A DNA stretch of 64,000 bases, from positions 160,001 to 224,000 of the forward strand of contig DAIDBH010000006.1 of assembly GCA_027310185.1 (NCBI GenBank), in the 5' to 3' direction. A model generated the notes under the pieces. It did no database searches. It had not been told where the DNA came from and saw only the letters and a list, made by a program, of their open reading frames with translations. This stretch comes from Thermoplasmatales archaeon. Lineage in GTDB: Archaea > Thermoplasmatota > Thermoplasmata > Thermoplasmatales > Thermoplasmataceae. The position numbers were made by a program, and so were the translations under genes. Of the stretch, positions 1-64,000 are shown piece by piece (the stretch's first letter is position 1; the number at the start of each line of letters is the position of its first letter).

Positions 1-402
1 TGGAATATCCATGGTTACCCTGAATTCTGCCTTGAATTCTGGATTGTCAACACATGGAAATGCATATCTGGCACCTGTGGCTTCAAACTGTGTACTGACG
101 AATACAAATCCATTTTCTCTGGAATAGTATATTCCATTGAGACTCTCATCGATCTTCCCTGAAAAATATATCTCAATTTCAAATTTACCAGCATATGGTA
201 CCAGACATTTGATCAACTGTTCTTCCTCATCTGCTTCGAATGGAGTTTCCTTTCCATTCACCATGAAACTCTCTATGGCTATCCCCGAATAATTCAACCA
301 TATAGATTTGTCTGATTCCCCGGATATGGTTTCATGCCCTGAAAATCTCAGTTTTTCAACGTCTATTTTATAATGTATATCATATCCTGATATCTTTTTC
401 AT
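1..402 (-). CDS. M1-family aminopeptidase (tricorn-interacting factor F2/F3-like), N-terminal part; runs off window
   Basis: Manual translation from ATG at 402: MKKISGYDIHYKIDVEK...GKIDESLNGIYYS...STQFEATGARYAFPCVDNPEFKAEF. TQFE-x-x-x-AR-x-AFPC-x-D-x-P-x-x-KA is the M1 N-terminal signature. Not in the ORF track because it is truncated. Confidence 0.9.
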   Translation of the reverse strand, partial: MKKISGYDIHYKIDVEKLRFSGHETISGESDKSIWLNYSGIAIESFMVNGKETPFEADEEEQLIKCLVPYAGKFEIEIYFSGKIDESLNGIYYSRENGFVFVSTQFEATGARYAFPCVDNPEFKAEFRVTMDIP

Positions 403-449
403 AAGATTCCATAGAATGATTATATATAAAAAATTACGGTACAGGTTTT

Positions 450-1454
450 ATGAGCATAATAATAGATACTGACTGTACTGACTACGATCCTGAAACCCTT
501 AAGCCAGGCATAGAAGTTCTTAAGAAGGGAGGTACAGTAATCTTTCCCACAGAAACTGTCTACGGGTTGGGTGCCGATGCAACTTCTGATTCTGCATGCT
601 CCAGGATTTTCACTGCGAAGGGAAGACCACAGGATAATCCACTAATAATTCACCTAAGCGACACCAGTAGTCTTAACAGATACAGTTACTGGGATGGAGT
701 TGAAAAAGCGGAGGAACTTGAAAAATTGTGGCCCGGTCCACTGACCGTAATCGTGAAGAAAAGGGAGATGATTTCATCCGTTGCAAGTGCAGGTCTTGAT
801 ACCATTGGGGTGAGAATACCTGACTGTAATTTCACGAGAGACCTCATAAGGAAAGCGGATCTGCCAGTTGCTGCTCCCAGTGCCAACATTTCAGGAAGAC
901 CCAGTGCTACATCTATTTCACATGTTAAGGATGAACTTTGGAACAGGGTTGATTTGATGTACAATGCTGGTAAATCAAGAATTGGAATAGAATCGACGGT
1001 GATCCTGCCAGAGGGAGAAAAGTGCACGATCCTGAGGCCGGGTGCCTATACTGAAGATGATCTTCTCCTGATATTCAGAAAGGTAGAATATGCAAAAACT
1101 GGGGAAAGAATCATGTCTCCTGGAATGAAATACAGGCACTATTCCCCCTCTAAAAAGGTTTACAGGGCAGATCCGAATAAACTGCTCAGGGTGCTTGAAA
1201 ACAGGAAGAATATCCTGCCCATAGTATCTTCAGAACTTGGACAGATGATCAGTGGAGATAAACTCATCCTTGGGAGTCGCAGTGATCCAGTTTCCATTTC
1301 CAGTAATCTGTACCACTGCCTGAGAAAACTGGATGAAACTGACTATCAGGAGGGTATAATTGAGAGTTTTGAAGAAAAAGGTTACTTTATCTCAATTATG
1401 AACAGGGTTAATAGGGCATCTGTTCCAGTCACTGAACTGGAGGATTTTAGGTAA
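450..1454 (+). CDS. sua5: Threonylcarbamoyl-AMP synthase (Sua5)
   Basis: FPTETVYGLGADA, KGRPQDNPLIIH, AAPSANISG, GIESTV and the SPGMKYRHY linker, followed by the C-terminal SUA5 domain. Confidence 0.95.
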   Translation: MSIIIDTDCTDYDPETLKPGIEVLKKGGTVIFPTETVYGLGADATSDSACSRIFTAKGRPQDNPLIIHLSDTSSLNRYSYWDGVEKAEELEKLWPGPLTVIVKKREMISSVASAGLDTIGVRIPDCNFTRDLIRKADLPVAAPSANISGRPSATSISHVKDELWNRVDLMYNAGKSRIGIESTVILPEGEKCTILRPGAYTEDDLLLIFRKVEYAKTGERIMSPGMKYRHYSPSKKVYRADPNKLLRVLENRKNILPIVSSELGQMISGDKLILGSRSDPVSISSNLYHCLRKLDETDYQEGIIESFEEKGYFISIMNRVNRASVPVTELEDFR

Positions 1455-1496
1455 AAAAATTTAAACTAAAGGTTCATAGGGTCAAAAAGTGACCTG

Positions 1497-2831
1497 ATGG
1501 TCGAACAGAAGGAGTATCCGGTAAGCTACAGCAGGAGGTGGCGTTTGTGGTATCTAGCTTACATTTTTTCCAATATGTCGGCGGGACTCCTTACCCCTAT
1601 GATTCCACTGTTCATTTCACTTTATTTCAGGCAGAACGTTGTCTTCGTGGGTATCGCATCATCCCTTTCATCCCTGTCTTCTGTCGTTGCCCTGATCCTC
1701 TGGGGAAATATATCGGATAATGTGAGGAAGAGGAAAGTTTTCATCCTTATAGGTTTCATGGGCTCATTCCTTTCCCTTTTCTTCATTATGTTTACCACGA
1801 ACATACTTGACTACATAGGGATACTTGTGGTTTACCAGTTCTTTGCCATGGCTTCTGTTCCTGTATCAACACTGCTCGTTATAGAGAATGAAATTGAGAG
1901 CCAGTGGTCCAAGACTGTGGCCGTGTTCAGTGCAATTTCTACAGTAGGAACGGTGGTTGGACTTACACTCGGACTTGTTATTGTTGTTAGAAATCCCTCA
2001 TCCATTGAAATACTGAAGGATATCTATCTTATTTCTGCATTCATCTACCTCATAGCCTTCATACTTGCCTATTTTTTACTTAAGGAATCATCCACAAAAA
2101 TAAGAAGGTCGAGGATACAGAATATATTCTCAGTGAGGGGTTTTGAAAGAACAAGATATGCACCATCTTACGTGATACATATCGTAAAACTTTTCGGAAA
2201 AAAGAAAGGTGTAAAAACAAGCAGGTCGCTCATGTTATACATAATCCTGTGTGGTTTGCTCATGGTTGGTTTTCAAACATTCTTCACGCCCTACCCTGTT
2301 TTTCTGATTGATAAATACAATGCTACAGAGGATATAGTTTACATAATGTACCTGCTTAACAGTGCATTTTCTGTAGTCTCATTTAATCTATCAGGGAACT
2401 ACATAAGGAAAAGAAGCTTGCAGAAAGCTATATACATTCCTCTTGCAGTAAGAATGATAGTGTTCGCTGCCACCAGCATAATTCCCTTCCTTGGGTTATA
2501 CTCCTTTGGCTACATGATCCTGATTATTCTCATTTATGGGGCCATGGGATTTGTCTGGAGCTATATCAGCATAACCCAGATAACATCAGTTACCACAATG
2601 GCAGACAGGGAAACCAGGGGAAGGGCAATTGGTTATTATAATTCAATCCTTGGTGTTGGACAGATTATTGGTGCATTCATATCAGGATATATTGTAATAT
2701 ATCTTGGTTATGGAGGGGATTTCATGATTGCAGCTATAATAGTTGCAATTGGTTACATGGGATCGTTAAAAATTAAGGCCGGAATTAATCAAACCAGCAT
2801 TTCCAGAGGAACTGCTGTTGCCTCAAAATAA
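1497..2831 (+). CDS. MFS transporter
   Basis: About 12 hydrophobic segments; motif A-like WGNISDNVRKRK; RGRAIGYYNS near the C-terminus. Confidence 0.88.
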   Translation: MVEQKEYPVSYSRRWRLWYLAYIFSNMSAGLLTPMIPLFISLYFRQNVVFVGIASSLSSLSSVVALILWGNISDNVRKRKVFILIGFMGSFLSLFFIMFTTNILDYIGILVVYQFFAMASVPVSTLLVIENEIESQWSKTVAVFSAISTVGTVVGLTLGLVIVVRNPSSIEILKDIYLISAFIYLIAFILAYFLLKESSTKIRRSRIQNIFSVRGFERTRYAPSYVIHIVKLFGKKKGVKTSRSLMLYIILCGLLMVGFQTFFTPYPVFLIDKYNATEDIVYIMYLLNSAFSVVSFNLSGNYIRKRSLQKAIYIPLAVRMIVFAATSIIPFLGLYSFGYMILIILIYGAMGFVWSYISITQITSVTTMADRETRGRAIGYYNSILGVGQIIGAFISGYIVIYLGYGGDFMIAAIIVAIGYMGSLKIKAGINQTSISRGTAVASK

Positions 2832-5192
2832 TTCTACTGTATAATTCATCCCTTCCCATCTATTGCTTTTCTTCCAGAAGAATGTAAATTCCAGCTGAGT
2901 TTCAGTTTTAATTGTGGAAAGATCAACCTCAATATAGTGGACCTTGCTGAATATGCTCCTTGACTGGATGTCACTCATATCTTTCCAGTTGTTTCCTGTT
3001 AATCTTATGAAACAATCTTCACTAAGAATAAACATTATGGAGGATTTTGACTTCAATTTCTTTATCTTGTTCTTGAAACTCCATATATCTTCATTTATCA
3101 AGATCTTGCGTTCAACGTACCTTGAATACGCTATCTCATTCCTTTCAAATGGCTTCCCATTTTCTATTGCCCAGCAGAGTTTGACGTATTCCGCATGAGC
3201 CCATACCAGAGGCATTGCAGAACCTGATGGTCGACCATTGTACAGGCCTCTTGCCGGGATATCATCTGCATCCCATATCTGCTCAGGTATCATTCCACCA
3301 ACATTGGTATCTTTTTCCATTGTGTGAAGTAATTGTAACGCATCACCCATGTTTCCTCTTGAAATTTCATAATGTGCTCTTTCCCCTGACAACAGCGGCC
3401 ATCCACGACCATGCCCTGTACCGTTAAATCCAGTCCCATCATCATGTTCTCCATATCCATCATGATTATACCTGTGCCATACTGGACCTGATTTTGTTTC
3501 TGTTTTAAGTTCACCATCTATGATCTTGACTGTGTTTAAGATGCCTTCATGATCATGAGGTCTGATGCCGAATCTCACCAGTGATAATACTCCAGTGCTC
3601 ACTATCTCCTCGGTTTTCACGAGTGAGGATGACCATGGCCTGTTTTTTATGGGGATATAATCGTTTGATTGCTTATCCTGATCCACCTGTGAGATCCTGA
3701 CAAAATGTCCGGATACACCGTACTTGCTATCCAGGTCTGAATTTTCCCTGTACAGCCATCTTTCAATATTGCTGCTGTATATATCTGCAACAAGCTGAAT
3801 TTTATTTGATTCCTCGTGGAAACCAAGCTGATCAATCATTTCGGACCCATAGCAAAGAGCCGAAATTTCAACAGCTATTGTGAAACTTGAATATCCACCA
3901 TCCTCTTCCCATCTGTCCTGATCAGTAACCGGGCCATTAGCCACAATGAATGATATTGCCCTGATCAGCATTTCACTGAAGTTCTCAAGCTTGACGTATC
4001 CTCGTTTCCACAGGTTATACAGGAGCACTACTGGAAAAGCAGTTTCATCCATCTGGATTCCTCCCCAGTACTGCTTCCCATTTAGCCACATATTCTGGGG
4101 CCAGTGCCCATCAGATTCCTGTGTTGACTGGAGATATCGCAGTGCATCAACAGATCCGTCAATATCTCCAAGGATGAGAAGCGCCTGAGCTGCCTCAACC
4201 ATGTCCCTTGGCCATATGAGGTGGTAACCACCCAGGTCATCATCACCCTTGAAATTTCCCCATGGAATTGAGAGACTTGCTATTATTCCTCCAGCCAGTG
4301 GCTCCTTTGACACGTGAGTTCTTATTACTGCGAGGCTTGGTTCCAGCAGGTCATATTTTTTTTTCACAAGGATGTTCTTTGCAGTATATTTTTTGTATGT
4401 GACCCAGTGCTGCACATAATCATTGAGAATACTTTCCCAGTTAAGGTTGCTTGATTTCAATACTTTAAGAGCGGCCTCTTCCATGGTGGTTCCGAATGCG
4501 ATGTACATGTTAAATGTATCTTGCTTTTCAAGTAGTATTTCTGTAGTTATTGCCACGTTGCCATCGGTTGCGGAACTGAATTCATAGGTCATCGTCCTAT
4601 TGTTAGTGATATCCTGGAACCCGTCAGAATATCCCGAGAACCCACAGCTCATCTTGCCAGATACATCAGGTATGTAGAGGGCCATAAACATGCCCTCCTT
4701 TGATGCAAATTGCATTCTTCTTCCCTTGTAGTTCCCGTTCCATGCAGTATTCCCCATTCCGCCATTCATTAGATGTGGAGAGAGCAGTGAATATAGAAAG
4801 AAACTATCATTCGGGTCCTTCCTGGAGAATACAATATGCTGTACCAGCACATCATTCTCGCTATCTATGAACACTGTCTTATCAATCTTGAAGTGGAGGT
4901 CCTTATCCTCATTGACTATCTTAAAGGCAGGAATTCCTTCCTTTACCCACTGTATGCTGTGAATTGTACCCCTTCTTTCCTCATAAAAAAATTTTCCATC
5001 TGTAATCAGGAGCTGATGATCCCTGATCTGTGCTGTGTCTACTCCGGGATAATATATCTCATTTACAATTCCATGTGATACTGTAAAATGTATTCTTGAG
5101 CACCTTCTGAGAGATGTTCCAACTCCTTCCTTTGCGCTTGATGTCCATCTGGGTGATATGCCTGGCTTCCCAAATGCTTCCCCTGAATTCAT
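2823..5192 (-). CDS. GH15 glucan 1,4-alpha-glucosidase (glucoamylase/glucodextranase type)
   Basis: AFGKPGISPRWTSSAK N-terminus; GGYHLIWPRD; QDRWEE (catalytic acid); MIPEQIWD; GSAMPLVWAHAEY. Confidence 0.92.
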   Translation of the reverse strand: MNSGEAFGKPGISPRWTSSAKEGVGTSLRRCSRIHFTVSHGIVNEIYYPGVDTAQIRDHQLLITDGKFFYEERRGTIHSIQWVKEGIPAFKIVNEDKDLHFKIDKTVFIDSENDVLVQHIVFSRKDPNDSFFLYSLLSPHLMNGGMGNTAWNGNYKGRRMQFASKEGMFMALYIPDVSGKMSCGFSGYSDGFQDITNNRTMTYEFSSATDGNVAITTEILLEKQDTFNMYIAFGTTMEEAALKVLKSSNLNWESILNDYVQHWVTYKKYTAKNILVKKKYDLLEPSLAVIRTHVSKEPLAGGIIASLSIPWGNFKGDDDLGGYHLIWPRDMVEAAQALLILGDIDGSVDALRYLQSTQESDGHWPQNMWLNGKQYWGGIQMDETAFPVVLLYNLWKRGYVKLENFSEMLIRAISFIVANGPVTDQDRWEEDGGYSSFTIAVEISALCYGSEMIDQLGFHEESNKIQLVADIYSSNIERWLYRENSDLDSKYGVSGHFVRISQVDQDKQSNDYIPIKNRPWSSSLVKTEEIVSTGVLSLVRFGIRPHDHEGILNTVKIIDGELKTETKSGPVWHRYNHDGYGEHDDGTGFNGTGHGRGWPLLSGERAHYEISRGNMGDALQLLHTMEKDTNVGGMIPEQIWDADDIPARGLYNGRPSGSAMPLVWAHAEYVKLCWAIENGKPFERNEIAYSRYVERKILINEDIWSFKNKIKKLKSKSSIMFILSEDCFIRLTGNNWKDMSDIQSRSIFSKVHYIEVDLSTIKTETQLEFTFFWKKSNRWEGMNYTVELF

Positions 5193-5233
5193 ATTCCACC
5201 ATTCTCCCCAATATTAAATATTGATCGCATAAT

Positions 5234-6349
5234 TCAGATGTATAGGTCCAGGTTATCCCCGTAGATTATCTTCATTACCTTTCCAATGCGTTCTTCTAGC
5301 TCTTCAGTACTGAGTGCAGTCAAACAGACGTGACCCATCTTCCTCTTCTTTCTGACCTCCTTCTTCCTGTAGTCATAAACCCTTGTGTTCCCAAGCTTCA
5401 GTATTTCATTCAACTGACTTTCGCTGAGGGAAAGACCGATGATGTTCACTATTCCTGATGGAACATATGTGGAGGGCTGAAACACTGGGAGTCCCAGTAC
5501 ACATCTAACATGCATCTCAAACTGTGAATAGCTTGAACCCATGAGTGTGTGGTGACCGGTGTTATGAACCCTCGGTGCATACTCGTTTATCAATGGTCCT
5601 TTCCCTGTCAGGAAGAACTCTATGCCCATTACACCTATATAGTCAAGTTCATTCACCAATCTACGTGAAATTTCAATCATCTCTGATCTCAGCTCACTAT
5701 TATTTATGGGGGAACTGTTCCATATGAGGATTCCCTTATTGTTCATGTTATAGGAAGGTTCATAGAAATAAAAGTTATTATTTTCATCCCTTGCACATAT
5801 TATGGATGCTTCACTCTCATAATCCACAAACTTTTCAACGACGAAAATATCGTCTGAATCAGCTGGGAAACTGCTCATGTCATAATAATAGTACTGTCCC
5901 TTCCCGTCATATCCGCCCTCAGACCTCTTGATCACGAACTTTTCCATAGTACCTGCCACTTTCAGTGCTTCCCTGCCTCCATGAGCAACAATGAACTCAC
6001 CAACTGGAAAATTCCTAGATTTCAGGAATTCCTTCTCCAGATGTCTCTGCATTTTTAGTTCTACTGATTTTATTGACGGCCTCAGCTTTCCCTCCTGTTC
6101 TGCATATTCCAGAAGTTTCCGGTTTATATGCTCAAACTCAAAGGTGACAATATCACTTTTATCCACAAATTCCCTGTACTGATCCACTGTGTACGATCTA
6201 TCAGAAATCGAAACAGCCGGATCTGTTATATTTTCAGAATATACATTGAACTTTACAGGCAGACCCCTCGATTCGAGTATCATCATTGTTCCAAGCTGGC
6301 CAGCGCCTGCAATGCCTATGGTCTTATGGCAATCTTGTGTTTTCAACAC
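5234..6349 (-). CDS. purK: N5-carboxyaminoimidazole ribonucleotide synthase
   Basis: [42 protein letters not shown]; overlaps purE. Confidence 0.95.
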
Positions 6350-6806
6350 TTTCCCTTTCCTTTTCCATGTAATTTCTCATCTTGAAGGCCAGTTCCGGAT
6401 ATTTCAGGGAGAGAATCCTTACTGCCAGAAGGGCAGCGTTTTTGGAATTGTTGATCGCAACTGTTGCAACAGGTATGCCAGAGGGCATCTGCACAATAGA
6501 AAGGAGTGAATCGATCCCCTTAAGTGCCTTTGTCATGATTGGAACCCCTATAACTGGCAGGTTTGAGATCGCGGCTACCATTCCCGGGAGATGGGCGGAA
6601 CCACCTGCACCGGCAATAATAACCTCGATTCCTCTGGAACTTGCCTTTTCCGCAAATTCATACATCATCTTTGGAGTTCTGTGTGCTGACACAACCTTTG
6701 ATTCACAATCCACCTGAAATGAACGCAAAACTTCACATGCTTCTTTCATGACTTCATAATCTGACTGACTGCCCATTATAACTGCAACTTTCGACAAATG
6801 TTTCAC
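6324..6806 (-). CDS. purE: N5-CAIR mutase
   Basis: [40 protein letters not shown]. Confidence 0.97.
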
Positions 6807-6873
6807 CTCTACAGCAACTTAATTTCCATATTGCTTTATGTCTTATTACTTCAATATAATTTATAATTATTTA

Positions 6874-7674
6874 TCAAAAGTTCTTCCAGAGTTCGTATTT
6901 TTTCCTTTTATCTAAATTGACACGACTCAATTCATAGTTTTCAGGAATGCACGTATTCTTCATAACTTTTGGATGAGATGGTATTTTTATTATGATGTAA
7001 ACGTGCTCACTTTGGAGTTTTTCCAGATCACACAGGAATTTCTTAAAATGCTTTTCCTGTTCTGTCTTGATCGAGCTTGAGTTGTTACCGGAACTGTATT
7101 TTCTGAGATTCAGGAATAAAAAGTCATTTTCTGATAAATCTCCCCGGACAGCTTCATAACATCCCCTCTTCATCTCAATTTTCTGTAGCATCCTGGAAAA
7201 TTCAACTATTTCTGTTTCAGTTGGGAATTCAAGGTTCCTTTCACCTGTTGATGAACGTTTTAAAATTCCCGATATACCTGTACTGTTATTTCCAATGGCA
7301 TTCAATATATTTATTTGCAGGTAGGTCACTGCCTCTTCCATTGTCCTGTGGTTCCTGATCTCCTTATATCTCTTTTTCAATGCCAGAAGTGCCCCTCTTG
7401 TTCTTCCCCTGTAACTGCCTTCAAATGCATAATAAAACTCCTCCGGCATACTTTTCACATGTTCATATAAGTTTATGAGGCTATCATCCGGATCAGATAG
7501 CATTGGACACACCAGTTTTCCTTCCTGATTTAGATCAATAAATGTCTGCATTGAACCGCAGAACGGATCGATATAATGATTGAAATCCCGCGGGATTAAT
7601 CTTTTGATGTAATCCGAAAGTTCTACTCCTGTCTCATCGTTTATAATCGGTCCAGTCAATGTATTGATATTCAA
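6874..7674 (-). CDS. Dam/D12-class DNA adenine methyltransferase homologue with degenerate catalytic motif
   Basis: IPRDFNHYIDPFCG (motif I-like) and SDPDDSLINLYEHVK (motif II region) match Dam; NDFLFLNLRKY sits where GDFVYLDPPY is expected; TTG start. Confidence 0.7.
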   Translation of the reverse strand: MNINTLTGPIINDETGVELSDYIKRLIPRDFNHYIDPFCGSMQTFIDLNQEGKLVCPMLSDPDDSLINLYEHVKSMPEEFYYAFEGSYRGRTRGALLALKKRYKEIRNHRTMEEAVTYLQINILNAIGNNSTGISGILKRSSTGERNLEFPTETEIVEFSRMLQKIEMKRGCYEAVRGDLSENDFLFLNLRKYSSGNNSSSIKTEQEKHFKKFLCDLEKLQSEHVYIIIKIPSHPKVMKNTCIPENYELSRVNLDKRKKYELWKNF

Positions 7675-7699
7675 ACATTCTATAAATGGACTGGTGTTT

Positions 7700-9352
7700 T
7701 CACTCCAGTTTCTCCTTTAGTAGTGAGGTGATATATCCCTTCACCTGGCTGAAGTTCAGCTTTGGAGGCATTGGAGCTTCATCAGGATCTATAACAATAT
7801 CGACGATTGTTGGTTCATCCTTCATGGACAGGCTTTCCTTTATGGCAGGCTCCAGCTGATCATATTTTTCAACCCTGAATGACTTTATTCCAATTGCCTC
7901 TCCTATACTGGCAAAATTCAGGGGAAATAAATCAGTGCCAAAATTCGGGAATCCCATGACTTCTTCCTCAAACTTTATCATTCCCAGCTCGGAATTATTG
8001 AAAACGAACAGCTTAACCGGCCTCTTATATTTCCTGATTGTTACAAGCTCTGGCATTGACATTGCAAAGCTGCCATCTCCTATGAGTCCTATAACCTGTG
8101 CGTCAGAAGAAAATGATGCTCCAACCGTTCCAGGTATTCCTATCCCCATGCTTCCCAGCCACGATGAATAGACAAATTTTCTTCCAGGGTTTGTTCTGAA
8201 GTTCCTGACACCCCACACCGTAACATTTCCTGTGTCCACAACAACCGTTGCATTATTATCCGCATACTTGGAGATTATGGCAGGAACTGATTCTGGATGG
8301 ATGAGACCACTATCAAACTGTTCTTTCTTTTCCAGGCTTTTTATCCATTCTGTTTTTACTGACTCAATTGAACTGTAATATTTTATTTCCTTTGAACCTA
8401 CATCAATCTTGCTGAGAAATGTCTCAGTATCACAGATCAGTCCTATATCAGATCTCCTTCGCTTACCAATTGATAGCGGGTCCGTATCTACCTGTATTGT
8501 TACCAGGTTTTCCGGTATGAACTGCACATATGGATAGGATGTGCCCAGCATTATGATAAGATCTGCCCCTTCAATTGCCCTCATGGAAGGTTTCGTTCCA
8601 AGTAAGCCCAGACTACCTGCAACTCTCCTGTCAAGATCATCAACTATTCCCTTCCCGTTAAGAGCGTAAATTATGGGTGCTCCGATTTTCTCTGAGAACT
8701 CCATAATCTTCTCGCCGCATTCCCGTGCACCCTTGCCGATGAATAAAACTGGTTTTGTAGACCCTTCTATCATGGTTTTAACCCGGGTAAGATCCGGGTC
8801 GTATTGAGGGGCTTCAGGAGACTGTTCCATTATCTGCTCATTATACTGAGATTGCAACCTCATTATATCTGCAGGAAGCGTCAGGTGTGATACACCATGA
8901 CGGTACTTTGCCTCCCTGAATGCTCTTTTAGCTATTTCCTGAGCACTGGCGGGGTTTAGAACTTCCGTGCTGTATACTGAAACATCCTGAAAGATTGAAC
9001 CCAGATTCACCTCCTGGAAATAATCCGTTCCAATTAGGTCTGTCTCCACCTGTCCAGTCAATGCGATCACCGATGAGTGATCCATTTTTGCATCATATAG
9101 TCCATTAAGAAGATGAATCGACCCGGGACCACTTGTTCCCATGCATGCCGTGACTTTTCCAGATATCTTTGATTCAAAGGAAGCGGCAAGGGCTGCTCCT
9201 TCTTCATGCCTTACTTGAATGAACTTAATCTTACCATTCTTCCTTATTGCGTCCATTACTGGATTTAAAGAATCACCCGGTATGCCGTATATCCTTTCAA
9301 CTCCGAGATTGGAAAGAGTATCTATTATGACTTCTGCTGTTGTTTTTCCCAT
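7700..9352 (-). CDS. ThDP/FAD-dependent pyruvate oxidase / pyruvate dehydrogenase (PoxB-like)
   Basis: YGIPGDSLN, VRHEEGAA, TSGPGSIHLLNGLYDAK, TDYFQEV; ThDP motif GDGSF...NN. Confidence 0.9.
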   Translation of the reverse strand: MGKTTAEVIIDTLSNLGVERIYGIPGDSLNPVMDAIRKNGKIKFIQVRHEEGAALAASFESKISGKVTACMGTSGPGSIHLLNGLYDAKMDHSSVIALTGQVETDLIGTDYFQEVNLGSIFQDVSVYSTEVLNPASAQEIAKRAFREAKYRHGVSHLTLPADIMRLQSQYNEQIMEQSPEAPQYDPDLTRVKTMIEGSTKPVLFIGKGARECGEKIMEFSEKIGAPIIYALNGKGIVDDLDRRVAGSLGLLGTKPSMRAIEGADLIIMLGTSYPYVQFIPENLVTIQVDTDPLSIGKRRRSDIGLICDTETFLSKIDVGSKEIKYYSSIESVKTEWIKSLEKKEQFDSGLIHPESVPAIISKYADNNATVVVDTGNVTVWGVRNFRTNPGRKFVYSSWLGSMGIGIPGTVGASFSSDAQVIGLIGDGSFAMSMPELVTIRKYKRPVKLFVFNNSELGMIKFEEEVMGFPNFGTDLFPLNFASIGEAIGIKSFRVEKYDQLEPAIKESLSMKDEPTIVDIVIDPDEAPMPPKLNFSQVKGYITSLLKEKLE

Positions 9353-9440
9353 GTGTACACATGGTAATTATTGTATATTAATTGTGAGTGCAAAATTTTT
9401 TTATACCTGATGTTTACTTAAATCGATAAATATACCACAT

Positions 9441-10421
9441 TTACCTGCTTCTTCCAGAAACTGGAAATATCCTCATGGGTTCAAGTCTAAGTCTCAGGTT
9501 TTCAAAGATCTGGGTCCTTATGCTCTGGTCCATTATATTTGGGAACTCAATCATGACAAGATATGTATTCAGGGTAGTTTCATCAAGGAGAAATTTTTGG
9601 TCGTTACTCTTAATTCCCATCTTTTCCGTGATATCAAAAACAACTTTCCTTATTTCATCTGGCAGGACATGCTTCGGTACTTCGTATCTTATGGAAAAAC
9701 TTCCACTTTTTGGACCCAGTTGAAAAGCCCCGAGAGCTACTACCGCATTGGGTACATTGATTATCTCGTTACCATCTGTAAATATCTTTGTGTAATTCAT
9801 GGTGATATCTACAACCCTGCCCCTTATACCCTGAACGTAAAGCACATCCTTTGAGTAATATTTCTGGAAGAAAACTGCGAGCTGAAGCCCCATAAGGGAA
9901 CTGGAGCTGCTCCATGGAAAAATCCACACATCATCACCTGGCTTGAAAGGCCTTGAGATTTCCATCATTAAACCACCCAAAATATTCCCGATAATACTCT
10001 GACCAGCGAGCGCAATGAGAGCGGCTAGGAGGATACTGCTTGTAAGCAAAGAATCGATGTTGATACCAAGTGCTGATAGGATCACCACGAAAATTATGAA
10101 ATATGCAACGATGTTCATCACGTAGTTGATGATTACTGATCTTGCTGTGTTTCCCCTTACAGAGTAGTGGAGTTTCATCACTTTCCTGATCTGGAATATC
10201 AGGACCAGTGCAAAAGTAAGGGAAATTATGATCTCTAGAATTGCACCATATATGGATAACTCATACCTGATATAAAGAGGGACAGTTTCGGTGAAGTCGT
10301 ATGCTGCCTGATAAAATAGTTCAGCTTTTTTTACAAAATACGATATCCTCAATGTGTCCAGTAAAATTCCAAAAAATAGAAAGAAAGGGAACGAATACAT
10401 CAGGCCGCTTCGACTTCTCAT
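9441..10421 (-). CDS. Small-conductance mechanosensitive channel (MscS family)
   Basis: TM helices, then IALAGQSIIGNILGGLM..SRPFKPGDDV, GRVVDITMNYTKI, INVPN. Start moved to ATG 10421 to avoid overlap with the upstream ORF. Confidence 0.85.
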   Translation of the reverse strand: MRSRSGLMYSFPFFLFFGILLDTLRISYFVKKAELFYQAAYDFTETVPLYIRYELSIYGAILEIIISLTFALVLIFQIRKVMKLHYSVRGNTARSVIINYVMNIVAYFIIFVVILSALGINIDSLLTSSILLAALIALAGQSIIGNILGGLMMEISRPFKPGDDVWIFPWSSSSSLMGLQLAVFFQKYYSKDVLYVQGIRGRVVDITMNYTKIFTDGNEIINVPNAVVALGAFQLGPKSGSFSIRYEVPKHVLPDEIRKVVFDITEKMGIKSNDQKFLLDETTLNTYLVMIEFPNIMDQSIRTQIFENLRLRLEPMRIFPVSGRSR

Positions 10422-10428
10422 TTTTGAA

Positions 10429-10650
10429 TCAGTCCTGATTGGTTGTAGAAATGATGCACTGAGACATTGGAACACAGATTGTCTGTTTACTGGACTGATC
10501 TGGACTCTCAGTCTCAATTATGTATACTGCCTGATCAACCCCAATGAGCTTGCCTCTCATATAGAGTTCAGGCGTAAGACTCTCCTGATACTGGCCCAGA
10601 ATAAGAAATCTCACATTTTTACCCACAAGATCAATGACATTCATGTTCAT
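10429..10650 (-). CDS. Small Sm/Hfq-like fold protein (putative)
   Basis: DLVGKNVRFLI...YMRGKLIGVDQAVYIIE (Sm1-like) and TICVPMSQCIIST (Sm2-like); about 73 aa; ends 7 bp before the mscS start. Confidence 0.55.
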   Translation of the reverse strand: MNMNVIDLVGKNVRFLILGQYQESLTPELYMRGKLIGVDQAVYIIETESPDQSSKQTICVPMSQCIISTTNQD

Positions 10651-10714
10651 TGATTCATTTATGCTATAAAATCTATTCATTGAAGCCTAAAATAATGAGA
10701 ATGAAAATAAAAGA

Positions 10715-10885
10715 TTATGGTGTTATGAGAGAAATTAAAAATATTACAAATCCTGCTATTACAAAATACTCTGTATTCGAGAGATTCTGTGCAATGAATT
10801 TATAGTAGATTCCTCCTATTTCTATCAGGAATAATCCCAGGAAGAAAAGGGGATATCTCCATGCTGATTTCATGTATTTTCCCAT
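10715..10885 (-). CDS. 56-aa two-TM membrane protein, last gene of sdh operon (not in ORF track)
   Basis: Manual translation MGKYMKSAWRYPLFFLGLFLIEIGGIYYKFIAQNLSNTEYFVIAGFVIFLISLITP*; starts 5 nt after the sdhC stop. Confidence 0.7.
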   Translation of the reverse strand: MGKYMKSAWRYPLFFLGLFLIEIGGIYYKFIAQNLSNTEYFVIAGFVIFLISLITP

Positions 10886-10890
10886 GTCGA

Positions 10891-11640
10891 TCACAACCTG
10901 AACAGGAGGATGTTAATGCCAAGACCAGCGGCTACTCCCCTTATATATAGGTCAACGAGGAAGAATGAAGCAAGACTCATCCATGCAAATATTTCGTGAT
11001 GATCGTTCAGTTTAGATACCCCGTTAAAGAATGATCTCCTAACACTCTTCTTGTTTACCGGGCAGCTGTAACAGTCAACATTGCCTCCTGTTACGTGTCT
11101 GAAGAAGTGGCATGAGAATGTATATATTGTTACCAGTGCAGTGTTTATGATCAGTAATAGTGCCCCTAATGTGAAAGTTCCATTGTAGGCAAGTGCTACA
11201 TAGATATCGTAATAGAAGAACGGAAGAATTGCCACTGCTGTGTACCAGAAATATCTGTGCAGGTTCTCGAGCCTGAATATATTTGTTTCACCAGAATACA
11301 ATCTGCCTCTTTTTTCACCAACAAGGTCTATTCTCTTTGATACATCCTTGAACTTTGAAACCTCACAAGCAATTGGATGCCTGAAAAGATGCCTGTGGTA
11401 ATCCTTCCTGTATGCATAGCATGTAGCCCTGAAACCTGCCACAAGAGGCAGTACGAGGATGGTGGGTGAATAGAACGGATCAGTCAACCCCTGAACAGGC
11501 TTTGGCAGTGCAAACACAGTCATCAGGTATATAGCCAGCAGGGCTAGAAGTACAAATGACCAGAATCTCAATTCACCGAATTCTCTTGGGAACCTCACTA
11601 TTTTTTCTAATTTTGTTTCATCCTTTGTGCTAAATGACAT
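10891..11640 (-). CDS. sdhC: Succinate dehydrogenase membrane anchor, Sdh1/type-F (Rv0249c-like)
   Basis: FRATCYAYRKDY, YSGET..ENLHRYFWY, FSCHFFRHVTGG..DCYSC, VSKLNDHH..FAW; abuts sdhB. Confidence 0.8.
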   Translation of the reverse strand: MSFSTKDETKLEKIVRFPREFGELRFWSFVLLALLAIYLMTVFALPKPVQGLTDPFYSPTILVLPLVAGFRATCYAYRKDYHRHLFRHPIACEVSKFKDVSKRIDLVGEKRGRLYSGETNIFRLENLHRYFWYTAVAILPFFYYDIYVALAYNGTFTLGALLLIINTALVTIYTFSCHFFRHVTGGNVDCYSCPVNKKSVRRSFFNGVSKLNDHHEIFAWMSLASFFLVDLYIRGVAAGLGINILLFRL

Positions 11641-12393
11641 CTATTTCACCACCTTTTCTTTTTTTCTTCTGTTCTTGATCAGCATTGCTATTGGATCGTA
11701 TTGCCTGTCGACCGCTCTTTCCTTTTCCTGGATTATTGCATTGTCAGTTATTTTTATGTGTTCCGGACATACTTCAGTGCAGCATTTAGTTATATTACAG
11801 TATCCCATTCCACCCTCTTCGTTAAGCATCCTTGATCTATCCAGACCGTCCAGGGGATGCATATCCCAAGAAGCTGCCTTTACAATGTGCCGTGGACCAA
11901 AATACGGCGTAAAGTGCTCCCTAACAACGTGGCACACATCCATGCAGAGGAAACATTCGATGCATCTCTTGAATTCCTTAGATCTTTCAACATCCTTTGG
12001 ATTAATTCTCCATGGTTTTTCAAGGCCTTCCTTTGGAGTGAACATTGGAATCTTTCTTGCAATTTCCCAGTTCTTTGAAACATCTGTTACAAGATCCTTG
12101 ATCAATGGAAATGCCGCCATGGGTGCAACAGTGATATTTTTACCAACTTCGTCCACCCTGGTCTTGCACATCAGAGATGGTCTTCCATTGATTTCGGCAG
12201 AGCATGAACCACATTTGCCAGCCTTGCAGTTCCACCTTATTGAAATAGTGGGGTCTATTTTCTCCTCCACGTATCTGACTGTATCCAGGACAACCATCCC
12301 ATCAACGTATGGGACCTTGTATTCCACAAACTTCCCTTCCTTTTCTGTTTCAGGATCGAACCTGAATACTTTCACACTTATATCATCGCTCAT
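11641..12393 (-). CDS. sdhB: Succinate dehydrogenase iron-sulfur subunit
   Basis: CKAGKCGSC (2Fe-2S), CIECFLCMDVC, CNITKCCTEVCP. Confidence 0.95.
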   Translation of the reverse strand: MSDDISVKVFRFDPETEKEGKFVEYKVPYVDGMVVLDTVRYVEEKIDPTISIRWNCKAGKCGSCSAEINGRPSLMCKTRVDEVGKNITVAPMAAFPLIKDLVTDVSKNWEIARKIPMFTPKEGLEKPWRINPKDVERSKEFKRCIECFLCMDVCHVVREHFTPYFGPRHIVKAASWDMHPLDGLDRSRMLNEEGGMGYCNITKCCTEVCPEHIKITDNAIIQEKERAVDRQYDPIAMLIKNRRKKEKVVK

Positions 12394-14111
12394 TCATACA
12401 CCTCTGGCTTTACATATGCCTTGTATTCTTCAGGCATTTCTAGCGCTGGTTTTACCTCAAACTTCATGTTTCCCTGCTCGTCCATGTAGGTGATTATATT
12501 GGCTTTCCATGCTGGATCTTTCTTTGGGAAGTCTGATCTTGCATGTGCACCCCTGCTTTCCTTTCTCATTGAAGCGCATGTGGCTATAGCCTCACATGAG
12601 ATTAACATATTACCAAGTTCAAGGCAGCCAAGAAGTCCATGATTATATCTAACTCCTCCCCTGGTTCCAACTTCCTTGAACTCTTCCTTCAGGTCTTTTA
12701 TTATCTTGATTGCCTTCTGCAGGTGTTCTTCGTCCCTCATTATACCTACATTCTCGCTCATACATGTTGTAAGTCGATCTATGAGATCGTATGGATTCTT
12801 CCCGTCTTCCTTGAAGAAATGCATTACATAAGCCCTGACTTTCTCAACTTCTTCGTCTGGTATTTCTTCCAGTTTTGAGCTTCTTGCGTAATTCACAGCT
12901 GCGTCTCCAGCCCTCTTTCCAAAGACCAGGATATCTGCGAGGGAGTTGCCTCCAAGCCTGTTTGCTCCGTGAAGACCTGAAGCAACCTCTCCTGCTGCGA
13001 ACAGATTCTCAATATTTGTTCTTTCTGTTTCTGCATCCACTTCTATTCCACCCATCATATAGTGGACAGTTGGTGCCACTTCCATTTTCTCCTTTGTTAT
13101 ATCGACTCCCGCAAATTCAAGAAACTGTTGATACATTGCAGGTAGCTTGTGCTTGATGAAGTCTGCACCTTTAAAGGATATATCAAGGTAAACACCGCCA
13201 TGCTCTGTTCCCCTTCCTTCCATTATTTCCCTGTAATTTGCTCTGGCAACAACATCTCTTGCGTCAAGTTCCTTCTTTTGAGGAGAGTATTTCAGCATAT
13301 ATCTCTCGCCTTTGGAATTCAGTAAAATTCCTCCTTCCCCTCTTACCCCTTCTGTTACTAGAAGACCTTTCACTCCAGGTGGATAAACCATTCCAGTGGG
13401 GTGAAACTGCATCATTTCCATGTCCCTGAGTATGACTCCAGCCCTGTACGCCATACCAATACCATCACCTGTCGATTCCCAAGAATTTGATGTAACCTTA
13501 AAGACTCTTCCTGATCCTCCCGTTGCAATGACTACGGATTTTGCCTTGAATATGAAGGTTTGTCCGGTATTCATCTTTATTCCATATGCACCTATTATCT
13601 TGTTATCCTTCCTGATCAGGTCCACAATATACATTTCATCATAGAACTGAATATTTCTGTGAAGCACCTGATCTTCAAGCGTCTTTATTAGTTCCAGTCC
13701 AGTTCTGTCCCCGATGTGCGCCAGTCTTCTGTACGTATGAGCTCCAAATGCCCTTTGCATTATCCTGCCATCTGGCGTCCTGTCAAACAGTGCCCCATAT
13801 CTCTCCAGTTCCAGAACCCTGTCGGGCGCTTCCTTACCCAGGATTTCTGCCATTTTCCAGTTAGAAATGTATACTCCTTCCTCTATTATATCACCATAGT
13901 GAACCGTCCAGTTATCCTGTGGGTCCACATTTCCTAGAGCGGCGGCAATTCCTCCTTCCGCCATAACCGTATGAGCCTTGCCAAGAAGTGACTTTGTAAC
14001 CATAACAGGCTTCAGACCTGCATCGTTTACGGAAATAGCTGCCCTCATTCCTGCTCCGCCGGCACCGATAATCAGAACATCTGCCTCGACGGTTTCAACC
14101 TCATTGTTCAT
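12390..14111 (-). CDS. sdhA: Succinate dehydrogenase flavoprotein subunit
   Basis: GAGGAG, KAHTVMAEGG (covalent FAD His), QFHPTG, TEGVRGEGG, HYMMGG, HGANRLGGNSL, ESRGAHAR; GGTGA RBS upstream. Confidence 0.96.
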   Translation of the reverse strand: MNNEVETVEADVLIIGAGGAGMRAAISVNDAGLKPVMVTKSLLGKAHTVMAEGGIAAALGNVDPQDNWTVHYGDIIEEGVYISNWKMAEILGKEAPDRVLELERYGALFDRTPDGRIMQRAFGAHTYRRLAHIGDRTGLELIKTLEDQVLHRNIQFYDEMYIVDLIRKDNKIIGAYGIKMNTGQTFIFKAKSVVIATGGSGRVFKVTSNSWESTGDGIGMAYRAGVILRDMEMMQFHPTGMVYPPGVKGLLVTEGVRGEGGILLNSKGERYMLKYSPQKKELDARDVVARANYREIMEGRGTEHGGVYLDISFKGADFIKHKLPAMYQQFLEFAGVDITKEKMEVAPTVHYMMGGIEVDAETERTNIENLFAAGEVASGLHGANRLGGNSLADILVFGKRAGDAAVNYARSSKLEEIPDEEVEKVRAYVMHFFKEDGKNPYDLIDRLTTCMSENVGIMRDEEHLQKAIKIIKDLKEEFKEVGTRGGVRYNHGLLGCLELGNMLISCEAIATCASMRKESRGAHARSDFPKKDPAWKANIITYMDEQGNMKFEVKPALEMPEEYKAYVKPEVYE

Positions 14112-14634
14112 TGAATTTCACCTAAACCTGATGTGTATTATTTCATTGGTATAAATTTTTTATAATTTCTAAATACTTATATAGTACTTTTAGGTGTAAT
14201 TTTGAGTCCTTATATGACAAAAACTATTATCAGATTGTAAAGCTAATGCAATCTAAATTTCATATGCCATGTCCAGTGTCTAGAGGTTTAAATTATGCAA
14301 CCTCTTTTCTAATTTTTGGTGTCGGATATTACCATTGAATCGTATCTGTTATATTTCCATGGGATGAAATATATTTCTATTTGATGTTCTCCATCCTTCT
14401 CACCAGTCTATATGATCTCGCAGAATAAGGAACACAAGAAGCAGTATGTTATCAGGCCTGCTTCACTCCCCAAGCCAGTAGACAGTGTAAAGATTCGAAC
14501 GAAACAATAAAGTTTCTCATGATTTCATCCTTTCTTGGGAAGGGAGATTCAGGCTTGAATGCTCATATTGAATAATAGTGTAGTGATTTAGAGTCTAACA
14601 TTTTATATGGGAGTTACCAATTAAAGAATAACAG

Positions 14635-15816
14635 ATGACATTTCTACTATCAATATTCATACTCCTGCTTTTTGCAATAATTATGGGAAGTGTGTTCGAA
14701 TATTATGGCTTACCGTCAGTGATAGGTGAAATACTCGCCGGTTTCATCCTTGGAAAGGCAGTTCTTGACCTGGTTCTCCCGAGTTCCATTATAACGGGAA
14801 TATCTGAAATATCATTGTTTTTCATAGTTCTTCTAATAGGAGTTGAGTCAACAACATATACACTGGTAAAGAATGTCAAAAAAGGCATTCTCCTATCAGC
14901 AACAAGCTTCATAATTCCATTACTCATTATGCTTCTTTTCCTCAAGATTTTTTACGGAAAATTCGGGGCTTCAGATATTATACTTGCTGTCTCCATAGGA
15001 GTGCCATCCATCTCCATCATCTCGGTACTTCTAAATAAATACGATCTGATGAAATACGAGATGGGAAACTCAATTCTGGCATCTGTCATTTTCACTGACA
15101 TAATTGCATTCATTATTTTATCAGCAATTGTTGACCTTAAAAGACTGAATTATGAACTTGTGTCGATTGTCGTTTTTCTTATCCTTATTTTTCTTGCTGA
15201 TCACTATCTGCGGAAACATTCAAAATATGTCATGGCTTTCTTTGAGAAGCTCAGGTACCAGTCCAAAAGTGAAAAACTGGTATTTGGCAGCATCATCTTA
15301 TCTGGACTGATAGTTGCCTCCATTCTTGACGAGATAGGCATAACATACGTACTTGGTGCATTCTTTGCTGGCATACTCATAAGTGATGTGATAATAGGAA
15401 AGGAACTTCTCGGTATAATTACAAGAACGCTGGGCAGGCTGAATGATAGTTTCTTTATACCTCTCTTTTTCAGCATAGCCGGAATGGAAGCCATCTTTCC
15501 AACTTTCAGTTCACTGGGAGAAATGACACTCCTCATTCTCGTCACCGTTGTGATTGGAGGATTTCTGGATTATTATGCAGGTAAGAAATTTTTTTCATCC
15601 GGTTCCGGGAGGGTTTCATCCGGGATATTAGGAGGGAGAGGTGCCGTTGGTGTCATTATTGCAACCATAGCCCTGGAATCAAACATCCTGAACTCAAATC
15701 AATATTCCGCAGCAATATTTGCAACAATAATAGTATCTGTTGTGTTTTCATTCCTTCTGAGGAACCAGCAGGATAAGATACTTATGGAACAGGAAAGATT
15801 TGGAGTAAAAATCTAG
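14635..15816 (+). CDS. Cation:proton antiporter (CPA2/NapA-KefB family)
   Basis: PSVIGEILAGFILG, ILASVIFTD, LGAFFAG, FFIPLFF, RG motif; about 12 TM segments. Confidence 0.88.
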   Translation: MTFLLSIFILLLFAIIMGSVFEYYGLPSVIGEILAGFILGKAVLDLVLPSSIITGISEISLFFIVLLIGVESTTYTLVKNVKKGILLSATSFIIPLLIMLLFLKIFYGKFGASDIILAVSIGVPSISIISVLLNKYDLMKYEMGNSILASVIFTDIIAFIILSAIVDLKRLNYELVSIVVFLILIFLADHYLRKHSKYVMAFFEKLRYQSKSEKLVFGSIILSGLIVASILDEIGITYVLGAFFAGILISDVIIGKELLGIITRTLGRLNDSFFIPLFFSIAGMEAIFPTFSSLGEMTLLILVTVVIGGFLDYYAGKKFFSSGSGRVSSGILGGRGAVGVIIATIALESNILNSNQYSAAIFATIIVSVVFSFLLRNQQDKILMEQERFGVKI

Positions 15817-16379
15817 TTCCTGCTTTTATTGAAGGAATAGGTAGCTATATAATTATGATCAAAGAATCTAATGTTGTTTCTCGTGTAATTAATCTTTGAG
15901 AAGATGCTATCAAGCTCCTCTGGGGAAAGCTTAATCTCTGATGGAGGCCCTATAACAGAATCTTTCTTGAATTCGATCAACGTAAAAACTGGTTTGCTTT
16001 TTCCTGCGAATTTCTGTATGATTTCATTCATACACGGGAAGTCATGGAAACTATTTGAGAAGAAGACCCTGTTCACATCGGGAATTCGTTCTAGCTTGCA
16101 CATGTCCTCTTGTATTGTCTCCACGTTTGTGATCTTATTTGCCACTATTTTGGCATTTTCCCTTTCAATGCCATCTTTACTGATATCAATGGAATATACC
16201 TTGGAACACAAAGGCGCCATGATTAATGAATAATAACCGTCTCCAGAGCCTACATCTGCTATTTTTTCCTCTTTTTTTATCTTCATGAATTCCAGCACAC
16301 TCTTTATGTCTACCATTTTCTCTCTCATCTCAGCCATTCTATCATAATCAAATCCGTGTCCATGATGGTGATGTTCCAT
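15813..16379 (-). CDS. Class I SAM-dependent methyltransferase with N-terminal His tract
   Basis: IADVGSGDGYY, VYSIDIS, FFSNSFHD, IEFKK..IGPP; likely start at MEHHHHGHG. Confidence 0.85.
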   Translation of the reverse strand: MEHHHHGHGFDYDRMAEMREKMVDIKSVLEFMKIKKEEKIADVGSGDGYYSLIMAPLCSKVYSIDISKDGIERENAKIVANKITNVETIQEDMCKLERIPDVNRVFFSNSFHDFPCMNEIIQKFAGKSKPVFTLIEFKKDSVIGPPSEIKLSPEELDSIFSKINYTRNNIRFFDHNYIATYSFNKSRN

Positions 16380-16577
16380 GGCTTTCAATCATTAAATGCC
16401 TATTAACACTTTGGAAAAGTTTGGGTTGATGATACTTCCATAGATTCAGATTCTATTCCATCTGGTATTGTTACGTCTTCCTGGTTATGAAAAGAAGAAG
16501 TCAAATTTATCATTTAGCACTTAAAAGTTCAGGTGCTGCAGGATAACTTTTTTATGCCTATAGAATTAACCTTGATC

Positions 16578-18335
16578 ATGCTTCTCTCTGAATTCGTAGA
16601 TTATCTTGACAGAATATCAGGTACAGCGAAAAGACTGGAGATGAATGAGATTATGAAACAGTTATTCCTTGATCACCGGGATGAAGTTGACATGATTACA
16701 TACCTTATTCAGGGAAAGGTAGCCCCGGATTACTCAGGCCTTGAGATCGGGATATCCGAAAAAACGGTCATGAAGGTAGTGAGAAATCTTACTGGTGCAA
16801 CTGAAAATGAAGAAATTTCTCTGTTCGCAAAAACTGGCGACCTTGGGGAAATGACTGAGGAACTACTTTCCAGAGGTAAGCAGACATCATTCTTCAACGA
16901 ACCACTGACCCTGGAGGAGTTTTATAAACTCCTACTTAAAATGACAGGCATAAAGGGCCAGGGGAGCAGTGGAACAAAGGAAGCCATGCTTACGGACCTA
17001 CTCATAAGATCAACGAAGAAGGAGGCAAAATATATGGTGAAGATAATCACTGGAAATCTTAGGGTAGGTGTTTCAGATGCGTCTATAATTACCGCCCTCA
17101 GACTAGCTTTCAAACCAGAAATAGAGCAGTCTGAAGTGGAAGATATATTTAATTTTCATCCTGATCCCGCCTATGTTGCTGATCTTCTTCTGAAAGACAG
17201 GATAGGGGAAAGCACAGGGCCAACTCCGTTCATACCCTTAAAGGTGATGCTTGCTGAAAGGCTTCAGTCCCTTGCACAGATAATAGAAAAACTTGGCGGA
17301 GTTGCAGCTCTGGAATACAAGTATGATGGCCTGAGGATACAGATACACAAGCGTGGCGGTGAAGTTAAGACCTTTTCAAGAGGGAATGAAGAGACGACAA
17401 AACAGTTTCCTGAGATAATTGAAGCAGTCAGGAAATTGAAGGCTGAAAGTGTGATTCTTGATGGGGAGGCAGTACCGGTTAACAGTGAAACAGGAGAGAT
17501 CTATCCATTCCAGGATGTATCCAGGAGAAGGGGTAGAATATACGATCTACCGGAGGTTTCTGAGGAAATACCCATAATGGTTTTCCTGTTTGATATAATC
17601 TATCTTGATGGTGTTCCTCTCAACAGGAAACCGTATGTGGAAAGAAGAAAGATACTGCTTGAAACCGTAGGTGAAAGTGAACGCCTGAAATTTGCGACAC
17701 AGATAGTTACAGGGGATTCAGAAGAAGCAGAGAAATTCTTTGAAAGTTCCATAGAATCTGGATGTGAAGGAATAGTTGCAAAGAGTATACAGGAGAATTC
17801 CATATACAGGGCTGGAAATCGTGGATGGTTATGGATAAAATTTAAGAGAGATTACCAGAATGAAATATCGGATACGCTCGATCTGGCTGTTGTAGGTGCA
17901 TTTTATGGGCATGGACGCCGGAAGGGTAGCTTTGGTGCACTTCTTCTTGCTTCGTATAACAAGGAGCGAGATATGTTTGAATCAGTTTGTAAGATTGGAT
18001 CGGGATTCACTGATGAGAATCTTTCTGAAATGAAGGCAATGTTCTCGAATCTTGTCACTGATAAAAAACCATCAAATGTGGATTCAGAAATGATTCCAGA
18101 CGTGTGGATATACCCTGATAGGGTGATACAGATAAAGGGTGCTGAAATAACACTGAGCCCCGTGCATACATGCGCAAAAGAACTGGTCGGTAAAAATGGC
18201 CTTGCCATTAGATTTCCAAGGTTTACTGGTACCTGGAGAACTGATAAAAAAATAGAAGACTGTACATCTTCTGTAGAAATTTATGAATTATTTAAAATGC
18301 AGAAAAAAACTAGTTATAAGGAAGATAGTAATTAA
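16578..18335 (+). CDS. lig: ATP-dependent DNA ligase
   Basis: EYKYDGLRIQIH (motif I), LDGE, FDIIY, EGIVAK, WIKFKRDY, IRFPRF; start moved to MLLSEF. Confidence 0.96.
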   Translation: MLLSEFVDYLDRISGTAKRLEMNEIMKQLFLDHRDEVDMITYLIQGKVAPDYSGLEIGISEKTVMKVVRNLTGATENEEISLFAKTGDLGEMTEELLSRGKQTSFFNEPLTLEEFYKLLLKMTGIKGQGSSGTKEAMLTDLLIRSTKKEAKYMVKIITGNLRVGVSDASIITALRLAFKPEIEQSEVEDIFNFHPDPAYVADLLLKDRIGESTGPTPFIPLKVMLAERLQSLAQIIEKLGGVAALEYKYDGLRIQIHKRGGEVKTFSRGNEETTKQFPEIIEAVRKLKAESVILDGEAVPVNSETGEIYPFQDVSRRRGRIYDLPEVSEEIPIMVFLFDIIYLDGVPLNRKPYVERRKILLETVGESERLKFATQIVTGDSEEAEKFFESSIESGCEGIVAKSIQENSIYRAGNRGWLWIKFKRDYQNEISDTLDLAVVGAFYGHGRRKGSFGALLLASYNKERDMFESVCKIGSGFTDENLSEMKAMFSNLVTDKKPSNVDSEMIPDVWIYPDRVIQIKGAEITLSPVHTCAKELVGKNGLAIRFPRFTGTWRTDKKIEDCTSSVEIYELFKMQKKTSYKEDSN

Positions 18336-18814
18336 TCTCTATCTTCATTTCTGTAATTATCTCTGGAGCCGTACTCTCTCCTTCCACCGCTGTTTCCGCC
18401 GTATCCGCCGCCGTTTCTTCTGAAACCGCCGCCAGTACCGCCTCTTCTGAAGTTAGTGTTTTCATAAACTTTTTCGCTCATGTCATTTTCACTGTTAACT
18501 TCTTCAACAGTTTCCTCGGATTCGTTAAGGTTTCCATATTTTCCAACGTTCAATCTCATCTGGCCTCTGACCAGTGAAATATAGCCGTTATCAACATGAA
18601 GTGTGGATCCATCCTTTACAGATGCAGCCTGTTCTCCCCAGAGGGATAGCTTTATCTTTCCAGTGTCGTCTCCTACAACAACCTCAGTTACGGATTTTGA
18701 TTCTCCGAATCTTGTGTTTATCTCTTTTGGCTCGCCTATCTCTATGACCTTAGCAAGAACATTTACTCTTCTCGACTCAGGTGTAAGGTCCTTTATTTTG
18801 GTAATTCCTTCCAT
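18332..18814 (-). CDS. ssb: Single-stranded DNA-binding protein (single OB fold, Gly/Arg-rich tail; crenarchaeal type)
   Basis: KIKDL..RVNVLAKVIE, VGDDTGKIKLSLW, NGY..LNVGKYG; C-terminal RRGG/GGGFRR tail. Confidence 0.9.
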   Translation of the reverse strand: MEGITKIKDLTPESRRVNVLAKVIEIGEPKEINTRFGESKSVTEVVVGDDTGKIKLSLWGEQAASVKDGSTLHVDNGYISLVRGQMRLNVGKYGNLNESEETVEEVNSENDMSEKVYENTNFRRGGTGGGFRRNGGGYGGNSGGRREYGSRDNYRNEDRD

Positions 18815-18999
18815 ATGGTTTACGTCCCGTCCTTTCGGACTGAATAGTATTCCTTACTCGTATTTATATTAATGCGTTAATTTGAGTTGACATTCTTATT
18901 TTTAAATAATCTGGAATATAGGATAAAATTTCCTGACTCAAGGAATCAATTGCCCTTGATGAACTCTGACATTGGGGAAAGATGAATATTTGTTATATC

Positions 19000-19815
19000 T
19001 TATTTTGACTCCAGTTCAATGACATTCCTGAGCCATGGAAGAACTGACGTGAAGAATGATGGTCCGTGATGGGCAAAGAAATCTAGTTTTCCAGGAGTGC
19101 AGAATATGTTATTATTTCTGAAGGCAGATGTGTGACTCAAGGGTGTATCCTTCAATCTTTCTATGGTTTCTTTTTCAGTTGTCCCCCGGTACATTTTTCC
19201 CTCAAATATCATGATTTCTGGATCAAATTTCATGACCTGTTCATAATCTGGCTGAATCCATTCCTTGAGATCGTTATCGAAAGGTGTTGAAAGCCCATGC
19301 AGATTTAGAGTTGACGTAATGTAACTTAACGATCCGAATGATACCGGGCCTCCTAGATCTATCTCGAGATATGCCCTTTTATTTGCGTTACATGCAATAA
19401 AATTTTTTTGAAGTTCTCTAACAAGGACCTGGGCGTTTTTTATTTTTCCAGTTACCACACCGACCCGGCTTATCATATCCAGTATGCCATAGGGGGTTGA
19501 AGGAAGTTCAAACTGGAAAACTGTATACTTCTTCATTAATTCCTTTGTAAGACTCTCCTGATATCCAGATATAGTGAATATAATATCAGGATTTATTTCA
19601 TTGACTATGTTTTCATTATATGTGCTATAACTGCCTATCTTTCTTATCTTTTCAACTGATTCCGGTCTCCTGCAGAATGCACTTACCCCTTTGAGATTGC
19701 TTTCAAGACCTATGAGGCAGAGTGTTTCGGTAATTGAGGGATTAAGAGAAATTATACTGCCTATTGTGTCTGGGATGTTGACTTCCCTTAATGTAAAATC
19801 CCTTAATTTTGCCAT
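19000..19815 (-). CDS. Helical-backbone metal receptor (BtuF/iron-siderophore-binding family), no signal peptide
   Basis: IISLNPSITETLCLIG, GVS.FC, EINPDII, EQVMKFDPE, HHGPS. Confidence 0.75.
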   Translation of the reverse strand: MAKLRDFTLREVNIPDTIGSIISLNPSITETLCLIGLESNLKGVSAFCRRPESVEKIRKIGSYSTYNENIVNEINPDIIFTISGYQESLTKELMKKYTVFQFELPSTPYGILDMISRVGVVTGKIKNAQVLVRELQKNFIACNANKRAYLEIDLGGPVSFGSLSYITSTLNLHGLSTPFDNDLKEWIQPDYEQVMKFDPEIMIFEGKMYRGTTEKETIERLKDTPLSHTSAFRNNNIFCTPGKLDFFAHHGPSFFTSVLPWLRNVIELESK

Positions 19816-19816
19816 T

Positions 19817-20164
19817 TCAGAATGTTATCGGTACGTAGCCTTCCTGAAGAGCCTTAGCAAGTACTTCTCCTGCAGGTTCCAGAGTTATGTTCCTTGATTT
19901 TAGAGACTCTGAAATCTTCTTGTTATCTGCAATAAATACACATGCTGTTTTATAAATGCCAGCTTCCGTTGCCTCTCTGAGCATAGCATCAATCATGTCA
20001 TCTCCCTTAGCTATCATTTCCTGAGATGGCCCAAAGAAAAGAACCCTTACATCAGATACACGATTCTTCTGCTTCATGTTTATTGCCATCCTCAATCCAG
20101 TTAATGCTTTTTCCTTCTGTTCCAGGCCACTGCTTATTATGAATATGATTTTTGTGTCTGTCAT
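19817..20164 (-). CDS. DsrE/DsrF-like protein
   Basis: KIIFIISSG, VRVLFFGPS, TAC, C-terminal EGYVPITF. Confidence 0.8.
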   Translation of the reverse strand: MTDTKIIFIISSGLEQKEKALTGLRMAINMKQKNRVSDVRVLFFGPSQEMIAKGDDMIDAMLREATEAGIYKTACVFIADNKKISESLKSRNITLEPAGEVLAKALQEGYVPITF

Positions 20165-20276
20165 GCTAGTGAATTAAGTTAATATATAAAAATTATAAGT
20201 AGCTCTAAACTCTGAATTACGGATCAACCATATGAATGATAAATAATTTAATAATATGCTCTTAATTCAGAAAACC

Positions 20277-21236
20277 ATGAAATATGTTACAGTTAAAGCT
20301 TCAGCACACCCCACGATGGGTATTGTCCTACTCGGTGGACTTTCAGATCCAGTTTTGAGGCTGCCTTACCATAACTCAGCTGGAATCTGCTATTCCCTGG
20401 CAGATAAAGAATCTGTTGCAGAAACCTCCCTCACGATAACTGATGATGAAATGGAAAATACACTGAATGGTGAAAGGATTAACACAGAGGATACAAGATC
20501 ACCATTTAAGTTCATAGATTTATATAAAAATCAGATAAATAAAAAATATAAAGGAAACATTTACTTCAACTCAGAAAATCGGAACATAATAAGTGGTAGT
20601 TCTGATGCAGGAGCAGCTGCTCTTGGTAAGTGCATATCGTGGATTCTTCCTGATATAAATAATGATGAACTTGAACTGAACATGAGAAAAGTGTCTGAGA
20701 GTGCCGGCAGGAGTTATTACGGAGGCCTGACAGTTACAGAAGGCATACATAAGCCGTTAACAAGACAGATACTGGATGAGACAAAATTCAATGAATATAG
20801 AATCCTTAGTGTTGTATTTCCCCATAAGAGGAAACCATCTGATGATATCCATTTCAATCAGCCAAAGTCAGATTATTACAAAAAAAGGATATTGAATGCT
20901 GACCAAAACGTGATCACTCTTAAAGAACTGGCAGAGAAAAACGAAATAAGGAAAATATTTGAGCTTGCAATGAGAGATACAGACGATTACCATTACCTGA
21001 ACAGCCTTGTAGATGTAAAGATAGTTACAGACGAAATGAAGTCCCTGATGGAAAGAGTGCAGGAGATCAGAAGAAAATTCTGGGTCACATACATTGTGAC
21101 TGGTGGGAACAGTGTTTTCCTTGTTTCAGATAAGAAAAATGTCGAAACTGTAAAGGATATAGCTCTGGATCATTCAAAAGAGATTTACCTGTTAAAGGTT
21201 GCAGGCGGGGCTAGAATTATTGAACCCCGTAATTGA
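20277..21236 (+). CDS. Mevalonate-3-kinase (Thermoplasma-type mevalonate pathway; diphosphomevalonate decarboxylase homologue)
   Basis: AHPTMGIVLLGG, HNSAGI, SGSSDAGAA, VSESAGRS, RKPSDDIH, YIVTGG match T. acidophilum Ta1305 as recalled. Confidence 0.88.
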   Translation: MKYVTVKASAHPTMGIVLLGGLSDPVLRLPYHNSAGICYSLADKESVAETSLTITDDEMENTLNGERINTEDTRSPFKFIDLYKNQINKKYKGNIYFNSENRNIISGSSDAGAAALGKCISWILPDINNDELELNMRKVSESAGRSYYGGLTVTEGIHKPLTRQILDETKFNEYRILSVVFPHKRKPSDDIHFNQPKSDYYKKRILNADQNVITLKELAEKNEIRKIFELAMRDTDDYHYLNSLVDVKIVTDEMKSLMERVQEIRRKFWVTYIVTGGNSVFLVSDKKNVETVKDIALDHSKEIYLLKVAGGARIIEPRN

Positions 21237-21291
21237 AATATGAGTTCAGCAATAGGAAAGAATAAAAAGCTTAATTGTATTAGGATTCTGA

Positions 21292-21453
21292 ATGGCCGAA
21301 AAGAAGGATGGTTTCCAATCAGGGGCAGGTTTAATAAGGTATTTTGATGAAGAAGAAATCACAGGACCAGCGCTTGACCCTAAACTCGTTATATACATAG
21401 GCATAGCAATGGCCGTGGTTGTTGAACTGGCAAAAGTCTTCTGGCCCATTTGA
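21292..21453 (+). CDS. secG: Preprotein translocase subunit Sec61beta (not in ORF track)
   Basis: Manual translation MAEKKDGFQSGAGLIRYFDEEEITGPALDPKLVIYIGIAMAVVVELAKVFWPI*; AGLIRYFDEE..DP followed by one TM helix. Confidence 0.93.
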   Translation: MAEKKDGFQSGAGLIRYFDEEEITGPALDPKLVIYIGIAMAVVVELAKVFWPI

Positions 21454-21569
21454 TCCAGCGTTGACATTCATATTCTTAAATCACAGTAAAAACCTAAGAC
21501 TGATTTTGATCAATAATAAAATGAAGGTTTATGCTTCCCTATACTAGTCATTATTTTTATTTTTAATGA

Positions 21570-21800
21570 TTAGTCATCTTGAATAAAACAATAAAATCTC
21601 CTTCTGGTATCGCTGAGACAAGTTTTAACACTTATCAACGATTCCTCCCTTAAGTGTTTCAAAGAACCCATTAGAGCCCTCTTTGAAAGCCCGGTTTCCT
21701 TCATAAGTGTCTTAACATCTGCTATTTTTATACTCTTCAAGGTTATTAATATGAGTCTTGATGAGGGTGTGAGTTCCTTAAATTTTTCTTCGCTTAACGT
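21570..21800 (-). CDS. Small winged-helix (MarR/ArsR-like) DNA-binding protein, apparent ACG start (not in ORF track)
   Basis: (T/M)LSEEKFKELTPSSRLILITLKSIKIADVKTLMKETGLSKRALMGSLKHLREESLISVKTCLSDTRRRFYCFIQDD*; HTH ETGLSKR and DxR wing; GGTG 4 nt upstream of ACG. Confidence 0.75.
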   Translation of the reverse strand, partial: TLSEEKFKELTPSSRLILITLKSIKIADVKTLMKETGLSKRALMGSLKHLREESLISVKTCLSDTRRRFYCFIQDD

Positions 21801-22056
21801 AAAACACCGATTATTTCATAGGTATAAATCTTACTTCATTTCAGAGAAGATAAATAAAATACAATAGGCGATATCGTGGATTTAAAATTGAAGACTTTGA
21901 ACGGTAAGAAATATGAAATTATATCTGCTGAACTGAATGGCTAAAGATAATCAAAACACGATGTTTATTCCCAAGATCGGGACAAAAAAAGTTAAAATTT
22001 TATTCACGATGAAAATGCAAATGTTTTTTAAACCAGATGAATTATGATTATTCTAT

Positions 22057-24951
22057 ATGAAACCAGTGATAAAGGAAGATAAAGCAGTGAGCGAAATAAT
22101 TGGTGCTATTCTCCTCTTTGCCATAGCCTCAGTGCTGTTGACAAGTTTTATTTTATGGTATGTGCCTAGCACTGGTACAAATAATGATCTATCGTATCAA
22201 AGTTCAACACAGAATGCATTTTCATCTCTGGACTCAAAGATGATCAATCCATCGGTGACTCCGGGAAGCGGTATTTCGCAAAGTTTCTCTCTTGGAATAA
22301 GTGGAACACCCCCATTTACACCATCACAGAGTACAAATCTTTACTATTCAAACAACTTCAATGCTAACCTCTCCTATGGAATGAATGTAAATTATACAAA
22401 TATAGTCACAAAGAAAACTGTATCAGTGGCGGCATGCGCTAACGCAAGTACTAGTAACATATTAGATAACAATTACGTTTCATCTCAATTTAGATATGCA
22501 GTGAACTTCCAGGAGACGGGTTTGCCAGCAGGATATTACTGGACCGTAACACTTGGAGGTGTCCAACAGTCAGGAAGCCCAGTTGGATCGCATTATGCAG
22601 ATACAATTTCTTTCAGTCTTTCAAGAGGGACATATAGTTATTTAATATCTTCAGACAACGTAACAGATAGAGCAAGTCCAGAGGGTGGTACAGTAAAGGT
22701 AACTAATCAGGAAGTAACCGTCCCTGTTGAGTTTACAAATTCTTTAAACAGTTCTACAGCATTGAGCATAGTTGCTGCGGCATATGGACCTTCAAAAGAA
22801 ACTAATGCTATTAACACTGCTAATTTCATAGGAGTGGTTGAGCAGGCGGATACATGTGACATCACATATCCAAATTACTGGTTAAATAATACCGCAAATC
22901 ACTTTGACGGATTGAGTGAGAATTATTATCCTCTTGCCTCTCAACAGTTTTTTATCTATCAGAAAGACACTCCTGTTAGTTACGTTGAATTTTACCTAGA
23001 ACCCAATATAGTTTATTATGAGCAAAAATATCAAGGAGAAGCGAATCTATTCATTACTATAAGCCAATCACCATTCGGAAGTAGTGTTAAGTACAGTACT
23101 ACATCAGTAAATGTGTCCCATACTCCAAACTGTGATGCCTACACTTCAACAAATATTCCGGAAAATGTATCTTTTCGTGATGGTACTCCGATACTTAATC
23201 CGACAGGGAAAACTAATACATATTATTTGAACTTCTATGAGGCAGTAAATGAGAGCCAAGCAAATTATAGTAGCTCAGGAGATGGATATTTACAATTTGA
23301 AAACACAAAAACTGGTTACGGGTATGGACCTAATGAGTTCATTGCAACCACTTCAGATCCGAGTATATCTGTAAACAACGGAATTTCTTATTATTATGAA
23401 GCAACAGTCGATGCAACGTGTACAGGTATTCATGGACATGGCCCTAATAATAATAGATATGGGGATACTGAATTCCACCTTTCATCGGAATTGTTAGTTC
23501 AGAGCTATGGCAGTTATTATTTCCTGTTGGGTTATAATGTAATAACAGAAAAAGCTGATGGTATACTTCATATACACCAATCAGGAATTAATACAACATA
23601 TCTGAAAAACACTAAAAAATTCTGGACATTTTATCTCGGAACAAAAGAATATTCTAGTAACACAGGGTGTATCACTATAACAGGATTATCTTATAAAGAA
23701 TATAATTATACTGTTCCTGATTTTGAAAAAAATATTTCCAACCCAGAGAATGGGTTTATATCAATAATTAGCACACGGAATGTAACTTATCTTAACGTAA
23801 GCTATTTTGCTCCAATAGGTTCTTTACCAAATTTTTGGGCCATATCAGACTGTGCTAAACAACAATTTGTTTTGGATAAGGGTGCAAAAGTGAATTATGT
23901 AACGCTATATCTTTATAATTTTACTATACCTCCGGGTTATAAGTCAGGAAGTACTCCAACAAATTATATAAATATAGAGTTATATAGTAAGACAGGGGAC
24001 CCAATAGTAAGTATAGATAAGAAAGTTGTTCAAACTGGATGGTCACAAATATTTCTGACTAGTTCAATAGGTGGCCATCAACCCATTGATTTAGGGAAAG
24101 GAGTATATAATATAACAGTGAGAGATGTAAACTCCACTGGTCAGATTTCATTCTCTGGAGAGATTGGCTGGGGATTTTCAATGATGGGGGGTTATAGCAA
24201 TTATTTACAGAGAGTAGAGTCGGATAGTATGACATCCGCTTTGAACGACTCTAGGGGTTCGGTACTCACTTCATATGACGCTAATTCACCAAACACATGT
24301 GATGTTACAAATCAATCATTCATATTTGGAATTGGCTATTACAATGTAACAGTATCAAGAGAAATAGTTCCATACAAAGTTACTGGAGATTTCCATATTC
24401 ACGGTTCCATAAATTCCGAGGGAGTTACGCAGTTTACTATATCTGAAACACAGGTTTTACAGGATGGGATTGTATTGACGGCAGGTAAGGGTGTTACATA
24501 TGTTACCGTTAATCCTCTTCCTATAAGGATAGTTTCTTCATCTAAAGGGATATCGCTAAGTTCAATCGCATATAACATGTCCATGGCAAAAGGGGTCTCA
24601 ACTTCTGTAAGTGGTGTTGGGAGTACGATTGTTTCAATGATCATGTCCAGGTCTACACTTGTAAATTACACCATGGGAAACAGTTATACCTTCAACAACA
24701 AGTTGGGAAAGGTTAACAGCATTTGTTTATACAATTACAGCTATATAATTCACTCGTCATATGCTTCCTACTGGGCCAATACCATGTTCACAGAATTACT
24801 AGGTTCAGGTTCTTACAGTAATTTCAACCTGTTTCATCGTTTTGATTTTCAACTTTCCAAGGATACAGAAAAAGTTTCCATGTCAGGTAAATATGTATCG
24901 CTATATTCAACAAACATAAAGAGCGTAGATTTTAATGTGGATTCTATCTAG
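22057..24951 (+). CDS. Giant type IV pilin-like surface protein (class III signal peptide), paralogue 1
   Basis: KEDKA|VSEIIGAILLFAIASVLLTSFILWYVP; Ig-like FQETGLP..YWTVTL module; rich in Ser/Thr/Asn/Tyr with many N-x-S/T sequons. Confidence 0.8.
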   Translation: MKPVIKEDKAVSEIIGAILLFAIASVLLTSFILWYVPSTGTNNDLSYQSSTQNAFSSLDSKMINPSVTPGSGISQSFSLGISGTPPFTPSQSTNLYYSNNFNANLSYGMNVNYTNIVTKKTVSVAACANASTSNILDNNYVSSQFRYAVNFQETGLPAGYYWTVTLGGVQQSGSPVGSHYADTISFSLSRGTYSYLISSDNVTDRASPEGGTVKVTNQEVTVPVEFTNSLNSSTALSIVAAAYGPSKETNAINTANFIGVVEQADTCDITYPNYWLNNTANHFDGLSENYYPLASQQFFIYQKDTPVSYVEFYLEPNIVYYEQKYQGEANLFITISQSPFGSSVKYSTTSVNVSHTPNCDAYTSTNIPENVSFRDGTPILNPTGKTNTYYLNFYEAVNESQANYSSSGDGYLQFENTKTGYGYGPNEFIATTSDPSISVNNGISYYYEATVDATCTGIHGHGPNNNRYGDTEFHLSSELLVQSYGSYYFLLGYNVITEKADGILHIHQSGINTTYLKNTKKFWTFYLGTKEYSSNTGCITITGLSYKEYNYTVPDFEKNISNPENGFISIISTRNVTYLNVSYFAPIGSLPNFWAISDCAKQQFVLDKGAKVNYVTLYLYNFTIPPGYKSGSTPTNYINIELYSKTGDPIVSIDKKVVQTGWSQIFLTSSIGGHQPIDLGKGVYNITVRDVNSTGQISFSGEIGWGFSMMGGYSNYLQRVESDSMTSALNDSRGSVLTSYDANSPNTCDVTNQSFIFGIGYYNVTVSREIVPYKVTGDFHIHGSINSEGVTQFTISETQVLQDGIVLTAGKGVTYVTVNPLPIRIVSSSKGISLSSIAYNMSMAKGVSTSVSGVGSTIVSMIMSRSTLVNYTMGNSYTFNNKLGKVNSICLYNYSYIIHSSYASYWANTMFTELLGSGSYSNFNLFHRFDFQLSKDTEKVSMSGKYVSLYSTNIKSVDFNVDSI

Positions 24952-25008
24952 ACCTACAGTTGCGTCGCAGAAAAAACATATAATTAATTTTTAATTTTAA
25001 CCTTTTAT

Positions 25009-25806
25009 TTATAGATGCAATATTACACCATAATTTTGATACATGATGTAGAAAGCCACAATAATTACAATTATTGCGAACATTTGCGTGAGTCTCCTCT
25101 TTGGAACTCTTCCGGCAAGTCTTGCACCAAACCATCCCCCAAATATGCCTCCGACAATAAACAATGCTGATATAACTATATCAAGATCACCACTTATTGC
25201 GTACCTGGCTGCTGTAATCACTCCAAATGTACCCACAGCCATTAGGGATGTTCCCACTGCCTGTAGAATGTTTAGGCCTCCTCCAAACAGTAATCCTGGA
25301 ACTATAAGGAAACCGCCACCTATGCCAAAGTAACCTGATGCAAATCCTACAATGAGCCCTGTGAGGATGAGTATTTCCAACGACTTTGTAGAACTGGATA
25401 TCTTCCGCTGAACTTCTGATAGATCAATACATTTTCTCTTCAACATGTAAATTGCAATTCCTATCATGAGAAAACTGAAAAAGAATAACAGATCGTTTCC
25501 AGGAGTTAAGAGTCCTAATTCAGATCCGATCAATACGCCAACTATACCGGGAATTGTGAATTCAAGACCTATCTTGTAATTAACATGCTTCTTTAGAGTA
25601 TGCGGTATCAGGTTTAAATATGCATTCACGCCAACTGCCAGCGCTGTTGTACCTATCACTATGTGCGGATGATCAAAGCCGACAAAATATATCAATAGAG
25701 GTATGGCAAGAATTGAACCACCGCCACCGATAAGGCCAAGAGAAAATCCTACAAGAACACCAGAGATTATTGAAAGTATTATCTGAACCTCACTTATTGT
25801 AAACAT
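25009..25806 (-). CDS. Sulfite exporter TauE/SafE (TSUP) family membrane protein
   Basis: Two repeats: GFSLGLIGGGGSILAIP..GT and GFASGYFGIGGGFLIVP..AVGTSL. Confidence 0.92.
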   Translation of the reverse strand: MFTISEVQIILSIISGVLVGFSLGLIGGGGSILAIPLLIYFVGFDHPHIVIGTTALAVGVNAYLNLIPHTLKKHVNYKIGLEFTIPGIVGVLIGSELGLLTPGNDLLFFFSFLMIGIAIYMLKRKCIDLSEVQRKISSSTKSLEILILTGLIVGFASGYFGIGGGFLIVPGLLFGGGLNILQAVGTSLMAVGTFGVITAARYAISGDLDIVISALFIVGGIFGGWFGARLAGRVPKRRLTQMFAIIVIIVAFYIMYQNYGVILHL

Positions 25807-25813
25807 AGATCAT

Positions 25814-26173
25814 CTAGAATGTTATGACTGAATAGCCTTCCTTTATCCTGCTATCTACTTCAACTGCACCGTATACCAGTTCAAGGTTTTGAAATATATC
25901 TTCCTCCGACAACCCTTCCCCTTCAAGACTCACTTTACAGATCTTAACGGGAATGGATGCTTTTCTCAGATTTTCTAGCTGTTCCTTAAACTGAGTGGAA
26001 CTCTTCTGCGTGCTATTGGCAGCCTGTACTCCTCTGCCGAGATAGAGAAATTCAACGGTTGAACCCGCATTTTTAACAGCGTTAACTGCAAAGTTAAATG
26101 CTACCATTTCTGTATTTATATTCTCTTTACCTGTGATCAGCATAACAAGAATTTTAGTCATATTCATTATCAT
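25814..26173 (-). CDS. DsrE/DsrF-like protein
   Basis: KILVMLITG, VEFLYLGRGV, VKICKVS, EGYSVITF; ends 7 bp before the tauE-like gene. Confidence 0.8.
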   Translation of the reverse strand: MIMNMTKILVMLITGKENINTEMVAFNFAVNAVKNAGSTVEFLYLGRGVQAANSTQKSSTQFKEQLENLRKASIPVKICKVSLEGEGLSEEDIFQNLELVYGAVEVDSRIKEGYSVITF

Positions 26174-26502
26174 CTCTTCTTTTCTATCATATTTCTATCT
26201 ATAATTTAATTATTGTGAATATTTTAGAATATTTATGATTTATCTAGAACTACACCAGGTTGTGAAAATTAAATCATCCAGTGAAATGAGAATAGTAAAG
26301 AACTATCGTAAAAGTGTAACGAAATAATTAATTCCCGACTTAATATTTGAGGATGTAAAAACCGGAATATTTTGAGATGTTTTCCAAACAATCCCTAAAA
26401 TAGAAATTTCACTAATGATGACAAACTGGGTTTTTCTTTCACGCACTGTGCAATTTTTGTACATTAAAAGTGCTGTTTTATTCATTATGCCATGACCTGT
26501 TT

Positions 26503-29391
26503 ATGAAAACTCCTATAACTGAGGATAAGGCAGTTAGTGAGATTATAGGTGCACTTCTCCTGTTTGCCATTGTAAGTGTTCTTCTGACGAGCTTTATTCT
26601 GTGGTATGTGCCAAGCACCAGCACAAATAATGAGGTTAACTTTCAAATGGACACCGAATCCTCGCTCATTTCCCTGGAGACAAAGATGTTGAGCCAGAAA
26701 ATCAACCCTGGAGACTCAATTTCTGAAAATGTACCACTTGGCATAAGTGGCACTCCCCCTTTCATTCCAGCGGAAAGTACCAACATTTATTACTCGAGTA
26801 ACTTCAATGCTACTCTTTCATATTCCCTCGAGATGAACTATACAAAACAGATACAGAAAAAAGTTGACTCTGTTGTTTCCTGTGCAAACACCAGTTCAAA
26901 AAACATTATGAATAACATGGAGATTTCAGAAATTGACCACTATGAAGTGAAATTTAAGGAAAATGGATTGAAGGCTGGCAGATACTGGGACGTACAGTTA
27001 AACGGTGTGTCAAAGTCTTCAAGCCCATTGACTTCTTCATCTTCTGGAATCCTGAGTTTCTGCCTTCCCAGAGGTGAATACACTTTCAGGATAAGTTCTG
27101 ATAGCAAAAGTTTCAAGCCTGATCCTTCGAGAGGAATTGTCTTTGTAAACACTTCATCACTTTCTATTCCCGTGGTATTTACATGTAATCTAAATCAGAC
27201 AGTTATTTCTGGTAATTTCGGCGAAATATCTGATTTAAGTTCAAACAATTTCAACCACATAAGTCCCTATTATGGCAATTGCGCAGAAACGAATAACTCA
27301 TATGGAAAGAAAATTTGCCTGAATAACTGGCTTGGAAACAGCTCGGATGAGATGAGAATAGGAGATATAAATTATTACAGGCTTGCCTCCCAGCAATTTA
27401 CAGTTGGTTCTTCCTATGAGTCCGTAAATTATGTTGAATTTATGCTGGAACCTAATCTGGAATATGGAAACCAGTTCATGCAGGGCAAATCGTCACTGTA
27501 CATCAATATTGGAAAAAGCATGTGGGGATCGGCAGTATCAGGGTCAGGAAAGGTCATTAATCTAAAAAGGAATACAAACACTACCTCCTATACGAAAGGT
27601 GATATTATGGAAAAGGTGAACCTTGCAAACTGTATACTTTTGGGTACTCAGCATCCCTACGTAAGAAATTATTACCTAAATTTCTGGGAATCCGTAAATG
27701 AGAGTTCCACATCTTCGGGTAAGCAGAATAACACCTTTGGCATTAAATATGACAATAACAGCGTGGGTTTTGGATATGGACCCAATGAATTTCTGGCATC
27801 ATCAGGTAATCAACCATGTGTAGAGGGAGTTGACACCGCTTATGCATTCGCTGCTCAGATCAAATGTAATGTCTCTTCCTATGTAGATGAAGGCTCAATA
27901 ATGCATGAATTCGACTGCTTCAACATTACAGGAGAGAATATGAAATCACTTTCAGATCCTTATTTCTTCTTAATAGGCTATAATACAACATGCGGTTCAT
28001 CCACACTTCATATTACTGAGAATGGACTGCCTGCAGACACGATCTCAAACCTGGGATGGAAGATGTGTGTTGGCGAAAACAGTTATTCAGTTAACAGCAA
28101 TTCTTTAACCATACAGGATCTATGCAATTTTCAATATTCAATCTATATTCCTAATCATGGTGAATATGTTCCTGATATTGTAAATGGAGTCTTATCAATT
28201 CACAGTGGCTGTAATTCACTTTCCATTAATTTTACAAACCCACGCAGTGAACTCAAAGATGCTTCTGGAATCTCAGATCAGGGAATACAGTGTATTAAAT
28301 TAACCCATCCTGAACAGTTTAACTGCATCTCCATGTACTTTTTTAATTTCACGCATAATGAATTACACAATTCACCTGAAAAAACCGGTTCCTATGTTAA
28401 GGTTTCTCTTTACAATACTGATAGTGGACTTCAATTTTTCAAAGTATCCAGGATAATCAAGGTGGATGGCACTGGATATTACAATATCCACTTCTTTGAT
28501 AGATCTTACGGAAATGGGGCTTACCGCATTCATACCGGGACATATTATTTATCTGCATCTGAAGTTGATCGTAATGGAACTCCTTCAGCGTCCGATAATT
28601 CCGGCTGGGGCTTCACTACATCAGGAGGTTATGATAGTTATATTCGAGAAGTTTCGCAGGACCTGGTTTTGAAAAGTGCCAATAACAGTTGTGATTCCAT
28701 AATCACGCCTTACTATGCAATACAACCCTGCCTCTCGAAGACTACGAATCAGTCATTTATATATTCAATAAGGTACGTGAATGATGAAATATTTTCACAC
28801 AAATGCCAGAGGATCATAACCAGGGATATAAGTGAGGGAGGAGCAATTATTTCATCTGGTTCAACAGAGTTTACGCATTCTAGCGATTTCGTACTAGGAG
28901 ATGGCATGTTCTTCTCTACAGGTTCACAGGGTAGGGAATTGAGTGTCGGTGAATTACCATTAAATCTTTTTATAAATTCAAATGGAACATCCATGAAGAG
29001 TGCAATATATGGCATGAAAATAACTGGCGGGATTCCAACGTCCGAAAGTAACACAGGCAGTTCCTACCTGTCCATGAGGGAAAGTTACCGGGATGTTCAC
29101 AACCTTGAGCTAATGCATTCTTATGCATGTGATAATAACACAATGATCATAACCGGCCTTAACCTCATGGATTATAATTACACCATAGAATCTCACTTTG
29201 CAAATATTCTGGGAAAGAGTTTTTACAGTATGCTTGAAGGTATTAAGGGAACGCCTGAAAGATTCACTGTGAATGCAGGGCTTTCTTTCACAGCCCATAA
29301 GGATCTGGAGACAATAAAGAATTTTAAGGGTGACCTGAAATTGAACTCATTTTCCTGTACAGAACTGGGATTCAGAATCGATTCTATTTGA
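26503..29391 (+). CDS. Giant type IV pilin-like surface protein (class III signal peptide), paralogue 2, Cys-rich
   Basis: MKTPITEDKA|VSEIIGALLLFAIVSVLLTSFILWYVPST; collinear with 22057..24951 through the shared C-terminal DSI; start moved to ATG 26503. Confidence 0.8.
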   Translation: MKTPITEDKAVSEIIGALLLFAIVSVLLTSFILWYVPSTSTNNEVNFQMDTESSLISLETKMLSQKINPGDSISENVPLGISGTPPFIPAESTNIYYSSNFNATLSYSLEMNYTKQIQKKVDSVVSCANTSSKNIMNNMEISEIDHYEVKFKENGLKAGRYWDVQLNGVSKSSSPLTSSSSGILSFCLPRGEYTFRISSDSKSFKPDPSRGIVFVNTSSLSIPVVFTCNLNQTVISGNFGEISDLSSNNFNHISPYYGNCAETNNSYGKKICLNNWLGNSSDEMRIGDINYYRLASQQFTVGSSYESVNYVEFMLEPNLEYGNQFMQGKSSLYINIGKSMWGSAVSGSGKVINLKRNTNTTSYTKGDIMEKVNLANCILLGTQHPYVRNYYLNFWESVNESSTSSGKQNNTFGIKYDNNSVGFGYGPNEFLASSGNQPCVEGVDTAYAFAAQIKCNVSSYVDEGSIMHEFDCFNITGENMKSLSDPYFFLIGYNTTCGSSTLHITENGLPADTISNLGWKMCVGENSYSVNSNSLTIQDLCNFQYSIYIPNHGEYVPDIVNGVLSIHSGCNSLSINFTNPRSELKDASGISDQGIQCIKLTHPEQFNCISMYFFNFTHNELHNSPEKTGSYVKVSLYNTDSGLQFFKVSRIIKVDGTGYYNIHFFDRSYGNGAYRIHTGTYYLSASEVDRNGTPSASDNSGWGFTTSGGYDSYIREVSQDLVLKSANNSCDSIITPYYAIQPCLSKTTNQSFIYSIRYVNDEIFSHKCQRIITRDISEGGAIISSGSTEFTHSSDFVLGDGMFFSTGSQGRELSVGELPLNLFINSNGTSMKSAIYGMKITGGIPTSESNTGSSYLSMRESYRDVHNLELMHSYACDNNTMIITGLNLMDYNYTIESHFANILGKSFYSMLEGIKGTPERFTVNAGLSFTAHKDLETIKNFKGDLKLNSFSCTELGFRIDSI

Positions 29392-29476
29392 GGCGCCAAA
29401 TAATGTCTATAAAATTTATTTTTTATAAAAAATGAGATAAACTTCACTGAAATTATTCTTTAAAAACATAGGGATA

Positions 29477-30025
29477 TTAATCAAATTCATTGTTGAACTT
29501 GTCATCAAAGCTCTTCATTGAACTTTCAATCTGCTTCTTTGCTTCCGCCGCATCCCCATAGTCAGATACACTGGTCTTTTTTCCTTCAAGGATCTTGTAG
29601 GTTTCAAAGAAATTCTTTATCTCCTTAAGCAGATGTGGATTTACATCCTTGATATCCTTCATATTAGTAAAAGATGGATCTTTTGAGGCTACGCCAATAA
29701 TCTTGTCATCCCTGTCTCCTCCATCAATCATGTGCATAACGCCCACGGGCCTTACCTTCACAATTGTACCTGGATATAATGGAAAACTTGTGAGTACGAT
29801 AACATCTATGGGGTCACCATCATCATAGTATGTTCGCGGAACGAAGCCATAATCTGCAGGATACATAACTGATGAATGAAGAACCCTGTCTAACATTATT
29901 CCAGGACCTTCTTTGTTGACCTCATATTTGTTTCTGCTTCCCTTGGGAGTTTCTATTACAGCATAAAATTCTTCCGGGGCATCATCACCAGGAGATGTTG
30001 TAATCCATAAACTGTTATTTGCCAT
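29477..30025 (-). CDS. ppa: Inorganic pyrophosphatase (family I)
   Basis: IETPKGSRNKYE, LDRVL, YPADYGFVPRT, DGDPID, DDKII, FFETYK. Confidence 0.96.
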   Translation of the reverse strand: MANNSLWITTSPGDDAPEEFYAVIETPKGSRNKYEVNKEGPGIMLDRVLHSSVMYPADYGFVPRTYYDDGDPIDVIVLTSFPLYPGTIVKVRPVGVMHMIDGGDRDDKIIGVASKDPSFTNMKDIKDVNPHLLKEIKNFFETYKILEGKKTSVSDYGDAAEAKKQIESSMKSFDDKFNNEFD

Positions 30026-30154
30026 AGTCAATGATTGCACCATTATTATTAATTCTATCATTCACAATTCAATTAGGATATTCAAACCGGTTTTGACTGG
30101 AATATGGCGAAATCTCTATGAACGCTTATATACGCGGATTACCTTTTCTTCACT

Positions 30155-31096
30155 GTGATGGAGAACAAATACTCGCAGGTTTACAAGAAGCAGCATTATG
30201 GCCTTGTAGGAAAACATTCAGCAGTAAAGGTATGCCACTGGACAAAAAGTGAAATGACTGGTGGCGCATCCTGCTATAAGGGGACGTTTTATGGAATAAA
30301 CTCACATCAATGCATTCAGATGACCCCTGCTCTCAATTCATGCACTGAAAATTGTTCATTTTGCTGGAGATTCAATGGGTTTGACAGCATGCATATTGGG
30401 GACGAGGATGACCCGGAATTCATATTGAATGAAAGCATAAAAGCACACTTGAAATTGATTTCAGGGTTCAAGGGTAATCCGAAGGTAACCGAAGAAAAGT
30501 GGAAGGAAGCGTCAAATCCAAAGCACATTGCCATATCACTCACGGGAGAACCCACTCTTTACACAAGGCTGGGCGAATTCATAGAGCTGGCCCATAAAAG
30601 AGGTATGTCAACCTTCCTCGTGACCAATGGAACCCTTCCGATGGTTCTTGAGAAACTTCACCCATTACCCACCCAGCTCTATGTGACGACAGCTGGACCT
30701 GATAAGAAAACATTCAATGAACTCCTGAATCCAGCCATGGGAAATGCATGGGAAAATTTCCAGAAAACGCTTGAGCTCATGCCATCACTGGATACAAGAA
30801 AGGTTATAAGACACACACTTGTCAAGGATTTCAACATGCCATTTATTGATGAATATGCAAGGATGGATAGTATTGCGCAACCTGATTTCATAGAATCAAA
30901 GGGTTATGTACATGTTGGACAATCCATAGCAAGGCTATCTATAGATAACATGCCATCGCATAATGATATCATGGACTTTACCGTAAAACTTGGTGAGAAG
31001 GTTGGATATGAAGTAGTTGCGGAAAGAAGGGAGAGCAGGGTATCATTGCTTGCAAAAGATCCATCCAAGGCAAAAATAGATTTTAACAGCATTTAA
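30155..31096 (+). CDS. taw1: 4-demethylwyosine synthase (radical SAM, TYW1/Taw1)
   Basis: HSAVKVCHWTK, CYK..FYGINSHQCIQMTP, CTENCSFCWR, HIAISLTGEPTLY, FLVTNG. Confidence 0.95.
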   Translation: MMENKYSQVYKKQHYGLVGKHSAVKVCHWTKSEMTGGASCYKGTFYGINSHQCIQMTPALNSCTENCSFCWRFNGFDSMHIGDEDDPEFILNESIKAHLKLISGFKGNPKVTEEKWKEASNPKHIAISLTGEPTLYTRLGEFIELAHKRGMSTFLVTNGTLPMVLEKLHPLPTQLYVTTAGPDKKTFNELLNPAMGNAWENFQKTLELMPSLDTRKVIRHTLVKDFNMPFIDEYARMDSIAQPDFIESKGYVHVGQSIARLSIDNMPSHNDIMDFTVKLGEKVGYEVVAERRESRVSLLAKDPSKAKIDFNSI

Positions 31097-31136
31097 ACAC
31101 ATACTTATTTTTATTCCATAAAAGAATACACTGTGG

Positions 31137-32330
31137 ATGTTAGATTATACTTTTACTGAGGAGCAGGAACTGTTGAGGACTACAGTTAGAGAATTCTGCA
31201 ACAGGGAGATAAAGCCAAGAATTAAGGATATGATAAAAAACAGAAGGATTCCTTCTGAAATTATAAAGGGAATGGCTGAACTTGGAATACTCGGAATGAC
31301 CATACCTGAGAAATATGGAGGGCCAGGTTACGACGCGGTGACTGTAGGTATAGTTGCTGAGGAAATCGGAAGAGCAGATCCTACAGTTTCAATACCGGTA
31401 TTTTTTCTTGTTGACAATGCATGGTCATATCTCATTTCAAAATATGGATCTGAAAGGTTAAAGACAGAATTTCTGCCAGATGTGGCTAAAGGCAGGAAGA
31501 TAATTGGAATTGCATCAACAGAACCAAATTTTGGATCTGATGTTGCATCCATGACCACTGTGGCGAAAAAAAGTAGCAGAGGTTATTTGGTTAATGGTGA
31601 AAAAAGTTACATAAGCCTTGTGCGCGACATAAAGGAGATGGGAGGTGGGTACGTAACGGTAACAAAGACTGCTCCTGAGAAACCCGGTACCTCTGGAACT
31701 TCCCTCATATTCCTCCCTTATTCTGAAGGGCATTTTGATATAACCTATCTTGAAGAAATGGGCAGAGAAGGTTCAAGCTGGGGTGCATTCAGGATAAAAG
31801 ATTATGAGGTTCCCGAGCACTACCTTATAGGAAAGGAGAATGAGGGTTTCAAGATTATCCATGAGGGATTTGAATTTGCAAGAGCCCTGATTTCAGTAAT
31901 AAGTGCGGGAACTGCGCTGGAATCCATAAACAGAGGAATAGAATACATGAAGCAGAGGGTGGCCTTTGGAAAACCTCTTACCAAATTCCAGGGACTCCAG
32001 TTCCAGGTCGCGGACAATGTGGCAAAAATGGAAACTGCACTGGATATGGGGTACAGGGCATTGTGGGTATATGACCAGGAACAGAAATACCATAAGTTCA
32101 CAAGATTCCAGGTAAGCAAGGAAATAGCCAAGGCCAAGCTACTCTCAACAACGTGGGGATTTGACGCAGTGAATGATGCATTGCAATGGCAGGGAGCCTT
32201 TGGGTATTCAACAGATTGTCCCGAAGAATATTCTCTAAGGGGTATCAGATCTTTCCAGCTTGCAGAAGGCTCAAGGGAAATAATGAAACAGATCATTGCG
32301 AGAGAATCTATAGGAAAAGAATATATCTGA
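31137..32330 (+). CDS. Acyl-CoA dehydrogenase
   Basis: TEPNFGSDV, NGEKSYIS, RVAFGKPLTKFQGLQF, LQWQGAFGY, AEGSREIM. Confidence 0.93.
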   Translation: MLDYTFTEEQELLRTTVREFCNREIKPRIKDMIKNRRIPSEIIKGMAELGILGMTIPEKYGGPGYDAVTVGIVAEEIGRADPTVSIPVFFLVDNAWSYLISKYGSERLKTEFLPDVAKGRKIIGIASTEPNFGSDVASMTTVAKKSSRGYLVNGEKSYISLVRDIKEMGGGYVTVTKTAPEKPGTSGTSLIFLPYSEGHFDITYLEEMGREGSSWGAFRIKDYEVPEHYLIGKENEGFKIIHEGFEFARALISVISAGTALESINRGIEYMKQRVAFGKPLTKFQGLQFQVADNVAKMETALDMGYRALWVYDQEQKYHKFTRFQVSKEIAKAKLLSTTWGFDAVNDALQWQGAFGYSTDCPEEYSLRGIRSFQLAEGSREIMKQIIARESIGKEYI

Positions 32331-32433
32331 AGAAATAAACCCTATTTTTAAAATCCTCTGACATGAGCAATTTCTTCACCGTGTTAAGTTCGTGGTGAGA
32401 CTGTCATTAACTGAAGGAAAACTACTTCTTAAA

Positions 32434-33936
32434 TTACTGATTTTTCCTGGGTATCACATTCCTTATAAGTAATTTTATCTGGCCAGCGGTTATTTCCTTG
32501 AAGAATAAACTCATCATCAGGTATATGAACAGACTTAACAGTATTACTGGAAACAGGATTATGAATGAATAAGGCCTTATATAAATTGCAGAAAGTAGTA
32601 GGAGAACTCCACTTGGAAATGCTACAACTATATGAATGAGAGTGGTGGACCTTGTTCTTGTCTCGTTTATCTTCCTGAAATATTCCTTGTAGAGAAAATA
32701 AACTAGAAAATTGGCAGCCGTATAACTTATGGTGGCACCTTCAACACCAAGGGAACCCAGCCTGATTCCAAGAATGCTTGTTGGTATCAGGATTACATTT
32801 AGTATTATGTTGAGGATTATTCCACTTAATGATATCCATGCAACCATATGCTGCTTTCCCTTAGATATTATGGAACTTGAAAATGGATATGTTAATGCAC
32901 CAACATATCCCCCAACTGCTATTATACTGAGTGATGTTGCATACATCAGATATCTTGCGTTGTATATATTCAGGATGAATGGAGACAGGAAGAACAGTAT
33001 CATTGCAAATGGTGCTGAGATAAGCGAAAGGATTCTTTCATATTCCATTATTTTAGTGTTCTGGATCTCTTTAGTATCCTCCAGATTCCTCATGAGTAAA
33101 GGAAGAATGAAGATAGTGACAGGACCTGTAAGAGTTGCAATTATGGATATCAGTTTCTGATCTGTGTAAAGCGCCCCTGTTGCCACGGCTCCCCAGTAGA
33201 ACTGGACTATGATTTTATCAATGTTTCCATTTACGATGCCTATACTTGTTGCAAATGCCAGTGGAATTGCAAATCTTATGTACTTTTTAATCGTTTCAAA
33301 TGCTGGTTTTCTGAAAATCCAGGGACGACCGTGCAACCAGAGGAGTATGATATAGATCAGGTATGAAAGACTGTACAGAGAAGCGAGTATTACTGTAATT
33401 TGTGCACCCAGAGACCCTTCGATATGAAGATAGTACAGGACTCCTATTCCGATGAAGATGGAGTTCCTGAAAACTGACTCTATCAATCTAGGAATTGCTA
33501 TGTTGTATGATTGCATATTAGCCTTGTAATAATTGTTGAAAACTGGCATGATGTTCAATATGGTATAGTAAGGAATGATTGCAATAATGGTCCAGAATTC
33601 TATGGGGTTCTGAAAACCTCTCCTCAATACATCTGTCCAGAAGAATAGGGAACCCAAAACCACACCTATGTATATCAGATTCAATACCACTTTTATTACA
33701 AGATATGCACCCATATCCTCTGCCTTGTCACCTTGGCCAGATATGAATTTTACATATGTTGTATTGAAACCAAGGTCCGTAACTAATGAAAAAAGAGCAC
33801 CAAACGCAAGAGCATAACTGAGATATCCCCAGTAGACTGGACCTATGTAACGGTTTATGAAAAAAAGTGCAATATATCCTAATAGTGAAGAAATAAAGGT
33901 TTGAAAAAATATAGCTGGAGATTTATTAGAGAGCAA
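32434..33936 (-). CDS. Oligosaccharide flippase (Wzx/RfbX, MOP superfamily)
   Basis: RYIGP..WG, TDLGF, FAIPL..NIDKIIV, NIILNVILIP..LGVEGA; about 14 TM segments. Confidence 0.85.
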   Translation of the reverse strand: MLSNKSPAIFFQTFISSLLGYIALFFINRYIGPVYWGYLSYALAFGALFSLVTDLGFNTTYVKFISGQGDKAEDMGAYLVIKVVLNLIYIGVVLGSLFFWTDVLRRGFQNPIEFWTIIAIIPYYTILNIMPVFNNYYKANMQSYNIAIPRLIESVFRNSIFIGIGVLYYLHIEGSLGAQITVILASLYSLSYLIYIILLWLHGRPWIFRKPAFETIKKYIRFAIPLAFATSIGIVNGNIDKIIVQFYWGAVATGALYTDQKLISIIATLTGPVTIFILPLLMRNLEDTKEIQNTKIMEYERILSLISAPFAMILFFLSPFILNIYNARYLMYATSLSIIAVGGYVGALTYPFSSSIISKGKQHMVAWISLSGIILNIILNVILIPTSILGIRLGSLGVEGATISYTAANFLVYFLYKEYFRKINETRTRSTTLIHIVVAFPSGVLLLLSAIYIRPYSFIILFPVILLSLFIYLMMSLFFKEITAGQIKLLIRNVIPRKNQ

Positions 33937-33975
33937 TTTAGCGTATATTAAAAGGTTGTATTAATAGTTTAAAGA

Positions 33976-35604
33976 TTAATCTTCCCCGCCCATTCCGCCG
34001 GGTGCTCCGCCTGGAGGTGAGGCGCTGCCTGATCCCTTTGTTGCAATGACATCATCTATTCTCAGGATCATCACGGCTGCTTCAGTTGCTGCATCAATTG
34101 CCTGCCTTCCAACTCTGATAGGCTCAATGATTCCTGCTTTTGTCATATCCTCTATTTCTCCTGTATAGAGATTGAGGCCGTATGATACCTTTCCCTTTGC
34201 ATGAGCGGTCCTCAGGTTAATCAGTATATCTATTGCATTTATACCAGCATTTTCAGCAAGTGCTCTTGGTATCTCTTCCATTGCATTTGCAAATTTCTCT
34301 ATGGCGAGCTGCTGCCTGCCTCCAACCTGAGTTGCATAATCCCTCATCTTTACGGCAATCTCAACAGCTGATGCTCCACCACCAGCAACATATTTACCAT
34401 CTTCAATTACTGCTGCAACAACATGTATAGAATCGACCATTGATCTTTCGATTTCATCAACAACGTGCTCAGTTCCTCCTCTGATGAGAAGACTCACTGC
34501 CTTTGGATTCTTGCATCCTGTAACGAAGGTCATGTAGTCGTCTCCGATCTTTACCTGTTCCACTGATGCAGCGTTTCCCAGATCTGAGGATGATAGTTCA
34601 TCAACGGATGAAGCGATTGATGCACCGGTAGCCTTTGATAACTTCTCAATGTCGCTCTTCTTGACTCTCCTCACTGCATAGATTCCTTCCTTTGAAAGGT
34701 AATGCTGAGCCAGGTCGTCAATTCCTTTCTGCGTGATGAGAACATTTGCACCTGTTTCCTTAACTTTCCTGACCATTTCCTTGAGCATCTGTTCTTCCTG
34801 AGAAAGAAACTTCTGGATCATGGTTGGGTCATCAATCTTCAGATTTGTGTCAAATTCTGGTTTCTTGATTTCCAGTGCTGCGTCCATAACGGCGATCTTT
34901 GCGTTCTTCACTTCATCTGGCATGCCAGGATGAACTTTCTCCTTATCAACAATTATACCGTATATGAGTTCAGTATCGTCAATGTCTCCTCCCTGCTTCT
35001 TGACAATCTGGACATTGTCCATGTCTACCTTGTATCCATCTTCGGTCTTCTCTGCTACAGCCTTTATTGTTTCGTATGATATGTCAGCCAACTTGACTTT
35101 GCTCCCTGTTGCAGACTTGCTGCTTAGGGAGGTTTCTGCCATCTTAACGATCTTTGCCTTATCGTCAATCTTCACTGGGGTACTGGCAGCTTCCAGAATA
35201 TCCTTGGCTTTCTGGGCAGCCATTCTGTATCCCTCTGCAATAACTGTTGGATGGACATTCTGGTTTATCAGTGATTCAGCTTCCTGAAGTAATGCACCAG
35301 CTATTATAACTGCTGTTGTTGTTCCATCTCCAACCATTGAATCCTGTGTCTTTGATACTTCAACCATCATTTTTGCTGCTGGGTGTTCTACATCCATTTC
35401 CTTCAGAATTGTGACTCCATCGTTTGTTATGACGATATCTCCAAGTGAATCTACAAGCATCTTGTCCATTCCTCTTGGGCCCAGACTTGTTCTTACTGCT
35501 GCAGCGATACCCTTTGCAGCGTCAATATTGGCCTTCATCGCGTCTCTTCCGGTTTCTCTTTTGGAACCTTCTTTTAATATGAATATTGGTTGTCCTCCCA
35601 TCAT
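33976..35604 (-). CDS. thsB: Thermosome (group II chaperonin) subunit beta
   Basis: [41 protein letters not shown]; closest to the recalled Thermoplasma beta subunit; true start at 35604. Confidence 0.93.
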
Positions 35605-35746
35605 TGTAATCACATAGTAAAAATAAACTTCTATATAAACATTTTTAGAATTATACTGTTTATTTAACATAAGGTTAGTATCATGAAAAACAGAATTCAC
35701 ATTATATATTGCAGATACAAGACTTGAAAAAGATAATTTATCTCCA

Positions 35747-36235
35747 ATGCATAATGACAGTATGGCTGCCAGAAATGAAACAGCAGTGAGCATACTTCTG
35801 AGTCATAATCAAATACTCCTCCTGAAAAGAAAGGCCAGATCAGATGATCCGTGGTCAGGAGATATGTGCTTTCCTGGTGGATTCGTCAAGGAGGGGGAAA
35901 CACCATATATGGCATCATTGAGGGAACTTAGGGAGGAGACGGGAATAGAACAACACTTTGTCTCCTTTCAATTTGAACATAAGGTATTCCATCCTGTGAG
36001 ATCATCATCAATAAACGTACATCCGTTCGTATATTTGTGTAAGGAGATTATGCCAATCAATCCAGATTCAGAAATTGAAAGAGGTGGGTGGTATATGCTT
36101 GGATCAGAAGTGAAATCGCATGATGAGAGGATGGGTGACTATATCAAATGGAATGGAGATATCATATGGGGACTCACTTTCAGGATATACGACAGCCTGA
36201 AGGAAATTCTATACGAAATGGGTAGAAAAGACTGA
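35747..36235 (+). CDS. NUDIX hydrolase (CoA pyrophosphatase-like)
   Basis: DPWSGDMCFPGG...LRELREETG; IIWGLTFRI. Confidence 0.85.
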   Translation: MHNDSMAARNETAVSILLSHNQILLLKRKARSDDPWSGDMCFPGGFVKEGETPYMASLRELREETGIEQHFVSFQFEHKVFHPVRSSSINVHPFVYLCKEIMPINPDSEIERGGWYMLGSEVKSHDERMGDYIKWNGDIIWGLTFRIYDSLKEILYEMGRKD

Positions 36236-36267
36236 CTGTGATCATCTTTATTTGACTTCCGCTAAGT

Positions 36268-37263
36268 TTACTGCTCCTCACTGGTGATAAATGTTCCCCT
36301 TATGGTTGGCTTTACCCTGACCACAAAATCGGAAAGTCCCATGAGAGAACGTTGCAGTTCCCATAATCTATCAGGTTTACCAATTGCCAGTACAAATCCC
36401 TGGTTCCCTCCTCCGAGAAGACGTGCACAGTCTGCACCGCTTTTCAGGGCAGTGCTTATTATGTTATTCACCGCACTGCTTGTAACCTTTTCACTCAGTG
36501 TCTTCTTCACATTCCATCCCTCGTTGATCAGTTCCGTGAATGTTATGTAATCTTCTTCCTGCACTGATTTTACAAGTCTGGCTGTCAGATCACTTATCTT
36601 CTGCAGCTTCTCGATTGTTCCTGAATCATTCTTTGATGACTTTTCAACCTGGTTCTTCAAAACCTCGGAACTTTCCCTTGTGCCTCCAGTGTAACATATG
36701 AGCATTCCTTCACCGATCCTATCCAGGAATTCGTTTCCCTCAAATTTTTTTACCTTGATATCAATTCCGTCAGATTCCATGTACTTGAATCCTCCAAGAG
36801 ATATGGCGTATGGATCCTGAATGCCGAGGGTTATTCCAAAGAAATTCCTCTCCTTTTCATATGAAACCCTTGCAAGTTGCATCGGGTCTTCGTATTCATT
36901 CCTGATCTCCAGGATGATCCTCATCAGTGCGGTGATCATTGCGCTTGATGAAGCAAGGCCTGAACCTGGCGGTACCTCCCCATTTATATAGATCTTTCCA
37001 TTCTTAATCCCATAATCTGATAGAAGGTCCAGGATCTTGTTCTGGAAGCTTTTGCCATGCCCATTTCCCATTATAACAGTTTTGAGGAAGTCTCTTGATG
37101 ATACCTCCAGGGGATAACTGTCAGGTGTATAGATCACCTGTACACCATGATCTATGGTGGTGTTGAATACCCTGCTTCCATGCTGTTCAAGGAAAGGGGA
37201 AATATCCGTGCCACCGCCAAGAAAACTCACCCTCAGAGGACTGTATGAGACTAACCTTTTCAC
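36268..37263 (-). CDS. GHMP-family sugar kinase (HddA heptose-7-phosphate kinase-like)
   Basis: SPLRVSFLGGGTD, VPPGSGLASSSA, GIQDPYAISLGG, LLGGGNQGF. Confidence 0.85.
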   Translation of the reverse strand: MKRLVSYSPLRVSFLGGGTDISPFLEQHGSRVFNTTIDHGVQVIYTPDSYPLEVSSRDFLKTVIMGNGHGKSFQNKILDLLSDYGIKNGKIYINGEVPPGSGLASSSAMITALMRIILEIRNEYEDPMQLARVSYEKERNFFGITLGIQDPYAISLGGFKYMESDGIDIKVKKFEGNEFLDRIGEGMLICYTGGTRESSEVLKNQVEKSSKNDSGTIEKLQKISDLTARLVKSVQEEDYITFTELINEGWNVKKTLSEKVTSSAVNNIISTALKSGADCARLLGGGNQGFVLAIGKPDRLWELQRSLMGLSDFVVRVKPTIRGTFITSEEQ

Positions 37264-37340
37264 TTCAGGAAATTTCTTTCTGATATATTGAAATGATCTA
37301 TGGAAGAAATTATTAACCAGTCAAGCAATGCTGAAATTAA

Positions 37341-38687
37341 ATGGGCATATTGAATGAAGAACTCAGACCTAAGACATTCGACCAGGTTTTTCTCATAAAG
37401 GAGGATAGAGCTAAAATACAGGCATGGGCTGATTCATGGGATAATGGCAAACCGGAGAAGAGAGGTCTCATACTTGCAGGACCACCAGGACTGGGAAAGA
37501 CTTCCATAGCATATGCTCTTTCCAACAGCAAGGGCTGGGATATTATTGAGATAAATGGATCGGAGGGGAGAACCGAAGATTTCATTAAACGAACCATTGG
37601 AATGTTTTCCCTCTACAAGGACCTTACGTGGGATGACGCAGAAGGGAGCAGGAAAAAAGCAGGGCTCATTGATGAAGCGGACAATATCTATGAAAGGAGT
37701 ACAAAGGGGGGAACTGGTGAAAGTGGAGGATACAAAGCGATTGTGGATATCCTGAGGAACACCTCCATTCCCATAATCATCACGATGAATGATTTTGCTA
37801 ATTTCCGTTACAGGAAAGGAACAAATGCTGCGACCATAATCAACCTGTGCGAAGTTGTGGAAATAAAGAAGATATTTTCAAGGAAAGGAGGTACAGAGTA
37901 TAGGAACATTGTAACGACCCTCTCTTCAAGAATAATAGAAACTAGCGGGAAGCTAGGACTCAAGCCCCAGAAAGTGACACTGGAAAAAATCATTGAAGGA
38001 GATTTGCCGGATATAAGGGCTTCAATAAATGATGCGGAAGCCTATGTATTCTCACAGTCTGACTCTCTTATAAGTGCCGGAAACAGGGATGAACAGTCGA
38101 TTATTTGGGACACTCTTTCTGGAATATTTCACAGGGACAGCTATTCAGATAATGTTACCCTTATAGACAACTCAGATTCGGACTCGGGTCAGATTCTTCT
38201 CTGGATATCCCAGAATGTTTTTTCCCAGGCAAAAAATCTTGAAAGCGCTCTTGATGCTTTCGATTACGTATCGGTGATTGACCAGATGGACTGGTTTGCA
38301 CACAGGCATAATTACTACAGAATGCTTGTTTATGTGAAAGATCTTGAGGCATTGTTTGCAACGAGATTTAAGGGCAAAACTGGTGTGTTCATTCCATTCA
38401 AGTTCTCGAACTACCTGAGCCAGATGAGCAAAACAAAAAAGAGCAGGGGGGCGAGGAACCAGGTTGCACAGGACCTTTCAAAAATATTGCATATCTCAAG
38501 GGAAGAGGCTTATGAAATGAGGGGAGTTTTGAAAGTTATGTCAAGGTTGAGAAAGGGATTCCAGAGTGAGCTTGTGAATTACATAAACACTGAAATTGAA
38601 AAACATAATTCTATGTTTGTTTCTGGCGGAAATTTCAAGGAGATAGAACCCCTTGATCTAAATGATCTGGAGATGTTCATCGATTAG
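37341..38687 (+). CDS. rfcL: Replication factor C large subunit
   Basis: RPKTFDQV, Walker A GPPGLGKTS, IEINGSEGR, Walker B LIDEADNI, GDLPDIRASIND; PIP-like C-terminus. Confidence 0.85.
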   Translation: MGILNEELRPKTFDQVFLIKEDRAKIQAWADSWDNGKPEKRGLILAGPPGLGKTSIAYALSNSKGWDIIEINGSEGRTEDFIKRTIGMFSLYKDLTWDDAEGSRKKAGLIDEADNIYERSTKGGTGESGGYKAIVDILRNTSIPIIITMNDFANFRYRKGTNAATIINLCEVVEIKKIFSRKGGTEYRNIVTTLSSRIIETSGKLGLKPQKVTLEKIIEGDLPDIRASINDAEAYVFSQSDSLISAGNRDEQSIIWDTLSGIFHRDSYSDNVTLIDNSDSDSGQILLWISQNVFSQAKNLESALDAFDYVSVIDQMDWFAHRHNYYRMLVYVKDLEALFATRFKGKTGVFIPFKFSNYLSQMSKTKKSRGARNQVAQDLSKILHISREEAYEMRGVLKVMSRLRKGFQSELVNYINTEIEKHNSMFVSGGNFKEIEPLDLNDLEMFID

Positions 38688-38957
38688 TGTTGTCATTTTT
38701 CTCTTGCATTTCTTTATTGTTCCACTGACCGTTATTATCTTGACCCCCTTGATTCTCTGTTCTACAAAAGTGCATAGCTGATCCTTGAGGAACTGGTCAG
38801 TCTTGATGATAATGAAGGAGCTGTCCCTGAATTTTTCCCTTGTGTTGAAAATCCTCCTGCATTCCATTGAAAGGTAATCTGCTGATTTCATTTCTGAAAA
38901 CTCTATGAGAACATATCTTTTTCTGTAGGGAGACCCTTTCACGTTTCCACATATCAA
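38658..38957 (-). CDS. RNase P protein Pop5/Rpp14 (short form)
   Basis: RKRYVLIEF near the N-terminus and IITVSGTIKKCKRK near the C-terminus; next to rpl15e. Confidence 0.75.
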   Translation of the reverse strand: MICGNVKGSPYRKRYVLIEFSEMKSADYLSMECRRIFNTREKFRDSSFIIIKTDQFLKDQLCTFVEQRIKGVKIITVSGTIKKCKRKMTTLIDEHLQII

Positions 38958-39107
38958 AATATTTAAAAATGCTTTTGATTGTTTACCTCATTTACTAAAC
39001 GGAATCGTGTAATCTGGTTAGCTGAAATAGAATTTAGATCTACAATTACCATAAAATTATTTATTATAGCTTCATATCACCATTACATTACTTAAGGGTA
39101 GAAAGAA

Positions 39108-39704
39108 ATGGTTAATCATTCAAATCTATATGGCAAAATCGCAGAAACGTGGAAGAATCCAAAGAAGTCTGAAATCCTGTTGTTTCAGAGGGAAAGGATG
39201 ATAGACTGGAGGAAAGGAAATTCCATAGAAAGACTGGAACATCCAACCAGACTGGATAGGGCAAGATCACTTGGATATAAGGCAAAGATCGGATATATAG
39301 TAGTAAGATCAAGAGTCAGAAGAGGAGGGTCCAACAGACCTAAAATAATGGGAGGAAGGAGACCGAGAAGACTGGCATACAGCAAGCTCACAAGAAAAAA
39401 GAGCATCCAGTGGATTGCAGAGGAAAGAGCTGCAGATAAATATCCGAATACTGAAGTTCTGAACTCCTATTACGTGGGTGAAGACGGGTTCTACAAGTAT
39501 TATGAGATAATTCTAGTAGATAAAAACCAGCCAACGATCTACAAGGACAACAGAATTTCATGGATCTCAGAACCACAGAACAAGGGCAGGGTTTACAGGG
39601 GTCTCACTTCAGCAGGTTACAAGGGTAGAGGGCTGAGGACTGGAAGACAGGGATCAGCAAAAAGCAGACCCTCAATAAGGGCAAATGACAGACTGAGAAG
39701 ATAA
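39108..39704 (+). CDS. rpl15e: 50S ribosomal protein L15e
   Basis: [42 protein letters not shown]. Confidence 0.98.
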
Positions 39705-39771
39705 GATATTTTCTCAGTTCTTGATCTTGCAGTATATTGTTTGCATTTGAATTGATTTAACATACAGATTT

Positions 39772-39853
39772 GCCGGGGTGGCCCAGTGGTACGGCGCCAG
39801 ACTTGAGATCTGGTTCCCTTTGTGGATCGGGAGTTCGAATCTCTCTCCCGGCG
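39772..39853 (+). tRNA. tRNA-Ser(TGA)
   Basis: Acceptor GCCGGGG/TCCCGGC; anticodon arm CCAGA-CTTGAGA-TCTGG; extended variable arm; T arm GGGAG-TTCGAAT-CTCTC; G73; CCA not encoded. Confidence 0.95.
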
Positions 39854-39928
39854 CTTTTTAAGGCATTATGTCATTATTGAATTTTTAGTGATCGAATCGT
39901 TTATAATGGAAGTTGTGGTTAATTTAAG

Positions 39929-40501
39929 ATGAAGCATAGGAACCCATTGAGCGAAAAGGAAAAAATGATCTCCGGGGAATTATACCGTTCGAGCGATGCC
40001 CAGCTTATTGAAGAAAGAATGAGGGCAAGAACCATACTGAATGAATTCAACATAATTCCAGTAGGTAATGCTTCCAGAAGAATTCAAATCCTTGAAGCCT
40101 TTTTTGGAAAGGTAGGAAAAAATCCCTATATTGAACCTATTTTTTACTGTGACTATGGCTACAATATTGAGATTGGAGATGAGTTTTATGCAAATTATAA
40201 CTGTGTTATACTGGATGTCTGCAGGGTGACCATAGGAAGAAATGCTCTTCTCGGACCTTCTGTCCATATATATACGGCATCTCACCCACTGGAAAGTCAA
40301 AAAAGAATAAGTGGACTGGAGCTGGGAAAACCAGTGACCATAGGTGATGACGTATGGATTGGAGGTGGTGCCATAATAAATCCGGGAATCAGTATTGGAA
40401 ACAGATCCGTAATTGCTTCTGGTTCTGTGGTTACGAGAAATGTCCCTCCAGATGTATTAGTGGGAGGAAATCCAGCAAGACTTATAAAAAAAGTTTCCTG
40501 A
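39929..40501 (+). CDS. maa: Maltose/galactoside O-acetyltransferase (hexapeptide repeat)
   Basis: SEKEKMISGELY, CDYGYNI, ILDVC, YTASHP, GKPVTIGDDVWIGG, GNPAR. Confidence 0.9.
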   Translation: MKHRNPLSEKEKMISGELYRSSDAQLIEERMRARTILNEFNIIPVGNASRRIQILEAFFGKVGKNPYIEPIFYCDYGYNIEIGDEFYANYNCVILDVCRVTIGRNALLGPSVHIYTASHPLESQKRISGLELGKPVTIGDDVWIGGGAIINPGISIGNRSVIASGSVVTRNVPPDVLVGGNPARLIKKVS

Positions 40502-40640
40502 CATCCTCTCCATGCTAAAGTATCGGAGGTTCCTGATTCATAGAGTGGCAACTCGTAGACCTCCTTTTGAGAGTTCCGCTGCTGTAGCACTTTCCACAGG
40601 CGTGAATTTGGACATGTCCTGTCCTATTTTTATTAATCCC
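40480..40640 (-). ncRNA. Predicted TnpB omegaRNA/reRNA (scaffold overlapping tnpB 3' end and right end, plus flank-derived guide); boundaries approximate
   Basis: Inferred from established TnpB biology; right-end hairpin at about 40505-40529; guide predicted to begin GAAACTTTTTTTATAAG. Confidence 0.55.
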
Positions 40641-41790
40641 ATATTCCTTATGTTTATTGCAGCATTCAGATCCCTGTCCATAGAAAGACCACACACATTG
40701 CAGTGATATATGCGATCCGACAGTTTCAAATCATGCTTGATGTTTCCGCATTTTGAGCACATCTTTGATGAAGGATCGAATCTTCCAATCTCAATGAGGA
40801 CCGCTTCCCCCCATTCGAGTTTATACGTTAGCATGGTCTTGAACAGATACAATCCCTGATCTGCTATGCTTCTTGCAAGATGTTGGTTTCTTTGCATTCC
40901 CTGTATGTTTAAATCCTCAATTACAACAGTACCGTAATGCTTGGCTATCGCTGTTGATACCTTGTGGTTGAAATCCGTTCTTGCATCCCTGATTTTCTGA
41001 TTTATCTTCTGCACTTTCACTATCTGCTTCTTCCTGTTTTTCGATCCTTTTCTTTTCCTTGATAACCTCCGCTGTTCTCTTTTTAACTTCTTTTCACTTT
41101 TCCTCAATGCATTAAGCGGTTCAACCTGCAATTTATCCGATGTGGTTAGGAATGCCTTGATTCCCATGTCTATGCCGATGATGGCATCTCCTTTAGATAA
41201 CTTCTCATCAGTTTCATGCTGGATAAATGCATAGTAGCGTTCAACATCTTTAGTTACAATAACCTGCTTTATATCGGCTGGAAATGTAGATTCGTCTCTG
41301 TACTCTATGCCTTCCATGAATTTTTTGATAATCAGCTTGTTTCCGTCTGTTTTGAATCCTGATGGTATTATGAAATACTGGTTATCCTTTTTTGATCTGA
41401 ATTTCGGATAACTGGCATTATGCTTGAAAAACGACTTGAATGCCATGTCCAGCTTTACAAGGGAGTGTTGAAGGCTCTGAGAATTGATTTCGTTCAACCA
41501 TGTTAACCCCTTCTTCAATGTCGTTAACATCTTCATGGTATCGAAACCTGATAATCCCCTCTTTTTGTCGTTCTTATGCTCAGCAAAGTACTTGTTTCTC
41601 ACTTCGAGAAAATGATTCCATACAAAGCGGCATGACCCAAAGTGCTTTTCCAGAAGAACCGTCTGTTCTACATTTGGGTATAAACGCACCTTGAGGATTT
41701 TAATCATTACTTACACAGTCACACAAATACCAATAAACTTTCACAATTCATCTCCTCCCTGAAGGTCGGAGCTTTCTTGCTCAGATTATT
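40498..41790 (-). mobile_element. IS200/IS605-family element, tnpB-only (IS1341-like), 1,293 bp
   Basis: Left end follows (T)TTAC, with AAAG at +16..+19 before hairpin CTCCGACC-TTCA-GGGAGGAG. Right end finishes TCAG, with GAAC at -35..-32 before a hairpin. Removing the element restores ...GTT TCG TAA in maa. No tnpA. Confidence 0.9.
40538..41707 (-). CDS. tnpB: RNA-guided endonuclease TnpB
   Basis: KVRLYPN..FGSCRFVWN; RuvC-I GIDMG, RuvC-II VIEDL, zinc finger CSKC..CNVC, RuvC-III DRDLNAAINI. Confidence 0.95.
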   Translation of the reverse strand: MIKILKVRLYPNVEQTVLLEKHFGSCRFVWNHFLEVRNKYFAEHKNDKKRGLSGFDTMKMLTTLKKGLTWLNEINSQSLQHSLVKLDMAFKSFFKHNASYPKFRSKKDNQYFIIPSGFKTDGNKLIIKKFMEGIEYRDESTFPADIKQVIVTKDVERYYAFIQHETDEKLSKGDAIIGIDMGIKAFLTTSDKLQVEPLNALRKSEKKLKREQRRLSRKRKGSKNRKKQIVKVQKINQKIRDARTDFNHKVSTAIAKHYGTVVIEDLNIQGMQRNQHLARSIADQGLYLFKTMLTYKLEWGEAVLIEIGRFDPSSKMCSKCGNIKHDLKLSDRIYHCNVCGLSMDRDLNAAINIRNMGLIKIGQDMSKFTPVESATAAELSKGGLRVATL

Positions 41791-41824
41791 GTAAAATTTA
41801 TAATAGGGTTGATTATATGCACCG

Positions 41825-44284
41825 GTGGGTAAGTTAACATCATACTTATTGGGACTTGGAATCGTTTTATTCTCAAGCTATTATTATCTAACTGTCTATT
41901 ACAGTCCTCTGATCCAATGGATAGGACCGTCCCTTGGGACCCCTTTTGTTATAATTTCAGGACTTTTATTGTTTCTCCTTGGGAATCCATTAAAGGAGAC
42001 TATATTGATTCCCATATTTATACTGACTGGCATTGCAATTGGAATAGGGGCAAGAAAGGGCAGAAAAGCCTTTGTATCAACCATTTCTATATATGCATCA
42101 ATACTGACAGTAATGGGTATTTCGCTGTATTTCATACTGTTCAATGAAACCAGCGCAATCAGTTCATTGTTGAAACTATCTACCTCAACCTCGGTAAGCG
42201 GTGTAACTAATTCAGGTCTCCCTCCAATTCCAAAGGGAAGCTCAATGACTGCTATTCTTTCTGAGCCATTGGTACAAAGGATACTCAGTACAATTTCCTC
42301 TTTCCTTGGAAAAGGTACTTCTAATCCACTCTCCGGTTCGTCAGGTTCATTTTCAGCTTCCTCCATAAGTACAATAGTGTCAACATACGGGCCGATTATC
42401 TTCAAAGAGTTACTTATACAGGCAATCGAAGACTTCCTGATTGTTGCCATAGTTGCTATGCTCGTTGGATATCTAATTAATAGATATGCAAAGAGAGAGA
42501 AGAAGGCTCCTGCAAAGACCGGGAATACTGAGCAGGTTAAGGAAACGAAGGAAACTGCTAAAATGGCAGCAATAGTCATACTGACACTACTTGTCATAAT
42601 TTCATTTTCTGTACCCATTATGCATTCAGGTAATCAAAGTAATAATAGAGGTGATGTGGCGCAAACTACATTAGAACAGTCATTTGCGACAGGTTTTATT
42701 ACAAATGTCCTCCATACCGATTCTAGCTTGAATTCGCGTGGTAACAGTTCGTATTCCTTCGCCGGTGGTTTTATTGGTAAAACTGGGTCACAGTATGGCG
42801 TGTATGGGAGTATGCAAGCTAACAGCAGCTCAGGAAGCGAACTTATGGCTGCAAATTCAACAATTCTGTCCGCATATTTTGTCACATACAACGTTTCTAA
42901 TCTGTTGTCTCAATTAGGTATTGATAACCTGTATCATGCTACTGACTTCAATTCAAATGAGTTAACCCAGGTTTTCAACCTGCTCCCGGAAGGAATGATT
43001 CTGTTTATCACTGATGGTTATTCAAATTCTCAGCAGTCTTCCACCTATTCATCAGCTAAAGATTTTGTGTCATCGGTAGGAGGCAGTTCACTAAATTCAG
43101 TCCTGGCATTGAATCTCAGCCTGAGCAGTCTTAATATACCGGATGTTGGGATTTATTTATTCTCATTCACTCCTGATTACAGGAATATTGAGAACAAACT
43201 GGTAGAAAATAATGGTGCATTCTATGGAAATACTCAGTCTAGCTTGATCCTTAAGAGTTCTATTCAGGACGGAAATCTAAGTTCAGTAACAGCAGATGGT
43301 CCTATTGATTCATTTGTGATGATGGGTGGAAGTATCCATTCAAGCGAAATAACTTCAGATCTGTCCAGCTTTTCAGGACTGTCTACACTTTTTAATTCTA
43401 AATCCGATTTTACCTTCTCTCTTTCTATTTTTGAACAGAATCACGTATATACGTCCTCAGGAAACAAACATACGTTTACCCTGGCCAAACTGATAAACTA
43501 TGATCACAGTCTTAACTTCTCAGGAACTCCTGAGTCTTTAATTGTAACAGGATTCCCGGTGGAAATGAATAATGTAAACAAGTATGAATTCTACAGTTAC
43601 ACTAACAACAAATCACTTGCCAGTGAAGTAGACTTCGGCAACTATGCCAAAGTGGTAAATACAACGGGCATGATTAATCCGGATGAAGTGAATTATGTTA
43701 CAAATGCAAATTTCCCGGCTAAACTGGAGGTTTCAGATAGAATATCCAACATAACTGCAAACGAACATGCTGTTTCCATAGGAGTTACGAACAGGGACAC
43801 AGATACACTCACGAACCTGTCTATAAATGAAACTGGATTTGTGGGAGAGTACGGAAATTCCATTCACATAATTTCCGGATCGACTGAAAGTTCAACTTAT
43901 GCAAAACTATCTCCAGGAAATACGCTGTATCTTAATTTTACAGTAATAACCAGGAATCCAGGATTCTATACACTTGGAAATCCAATAGTGAGCTATGAAA
44001 ACAATAACACTAAGGAGAATACAACTGGACCTTTGGTCGGTTTTTCTGTAGCTGATCCACCCGTTCAGGACGCGGTAAATAACTTACTTTATTTCTATGT
44101 TGACATGGATGCGGGCTCGCTCGTGCCACAGCTGAAGATATTATTAACACCCCTTGTTGGCTACTTCTATCTTTTCGACCTGATAGTTGTCCTCGTCGTG
44201 ATTGCGGACCTGTATTTAGAAATCAGGGCATTCAGGAGATGGAGAGCGAAGAAAAAGAATATGCCCACAGGCGGTGGAAATTAA
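41825..44284 (+). CDS. Hypothetical membrane protein: N-terminal TM bundle, large Ser-rich extracellular region, Ig-like module, C-terminal TM anchor
   Basis: Hydrophobic segments in the first ~270 aa; VTNRDTDTLTNLSINE..LSPGNTLYLNFTV..PGFYTL resembles a CARDB/DUF11-like domain; ends with TM plus RRWRAKKK. Confidence 0.7.
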   Translation: MGKLTSYLLGLGIVLFSSYYYLTVYYSPLIQWIGPSLGTPFVIISGLLLFLLGNPLKETILIPIFILTGIAIGIGARKGRKAFVSTISIYASILTVMGISLYFILFNETSAISSLLKLSTSTSVSGVTNSGLPPIPKGSSMTAILSEPLVQRILSTISSFLGKGTSNPLSGSSGSFSASSISTIVSTYGPIIFKELLIQAIEDFLIVAIVAMLVGYLINRYAKREKKAPAKTGNTEQVKETKETAKMAAIVILTLLVIISFSVPIMHSGNQSNNRGDVAQTTLEQSFATGFITNVLHTDSSLNSRGNSSYSFAGGFIGKTGSQYGVYGSMQANSSSGSELMAANSTILSAYFVTYNVSNLLSQLGIDNLYHATDFNSNELTQVFNLLPEGMILFITDGYSNSQQSSTYSSAKDFVSSVGGSSLNSVLALNLSLSSLNIPDVGIYLFSFTPDYRNIENKLVENNGAFYGNTQSSLILKSSIQDGNLSSVTADGPIDSFVMMGGSIHSSEITSDLSSFSGLSTLFNSKSDFTFSLSIFEQNHVYTSSGNKHTFTLAKLINYDHSLNFSGTPESLIVTGFPVEMNNVNKYEFYSYTNNKSLASEVDFGNYAKVVNTTGMINPDEVNYVTNANFPAKLEVSDRISNITANEHAVSIGVTNRDTDTLTNLSINETGFVGEYGNSIHIISGSTESSTYAKLSPGNTLYLNFTVITRNPGFYTLGNPIVSYENNNTKENTTGPLVGFSVADPPVQDAVNNLLYFYVDMDAGSLVPQLKILLTPLVGYFYLFDLIVVLVVIADLYLEIRAFRRWRAKKKNMPTGGGN

Positions 44285-44712
44285 TTATTTTCCACGTATA
44301 ATTTTTCTTTTATGAAGTTGTAGGCTTTAGTGATTATGTTTTTCTGATTATCGAACTTCAGAAACTTTAAAGTTTCCTCGTAGTTTAGCCAAACATAGGC
44401 TTCGTGCTCGTCTGATGTTTTTACCTTTATGTTCTTATCAACTTCCCCGAGAAACAGGGTTAGATCCTTATGGATGTTGTTCTTGTCATAATAGAAATAG
44501 TAATCTGTCTTCTCTTCAAACCCGGGTATTATCTTGCACTCTATTCCTGTCTCCTCGAGCGTCTCCCTGAGTGCTGCATCTGTCTTATTTTCTCCCTTTT
44601 CTATATGTCCCTTTGGAAAATCCAAATTACCATCCTTTTTCATCAGGAATAGAAACTGAATTTCGTTCATTCTTCTGAAAATAACTATTCCGGAACTACT
44701 TTCGTGAACCAT
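44281..44712 (-). CDS. NUDIX hydrolase, Ap4A hydrolase-like
   Basis: ESSSGIVIFR, DFPKGHIEKGE..AALRETLEETG, SDEHEAYVW. Confidence 0.88.
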   Translation of the reverse strand: MVHESSSGIVIFRRMNEIQFLFLMKKDGNLDFPKGHIEKGENKTDAALRETLEETGIECKIIPGFEEKTDYYFYYDKNNIHKDLTLFLGEVDKNIKVKTSDEHEAYVWLNYEETLKFLKFDNQKNIITKAYNFIKEKLYVENN

Positions 44713-44826
44713 TGTTAAGTATTACATGTTATTATAAAATGTTGATTTATATCAATTGCAGAAAATCAATGTCAGGACTATATAGATTCACAATTAATTT
44801 ATGTATTCAGGGCATTATGGGTCTGT

Positions 44827-46077
44827 ATGGATCAGAGGCAAAGGGATTTCTTCACACTTGACGATTTCGACTTTAGCGGAAAGACTGTTCTTTTAAGGCT
44901 GGATCTGAACTCGCCAATACATCCAGTGACAAATGAGATTATGAGTGATACGAGATTCAGATCTCATCTTCCAACAATCGAGCGTTTGAAAGGTTCAAAA
45001 CTGGTTATTCTTGCTCACCAGAGCAGACCTGGAAAGACCGATTTTACTTCACTGTTGAATCATGCAAGGAAACTTGAAAGGTTGCTTGGTCGCAGAGTCA
45101 GGTATATTGATTCACTCTACGGTTCAAGCGCCATATCGGCAATTAAGCAGATGTCAAATGGAGAAATACTGATGCTGGAGAATACCAGATTTTTCTCAGA
45201 GGATGTTGTTCTTGAGCCAGAGGATAAGGAAACCGTTGAAAATTCAAATTTTATCAGGAATCTATCAGAAGTGTGTGATTATTTCGTGAATGATGCTTTC
45301 CCGGCTATCCACAGGTCCCAGACATCCCTCACAGGTTTCTCAAGGAAGATGCCCAACATTGCAGGCCTCCTGATACAGAGGGAAACAGATGCCCTTAATG
45401 CGTTTCTCAAGGGAGACACAAGTAAAAATCTCGCCATACTTGCAGGCGCTAAAATTGAAGATTCCATCACTGTTGCAGAATCGTTCCTGCATAAGGGAAC
45501 CGTTAATCATATAATCGTAGGTGGAGTTGTTGCAAATGCTTTCCTCTGGGCCTCTGGATATAAAATTGGCAAAAAGAATGAGGATTTCATTATAAAGAAC
45601 AATAAGAAGTATGAAGCATACCTGAAGATATGCAGAGAACTACTTGAAAAATACCGTGAAAGGATCCTTATTCCAGATGATTTTGTCCTGAATCCTTCAA
45701 ACAGGAGAGTTGAGAAAGGGGAGGAAATACCCGATGATCAGATACTTGCTGACATAAGCCTCAACAGTATAGCAATGTTCTCTGAGGAGATAAGAAAAGC
45801 AAAAAGTATATTCATAAATGGCCCAATGGGAATGTATGAAATTGAACAGTACAGCTTCGGAACGTTCGAGATCCTGAGAGAGGTGGCTGCATCAACCGCA
45901 ATGAAAATAGCTGGAGGCGGTCATACAATTTCTGCAATTGAAGCCCTGAATATTCAGAACAGGATAGATCACATCTCAACGGGTGGTGGGGCACTCATAA
46001 GCTATTTATCCGGTGAGCCAATGCCTGTACTTGAGTCATTGAGGGAAAGCAGGGAATATTTTGAGAAGGTGGAATAA
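44827..46077 (+). CDS. pgk: Phosphoglycerate kinase
   Basis: RLDLNSP, AHQSRPG, LENTRF, NDAFPAIHRS, NGPMG, HISTGGGA. Confidence 0.97.
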   Translation: MDQRQRDFFTLDDFDFSGKTVLLRLDLNSPIHPVTNEIMSDTRFRSHLPTIERLKGSKLVILAHQSRPGKTDFTSLLNHARKLERLLGRRVRYIDSLYGSSAISAIKQMSNGEILMLENTRFFSEDVVLEPEDKETVENSNFIRNLSEVCDYFVNDAFPAIHRSQTSLTGFSRKMPNIAGLLIQRETDALNAFLKGDTSKNLAILAGAKIEDSITVAESFLHKGTVNHIIVGGVVANAFLWASGYKIGKKNEDFIIKNNKKYEAYLKICRELLEKYRERILIPDDFVLNPSNRRVEKGEEIPDDQILADISLNSIAMFSEEIRKAKSIFINGPMGMYEIEQYSFGTFEILREVAASTAMKIAGGGHTISAIEALNIQNRIDHISTGGGALISYLSGEPMPVLESLRESREYFEKVE

Positions 46078-46494
46078 ATGGAAAATAACGAGAACAGAAT
46101 TGATGTAAGGGAAGAACTGGAATTTCTGGAATCTTTTATAAATTCTTCAGAAAAGCAGATAAATCTACTCACCCAGGGAATAGAAGACTATGGAAAAGCA
46201 CTCAGCGTATTACAGTCAAAGGAAGTATCAGAATCATCAGAAAACCTGATATCACTGGGAGGAGGTGTTTTTGCCAAGGGGAGAATAGAAAGAGAGAAGG
46301 AAGTAATGGTAGCCATAGGCTCTGACATCTTCATAGAAGAAAAGCCAGAAATAACAATAGAACGTCTCAAGGGACAGATAGAGGAAGTCAGGAAATCACT
46401 CCAGAGCATGAACGACCAGCGAGCTGAAGCACTCAGAAGATATCAGGCTATAGTTCAATCAATCAATTCAGGCCAGAAAGAAGATGTCTCTTAG
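46078..46494 (+). CDS. pfdA: Prefoldin subunit alpha
   Basis: Coiled coils flanking LISLGGGVFAKG..VMVAIGSDIFIE; conserved pfdA-ftsY gene order. Confidence 0.9.
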   Translation: MENNENRIDVREELEFLESFINSSEKQINLLTQGIEDYGKALSVLQSKEVSESSENLISLGGGVFAKGRIEREKEVMVAIGSDIFIEEKPEITIERLKGQIEEVRKSLQSMNDQRAEALRRYQAIVQSINSGQKEDVS

Positions 46495-47344
46495 AGAGAA
46501 ACTTGGAAATCTTTTCAGAGGGAGCAAGGACGAGATAGAGCTATCCAGATTCAGGGATGAGTATTTTGAAATACTGCTTGAATCAGATGTTTCCCTTGAA
46601 ACGGTTGAATATATACTGGATATATTTGAAAAGAAACATTTAAAACAGAAAAGACTCAACAGAATAGAGGCTATTGAGAGTCTCAAAGAAATACTGCTTG
46701 AAATTCTTCAAAAAGCTAAGCCGGAAATAAATCTCATTGATATGAACAAGAAGCCTTTAATTGTAATGTTTCTTGGTATTAATGGAACCGGAAAGACCAC
46801 CACAATCGCCAGACTTTCATACATGCTTAAGAATAAGGGAAAAACTGTGGTGGTTGCTGCCTCGGATACTTTCAGGGCAGGGGCCATAGAACAGATAAGA
46901 TATCACGGTGAAGAGCTTGGAATACGTGTAATATCCCAAACAATGGGAAGTGACCCTTCTGCAATAGCATTCGATGCCATTGAGCATGCGAGAGCGAGAA
47001 ACCTGGATTTTGTTTTGATTGATACTGCAGGGAGGATGCAGACAAACAGGAATCTGATGGATGAGATGAGAAAGATAAAGCGTGTTGCAAAGCCTGACCT
47101 GACATTCCTTACGGTGGATGCAATGGCTGCAAGTGATGCCATAGAGCAGGCTACCACGTTTCTGAAAGACATAAAGTTTGATGGCATAGTTGTAAACAAG
47201 CTTGATACCGATGCAAGAGGCGGTGCCATATTTTCCATAGCACACATGTTTAAGGAACCGATCTATTTTCTAGGTATAGGTCAAAAGATGGAAGACCTCA
47301 TTCCATATGATCCCCAGTTTATTATTAAAAAAATATTTGGTTGA
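46484..47344 (+). CDS. ftsY: SRP receptor FtsY
   Basis: GINGTGKTTT, DTFRAGAIEQ, DTAGR, NKLDTDARGG, GIGQ. Confidence 0.96.
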   Translation: MSLREKLGNLFRGSKDEIELSRFRDEYFEILLESDVSLETVEYILDIFEKKHLKQKRLNRIEAIESLKEILLEILQKAKPEINLIDMNKKPLIVMFLGINGTGKTTTIARLSYMLKNKGKTVVVAASDTFRAGAIEQIRYHGEELGIRVISQTMGSDPSAIAFDAIEHARARNLDFVLIDTAGRMQTNRNLMDEMRKIKRVAKPDLTFLTVDAMAASDAIEQATTFLKDIKFDGIVVNKLDTDARGGAIFSIAHMFKEPIYFLGIGQKMEDLIPYDPQFIIKKIFG

Positions 47345-47427
47345 GAATTCCAAAGTACTATAAACTTCAATCATAGAATGAATATGCTAACACTGTGAAA
47401 TGTTGTTGTATATTTGAATTCAAAGAC

Positions 47428-48153
47428 TCATTTTATGTTTGATATTAGCCTGGAAATTTCATCTGTATCCATTTCGGTTGTTATGAGTGGTATATTTTCA
47501 ACTTCTGAAAGTTTGATTGCCAGTTCATCAACACGATCTGCCTTTACGTAGACAACTGCAGCAGGCTTCAGTGGGTGTACCCTGATGGCGATCATGGGAC
47601 TTCTTCCCATCTTTACATCAGTAAAGAATATGACTCTCTGACTGGACCATCCATAGAGGAGACTATACTCACTGTAAGAAAATGAAAGTATTGCCTTCAC
47701 CCCGTTGACTATTGTGTACCCCCTTACATACCTGTCAGTTGGTGCTCCTGACACTGATACACCCTTTATCTTATTGATGATTGTTTTAAGATTTATATCC
47801 CGATCATAATCCCTTATGTCGATGAGGGCTTCGTATGGCACGCCAGACCGGTATCGTCTCAGTATTGTGCCTCCATGTTTTGTCTCTATTCTTATCATTG
47901 CAGAAACAAATTTTCTTATTGTATTGACACCAGGCGACTGCCTCCTGCCAGTTTCATAATCACTTATCATCGAAAGGCTGACATTCATCTCCCTTGCAAG
48001 TTCGCTTTTGGTTATGGAAAATTCTTCCCTCCATTTCTTGAGAGTTTCATTTGGAGTCTCAGACAGAACTATTTCCCCAGCTATCTTTTCTTCTACGTTC
48101 ACAACCGCTGATGATTTTATTTTATTTATATTTGTCGAATTGATATTCGACAA
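47428..48153 (-). CDS. Archaeal Cro/C1 HTH transcriptional regulator (COG1709-like)
   Basis: IAGEIVLS..P..LKKWRE, SMISDYETGRRQSPG, GRSPMIAIRV..LKP. Confidence 0.85.
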   Translation of the reverse strand: MSNINSTNINKIKSSAVVNVEEKIAGEIVLSETPNETLKKWREEFSITKSELAREMNVSLSMISDYETGRRQSPGVNTIRKFVSAMIRIETKHGGTILRRYRSGVPYEALIDIRDYDRDINLKTIINKIKGVSVSGAPTDRYVRGYTIVNGVKAILSFSYSEYSLLYGWSSQRVIFFTDVKMGRSPMIAIRVHPLKPAAVVYVKADRVDELAIKLSEVENIPLITTEMDTDEISRLISNIK

Positions 48154-48157
48154 TAGT

Positions 48158-49009
48158 CTAAACTTTTTGTCCGTGAAGCAATGATTTCATCAGGAGGCTT
48201 ATATGACCAGCTTCCTGCATTCTTCTCACTGAATATTGAATCCATTTCTGCCCGAATGGAATGTAGGAGAAAGCCATCTTGCCTCTTTTCTGAAGATCAA
48301 TAAGGTACTGATTCCTGATTCCATTAAGCATTCCGTACCAGACCTCTTTCTTATGTTCCTCGCTTAATTCTACTGCTTTCTCTATCATAAGCTCGTCGTG
48401 ACTTGCAACCATAAACATTTTTGTGTTTTCAAACATATAGACTAAAATATCCTCATAATTCTTATTGATCTCATCTTTCGTCTTGAATGCCACCTTTTCG
48501 TCCTCTGTATAAGCTCCCTTTACCAGCCTGAATATTCCACCCTCACTGGAAAGTGTCTCCACATCCTTTTTTGTCCTCCTGAGGTATGATTGGACACATA
48601 GACCAACGTTACCTGTCGAAATCTGGCTTCTATAGAGCTCTATGGTTTTGTCTACAAGTTCAGATTCTTCCATGTCTATCCACGTGAAAATATTTTTTTC
48701 CTTAGCCTTGCTGACTATTCTCTCAAGGTTTTTCTTTGCAAGGTCAGGACTCACTGATAGACCAATTTGAGTTGGCTTTATGGATATTTGGAACTTTTCA
48801 TCTCCAGCATCGATCTTGTCAAGAATCCTGATATAAATACCAGTTGCTTCCTCTATATCGTTTGAATCTGTGAGTGCCTCTCCCAGATAATTGAATATGG
48901 CCCCAATTCCAATTTTCCTGAATCTCTCCCCTCTAGTTATGGCGTCATCGACAGATGGCCCAGCAATCCATTTTCCAGCCAATAATTTTTCCATGAACCC
49001 GTTAAACAT
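48158..49009 (-). CDS. Proline dehydrogenase (monofunctional)
   Basis: WIAG, YLGE, SIKPTQIG, IDMEES, QSYLRRT, RLVKGAY, ASHD, YIPFG..W..Y..RR; start uncertain (49024/49009/48994). Confidence 0.9.
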   Translation of the reverse strand: MFNGFMEKLLAGKWIAGPSVDDAITRGERFRKIGIGAIFNYLGEALTDSNDIEEATGIYIRILDKIDAGDEKFQISIKPTQIGLSVSPDLAKKNLERIVSKAKEKNIFTWIDMEESELVDKTIELYRSQISTGNVGLCVQSYLRRTKKDVETLSSEGGIFRLVKGAYTEDEKVAFKTKDEINKNYEDILVYMFENTKMFMVASHDELMIEKAVELSEEHKKEVWYGMLNGIRNQYLIDLQKRGKMAFSYIPFGQKWIQYSVRRMQEAGHISLLMKSLLHGQKV

Positions 49010-49222
49010 TAAGATCATGAACAAAATGACAAAGATGTTATTATCCCTTTTCTATCCTTTAAAACCGTTATCCACTATTCATGTTAACCACCTGGCTCTT
49101 CATTAGTTTTAGTTCTTAGTGCTGTCATAACTAAGGAGTAACATGATAGTGAAAATTCCACTCAAACGATGAGGTTTAGTGTCAATGTGACAATCTTTAA
49201 ACCTATCTCTCTATGCTGCTCT

Positions 49223-49606
49223 ATGTACAGAAAGATTTATTCGACTCTTGTTTTATTATCAGCACTCAGCCTTTTAATTGGTTCACTCTCACTCAGGTTG
49301 GGTAATCTTGTGCCAGAAAGCCTGACTGGCCTTACCATATTTGCCATAATTATACTGATTTCATATGGTATCCTGCTGCTGTATTTTGATGGCAGCAGAT
49401 TCCAGTTTATTGGCGTTATTCTTGCTATTATTTCCTTCCTCATTTCTTCAAACACTGCTCATTTTAACGGATTGACAGATTTTTACTCCTCCAAATATTT
49501 AGGAATTGCTGACATAACGATGATTACCGGTTTCTATGTATTTCCTGCAGCCTACATAATATTCTGGATAAAAAGTAATTTTAACAGGGTGACAATACAC
49601 AGATAA
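49223..49606 (+). CDS. Hypothetical 4-TM membrane protein
   Basis: Four hydrophobic segments; stop overlaps the ATG of the next gene (TAATG). Confidence 0.65.
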   Translation: MYRKIYSTLVLLSALSLLIGSLSLRLGNLVPESLTGLTIFAIIILISYGILLLYFDGSRFQFIGVILAIISFLISSNTAHFNGLTDFYSSKYLGIADITMITGFYVFPAAYIIFWIKSNFNRVTIHR

Positions 49607-50337
49607 TGGTAACCGGTATAATTACAGCGGCCGGTCTTGGCACGAGATCCGGACTCGACGGGAAATTCAGAAAAGAACTGTTGCCGATTTATGATAGAAT
49701 CGATGATAGACTTGTTCTTAGACCGGTCATCGACGTTGTTTATCGAAGACTCAGGAAGTATGGTTGTAATAAGATAATACTTGTACTTGATCCGGCAGAC
49801 CAGATGAGCAAGCTGTATGTGGAGTCAAATTTTGAAGACTTTGAGATAGTTTTTCAGAAGGAAAAGAAGGGTTTCGGAAATGCAGTTTTTATTGCTGCGC
49901 AGGCTGCAGGGGATTCGGATTTTGTTCTTAATGCGGGTGATGGGGTGGTTGCAAACTCATCCTATTACGAAACAATCTGCAATTCTGGATGTACTAACCT
50001 GAACATTTTCAGGGTAGATCACCCGGAGAAATATGGTAACGCTGTGCTGGATGAGAGCAGCAAAACTGTCTGGGAAGTGGTGGAAAAACCCCAGCATCCA
50101 AAGTCAAATTTTGCCATAGCAGCCCTGTATTTTTTCAAGAATGATTTTGTTCAATTTCTTGATCAGTCTACTGTGGAACTTACAGACTCAATAAACAATT
50201 ACATAAAGGCAGGCAACAGAGTTTCATATAATATCATGGACAGAAATGACTGGATCAGCATAGGCCGAAAGGATGAATATTATAAGGTACTTGAAAGGTC
50301 TTACAAGATTAGTGCGACAGAAAGTGGTTTGTGCTAA
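49606..50337 (+). CDS. Sugar-phosphate nucleotidyltransferase (GalU/RmlA-like)
   Basis: IITAAGLGTR, KELLPI, QKEKKGFGNAV, YG, VVEKP, ELTDSI. Confidence 0.88.
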   Translation: MVTGIITAAGLGTRSGLDGKFRKELLPIYDRIDDRLVLRPVIDVVYRRLRKYGCNKIILVLDPADQMSKLYVESNFEDFEIVFQKEKKGFGNAVFIAAQAAGDSDFVLNAGDGVVANSSYYETICNSGCTNLNIFRVDHPEKYGNAVLDESSKTVWEVVEKPQHPKSNFAIAALYFFKNDFVQFLDQSTVELTDSINNYIKAGNRVSYNIMDRNDWISIGRKDEYYKVLERSYKISATESGLC

Positions 50338-50649
50338 TTTGAGCGAAATAACTCTTAAACTTACAGTGAATTTGGATTACGACGTTTTATTAAGCATAAA
50401 TTAAGTGCGTGAACAGTTAGAACCCACAAAAAAAATGCAATTATGAACGGCGAAAGTAAAGATTCATTATGAATAAAATGTGTGTGCCATGAATGTTATT
50501 CCACACTGTTACTGTGGAAGATGCTAAGATGTGGATTACTCTAGTTAAGATGTGTGGGACAAAGCTATATGAAATAATGCCATTATGTCATTTGTAAACT
50601 AGAACATACCCTATGGAATCAATTATTAGATAAAAAAGTGAAAATGGGT

Positions 50650-52107
50650 TTATTTCAGTATCTTTCTGTAAGCCAGGCTACCCAGGTATGCTACAATCAC
50701 AATTATTATGCCTGCTATTAAGCCGTATGTATAATAGAAGAAGCTGGGAATCTTACTGAACGATACACTTTGCGTGATGAATGATGCATACATGGTCACA
50801 TTACCGGACTGCCCTGTATATCCACTTGGTGCAATGGTTGTGTATCCATATGTACCGGCCATCAAAAGGAATTCTACTTCATTTGAAGTTGTTGTGACAG
50901 ATTTTGAATTAAGAGTTATTCCCCAGGTTGCATTACTTGGTAATCCTGATTCCTGGAATTCTATCCAGTTATAGGTATTATTTTGGAACTGGTATGTGTA
51001 ATTTATGTAGGAATTTGTGCTTGTGCTTAACCCTCCGTACAGTACAATTGTATCGTTTGCTTCAAGAACAGACATGCTCTGGCCATATGCCGGTGCTGGA
51101 GCATTTATATTCATATTCTCCCATGTCATTGAAACAGGTGAAAACATCCAGCTGCTATTTGTTGCGACTCCGTTGGAATTTACACCACCGTAAAGTAGAA
51201 GGAAGTTGTTAAAGGAGAAATATTTAAGATGTGAAAATGCAAGTTTCCCTGGATTGTTGTTTAGATTGAGGTTTTTCCAGTGCATTGTTGTCACATTAAG
51301 CAACCATGTTGAATCAGAATAAGTACCATTGAACCCACCGTATAGGAGTATGTTACCATCTGGAAGAGATTCCATTGTTGATCCTTCCATTGCTGGAATC
51401 TGCCCTGTTGTTGTAACTTTTTTCCATGAATTGTCCTTGAATATCCATGTACTGTTTGATAACCCGGAACTTGTGTTTCCTCCAAATAAGACGATTGAAC
51501 TTATGCTATTAGAATAGGCCGATGATGCAAAAGCCCTAGCTGAAGGTGCAACTACAAGACCCTTCAGCGGTGTCCAGGCAAATCCAGTAAATATCCATGT
51601 CTGGTTTGTTAGAACCATTTTCCCGCTTGATGTGATATTTTCCCCACCGAACAGCACTATGTCATCGCCTCTTGGATAGAAGTTCATTGTTGAACCTTCC
51701 AGTCCTGGTATGCTGCTTGAAGTTGTTAATTCAGTCCACGTTTGAGAGTTATATATCCAGGTTTCGTTAACTGTTTTCTTAACCAACATAAATGATGTTG
51801 ATTTTCCACTGACGATAGTCTCATTAACTACAGTGATCCCACCAAACATTATTGCCTCCTTGTTTGGAGTAAAACAGGCCATCGTGGAGTTGCTAACAGG
51901 CAGAGGTGCAGTAGAAGAGGTGTCGTTCATCCACTGATATTTGTATACTGTACTGTTTTGTACCACGCTTGGAGTAACTATGACAGCCTTTTGGCTGCTT
52001 GCTGAAGGAGCGCCAGAAAAGGTGAATGCAAAGACCATAACTGTAAGTAGTGAAATAGCTATAACTGCAAATTTCATAATTCCATCACTCTTTCTACTAG
52101 AAGTCAT
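50650..52107 (-). CDS. Membrane-anchored Kelch-repeat (beta-propeller) surface protein
   Basis: Signal peptide; six xxFGG/YGG...N-x-TW repeats; FQESGLPSNATWGITLN Ig-like module; C-terminal TM plus YRKILK. Confidence 0.85.
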   Translation of the reverse strand: MTSSRKSDGIMKFAVIAISLLTVMVFAFTFSGAPSASSQKAVIVTPSVVQNSTVYKYQWMNDTSSTAPLPVSNSTMACFTPNKEAIMFGGITVVNETIVSGKSTSFMLVKKTVNETWIYNSQTWTELTTSSSIPGLEGSTMNFYPRGDDIVLFGGENITSSGKMVLTNQTWIFTGFAWTPLKGLVVAPSARAFASSAYSNSISSIVLFGGNTSSGLSNSTWIFKDNSWKKVTTTGQIPAMEGSTMESLPDGNILLYGGFNGTYSDSTWLLNVTTMHWKNLNLNNNPGKLAFSHLKYFSFNNFLLLYGGVNSNGVATNSSWMFSPVSMTWENMNINAPAPAYGQSMSVLEANDTIVLYGGLSTSTNSYINYTYQFQNNTYNWIEFQESGLPSNATWGITLNSKSVTTTSNEVEFLLMAGTYGYTTIAPSGYTGQSGNVTMYASFITQSVSFSKIPSFFYYTYGLIAGIIIVIVAYLGSLAYRKILK

Positions 52108-52242
52108 TGAAAAAGTAATATTGAAATCATTAATAAAGATTGCATATGATGAATGGCATAGAACTTTAGGGCAGTTTTATCCACTTCTTTTACGTGATAG
52201 TATGAAAACAACTTAATCGAAGTTATTATGAGATGAACAAAT

Positions 52243-53412
52243 TTAGTTTCCCTTGCTCTTTTCCCATACTGTTTTTGGTTCGATTACACTTCTGAGGCTT
52301 TCTGCTTTTTCCTTGAACTTCTCTACATCCTTCAGTATTGTGTCTATATCCTCAGGAAGGCTTCTGCCAGGTTTATATCCAAGCTCTTTCAGTTTTTTAT
52401 GTTCAGGATTGTAATAGTGATCCTCCTTTTCGACCCTTGGATTGGGATAATGCTTTATTTCAACATCCCTGTCAAATAATGCCTTTGCTCTCCTGCTCAC
52501 AAGTTCAGTCAGTTCGTTGATGGAATAGTGCTCATCAAACTGGTTGTATACCCTGTACTCTCCATCTTCAGGCTCCTTCTCAATGCCCAGTGTAAGGCAT
52601 GAAATGCTGTCATCAAGTGAAAGAAATCCCCTTCTCTGGTTCCCCTTTCCGTATGCTGTCAGAGGATAACCCAGTACGGCCTGTGTGCAGAACCTGTTCA
52701 GTGCTGTACCCCATACCTCATCAATATCAAATCTTGTATGGAGATCGTACTTTTTGATCTCACTTGTCTGCGTTCCGTATACCACACCCTGCATCACATC
52801 TGTTATCTTCAGCTTCCACACCTTGTTTGCAAACATCAGGTTGTTTGTATCATGCACCTTGCTCCAGTGGTACCAGGAACCTGCAAACTTTGGGAAAGGC
52901 AGATAATCTTCCCTGCCGTTGTATTTTACATTGAAGAATCCCTCAGGAATATCAATATTCGGTGTACCGTATTCACCCATGGTTCCAAGCTTTAGCAGAT
53001 GGGCTTTGGGTACAATATCCTTCATCGCATAAACCAGGTTTAGTGTGCCACCCATGTTCTGCATCAACGTCTCCCTTGCCTGTGACAGTCCGATCATGGA
53101 GTAGGGTGCAGATCTCTGCTCTGCTAGATGCACGAAAGCATCTGGTTTTGTTTCGCTGACAACCCTGTAAAGAAAATCAGGATCGTTCACATCTCCCTTA
53201 TAGAATTTTATTTTTCCAAGCCCCTTTTCTTCTGCTGTTTTGATCCTATCTTCCATTGATGATATTGGCGTGACTGAATCAGAATTTACCTCTGAAACTC
53301 TCCTTCTTGTGTAAAGTGAATCAACGCCTATGACCTCATGTCCCCTGCTCATGAGCCTCATGGCCAGTGGCCATCCTATGTAACCGTCAATTCCAAGTAT
53401 TGCGACTTTCAT
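52243..53412 (-). CDS. agl3: UDP-sulfoquinovose synthase (SqdB/Agl3)
   Basis: GIDGYIGWP, HLAEQRSAPYSM, KLGTMGEYGTPNIDI, GSWYHWSKVHD, MQGVVYG, GTALNRFC, NPRVEKEDHYY. Confidence 0.92.
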   Translation of the reverse strand: MKVAILGIDGYIGWPLAMRLMSRGHEVIGVDSLYTRRRVSEVNSDSVTPISSMEDRIKTAEEKGLGKIKFYKGDVNDPDFLYRVVSETKPDAFVHLAEQRSAPYSMIGLSQARETLMQNMGGTLNLVYAMKDIVPKAHLLKLGTMGEYGTPNIDIPEGFFNVKYNGREDYLPFPKFAGSWYHWSKVHDTNNLMFANKVWKLKITDVMQGVVYGTQTSEIKKYDLHTRFDIDEVWGTALNRFCTQAVLGYPLTAYGKGNQRRGFLSLDDSISCLTLGIEKEPEDGEYRVYNQFDEHYSINELTELVSRRAKALFDRDVEIKHYPNPRVEKEDHYYNPEHKKLKELGYKPGRSLPEDIDTILKDVEKFKEKAESLRSVIEPKTVWEKSKGN

Positions 53413-53530
53413 TATTTTAGGGAAAGTTAATCCTCGTTATAATATATTCCAATTGATTAGTGATCGGGATAAAGTTATTAATCGTCAAAAATGTATATTT
53501 ATGAAAAAGTATTATATTTAAATACAATCG

Positions 53531-54139
53531 GTGAACATGTCCCTGGGAGTATCTTTCGTTGATGTATTTTTTCCCCTTTTTATTGTAATAGATCCCTTTG
53601 GGACCATGGCCCTTTTCCTTACCATGACATCAGATTATTCTGAGCAGGAAAAAAGGACTGCTGCCAAGGATGCTTTCATCTATGGAAGCCTGATACTTGT
53701 ATTTTTTACTGTGGCCGGTTATTATGTACTATCTTTAATGGGAATATCAATCAACGCCATAGAGATTGCAGGAGGGATAATTCTACTGATAATGGGAATT
53801 GAAATGGTGAGAGAAGGAGATCGCCCGAAATCAACGGGCAAGACCTTCAAGAACCCGGACCTTGGAATTGTTCCATTTGCAACACCATTACTGGCTGGCC
53901 CTGGTGCAATTTCCCTTGTTATAATACTGGCAAGAAAAAGTTATGTTTCCATGGGCTATACCATTATTTCTGTCGTTATCATATTCGTGGTTGTTCTCGT
54001 CCTATTTTCCTTTGCTACACCAATATCAAAAGCACTTGGCGATAAGTCCATGAAAGCAATTACCAGAATTTTCGGTCTTTTTGTTGCTGCTTTTGCGATA
54101 CAGTTCATGATTACCGCAGTAACAGCACTTTTAGGATGA
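53531..54139 (+). CDS. MarC family membrane protein
   Basis: LFIVIDPFG, IAGGIIL, VPFATPLLAGPGAIS, TRIFGL. Confidence 0.92.
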   Translation: MNMSLGVSFVDVFFPLFIVIDPFGTMALFLTMTSDYSEQEKRTAAKDAFIYGSLILVFFTVAGYYVLSLMGISINAIEIAGGIILLIMGIEMVREGDRPKSTGKTFKNPDLGIVPFATPLLAGPGAISLVIILARKSYVSMGYTIISVVIIFVVVLVLFSFATPISKALGDKSMKAITRIFGLFVAAFAIQFMITAVTALLG

Positions 54140-54158
54140 AAATAATATAGTATATTTT

Positions 54159-55388
54159 TCAGTCTATTGTGAATTCCTTTCCATTGTATGGCAATATCAC
54201 GTTGTAATTCCCGAGATCATCCACAATGGCCTCTCTCTGATCACCATGACATAGAATCACGTTCTCTGGCTGGCATCCCTTTATGAATGAGACCAGTTCA
54301 TCGTGACCGGCGTGAGCGGACATATCGAAAAATTCCACTGCCATATCAGGCTTTACTTCTACTCCCGATAGATTCAATGTTCCTTTTTCCATAAGGTTCC
54401 TGCCGTTTGTTCCCTCTACCTGGTATCCCGTCATGAAAATGGCACTTTTGTCATCATGCACATACTTTTCTATGTATGAGAGTGCTGGTCCACCATCCAG
54501 CATGCCTGATGTGGAAATGATTACATCTGCAGAATCTATGTTCTCCCTCATCCTCTTGCCTCTTATCGCCTTTACGCTGGACAGAGATTTTCTGAATTCC
54601 CTGTCAGATCTAAGGTAACCGGGAGTATTCAGATAAATGCTTGTTATCAGGTTGCCCATTCCATCTGTTGCAATCTTATAAGGCAGGTCAGAGAGGGACA
54701 TTATAAGTTCCTGCATTCTTCCCATTGCAAATGAAGGAAGTATTACTTTTCCACCATGTTCTACAATTTCAGATACTCTTTCTCTCAATCTTTTTCTAAC
54801 TTCCTCTCTGTCTTCGTGATTCTTACCGGCGTATGTACTCTCAATTACAAGATTCCTTATCTTCCTCGGTTTTGCCCCAGTTAAGAGTTTTGAATCTCCT
54901 GTATACAGGTCACCGGTAACCATTACTTCATCAGAATTCTCAAATTTCCACATTGTTGAACCGGGTATATGTCCTGCGGAATATGGTGTGACATTCACTT
55001 CATCAAGAACTATCTTCTCGTTGTATTTTGTCTGATTCATGAATGTGTACATCTTTTCTACATCCTCACGATTGAATCTTTCCACGTAACCTTCTATGGC
55101 AGTTATCTTGATCGAATCGTTAAGCATTGGCCTCGCTGTGTTTGATGTCATTTCTGTTGCAAAAATATCCACACCATCATTCTGGTAATACATAGGTAAT
55201 GCACCTATATGATCCAGATGTGAGTGCGTAACAAAAAGTCCATCAATCTTTTCTGGTGGCAATGGAAATAGTGGTGGTTTTTCTGGAATTACTCCATAAT
55301 CCACCTGAAAAACCTTATCGTCCATATTGATTATTATTCCTAGCCTACCTACTTCTTCTGCTCCTCCTAAAAATTTCATTTTTAACAA
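54159..55388 (-). CDS. beta-CASP metallo-beta-lactamase ribonuclease (aCPSF-like, no KH domain)
   Basis: GGAEEVGR, THSHLDHIG, AGHIPGS, TGD, IESTY, GRMQE, TSGML, GYQVEGT, SAHAGH, HGD. Confidence 0.9.
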   Translation of the reverse strand: MLKMKFLGGAEEVGRLGIIINMDDKVFQVDYGVIPEKPPLFPLPPEKIDGLFVTHSHLDHIGALPMYYQNDGVDIFATEMTSNTARPMLNDSIKITAIEGYVERFNREDVEKMYTFMNQTKYNEKIVLDEVNVTPYSAGHIPGSTMWKFENSDEVMVTGDLYTGDSKLLTGAKPRKIRNLVIESTYAGKNHEDREEVRKRLRERVSEIVEHGGKVILPSFAMGRMQELIMSLSDLPYKIATDGMGNLITSIYLNTPGYLRSDREFRKSLSSVKAIRGKRMRENIDSADVIISTSGMLDGGPALSYIEKYVHDDKSAIFMTGYQVEGTNGRNLMEKGTLNLSGVEVKPDMAVEFFDMSAHAGHDELVSFIKGCQPENVILCHGDQREAIVDDLGNYNVILPYNGKEFTID

Positions 55389-55390
55389 AT

Positions 55391-56155
55391 TTATAACCTC
55401 GCGTTTTCAAGTCTATTCTTGCATTCACATGTTCTTTCTTCCGAATGTATTTTCAGAAAATCTGCAATAATTTTCTGTGTTTTTTCCTCATTTTCTTTAA
55501 GGATCTTAATAACTTCTGATGCTTCTACAGGTTTATCAGACCATACATCATAATCTGTAACATTAGCAATTAGAGAATAACACATGCCAAGTTCATCGGC
55601 AAGATTAATCTCCGGAACAAGAGTCATTCCTATTATGTCTCCAAATTGTCTGAACATTTTTGATTCAGCTCTGGTAGAGAATCTTGGACCCTCTATTACC
55701 ACATATGTTCCAGAATCGTGAGTATCCCCATGTTTATGGGATACTGAACTCAATTCTTTATTGATTCTCGGGCAAAATGGATCTGCCGACGATATATGAA
55801 TAACCTCAGGGCCATCATAGAAAGTCAACTTTCTATTTTTTGTAAAATCTATGTATTGATCCGGAATGACAACGTCACCTGGCTTTAGTTCCTCCTTGAG
55901 GGAACCTACTGCATTTATCCCGAGTATTTCATCACAACCGATACTGTGAAGGGCCCATATATTGGCCCTGTAATTCACCATATGAGGTGGTATATTGTGT
56001 TTCTTTCCATGTCTTGGTAGGAAAGCAACTTTCTTCCCATTGAAATCTCCTATTTCTATTTCCGAAGATGGTATTCCAAATGGAGTGTCAATCATTTTGC
56101 TTTCTTCAATTGTTATAAGATTGTAGAGGCCACTGCCTCCGATTATTCCTATCAA
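55391..56155 (-). CDS. mtnP: 5'-methylthioadenosine phosphorylase
   Basis: [48 protein letters not shown]. Confidence 0.93.
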
Positions 56156-56378
56156 TGTAAATCACTTCCTGTAAGTAATATGACAATGGTATTTAATTTA
56201 TTTTTAAATATTTCCAATAAAAACTGTACTCAAAATATGCAATTATTCATAGATGCGAAATAAGAATGGCACATGATTTAGAGGAGAAACTTCAGGTAAC
56301 AACAGTTATAATATATCATGTAACCTGAATTTGCATAAGATCGATAAAACTATAACTGCTATAGAATTATTATATGGA

Positions 56379-57473
56379 ATGGAATCCTCAAAAAAATTGA
56401 AAATAGCTGAAATAAAAGGAGAGGTAATGGACATAGAGATAAAGGCGAAAATCCTTTCAATGTCTAAGAGAGAGATACAGAACGATAAGGGACCTCTGAC
56501 ATACCATTATGGTCTTGTTGGAGATGAAACCGGCGTTATGCCCTTCACTGCATGGTCTATTCCAGGCACAGTAAGAGATAATGATGTATATCTGATATCA
56601 AGATGCTACACAAAAAGTTATAAGGATAAACTGAGGCTATATTTTGATGCCAGAACGGAATTCAAATTACTTACTGAGGTACTAGAAGTAAAGAGAACTT
56701 ACAAATATTATGAGATTAAGGATTTAGATTTGAAAGACAAATTCATAACCGTTGAGGGGCTTCTAACTTCTGAAAATAAGAGGGAATATGAAAAAGAAGG
56801 AGAAAAAAGGGAAGTGTTCCAATACATACTTAAGGATCAGACCGGAACTGTGCCAATATCATCCTTCGGTAAGAAACTGGAACAGGGAAAATATGCAAGG
56901 ATTGAGGGCGTAAGATTGGATGAATTCAATGGTTATTACAGGTTGAACATGTCTGATAAAGCTAAGGTAGAATATCTGAATGTTGAACTCAGGGACAATG
57001 AGATAATCCAGGATATATCTTCACTAAAGGGTGCAGTGGGAGGAATTACAGTATCCGGATTTGTGATAAATATGGGAGAAAAAAGTGGGCTTGTGGTCAG
57101 ATGCAGCGAATGTAACCAGAGGGTTGATGATGTTAGGTGTGCGGATCATCCGGATGCAAAACTCGTCTATGATCTGTTTGCCTATTTTACCATAGATGAT
57201 GGGACAGATTACCTGCAGGTTAATGCAGGATATGAAGCCCTGAAGAACATAGTAAAAATTACAAGAGAATACCTGGATAACCCTCAGAGACCTCCACTGA
57301 AGAAAGAGGTAAAGGAAAAAATTGAGTCTGCCCTGGTGCATAATGCACTAAAAATAAAGGGGAACCTGCGTATAAATAATATGGGACTGTCCCTGAGATC
57401 AACGGAAGTGAGTTACATAGCTGATAAGGATATTTCTTACCTCAAAAATGAGATAAAAGGGGTGTTAAATTGA
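56379..57473 (+). CDS. Replication protein A large subunit (multiple OB folds plus Zn finger)
   Basis: VGDETGVMPFTAW, LKDQTG, CSECNQRV..CADH, IDDGT; start moved to MESSKK. Confidence 0.85.
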   Translation: MESSKKLKIAEIKGEVMDIEIKAKILSMSKREIQNDKGPLTYHYGLVGDETGVMPFTAWSIPGTVRDNDVYLISRCYTKSYKDKLRLYFDARTEFKLLTEVLEVKRTYKYYEIKDLDLKDKFITVEGLLTSENKREYEKEGEKREVFQYILKDQTGTVPISSFGKKLEQGKYARIEGVRLDEFNGYYRLNMSDKAKVEYLNVELRDNEIIQDISSLKGAVGGITVSGFVINMGEKSGLVVRCSECNQRVDDVRCADHPDAKLVYDLFAYFTIDDGTDYLQVNAGYEALKNIVKITREYLDNPQRPPLKKEVKEKIESALVHNALKIKGNLRINNMGLSLRSTEVSYIADKDISYLKNEIKGVLN

Positions 57474-58288
57474 TGGAGAGAAGGAGGGAACCGGCAAGAT
57501 GGATATTTGCGAAGGAAATGCGAGATACCTCGATCACTTTCGTGGAGGGTGAAGACGATACCCGAAGGGAATATTTCATCACACCAGGTGGATCTTATGG
57601 TAGGAGAATACTCATTTGCGGAAAGATAACACAGAAGACTCAGGATAATGATATGACAAAATTCACTGTAGCTGATCACACAGGTGCGTTCTATATTACA
57701 TTTTTCTCCAAGGATTTCAATCAGAATACAAAGATACAGGTAGATGCCGTGAACGAGAACGATCTTGTAGTTCTAATGGGCAGAACATCCTATTTCAGGT
57801 CCAATGAGGGCAAGATGTATATTAACATAAATCCGGAATACGTGAGAACTGTAAATGAAGTTGATGCTGAGTACTGGAAGATGAGGACAGCAAAGTCACT
57901 AAATAGCAGGCTTTCTGCAATAAAGGAGATCAGGAAATCCCCTGAAATGGATCAGGACCACCTACTGGAGCTTGGATTCACTGAAGATGAGGCAAAGGGT
58001 TCCCTGAAAGCATGTTCACTATACGAAAATTACAATACAGGACCACTGGAAGAAATAATTGCAGGTATGTCCTCATACCAGTTTTCTGATGCGGCTGTTA
58101 AATTGAAGGATAGCGTGCTCCAGATAATAAAGGAAAATAATCCATTTGGTGGAATCAGCTATGATGAAATTCTGCAGAGACTGGCGAAAGACGGTGTTGA
58201 AGCCAGACAACTGGATGAGACCCTGAATCTTTTGGGTACAGATGGAGAGATTTATGAGGCAGGAAAAAGGAAATTCCGGGCTATCTGA
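57470..58288 (+). CDS. RPA small subunit / RPA-associated protein (OB fold plus C-terminal wHTH)
   Basis: RREPARWIFAKE, TPGG..RILICG, VADHTGAF, INPE; C-terminal L..DGEIYE; overlaps the large-subunit gene. Confidence 0.8.
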   Translation: MMERRREPARWIFAKEMRDTSITFVEGEDDTRREYFITPGGSYGRRILICGKITQKTQDNDMTKFTVADHTGAFYITFFSKDFNQNTKIQVDAVNENDLVVLMGRTSYFRSNEGKMYININPEYVRTVNEVDAEYWKMRTAKSLNSRLSAIKEIRKSPEMDQDHLLELGFTEDEAKGSLKACSLYENYNTGPLEEIIAGMSSYQFSDAAVKLKDSVLQIIKENNPFGGISYDEILQRLAKDGVEARQLDETLNLLGTDGEIYEAGKRKFRAI

Positions 58289-58289
58289 T

Positions 58290-59708
58290 CTACCATTTCA
58301 ATTTTAGATCCTTAGCTGCCTTGACTTCATCCGCCCTTCCAATTGACAGGTTAACCGGCATTTTATGAAGTTCCTCATCAGGTGTCAACACTGCTTCCTG
58401 AATTATGTTGCAGAACTCGTCCATGTCATCCTTGCTTGCATCTTCTGTTGGCTCAATCATCAGGGCTTCAGGAACTATGAGAGGGAAATATATGGTTGGA
58501 GCATGAATACCCCTGTTGATTATATATTTTGCAATGCCCAGTGCCCTCTTGTTCACCATCTTGGTTGACATTATAACTTCATGTTTCTTCAATCCCTCAT
58601 GATGGTAGTTGAGTATGGGTTCCAGTCTCTTTGCCATATAGTTTGCATTTAGCACTGCCCTGTGAGTGTTTAACAGAAGACCATCTGATCCCTTGTATTT
58701 TATGTATGCCCATGCTCTCAGAAGATTTGTGAAGGATCCCTGAAAACCAGCTACTCTACCTATGCTATCCTTTTCCTCAGATTTAAGAACATAAAGGTTG
58801 CCTTCCTTTTCGATCCTTGGAAATGGTAGATATTTTTCCAGGAAAGACTTCACAGCAACGGGCCCAGCTCCAGGTCCACCTCCTCCATGGGGAGTTGCAA
58901 ATGTCTTGTGAAGATTAAAATGTACCATGTCAAAACCCATTGCCCCAGGCGATGTCAATCCAAGTATGGCATTCAGGTTGGCACCATCATAATATAGCAA
59001 TGAACCGTTCCTGTGTACCATATCTGCTATTTCCTTGATGTCTGTTTCGAAGATTCCAAGTGTATTTGGATTTGTTATCATGAATGCTGCTGTTTTTTCA
59101 CTCAGTGCAGCTTCCAGTGCATCCATATTGATAACACCAGTCTCAAGAGATGGTATCTCCACCACGGAAAACCCCGCCATGGCAGCAGAAGCTGGATTCG
59201 TGCCATGTGCAGAATCAGGTATAATTATTTCTGTTCTACCTGTCTCCCCAATATCTTCCATGTATTTTCTCACAATTAACATGGATGTGAACTCGCCATG
59301 AGCACCAGCTAAGGGTTGCAGGCTCACCGCATCCATGCCTGACATGATCTTTAGATATTCCCTTAGCTCATACATCACCTGTAGATTTCCCTGTGCATAT
59401 TCGTAGTCTACGAGAGGATGTACCCTTGCAAATCTTGAGTCATTTGCAATTCTGTCTGCGAACTTTGGGTTGAATTTCATTGTGCATGAACCAAGTGGGT
59501 AGAATCCTGTATCTACAGCATAATTCATCTGTGATAGTCTCACATAATGCCTTACCACATCATTTTCAGCTATTTCAGGAAGTTTCAGGTCAACCTGCCT
59601 GATTGAATCGTCTAATTCAGGCAATTCAACCTTTTCACAGGAAAAGCTATTTCCAGAGTTAATTTCCTTGATATATTTTTCATCGTATTCAGCCTGATGA
59701 TACGTCAT
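58290..59708 (-). CDS. gcvPB: Glycine dehydrogenase (decarboxylating) subunit 2
   Basis: YPLGSCTMKFNP, QPLAGAHGE, SAHGTNPASA, TNPNTLG, YDGANLNA, HFNLHKTFATPHGGGGPG. Confidence 0.96.
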   Translation of the reverse strand: MTYHQAEYDEKYIKEINSGNSFSCEKVELPELDDSIRQVDLKLPEIAENDVVRHYVRLSQMNYAVDTGFYPLGSCTMKFNPKFADRIANDSRFARVHPLVDYEYAQGNLQVMYELREYLKIMSGMDAVSLQPLAGAHGEFTSMLIVRKYMEDIGETGRTEIIIPDSAHGTNPASAAMAGFSVVEIPSLETGVINMDALEAALSEKTAAFMITNPNTLGIFETDIKEIADMVHRNGSLLYYDGANLNAILGLTSPGAMGFDMVHFNLHKTFATPHGGGGPGAGPVAVKSFLEKYLPFPRIEKEGNLYVLKSEEKDSIGRVAGFQGSFTNLLRAWAYIKYKGSDGLLLNTHRAVLNANYMAKRLEPILNYHHEGLKKHEVIMSTKMVNKRALGIAKYIINRGIHAPTIYFPLIVPEALMIEPTEDASKDDMDEFCNIIQEAVLTPDEELHKMPVNLSIGRADEVKAAKDLKLKW

Positions 59709-61030
59709 TGTAACACCTCCATCGCCCTTATTAATTGATCAATTTCAGTATCACTTCTCATTTCTGTTGCCGCGAAGAACACATCATCCTTCAGGTTCTC
59801 AGGCATAGTAAATAAGAACTGCTTTGCCTTTAAGCCTCCAAGAAATCCTGCCTTTTCAAGATCGCACATAAGCTTATCGGACTTATTACCTGCACCCACG
59901 ATAAAATCTGTGAAAAATGGATTCTTCCATTTATGAACTCTGATATAACTGATATTTTCCATTTTTTTGAGGGTTTTACTTACATTTTCCATGGATCTGG
60001 AAGCAACCCACCTCAGTCCTTTCGTCCCAAGGATTGAAAGATATGCGGAAGAAGCTATGGCAAGCAGTGCCTGGTTGGTGCATATATTGCTCATGGCCTT
60101 ATCTCTTCTTATGTGCTGTTCCCTGGTCTGAAGTGTCATCACAAATGCCCTCTTTCCATTTGTATCAACCGTTTCTCCTATGAGCCTTCCTGGTGATTTT
60201 CTAACGTATTTTTCCTTGAATGAGAAAATTCCAAGATAGGGTCCTCCATAGCTGAGTGGAATGCCGAGCTGCTGTCCTTCTCCAACAGCTATGTCGGCGT
60301 CATAATCTCCAGGGGACTTCACAATTGCCAGTGAAACCGGATCATAATATGCTATGTGGATTGCACCTTTCTTTATGTCTTTAATTTGAGCTACACCAGG
60401 ATCTATTGTTCCATAGTTAGAAGGATTATAGGTTATGATTGACGAAGTATTCTCGTCAATTGATTGGTTTAATTTTTCAAGATCAATCGTTCCATCTTCA
60501 TTTACTGGATATGGTTTGAGTGATATTTCAAGTCCAGTTATGTAAGTTCTTATTACCTGCCAGTGTGACATCCTTATATTTTCAGGTATAAGTACTGTGT
60601 TTTTACCGTTTATTCTATGGGCCATTCTAACAGCCTCACCGATTCCCGTAGGTCCATCATACATGGATGAGTTCGTTACATCCATCTTCGAGAGATCAGA
60701 TATTATACTCTGATACTCAAAAAGTGAGTGAAGCATACCCTGTGATATTTCCGCCTGATATGGAGTGTAGGATGTTATAAACTCATTTCTCATGATGATA
60801 TTTGGAATTGACGACGGAATGAATCGCTCATAAGCCCCTAGTCCGAGGAATATTTTCATATCCAGAGCGTTCTTAGAACCTATATTTTCTGATTCAAACA
60901 TCACATCCATCTCTGACCTGCCACTGCCAATGGATTTTATATCACTTCTGACGTCCTTAGGTATATCATTAAAAAGATCCTCAAAATCATTCATTCCCAA
61001 ATAAGCCAGTAACTCGTTATCTGTGTCCAT
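59705..61030 (-). CDS. gcvPA: Glycine dehydrogenase (decarboxylating) subunit 1
   Basis: FLGLGAY, TSYTPYQAEISQG, NSSMYDG, YGGPYLG, TLQTREQHIRRDKAMSNICTNQ. Confidence 0.96.
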   Translation of the reverse strand: MDTDNELLAYLGMNDFEDLFNDIPKDVRSDIKSIGSGRSEMDVMFESENIGSKNALDMKIFLGLGAYERFIPSSIPNIIMRNEFITSYTPYQAEISQGMLHSLFEYQSIISDLSKMDVTNSSMYDGPTGIGEAVRMAHRINGKNTVLIPENIRMSHWQVIRTYITGLEISLKPYPVNEDGTIDLEKLNQSIDENTSSIITYNPSNYGTIDPGVAQIKDIKKGAIHIAYYDPVSLAIVKSPGDYDADIAVGEGQQLGIPLSYGGPYLGIFSFKEKYVRKSPGRLIGETVDTNGKRAFVMTLQTREQHIRRDKAMSNICTNQALLAIASSAYLSILGTKGLRWVASRSMENVSKTLKKMENISYIRVHKWKNPFFTDFIVGAGNKSDKLMCDLEKAGFLGGLKAKQFLFTMPENLKDDVFFAATEMRSDTEIDQLIRAMEVLQ

Positions 61031-61094
61031 GGAATCAACCAGTGAAGTAATCCTCAACCATTATTAAAATATAGCCAGAAATTCTGGTAGGATT

Positions 61095-61994
61095 TTATTT
61101 TTCAAAGTTTAGTTCCAGCAGTTCTTCTTTGTTTGAATTGCCATTATACCTGAAAATTTCTTCTATTACAAGGTTCCCGAACTCTGCTTTTGTTGACAGC
61201 CCGACAATCTGCATCAACTGGAATTGTGGAACAGCTATCTGAAGATAAAGCTTTCCCATTCTTGCTTTCAGAACCCTGCTCTCTGTAAGAATATTTTCTG
61301 AAGCGAGTATCTTGAGAAAATCAGAATATGTCCCTTTCAGTGTTACATACTTTGAACTTCCTATCACCTCTTCAATGTTCACAACTGTTCTGTCGTAGTT
61401 TTCGTCTAATGTTCCGATCATTGTTACCTTGTTCAATCTGGGCGTATCCCCTTCGAGAAATGTTGAATTGTCATTTGACCCTGGCATTGCCAGATCCAGA
61501 AACGTGATACCCATTAGAGGCTCTGCATATGTGTTAAGGCCTTCATCAATTATTCCATTGGATATTGGCCTGATCCAGTCAACAAAAATATCATCCAGAT
61601 TCCTGACGCCATCAAGTACTATATCATTCAGGTCCCCAAGTTTTTCGTCCATTACTCTTCCAGTGATTGAAAACCCCTCGCCGGAAAGCTCCATGTAATC
61701 TACTATGAATCCACTTATATTGAGCAATTTTTTTATATGTTCTAACTCCTCCCTTGATTCACCAAGGTTCATCACATAGTTACCGTAATTATCCCTCTCC
61801 GCCTTCATTTTCAGGAATATTGCAATGTTCCTGTTCTTTGCAACTTCAGATGGAATAAAGAAGAGAAAATCCTGTTTTTCACCATCACTGACAACTCTTG
61901 TTCTTATAACGATTCTGTTTTCAAAAAGAACATCGAATAACTGTGCTTCCCATTTATATCGAACCTTGATTGAGTGCATGTTCCTCTTCACCAC
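61095..61994 (-). CDS. Thermoplasmatales-type hypothetical soluble protein (possibly Ta1207-like)
   Basis: 299-aa ORF filling the gap between gcvPA and pcn. Resemblance to Ta1207 (KLLNI..., DLNDIVL, ILTESR..LQIAVP) is from memory and weak. Confidence 0.6.
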   Translation of the reverse strand: MVKRNMHSIKVRYKWEAQLFDVLFENRIVIRTRVVSDGEKQDFLFFIPSEVAKNRNIAIFLKMKAERDNYGNYVMNLGESREELEHIKKLLNISGFIVDYMELSGEGFSITGRVMDEKLGDLNDIVLDGVRNLDDIFVDWIRPISNGIIDEGLNTYAEPLMGITFLDLAMPGSNDNSTFLEGDTPRLNKVTMIGTLDENYDRTVVNIEEVIGSSKYVTLKGTYSDFLKILASENILTESRVLKARMGKLYLQIAVPQFQLMQIVGLSTKAEFGNLVIEEIFRYNGNSNKEELLELNFEK

Positions 61995-62113
61995 AATTTA
62001 GTTTAGTTTAATTTGGAATATTAATCTTATCGAAATTTGTGAGACCTGGTTTGATAACAAATATTGATCACATTTGAAAAAGGTTTATCTAAATGTAATG
62101 CGTTGTACCCTTA

Positions 62114-62842
62114 ATGAAATTAAAATCTAGTGTAAGCAACCTGAAGGAAGTTACAGATATACTAAGTTCAATAACCAATGAAGCAAAGCTTGAGTTTGAT
62201 AATGAGGGTTTGAAAGTGAGGGCAATTGATAGCGCTAGAATAGCTATGGTTGACCTTTTTGTTCCTAAGGAATCATTTTTAACATATGAAGTGGAGGAGA
62301 AGGTTGAAGTTTCGGTTGAACTGGACAAGATCAGAAATGTTCTGAGGCTTGCTTCCCAGTCCGATGACCTATTGTTGAGTATTTCCGGGACTAAAATGAA
62401 ATTCTCCCTTGGAAATCTCACAAAAACAATCTCGACTCTTGATACCTTTGTGAACTCACCAAAACTACCAAGTGTTGATCCGAAGAACTATGTTGTTATA
62501 AGAAAGGCAGATCTTGACAGGGGCTTGAGAGCAGCTACAGATGTGAGAGATTCAATTAAGTTTACGATAGAAGATAAGAGATTTGAAGCAACATCTAAGA
62601 GTGATTCTGAAGAAGTTGATCTTATAATAGACAACGATAACCTGATAGAAATCAAGGCACAAGAAAAGGCTTCCAGCAGTTATCCACTTGACTATCTGAG
62701 CAAGATAATAAAGGCAGTAAGCTTTGCTGATACCTTGAAAATAGCGTTTAACAATGATTATCCCCTTGTGATGGAATTCAACTTTGCAGGTAAAGATGGG
62801 ATCAAGACGGCTAAGTTCCTCCTCGCACCAAGAATAGAGTAA
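62114..62842 (+). CDS. pcn: DNA polymerase sliding clamp PCNA
   Basis: EGLKVRAIDSARIAMVDL, SSYPLDYL, DYPL, FLLAPRIE. Confidence 0.96.
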   Translation: MKLKSSVSNLKEVTDILSSITNEAKLEFDNEGLKVRAIDSARIAMVDLFVPKESFLTYEVEEKVEVSVELDKIRNVLRLASQSDDLLLSISGTKMKFSLGNLTKTISTLDTFVNSPKLPSVDPKNYVVIRKADLDRGLRAATDVRDSIKFTIEDKRFEATSKSDSEEVDLIIDNDNLIEIKAQEKASSSYPLDYLSKIIKAVSFADTLKIAFNNDYPLVMEFNFAGKDGIKTAKFLLAPRIE

Positions 62843-62851
62843 ACTAAAAAG

Positions 62852-62926
62852 CGGGCGCGAGGGGATTCGGACCCCTGATCTACAGCTTAGGAGGCTGTTG
62901 CCATATCCAGGCTTGGCCACGCGCCC
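62852..62926 (-). tRNA. tRNA-Arg(CCT)
   Basis: Acceptor GGGCGCG/CGCGCCC; anticodon arm ACAGC-CTCCTAA-GCTGT; T arm AGGGG-TCCGAAT-CCCCT. Confidence 0.93.
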
Positions 62927-63173
62927 TTTTATGTTTGAGACTTTATTCATATCTCATACAATCTCCATTTCAAAAGTTTCCATTTTGAAACTTACTAAAA
63001 TGGTACTTCGGTGGGATTAAATTCGTAATCTGAGCTTTAGATATTATATTTTCGAAATATACCTGAAATATATCCCCGTTTCTCTTTAAAATTTTTTATT
63101 GAAATTAGAGCACTCAGTGAAAAAATTTATTAATTTATCATAAAGCTTAAGGTTGTATGAATAATCAAAGGTT

Positions 63174-64000
63174 ATGTTGGAAGGTACTCCATTTAAAAAC
63201 AAGGGAGTGATCGTTACAGGAGGTGGAACAGGACTTGGTCAGTCTCTTTGCCTGAAGTTCTCACACTACGGTGCAAGAGTTTATACATTTGGCAGGACAG
63301 GGTCCACTCTTGAGGAAACGAAAAGAAAAGTCGTTGAATCTGGAGGTGAACTTAAACCTGAGGCCATTGATATAAGAAACTTTGATGCGGTAAGCGAGTT
63401 CGTTGATAATGCTTTCAGAGAGACTGAAATAGTAGGTCTTGTTAACAATGCTGCGGGTAATTTTATATCACGGACAGAGGACCTGTCAATGAATGCCTTC
63501 AAGTCTGTCATTGATATAGTTTTGATGGGCTCTATTAACACTTCAGTTCAGGTATCGAAGAGATGGATTGAACGAAAGACAAGGGGAAGCATTGTAAATA
63601 TCCTCACTTCCTATGCTGATACAGGTTCCGCATTTGTGGCCCCTTCAGCTGCAGCTAAGGGTGGGCTAAGATCATTTACCAGAAGTGTTGCTGTGGAGTG
63701 GGGTCCAAGAGGTATCAGAACGAATGGTGTTGCACCAGGGCCGTTCAAGACCAAGGGTGCTTGGAAAAACCTCATACCAGACGAAAGCTATGAAAAAATC
63801 CTTATGGAAAAAAATCCTATGAGGAGACTTGGAACTCCTGAAGAGATTTCAGAGCTTGTTTCATATCTTATAAGCGATTATTCTTCGTTTATAAATGGTG
63901 AGATCATAACAATAGATGGGGGAGAATGGATACAGGGTGCAGGACAGTTCAACATGCTCTCACAGCTTGACGATAATATGTGGGATATGATCAGAAAGAG
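63174..64000 (+). CDS. SDR oxidoreductase, 2,4-dienoyl-CoA reductase-like; runs off window
   Basis: Manual translation MLEGTPFKNKGVIVTGGGTGLG..., NNAAGNFIS, PSAAAKGG, VEWGPRGIRTNGVAPGP, INGEIITIDGGEW. Confidence 0.9.
   Translation, partial: MLEGTPFKNKGVIVTGGGTGLGQSLCLKFSHYGARVYTFGRTGSTLEETKRKVVESGGELKPEAIDIRNFDAVSEFVDNAFRETEIVGLVNNAAGNFISRTEDLSMNAFKSVIDIVLMGSINTSVQVSKRWIERKTRGSIVNILTSYADTGSAFVAPSAAAKGGLRSFTRSVAVEWGPRGIRTNGVAPGPFKTKGAWKNLIPDESYEKILMEKNPMRRLGTPEEISELVSYLISDYSSFINGEIITIDGGEWIQGAGQFNMLSQLDDNMWDMIRK

Follow-up and report, generated by a model that had tools for sequence, protein, structure and literature searches.

The stretch of DNA analysed here (the window; 64,000 nucleotides from a Thermoplasmatales archaeon) contains a gene whose stop codon belongs to a transposon. 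The gene encodes a maa-like hexapeptide acetyltransferase of 190 aa (39929..40501, + strand; Pfam Mac and Hexapep) and is convergent with the tnpB gene of the adjoining element. This raises the question of how a transposon came to supply a host stop codon, and whether its position there reflects a strategy of the element. The locus is very probably an IS200/IS605 element that carries tnpB alone between IS608-type ends, inserted at the maa stop and moved in trans, with the position at the stop a by-product.

The whole element lies at 40498..41790 on the minus strand (1293 bp), as do all of its parts given below. At the right end, the guide tetranucleotide GAAC (40529..40532), identified by direct reading and by its pairing across copies, occupies positions -35..-32, a placing that the initial annotation ascribes to the IS608 right guide but that the IS608 passages cited below do not give. 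It is followed by the right subterminal imperfect palindrome, IPR (40508..40528). The 10 nt beyond the IPR foot finish in the right cleavage tetranucleotide TCAG (40498..40501), which ends the element; on the plus strand it reads C+TGA. The left end directly abuts TTAC (41791..41794), the left cleavage and target tetranucleotide and the predicted TAM, which reads G+TAA on the plus strand. Inside this end is the left guide AAAG (41772..41775, positions +16..+19), with the letters and position given for the IS608 left guide in the cited text (PMC5934647). The left subterminal imperfect palindrome, IPL (41752..41771), has its foot (+20) 19 nt from the cleavage point, and its sequence is kept across copies. 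The element has subterminal imperfect palindromes at both ends, terminal inverted repeats are absent, and a 4-nt guide lies 5′ of each hairpin; the spacing is 19 nt on the left and 10 nt on the right, as read directly against the passages cited on IS608 (PMC3201880). The flanks, ...TTTTAC and GAAACT..., have no common repeat, i.e. there is no target-site duplication. Single-sequence DNA folding of both ends of the window copy gave no useful support for the hairpins. The fold of the IPL is weakly favourable (z -1.78); the IPR contains an A.C mismatch, and the fold predicted to have minimum energy is a different one (z +0.66).

The tnpB of the element is present as a single copy in the source genome. 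The termini of the element recur there: three of three right ends stop at ...ATGTCAG, with sequence diverging beyond, and TTAC is found directly before four of five left ends. Related genomes of Thermoplasmatales carry copies with identical start and end bases at about 100 sites, and a match to the right end was found in 74 of 169 genomes across the order. Among the unique right ends in relatives, the opposite strand starts with CTGA in 81/103 and carries TGA in 90/103. The left ends in relatives are preceded by TTAC in 15 of 20 cases, the others being TTAT (3), TTAG (1) and one ambiguous. Derivatives without tnpB that retain only the ends also exist, as a 231-bp copy in the source genome (C18:305109-305339), further copies of ~235 bp (L228, L231) and a ~47-nt copy with a single hairpin (L236). 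A genome from another family within the order (G031) contains copies of the element that are 85% identical in DNA, a level that suggests recent spread. As the termini are shared within the genome and among relatives, the ends are no chance reading. The base-exact ends and IS608-type anatomy proposed in the initial annotation are confirmed both by direct reading and by these copies.

The pairing proposed at the right end was compared across 82 distinct copies. Six of the eight IPR pairs have changed on both sides, and 85.6% of IPR cells are paired vs 33-47% in slid controls. The pairs between guide and cleavage site are likewise kept (G:C in 75/82 and A:T in 74/81), and the fourth of them (columns 32 and 66) pairs in 75 of 81 cells, as C:G in 67, G:C in 6 and U:G in 2, with the other 6 unpaired. 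Both the hairpin at the right end and the pairing of GAAC with TCAG are thus backed by covariation. The compensatory nature of this pairing, initially read from a single copy, is borne out by a switch within the family, in which TCAG/GAAC alternates with TCAC/GAAG.

The maa gene now ends in GTT TCC TGA (40493-40501). In silico removal of 40498-41790 produces GTT TCG TAA, by which the serine and the stop are retained. The maa orthologues of two sister species (G011, G012) are free of the element and end KKVS-TAA, with the bases GTT TCG TAA, ...GTTTCGTAA. Ending V-S-TAA, they bear out the proposal that the insertion was silent for the protein. The element would have inserted into single-stranded DNA 3′ of TTAC, the complement of which, G+TAA, had provided maa with its last base and its stop codon. 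With TCAG at the right end of the element, the gene strand now reads C+TGA, so that the last codon remains Ser and an in-frame stop is kept.

Four metagenome DNA runs (X3, X7, X17 and X19) were compared with the locus. In X7, from mine drainage, one contig joins 40497 to 41792 with the element missing. This contig bears out the predicted empty allele except for a single base: the joint omits 1294 nt vs the 1293 predicted, which means that the empty allele either differs at, or lacks, the G of TTAC/GTAA. The contig of the empty allele (depth 41.6) was found alongside one of the filled allele (depth 57.9). The independent run X3, from mine tailings, contained filled junction contigs with 0 mismatches, the filled allele being identical. 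No joint across the element was found in X17 and X19, from which absence of the allele is not implied. An exact 24-nt scan for the left flank returned 0 records from metagenome contigs, and a protein-guided scan of these for maa returned distant homologues only (best 57% identity), with no further empty or filled alleles. In G011 and G012 a spacer of ~120 nt, missing from the source genome, follows the maa stop; these loci are therefore not exact empty sites. An insertion-linked deletion as the source of this spacer difference was rejected, since the empty contig of X7 joins the short form directly. The expected empty site is thus matched by a contig without the element and by the orthologue ends, with the X7 joint one base off.

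The tnpB coding sequence (40538..41707, minus strand) is an intact ORF of 389 aa plus stop. All three domains of the protein score above the Pfam cut-off: PF12323 (HTH_OrfB_IS605) at 57.5 bits, PF01385 (OrfB_IS605) at 89.2 bits and PF07282 (Cas12f1-like_TNB) at 69.3 bits. Residues 4-362 match the ISDra2 TnpB structures 8bf8, 8exa and 8h1j (E 3e-48). D180, E264 and D346 lie in the aligned conserved RuvC motifs of the PDB homologues, and we take D191, E278 and D361 to be the corresponding catalytic residues of ISDra2. The zinc finger (CSKC/CNVC) is also intact, with C317/C320 and C336/C339 in aligned motifs. The initial annotation was therefore correct on the acidic residues and the zinc finger. 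The length of 389 aa, described there as compact, is ordinary for TnpB.

A distance of ~40 nt separates the end of tnpB from the right terminus of the element, a layout in which an RNA would be expected to overlap the tnpB 3′ end. A putative omegaRNA scaffold is placed at 40498..40630 (minus strand), overlapping both the tnpB 3′ end and the right end of the element, on grounds of nucleotide conservation. The last ~130 nt are near-invariant across six full-length copies; the coding part just upstream varies far more. Two compensatory pairs are present in one stem of this region in the same six copies. A RAGATH-18 match at 40530-40600 is weak (26.8 bits, below the 44.9 cut-off), and an 18-bit hit to snoU13 in Rfam was set aside as a chance match. 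By analogy to ISDra2, the omegaRNA would derive from the last ~130 nt together with the flank. The predicted guide and target, drawn from TnpB biology, is the right flank GAAACTTTTTTTATAAGTCT (40478..40497, minus strand), antisense to the last maa codons. It holds seven consecutive T. Archaeal transcription can terminate at oligo-T, and this run may cut the transcript short. TnpB with its omegaRNA would cut the empty site, which reads TTAC and then GAAACTTTTTTT..., and retention of the element would thereby be favoured. From the likeness to characterized TnpB systems we infer that the protein is active, that an omegaRNA is produced and that TTAC acts as its TAM.

Within 40498-41790 there is no tnpA, and no Y1 HUH transposase is encoded; the element is therefore non-autonomous. 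The search for tnpA elsewhere in the genome, suggested at the outset, found copies on contigs C2 (143 bits) and C3 (130 bits) and a decayed copy on C7. The C2 element carries both tnpA and tnpB, encoding a 137-aa Y1_Tnp and a different TnpB of 333 aa. Its guide, hairpin and cleavage modules are near-identical to those of the window element, making it a source of transposase with matching ends. The Y1 transposase of the C2 element would move the window element in trans. Mobilisation in this manner, as well as homing, is what we infer for the window element.

An alternative is that the element is a fixed fossil, immobile and with a TnpB and omegaRNA that are non-functional at the locus. Its single copy in the genome would fit this, as would the A.C mismatch in the IPR with no stable predicted hairpin, the T7 run within the guide region and the identity of the filled allele in the independent mine-tailings run. 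Against it, the ORF of 389 codons is uninterrupted and has every catalytic motif, empty and filled alleles occur together in X7, the copies in another family of the order suggest recent spread, and the genome holds an intact tnpA in an element with matching ends. Fossilization is on balance unlikely, though it retains some weight beside the preferred reading of a tnpB-only element moved in trans.

The position at the stop codon requires a comparison across copies. Of 86 usable copies, 11 (~1 in 8) finish precisely at the stop codon of a convergent gene. The overlap is in-frame in 11 copies vs a single copy for each of the other two frames, and by distance to the stop there are 11 copies at 0 nt, 4 within 1-10 nt and 6 within 11-30 nt. 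From the distribution of TTAC sites, 4.3% overlap is expected (binomial p 0.0013 for 11/86). This null is crude, with ORFs of at least 100 aa taken as genes and only the source genome used, and with a true null of 8%, p would be 0.08 instead of 0.0013. The enrichment amounts to just 2-3 fold and hangs on this approximate null. In seven of the ten new cases, Pfam domains extend to the C-terminus of the profile. The left end was not found by motif or BLAST in six of the ten, and G+TAA on the far side was read only in the others; a further one (L236) was read at an offset of 3 nt. The residue of the last codon is altered in about 5 of the 11 cases. The remaining 75 of 86 usable copies are off stop codons, and most copies are intergenic.

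It is a tentative and rather doubtful generalization that IS608-type elements (TTAC, TCAN) can exchange a convergent G-TAA for an in-frame TGA and that those of Thermoplasmatales use such sites at ~3x their availability. If true, stop landing would be a real, general low-cost niche for IS608-type transposons, and TnpB guides would often be aimed at the 3′ ends of host genes.

A stronger claim, raised in the initial annotation, is that the exchange is an evolved safe-harbour strategy, in which the TTAC target and TCAG end are maintained for scarless landing on G-TAA stops. Part of this stands: exact overlap does recur, at 11/86 vs 4.3% expected, with a sharp peak at distance 0, and TGA is retained at 90/103 unique right ends. 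The strategy itself is improbable, as most copies lie off stops, the last residue is altered in about half of the overlaps, and the enrichment is small on a rough null. Read on the other strand, TTAC holds TAA and TCAN holds TGA, so the stop swap comes automatically. The cleavage sites are constrained by the chemistry of transposition, so no evolved strategy is needed. TCA on the right and TTAC on the left are already constrained by guide pairing, on the evidence of the passages cited (PMC3201880, PMC5934647) and of the covariation above. The TCAA end of IS608 would yield an identical in-frame TGA, and the property is free. Purifying selection would retain harmless insertions, and survivorship by itself predicts a peak at harmless positions. 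A final proposal, that TnpB now serves as a domesticated, TldR-like regulator that is RNA-guided and acts on maa or its neighbours, would suit a predicted guide antisense to the maa 3′ end and the TnpB-derived repressors known from the cited account (PMC13622181), but is very improbable given the intact RuvC D/E/D and zinc finger, transposon ends identical to those of mobile relatives, a polymorphic insertion and no TTAC beside the guide match in the filled allele.

The stop position is therefore best read as a by-product of the termini of an element that is probably mobilised in trans. TTAC/TCAN-ended IS605-type elements can occupy a host stop without truncating or extending the protein, as in 11 independent cases. 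Annotation can profit from this, since the stop of such a host gene is transposon sequence, and it offers a small testable idea on where such elements survive. The locus also provides a fully delimited TnpB element from an archaeon of acid habitat, with a predicted TAM and guide that are directly testable. The known workings of IS200/IS605 elements and TnpB are unchanged.

The window TnpB resembles that of ISDra2 (8bf8, 8exa, 8h1j) in family, domain order and the aligned D/E/D and CxxC..CxxC motifs. The TAM of ISDra2 is TTGAT, whereas the TAM predicted here is TTAC, and the omegaRNA here is a putative one, proposed from conservation and a sub-threshold RAGATH-18 match.

The closest likeness in the ends is to IS608 (ISHp608) of Helicobacter pylori. 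In the cited text, the left cleavage point precedes the IPL foot by 19 nt and the right site follows the IPR foot by 10 nt (PMC3201880), with AAAG as left and GAAT as right guide (PMC3201880, PMC5934647). To the extent covered by those passages, both elements insert 3′ of TTAC, share AAAG at +16..+19, the 19-nt and 10-nt spacings and four-base guides 5′ of the hairpins, and have neither inverted repeats nor target duplication. The window element differs in carrying TCAG/GAAC in place of TCAA/GAAT, in having no tnpA and in being archaeal, with relatives among Thermoplasmatales MAGs.

The tnpB-less copies that keep only the ends (231-bp, ~235-bp and ~47-nt) recall the PATEs of Haloquadratum, MITE derivatives of IS605-type elements that include a 52-bp PATE (PMC3119063). 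Judged by the part of that account cited, the host lineage and the sequences are different. IStrons combine a group I intron with IS605/IS607 and are spliced from RNA (PMC4227781, bioRxiv 10.1101/2023.11.20.567912). As outlined in those sources, they are another route to an IS605-type insertion in or at genes that is harmless to the host; unlike RNA splicing, the DNA end of the window element itself restores the stop codon. A partial prior notice of an IS605 end overlapping the 3′ end of a gene concerns the IS605B stem-loops at the 3′ ends of Borrelia lipoprotein genes, where sequence of the IS605 left end covers the final 8 nt and the TAA stop of a neighbouring gene (PMC2775950). The passages cited from that report do not describe the exchange of one stop for another by the right end, which is the arrangement at maa.

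The element at 40498-41790 (minus strand, 1293 bp) is an ordinary, well-delimited, non-autonomous tnpB element of the IS608 type, carried by a Thermoplasmatales archaeon to which sequencing run labels assign acid mine habitats. The TnpB ORF (389 aa, 40538-41707, minus strand) scores above the Pfam cut-offs for HTH_OrfB_IS605, OrfB_IS605 and Cas12f1-like_TNB, and its stop lies 40 nt short of the right end of the element. It is convergent with the gene of a maa-like hexapeptide acetyltransferase of 190 aa (39929-40501, plus strand; Pfam Mac and Hexapep), which ends in GTT TCC TGA (40493-40501). A GTAA is located at 41791-41794, and on the minus strand its TTAC adjoins the proposed left end. The minus strand of the element further contains AAAG at +16 to +19, GAAC at -35 to -32 and a terminal TCAG. 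Direct reading thus recovers all of the letters quoted in the initial annotation for the maa end and these motifs. The gene beyond the element starts 31 nt past the TTAC target (41825-44284, plus strand) and encodes a possible surface protein, 819 aa long and rich in Ser, Thr and Asn. Both termini of this protein have membrane-like segments, and it matches TRAP_beta weakly (26.3 bits).

In the sister-species genomes G011 and G012, maa and the downstream gene are adjacent without the element. The flanks are 76-83% identical, and homology ends exactly at window 40497 and restarts at 41792. There, the 3′ end of maa is ...AAAAAAAGTTTCGTAA (K-K-V-S-stop, TCG TAA). This is the outcome predicted by deleting 40498-41790, and therefore the insertion left the maa protein unchanged, as had been proposed. 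Both genomes also contain about 120 nt after the maa stop which are missing in this genome. This spacer before the downstream gene (L022, contig C2 of G011, about 267741-267860; compared with window 41791-41830) is also missing in the empty allele of sequencing run X7, with similar A/T-rich words on either side of the indel.

Four DNA runs of the 22 public runs listed were used for a read check. Contigs of run X3 (mine tailings) span both filled-allele junctions without a mismatch. From run X7 (mine drainage) came a filled-allele contig at depth 57.9 and one contig joining 40497 to 41792, at depth 41.6 with 30 letters on the shorter side. The joint contig represents a short-spacer empty allele, and the insertion is therefore polymorphic in nature. 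The predicted empty allele was recovered as an element-free contig, although not to the base: 1294 nt are skipped at the joint instead of the predicted 1293, so that in this strain the G of GTAA is absent or exchanged for another base. Two metagenome scans for further alleles at the maa site returned nothing close.

The claim of base-exact ends holds, as the same end bases occur in the copies of this genome and in its relatives. Within this genome, the left end (first ~47 nt) is found at four further sites (contigs C15, C2, C18 and C13) and the right end (last 35-43 nt) at two (C18 and C2). In the alignment, all three right ends terminate in ...ATGTCAG and the sequences part directly after; TTAC precedes four of the five left ends. 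The exception is a left-end-like copy on C13 (about 169611-169657), with no right end found nearby, which may be truncated or rearranged. When 39900-42500 was used as a query, many matches in 41 related genomes began exactly at query base 599 (window 40498), and others ended a few bases past base 1891 (window 41790). The last 103 nt matched in 74 of the 169 genomes of the order.

A total of 110 right-end junctions were fetched, 31 from the 41-genome search and 79 from the order-wide search. The 79 are the alignments starting at query base 1-3 among the matches listed; later-starting matches were excluded, as were 25 further order-wide matches outside those listed. Together with the three copies of this genome this gave 113 junctions, of which 106 were anchored, leaving 103 unique flanks among the matches listed. 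Within this set, again among the matches listed, the gene strand at the right end has CTGA first in 81 of 103 flanks and TGA in 90. Of 20 left-end junctions fetched, 15 follow TTAC (preceded by T in 10), three TTAT and one TTAG, with one unclear. One copy, with 85% DNA identity, lies in a genome from a different family of the order (L018, contig C81 of G031) which holds several more copies, and this suggests transfer between lineages. A short contig of another relative (C61 of G004; L224/L141) carries two right ends of the family at 1239 and 2297, in opposite orientation and ~1 kb apart, one of which coincides with the stop codon of a DUF72 gene.

The TnpB aligns with the ISDra2 TnpB structures 8bf8, 8exa and 8h1j (E 3e-48, residues 4-362). 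The motifs GIDMG (D180), VIEDLN (E264) and DRDLNAAINI (D346), and the CSKC and CNVC pairs, were aligned with two other homologues; the RuvC acidic residues and the Zn finger are intact, in agreement with the initial annotation. Relatives with 58-84% identity occur in Thermoplasmata, Thermoplasmatales and Ferroplasma MAGs. The final ~130 nt hardly change among six full-length copies, while the adjacent upstream coding sequence varies, and one stem has two compensatory pairs. The Rfam family RAGATH-18 matches sub-threshold at 40530-40600 (26.8 bits vs 44.9); it yields guide RNAs of IS607 TnpBs, according to the abstract of PMC11061315. At the sequence level, the conserved 3′ region and this match fit a putative omegaRNA. 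The predicted guide opens with GAAAC and then a run of seven T. Oligo-T runs tend to cause termination by archaeal RNA polymerase, which may leave a short guide at this locus. For TAM, guide, activity and homing, the predictions are reasonable by analogy with known systems.

A transposase gene was sought elsewhere in the genome using the PF01797 profile, and tnpA was found on C2 (143 bits) and C3 (130 bits), with two broken pieces on C7. The C2 element, outside the window (about 13538-15102; about 426-1990 of the fetched locus L010), is a complete IS605-type element in which a 137-aa Y1 transposase (tnpA) overlaps a 333-aa TnpB. This TnpB is 29% identical to that of the window over 130 residues, whereas the left ends are 92% identical over 40 nt and the right ends 89% over 35 nt, with AAAG, GAAC, TTAC and TCAG in common. 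The near-identical ends, together with the C2 tnpA, make mobilisation of the window element in trans plausible. The end sequences and the nuclease/RNA cargo look like interchangeable modules. The C2 element is located 39 nt after a phage-integrase-family gene fragment. An identical left end at C15:1-137 may be the C2 element split by assembly. A 231-bp tnpB-less derivative outside the window (C18:305109-305339), with left and right ends of the same family, has a right guide GAAG mismatched to TCAG and may be decaying.

The exchange of one stop codon for another had also been proposed as a general safe-harbour strategy. Overlap was defined as an opposite-strand open frame of at least 100 codons ending exactly at the right-end TGA, in the 86 of 103 unique right ends with a terminal TGA and at least 300 nt of flank. 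It was found in 11 of the 86 copies, window locus included, and once in each of the other two frames. The nearest long-ORF end is at 0 nt in these 11, at 1-10 nt in four, 11-30 in six, 31-100 in ten, and further away or absent in 55. Seven of the ten new cases are real, complete genes, because their Pfam domains run to the profile end (ribonucleotide reductase small chain, MoCF_biosynth, DUF72, aminotransferase, HTH_34, DUF302 and zinc ribbon). GTAA follows the left end in the located cases, L228, L231 and L236 (3-nt offset); at the remaining new loci the left end was not found.

The null used every TTAC site of this genome, and ORFs of at least 100 aa served as gene stand-ins. The counts were 117 sites overlapping a G-TAA stop and 2574 in intergenic DNA, a share of 4.3%. 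The binomial p for the observed count is 0.0013, rising to 0.014 for a true share of 6% and to 0.08 for one of 8%. Stop overlap is probably about three times commoner than the availability of TTAC sites predicts. On insertion an NNG last codon becomes NNC, altering the residue in about five of the 11 cases. No special evolution is needed, because, in one shared frame, TTAC holds the complement of TAA and any TCAN end that of TGA. A spike at distance 0 would then result from selection against harmful insertions. The safe-harbour idea is partly supported, in that exact overlap recurs above this rough null, but only one copy in eight is covered and a by-product suffices. The stop-for-stop swap has modest support and reads as a neat by-product, not as a new mechanism. 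The presence of a tnpB element on the maa stop is confirmed, and stop-codon overlap merits a proper census. A search of freely available article texts found no statement of stop-for-stop exchange. Its one relevant paper, PMC2775950, describes Borrelia lipoprotein genes whose last 8 nt and TAA are overlapped by IS605 left-end sequence.

Covariation of the right hairpin as drawn was assessed in 87 right ends (82 distinct rows). Overall 85.6% of cells are paired, compared with 33-47% when the partner is slid by 1-3 columns, and six of eight pairs have both-sided changes. The fourth guide base and the last cleavage-site base form C:G in 67 rows, G:C in six and U:G in two, and are unpaired in six. 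Separate parsing gave the combinations TCAG/GAAC 57, TCAC/GAAG 5, TCAC/GAAC 1 and TCAG/GAAG 3. Since the TCAC/GAAG copies could belong to a single sub-lineage, the switch from TCAG/GAAC counts as at least one compensatory event, not five; "compensatory change" was a fair description of the right end. In the window copy, an A.C mismatch interrupts the right hairpin, which differs from the minimum-energy DNA fold (z +0.66), and the left-end fold is weakly better than shuffles (z -1.78).

A mini-element of ~47 nt (L236:1-51, contig C94 of G132 from 26848) sits on the exact stop codon of a DUF302 gene. It is built from ~15 nt of left-end sequence, AAAG, one hairpin and a 10-nt right tail ending in TCAG, and resembles the 52-bp PATE of Haloquadratum presented in PMC3119063. 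In IS608, left cleavage occurs 3′ of TTAC, 19 nt 5′ of the left hairpin foot, right cleavage at TCAA, 10 nt 3′ of the right hairpin foot, and the guides are the four bases 5′ of each hairpin (PMC3201880). The guide letters are AAAG and GAAT, with the pairs A+16:T-3 and A+17:T-4 (PMC5934647); the consulted passages of these two papers hold no statement of right-guide positions -35 to -32. The window element has its left hairpin foot at +20, the same 19-nt spacing, and 10 nt after its right hairpin, ending in TCAG where IS608 has TCAA. This TCAA end of IS608 would give an equivalent stop exchange.
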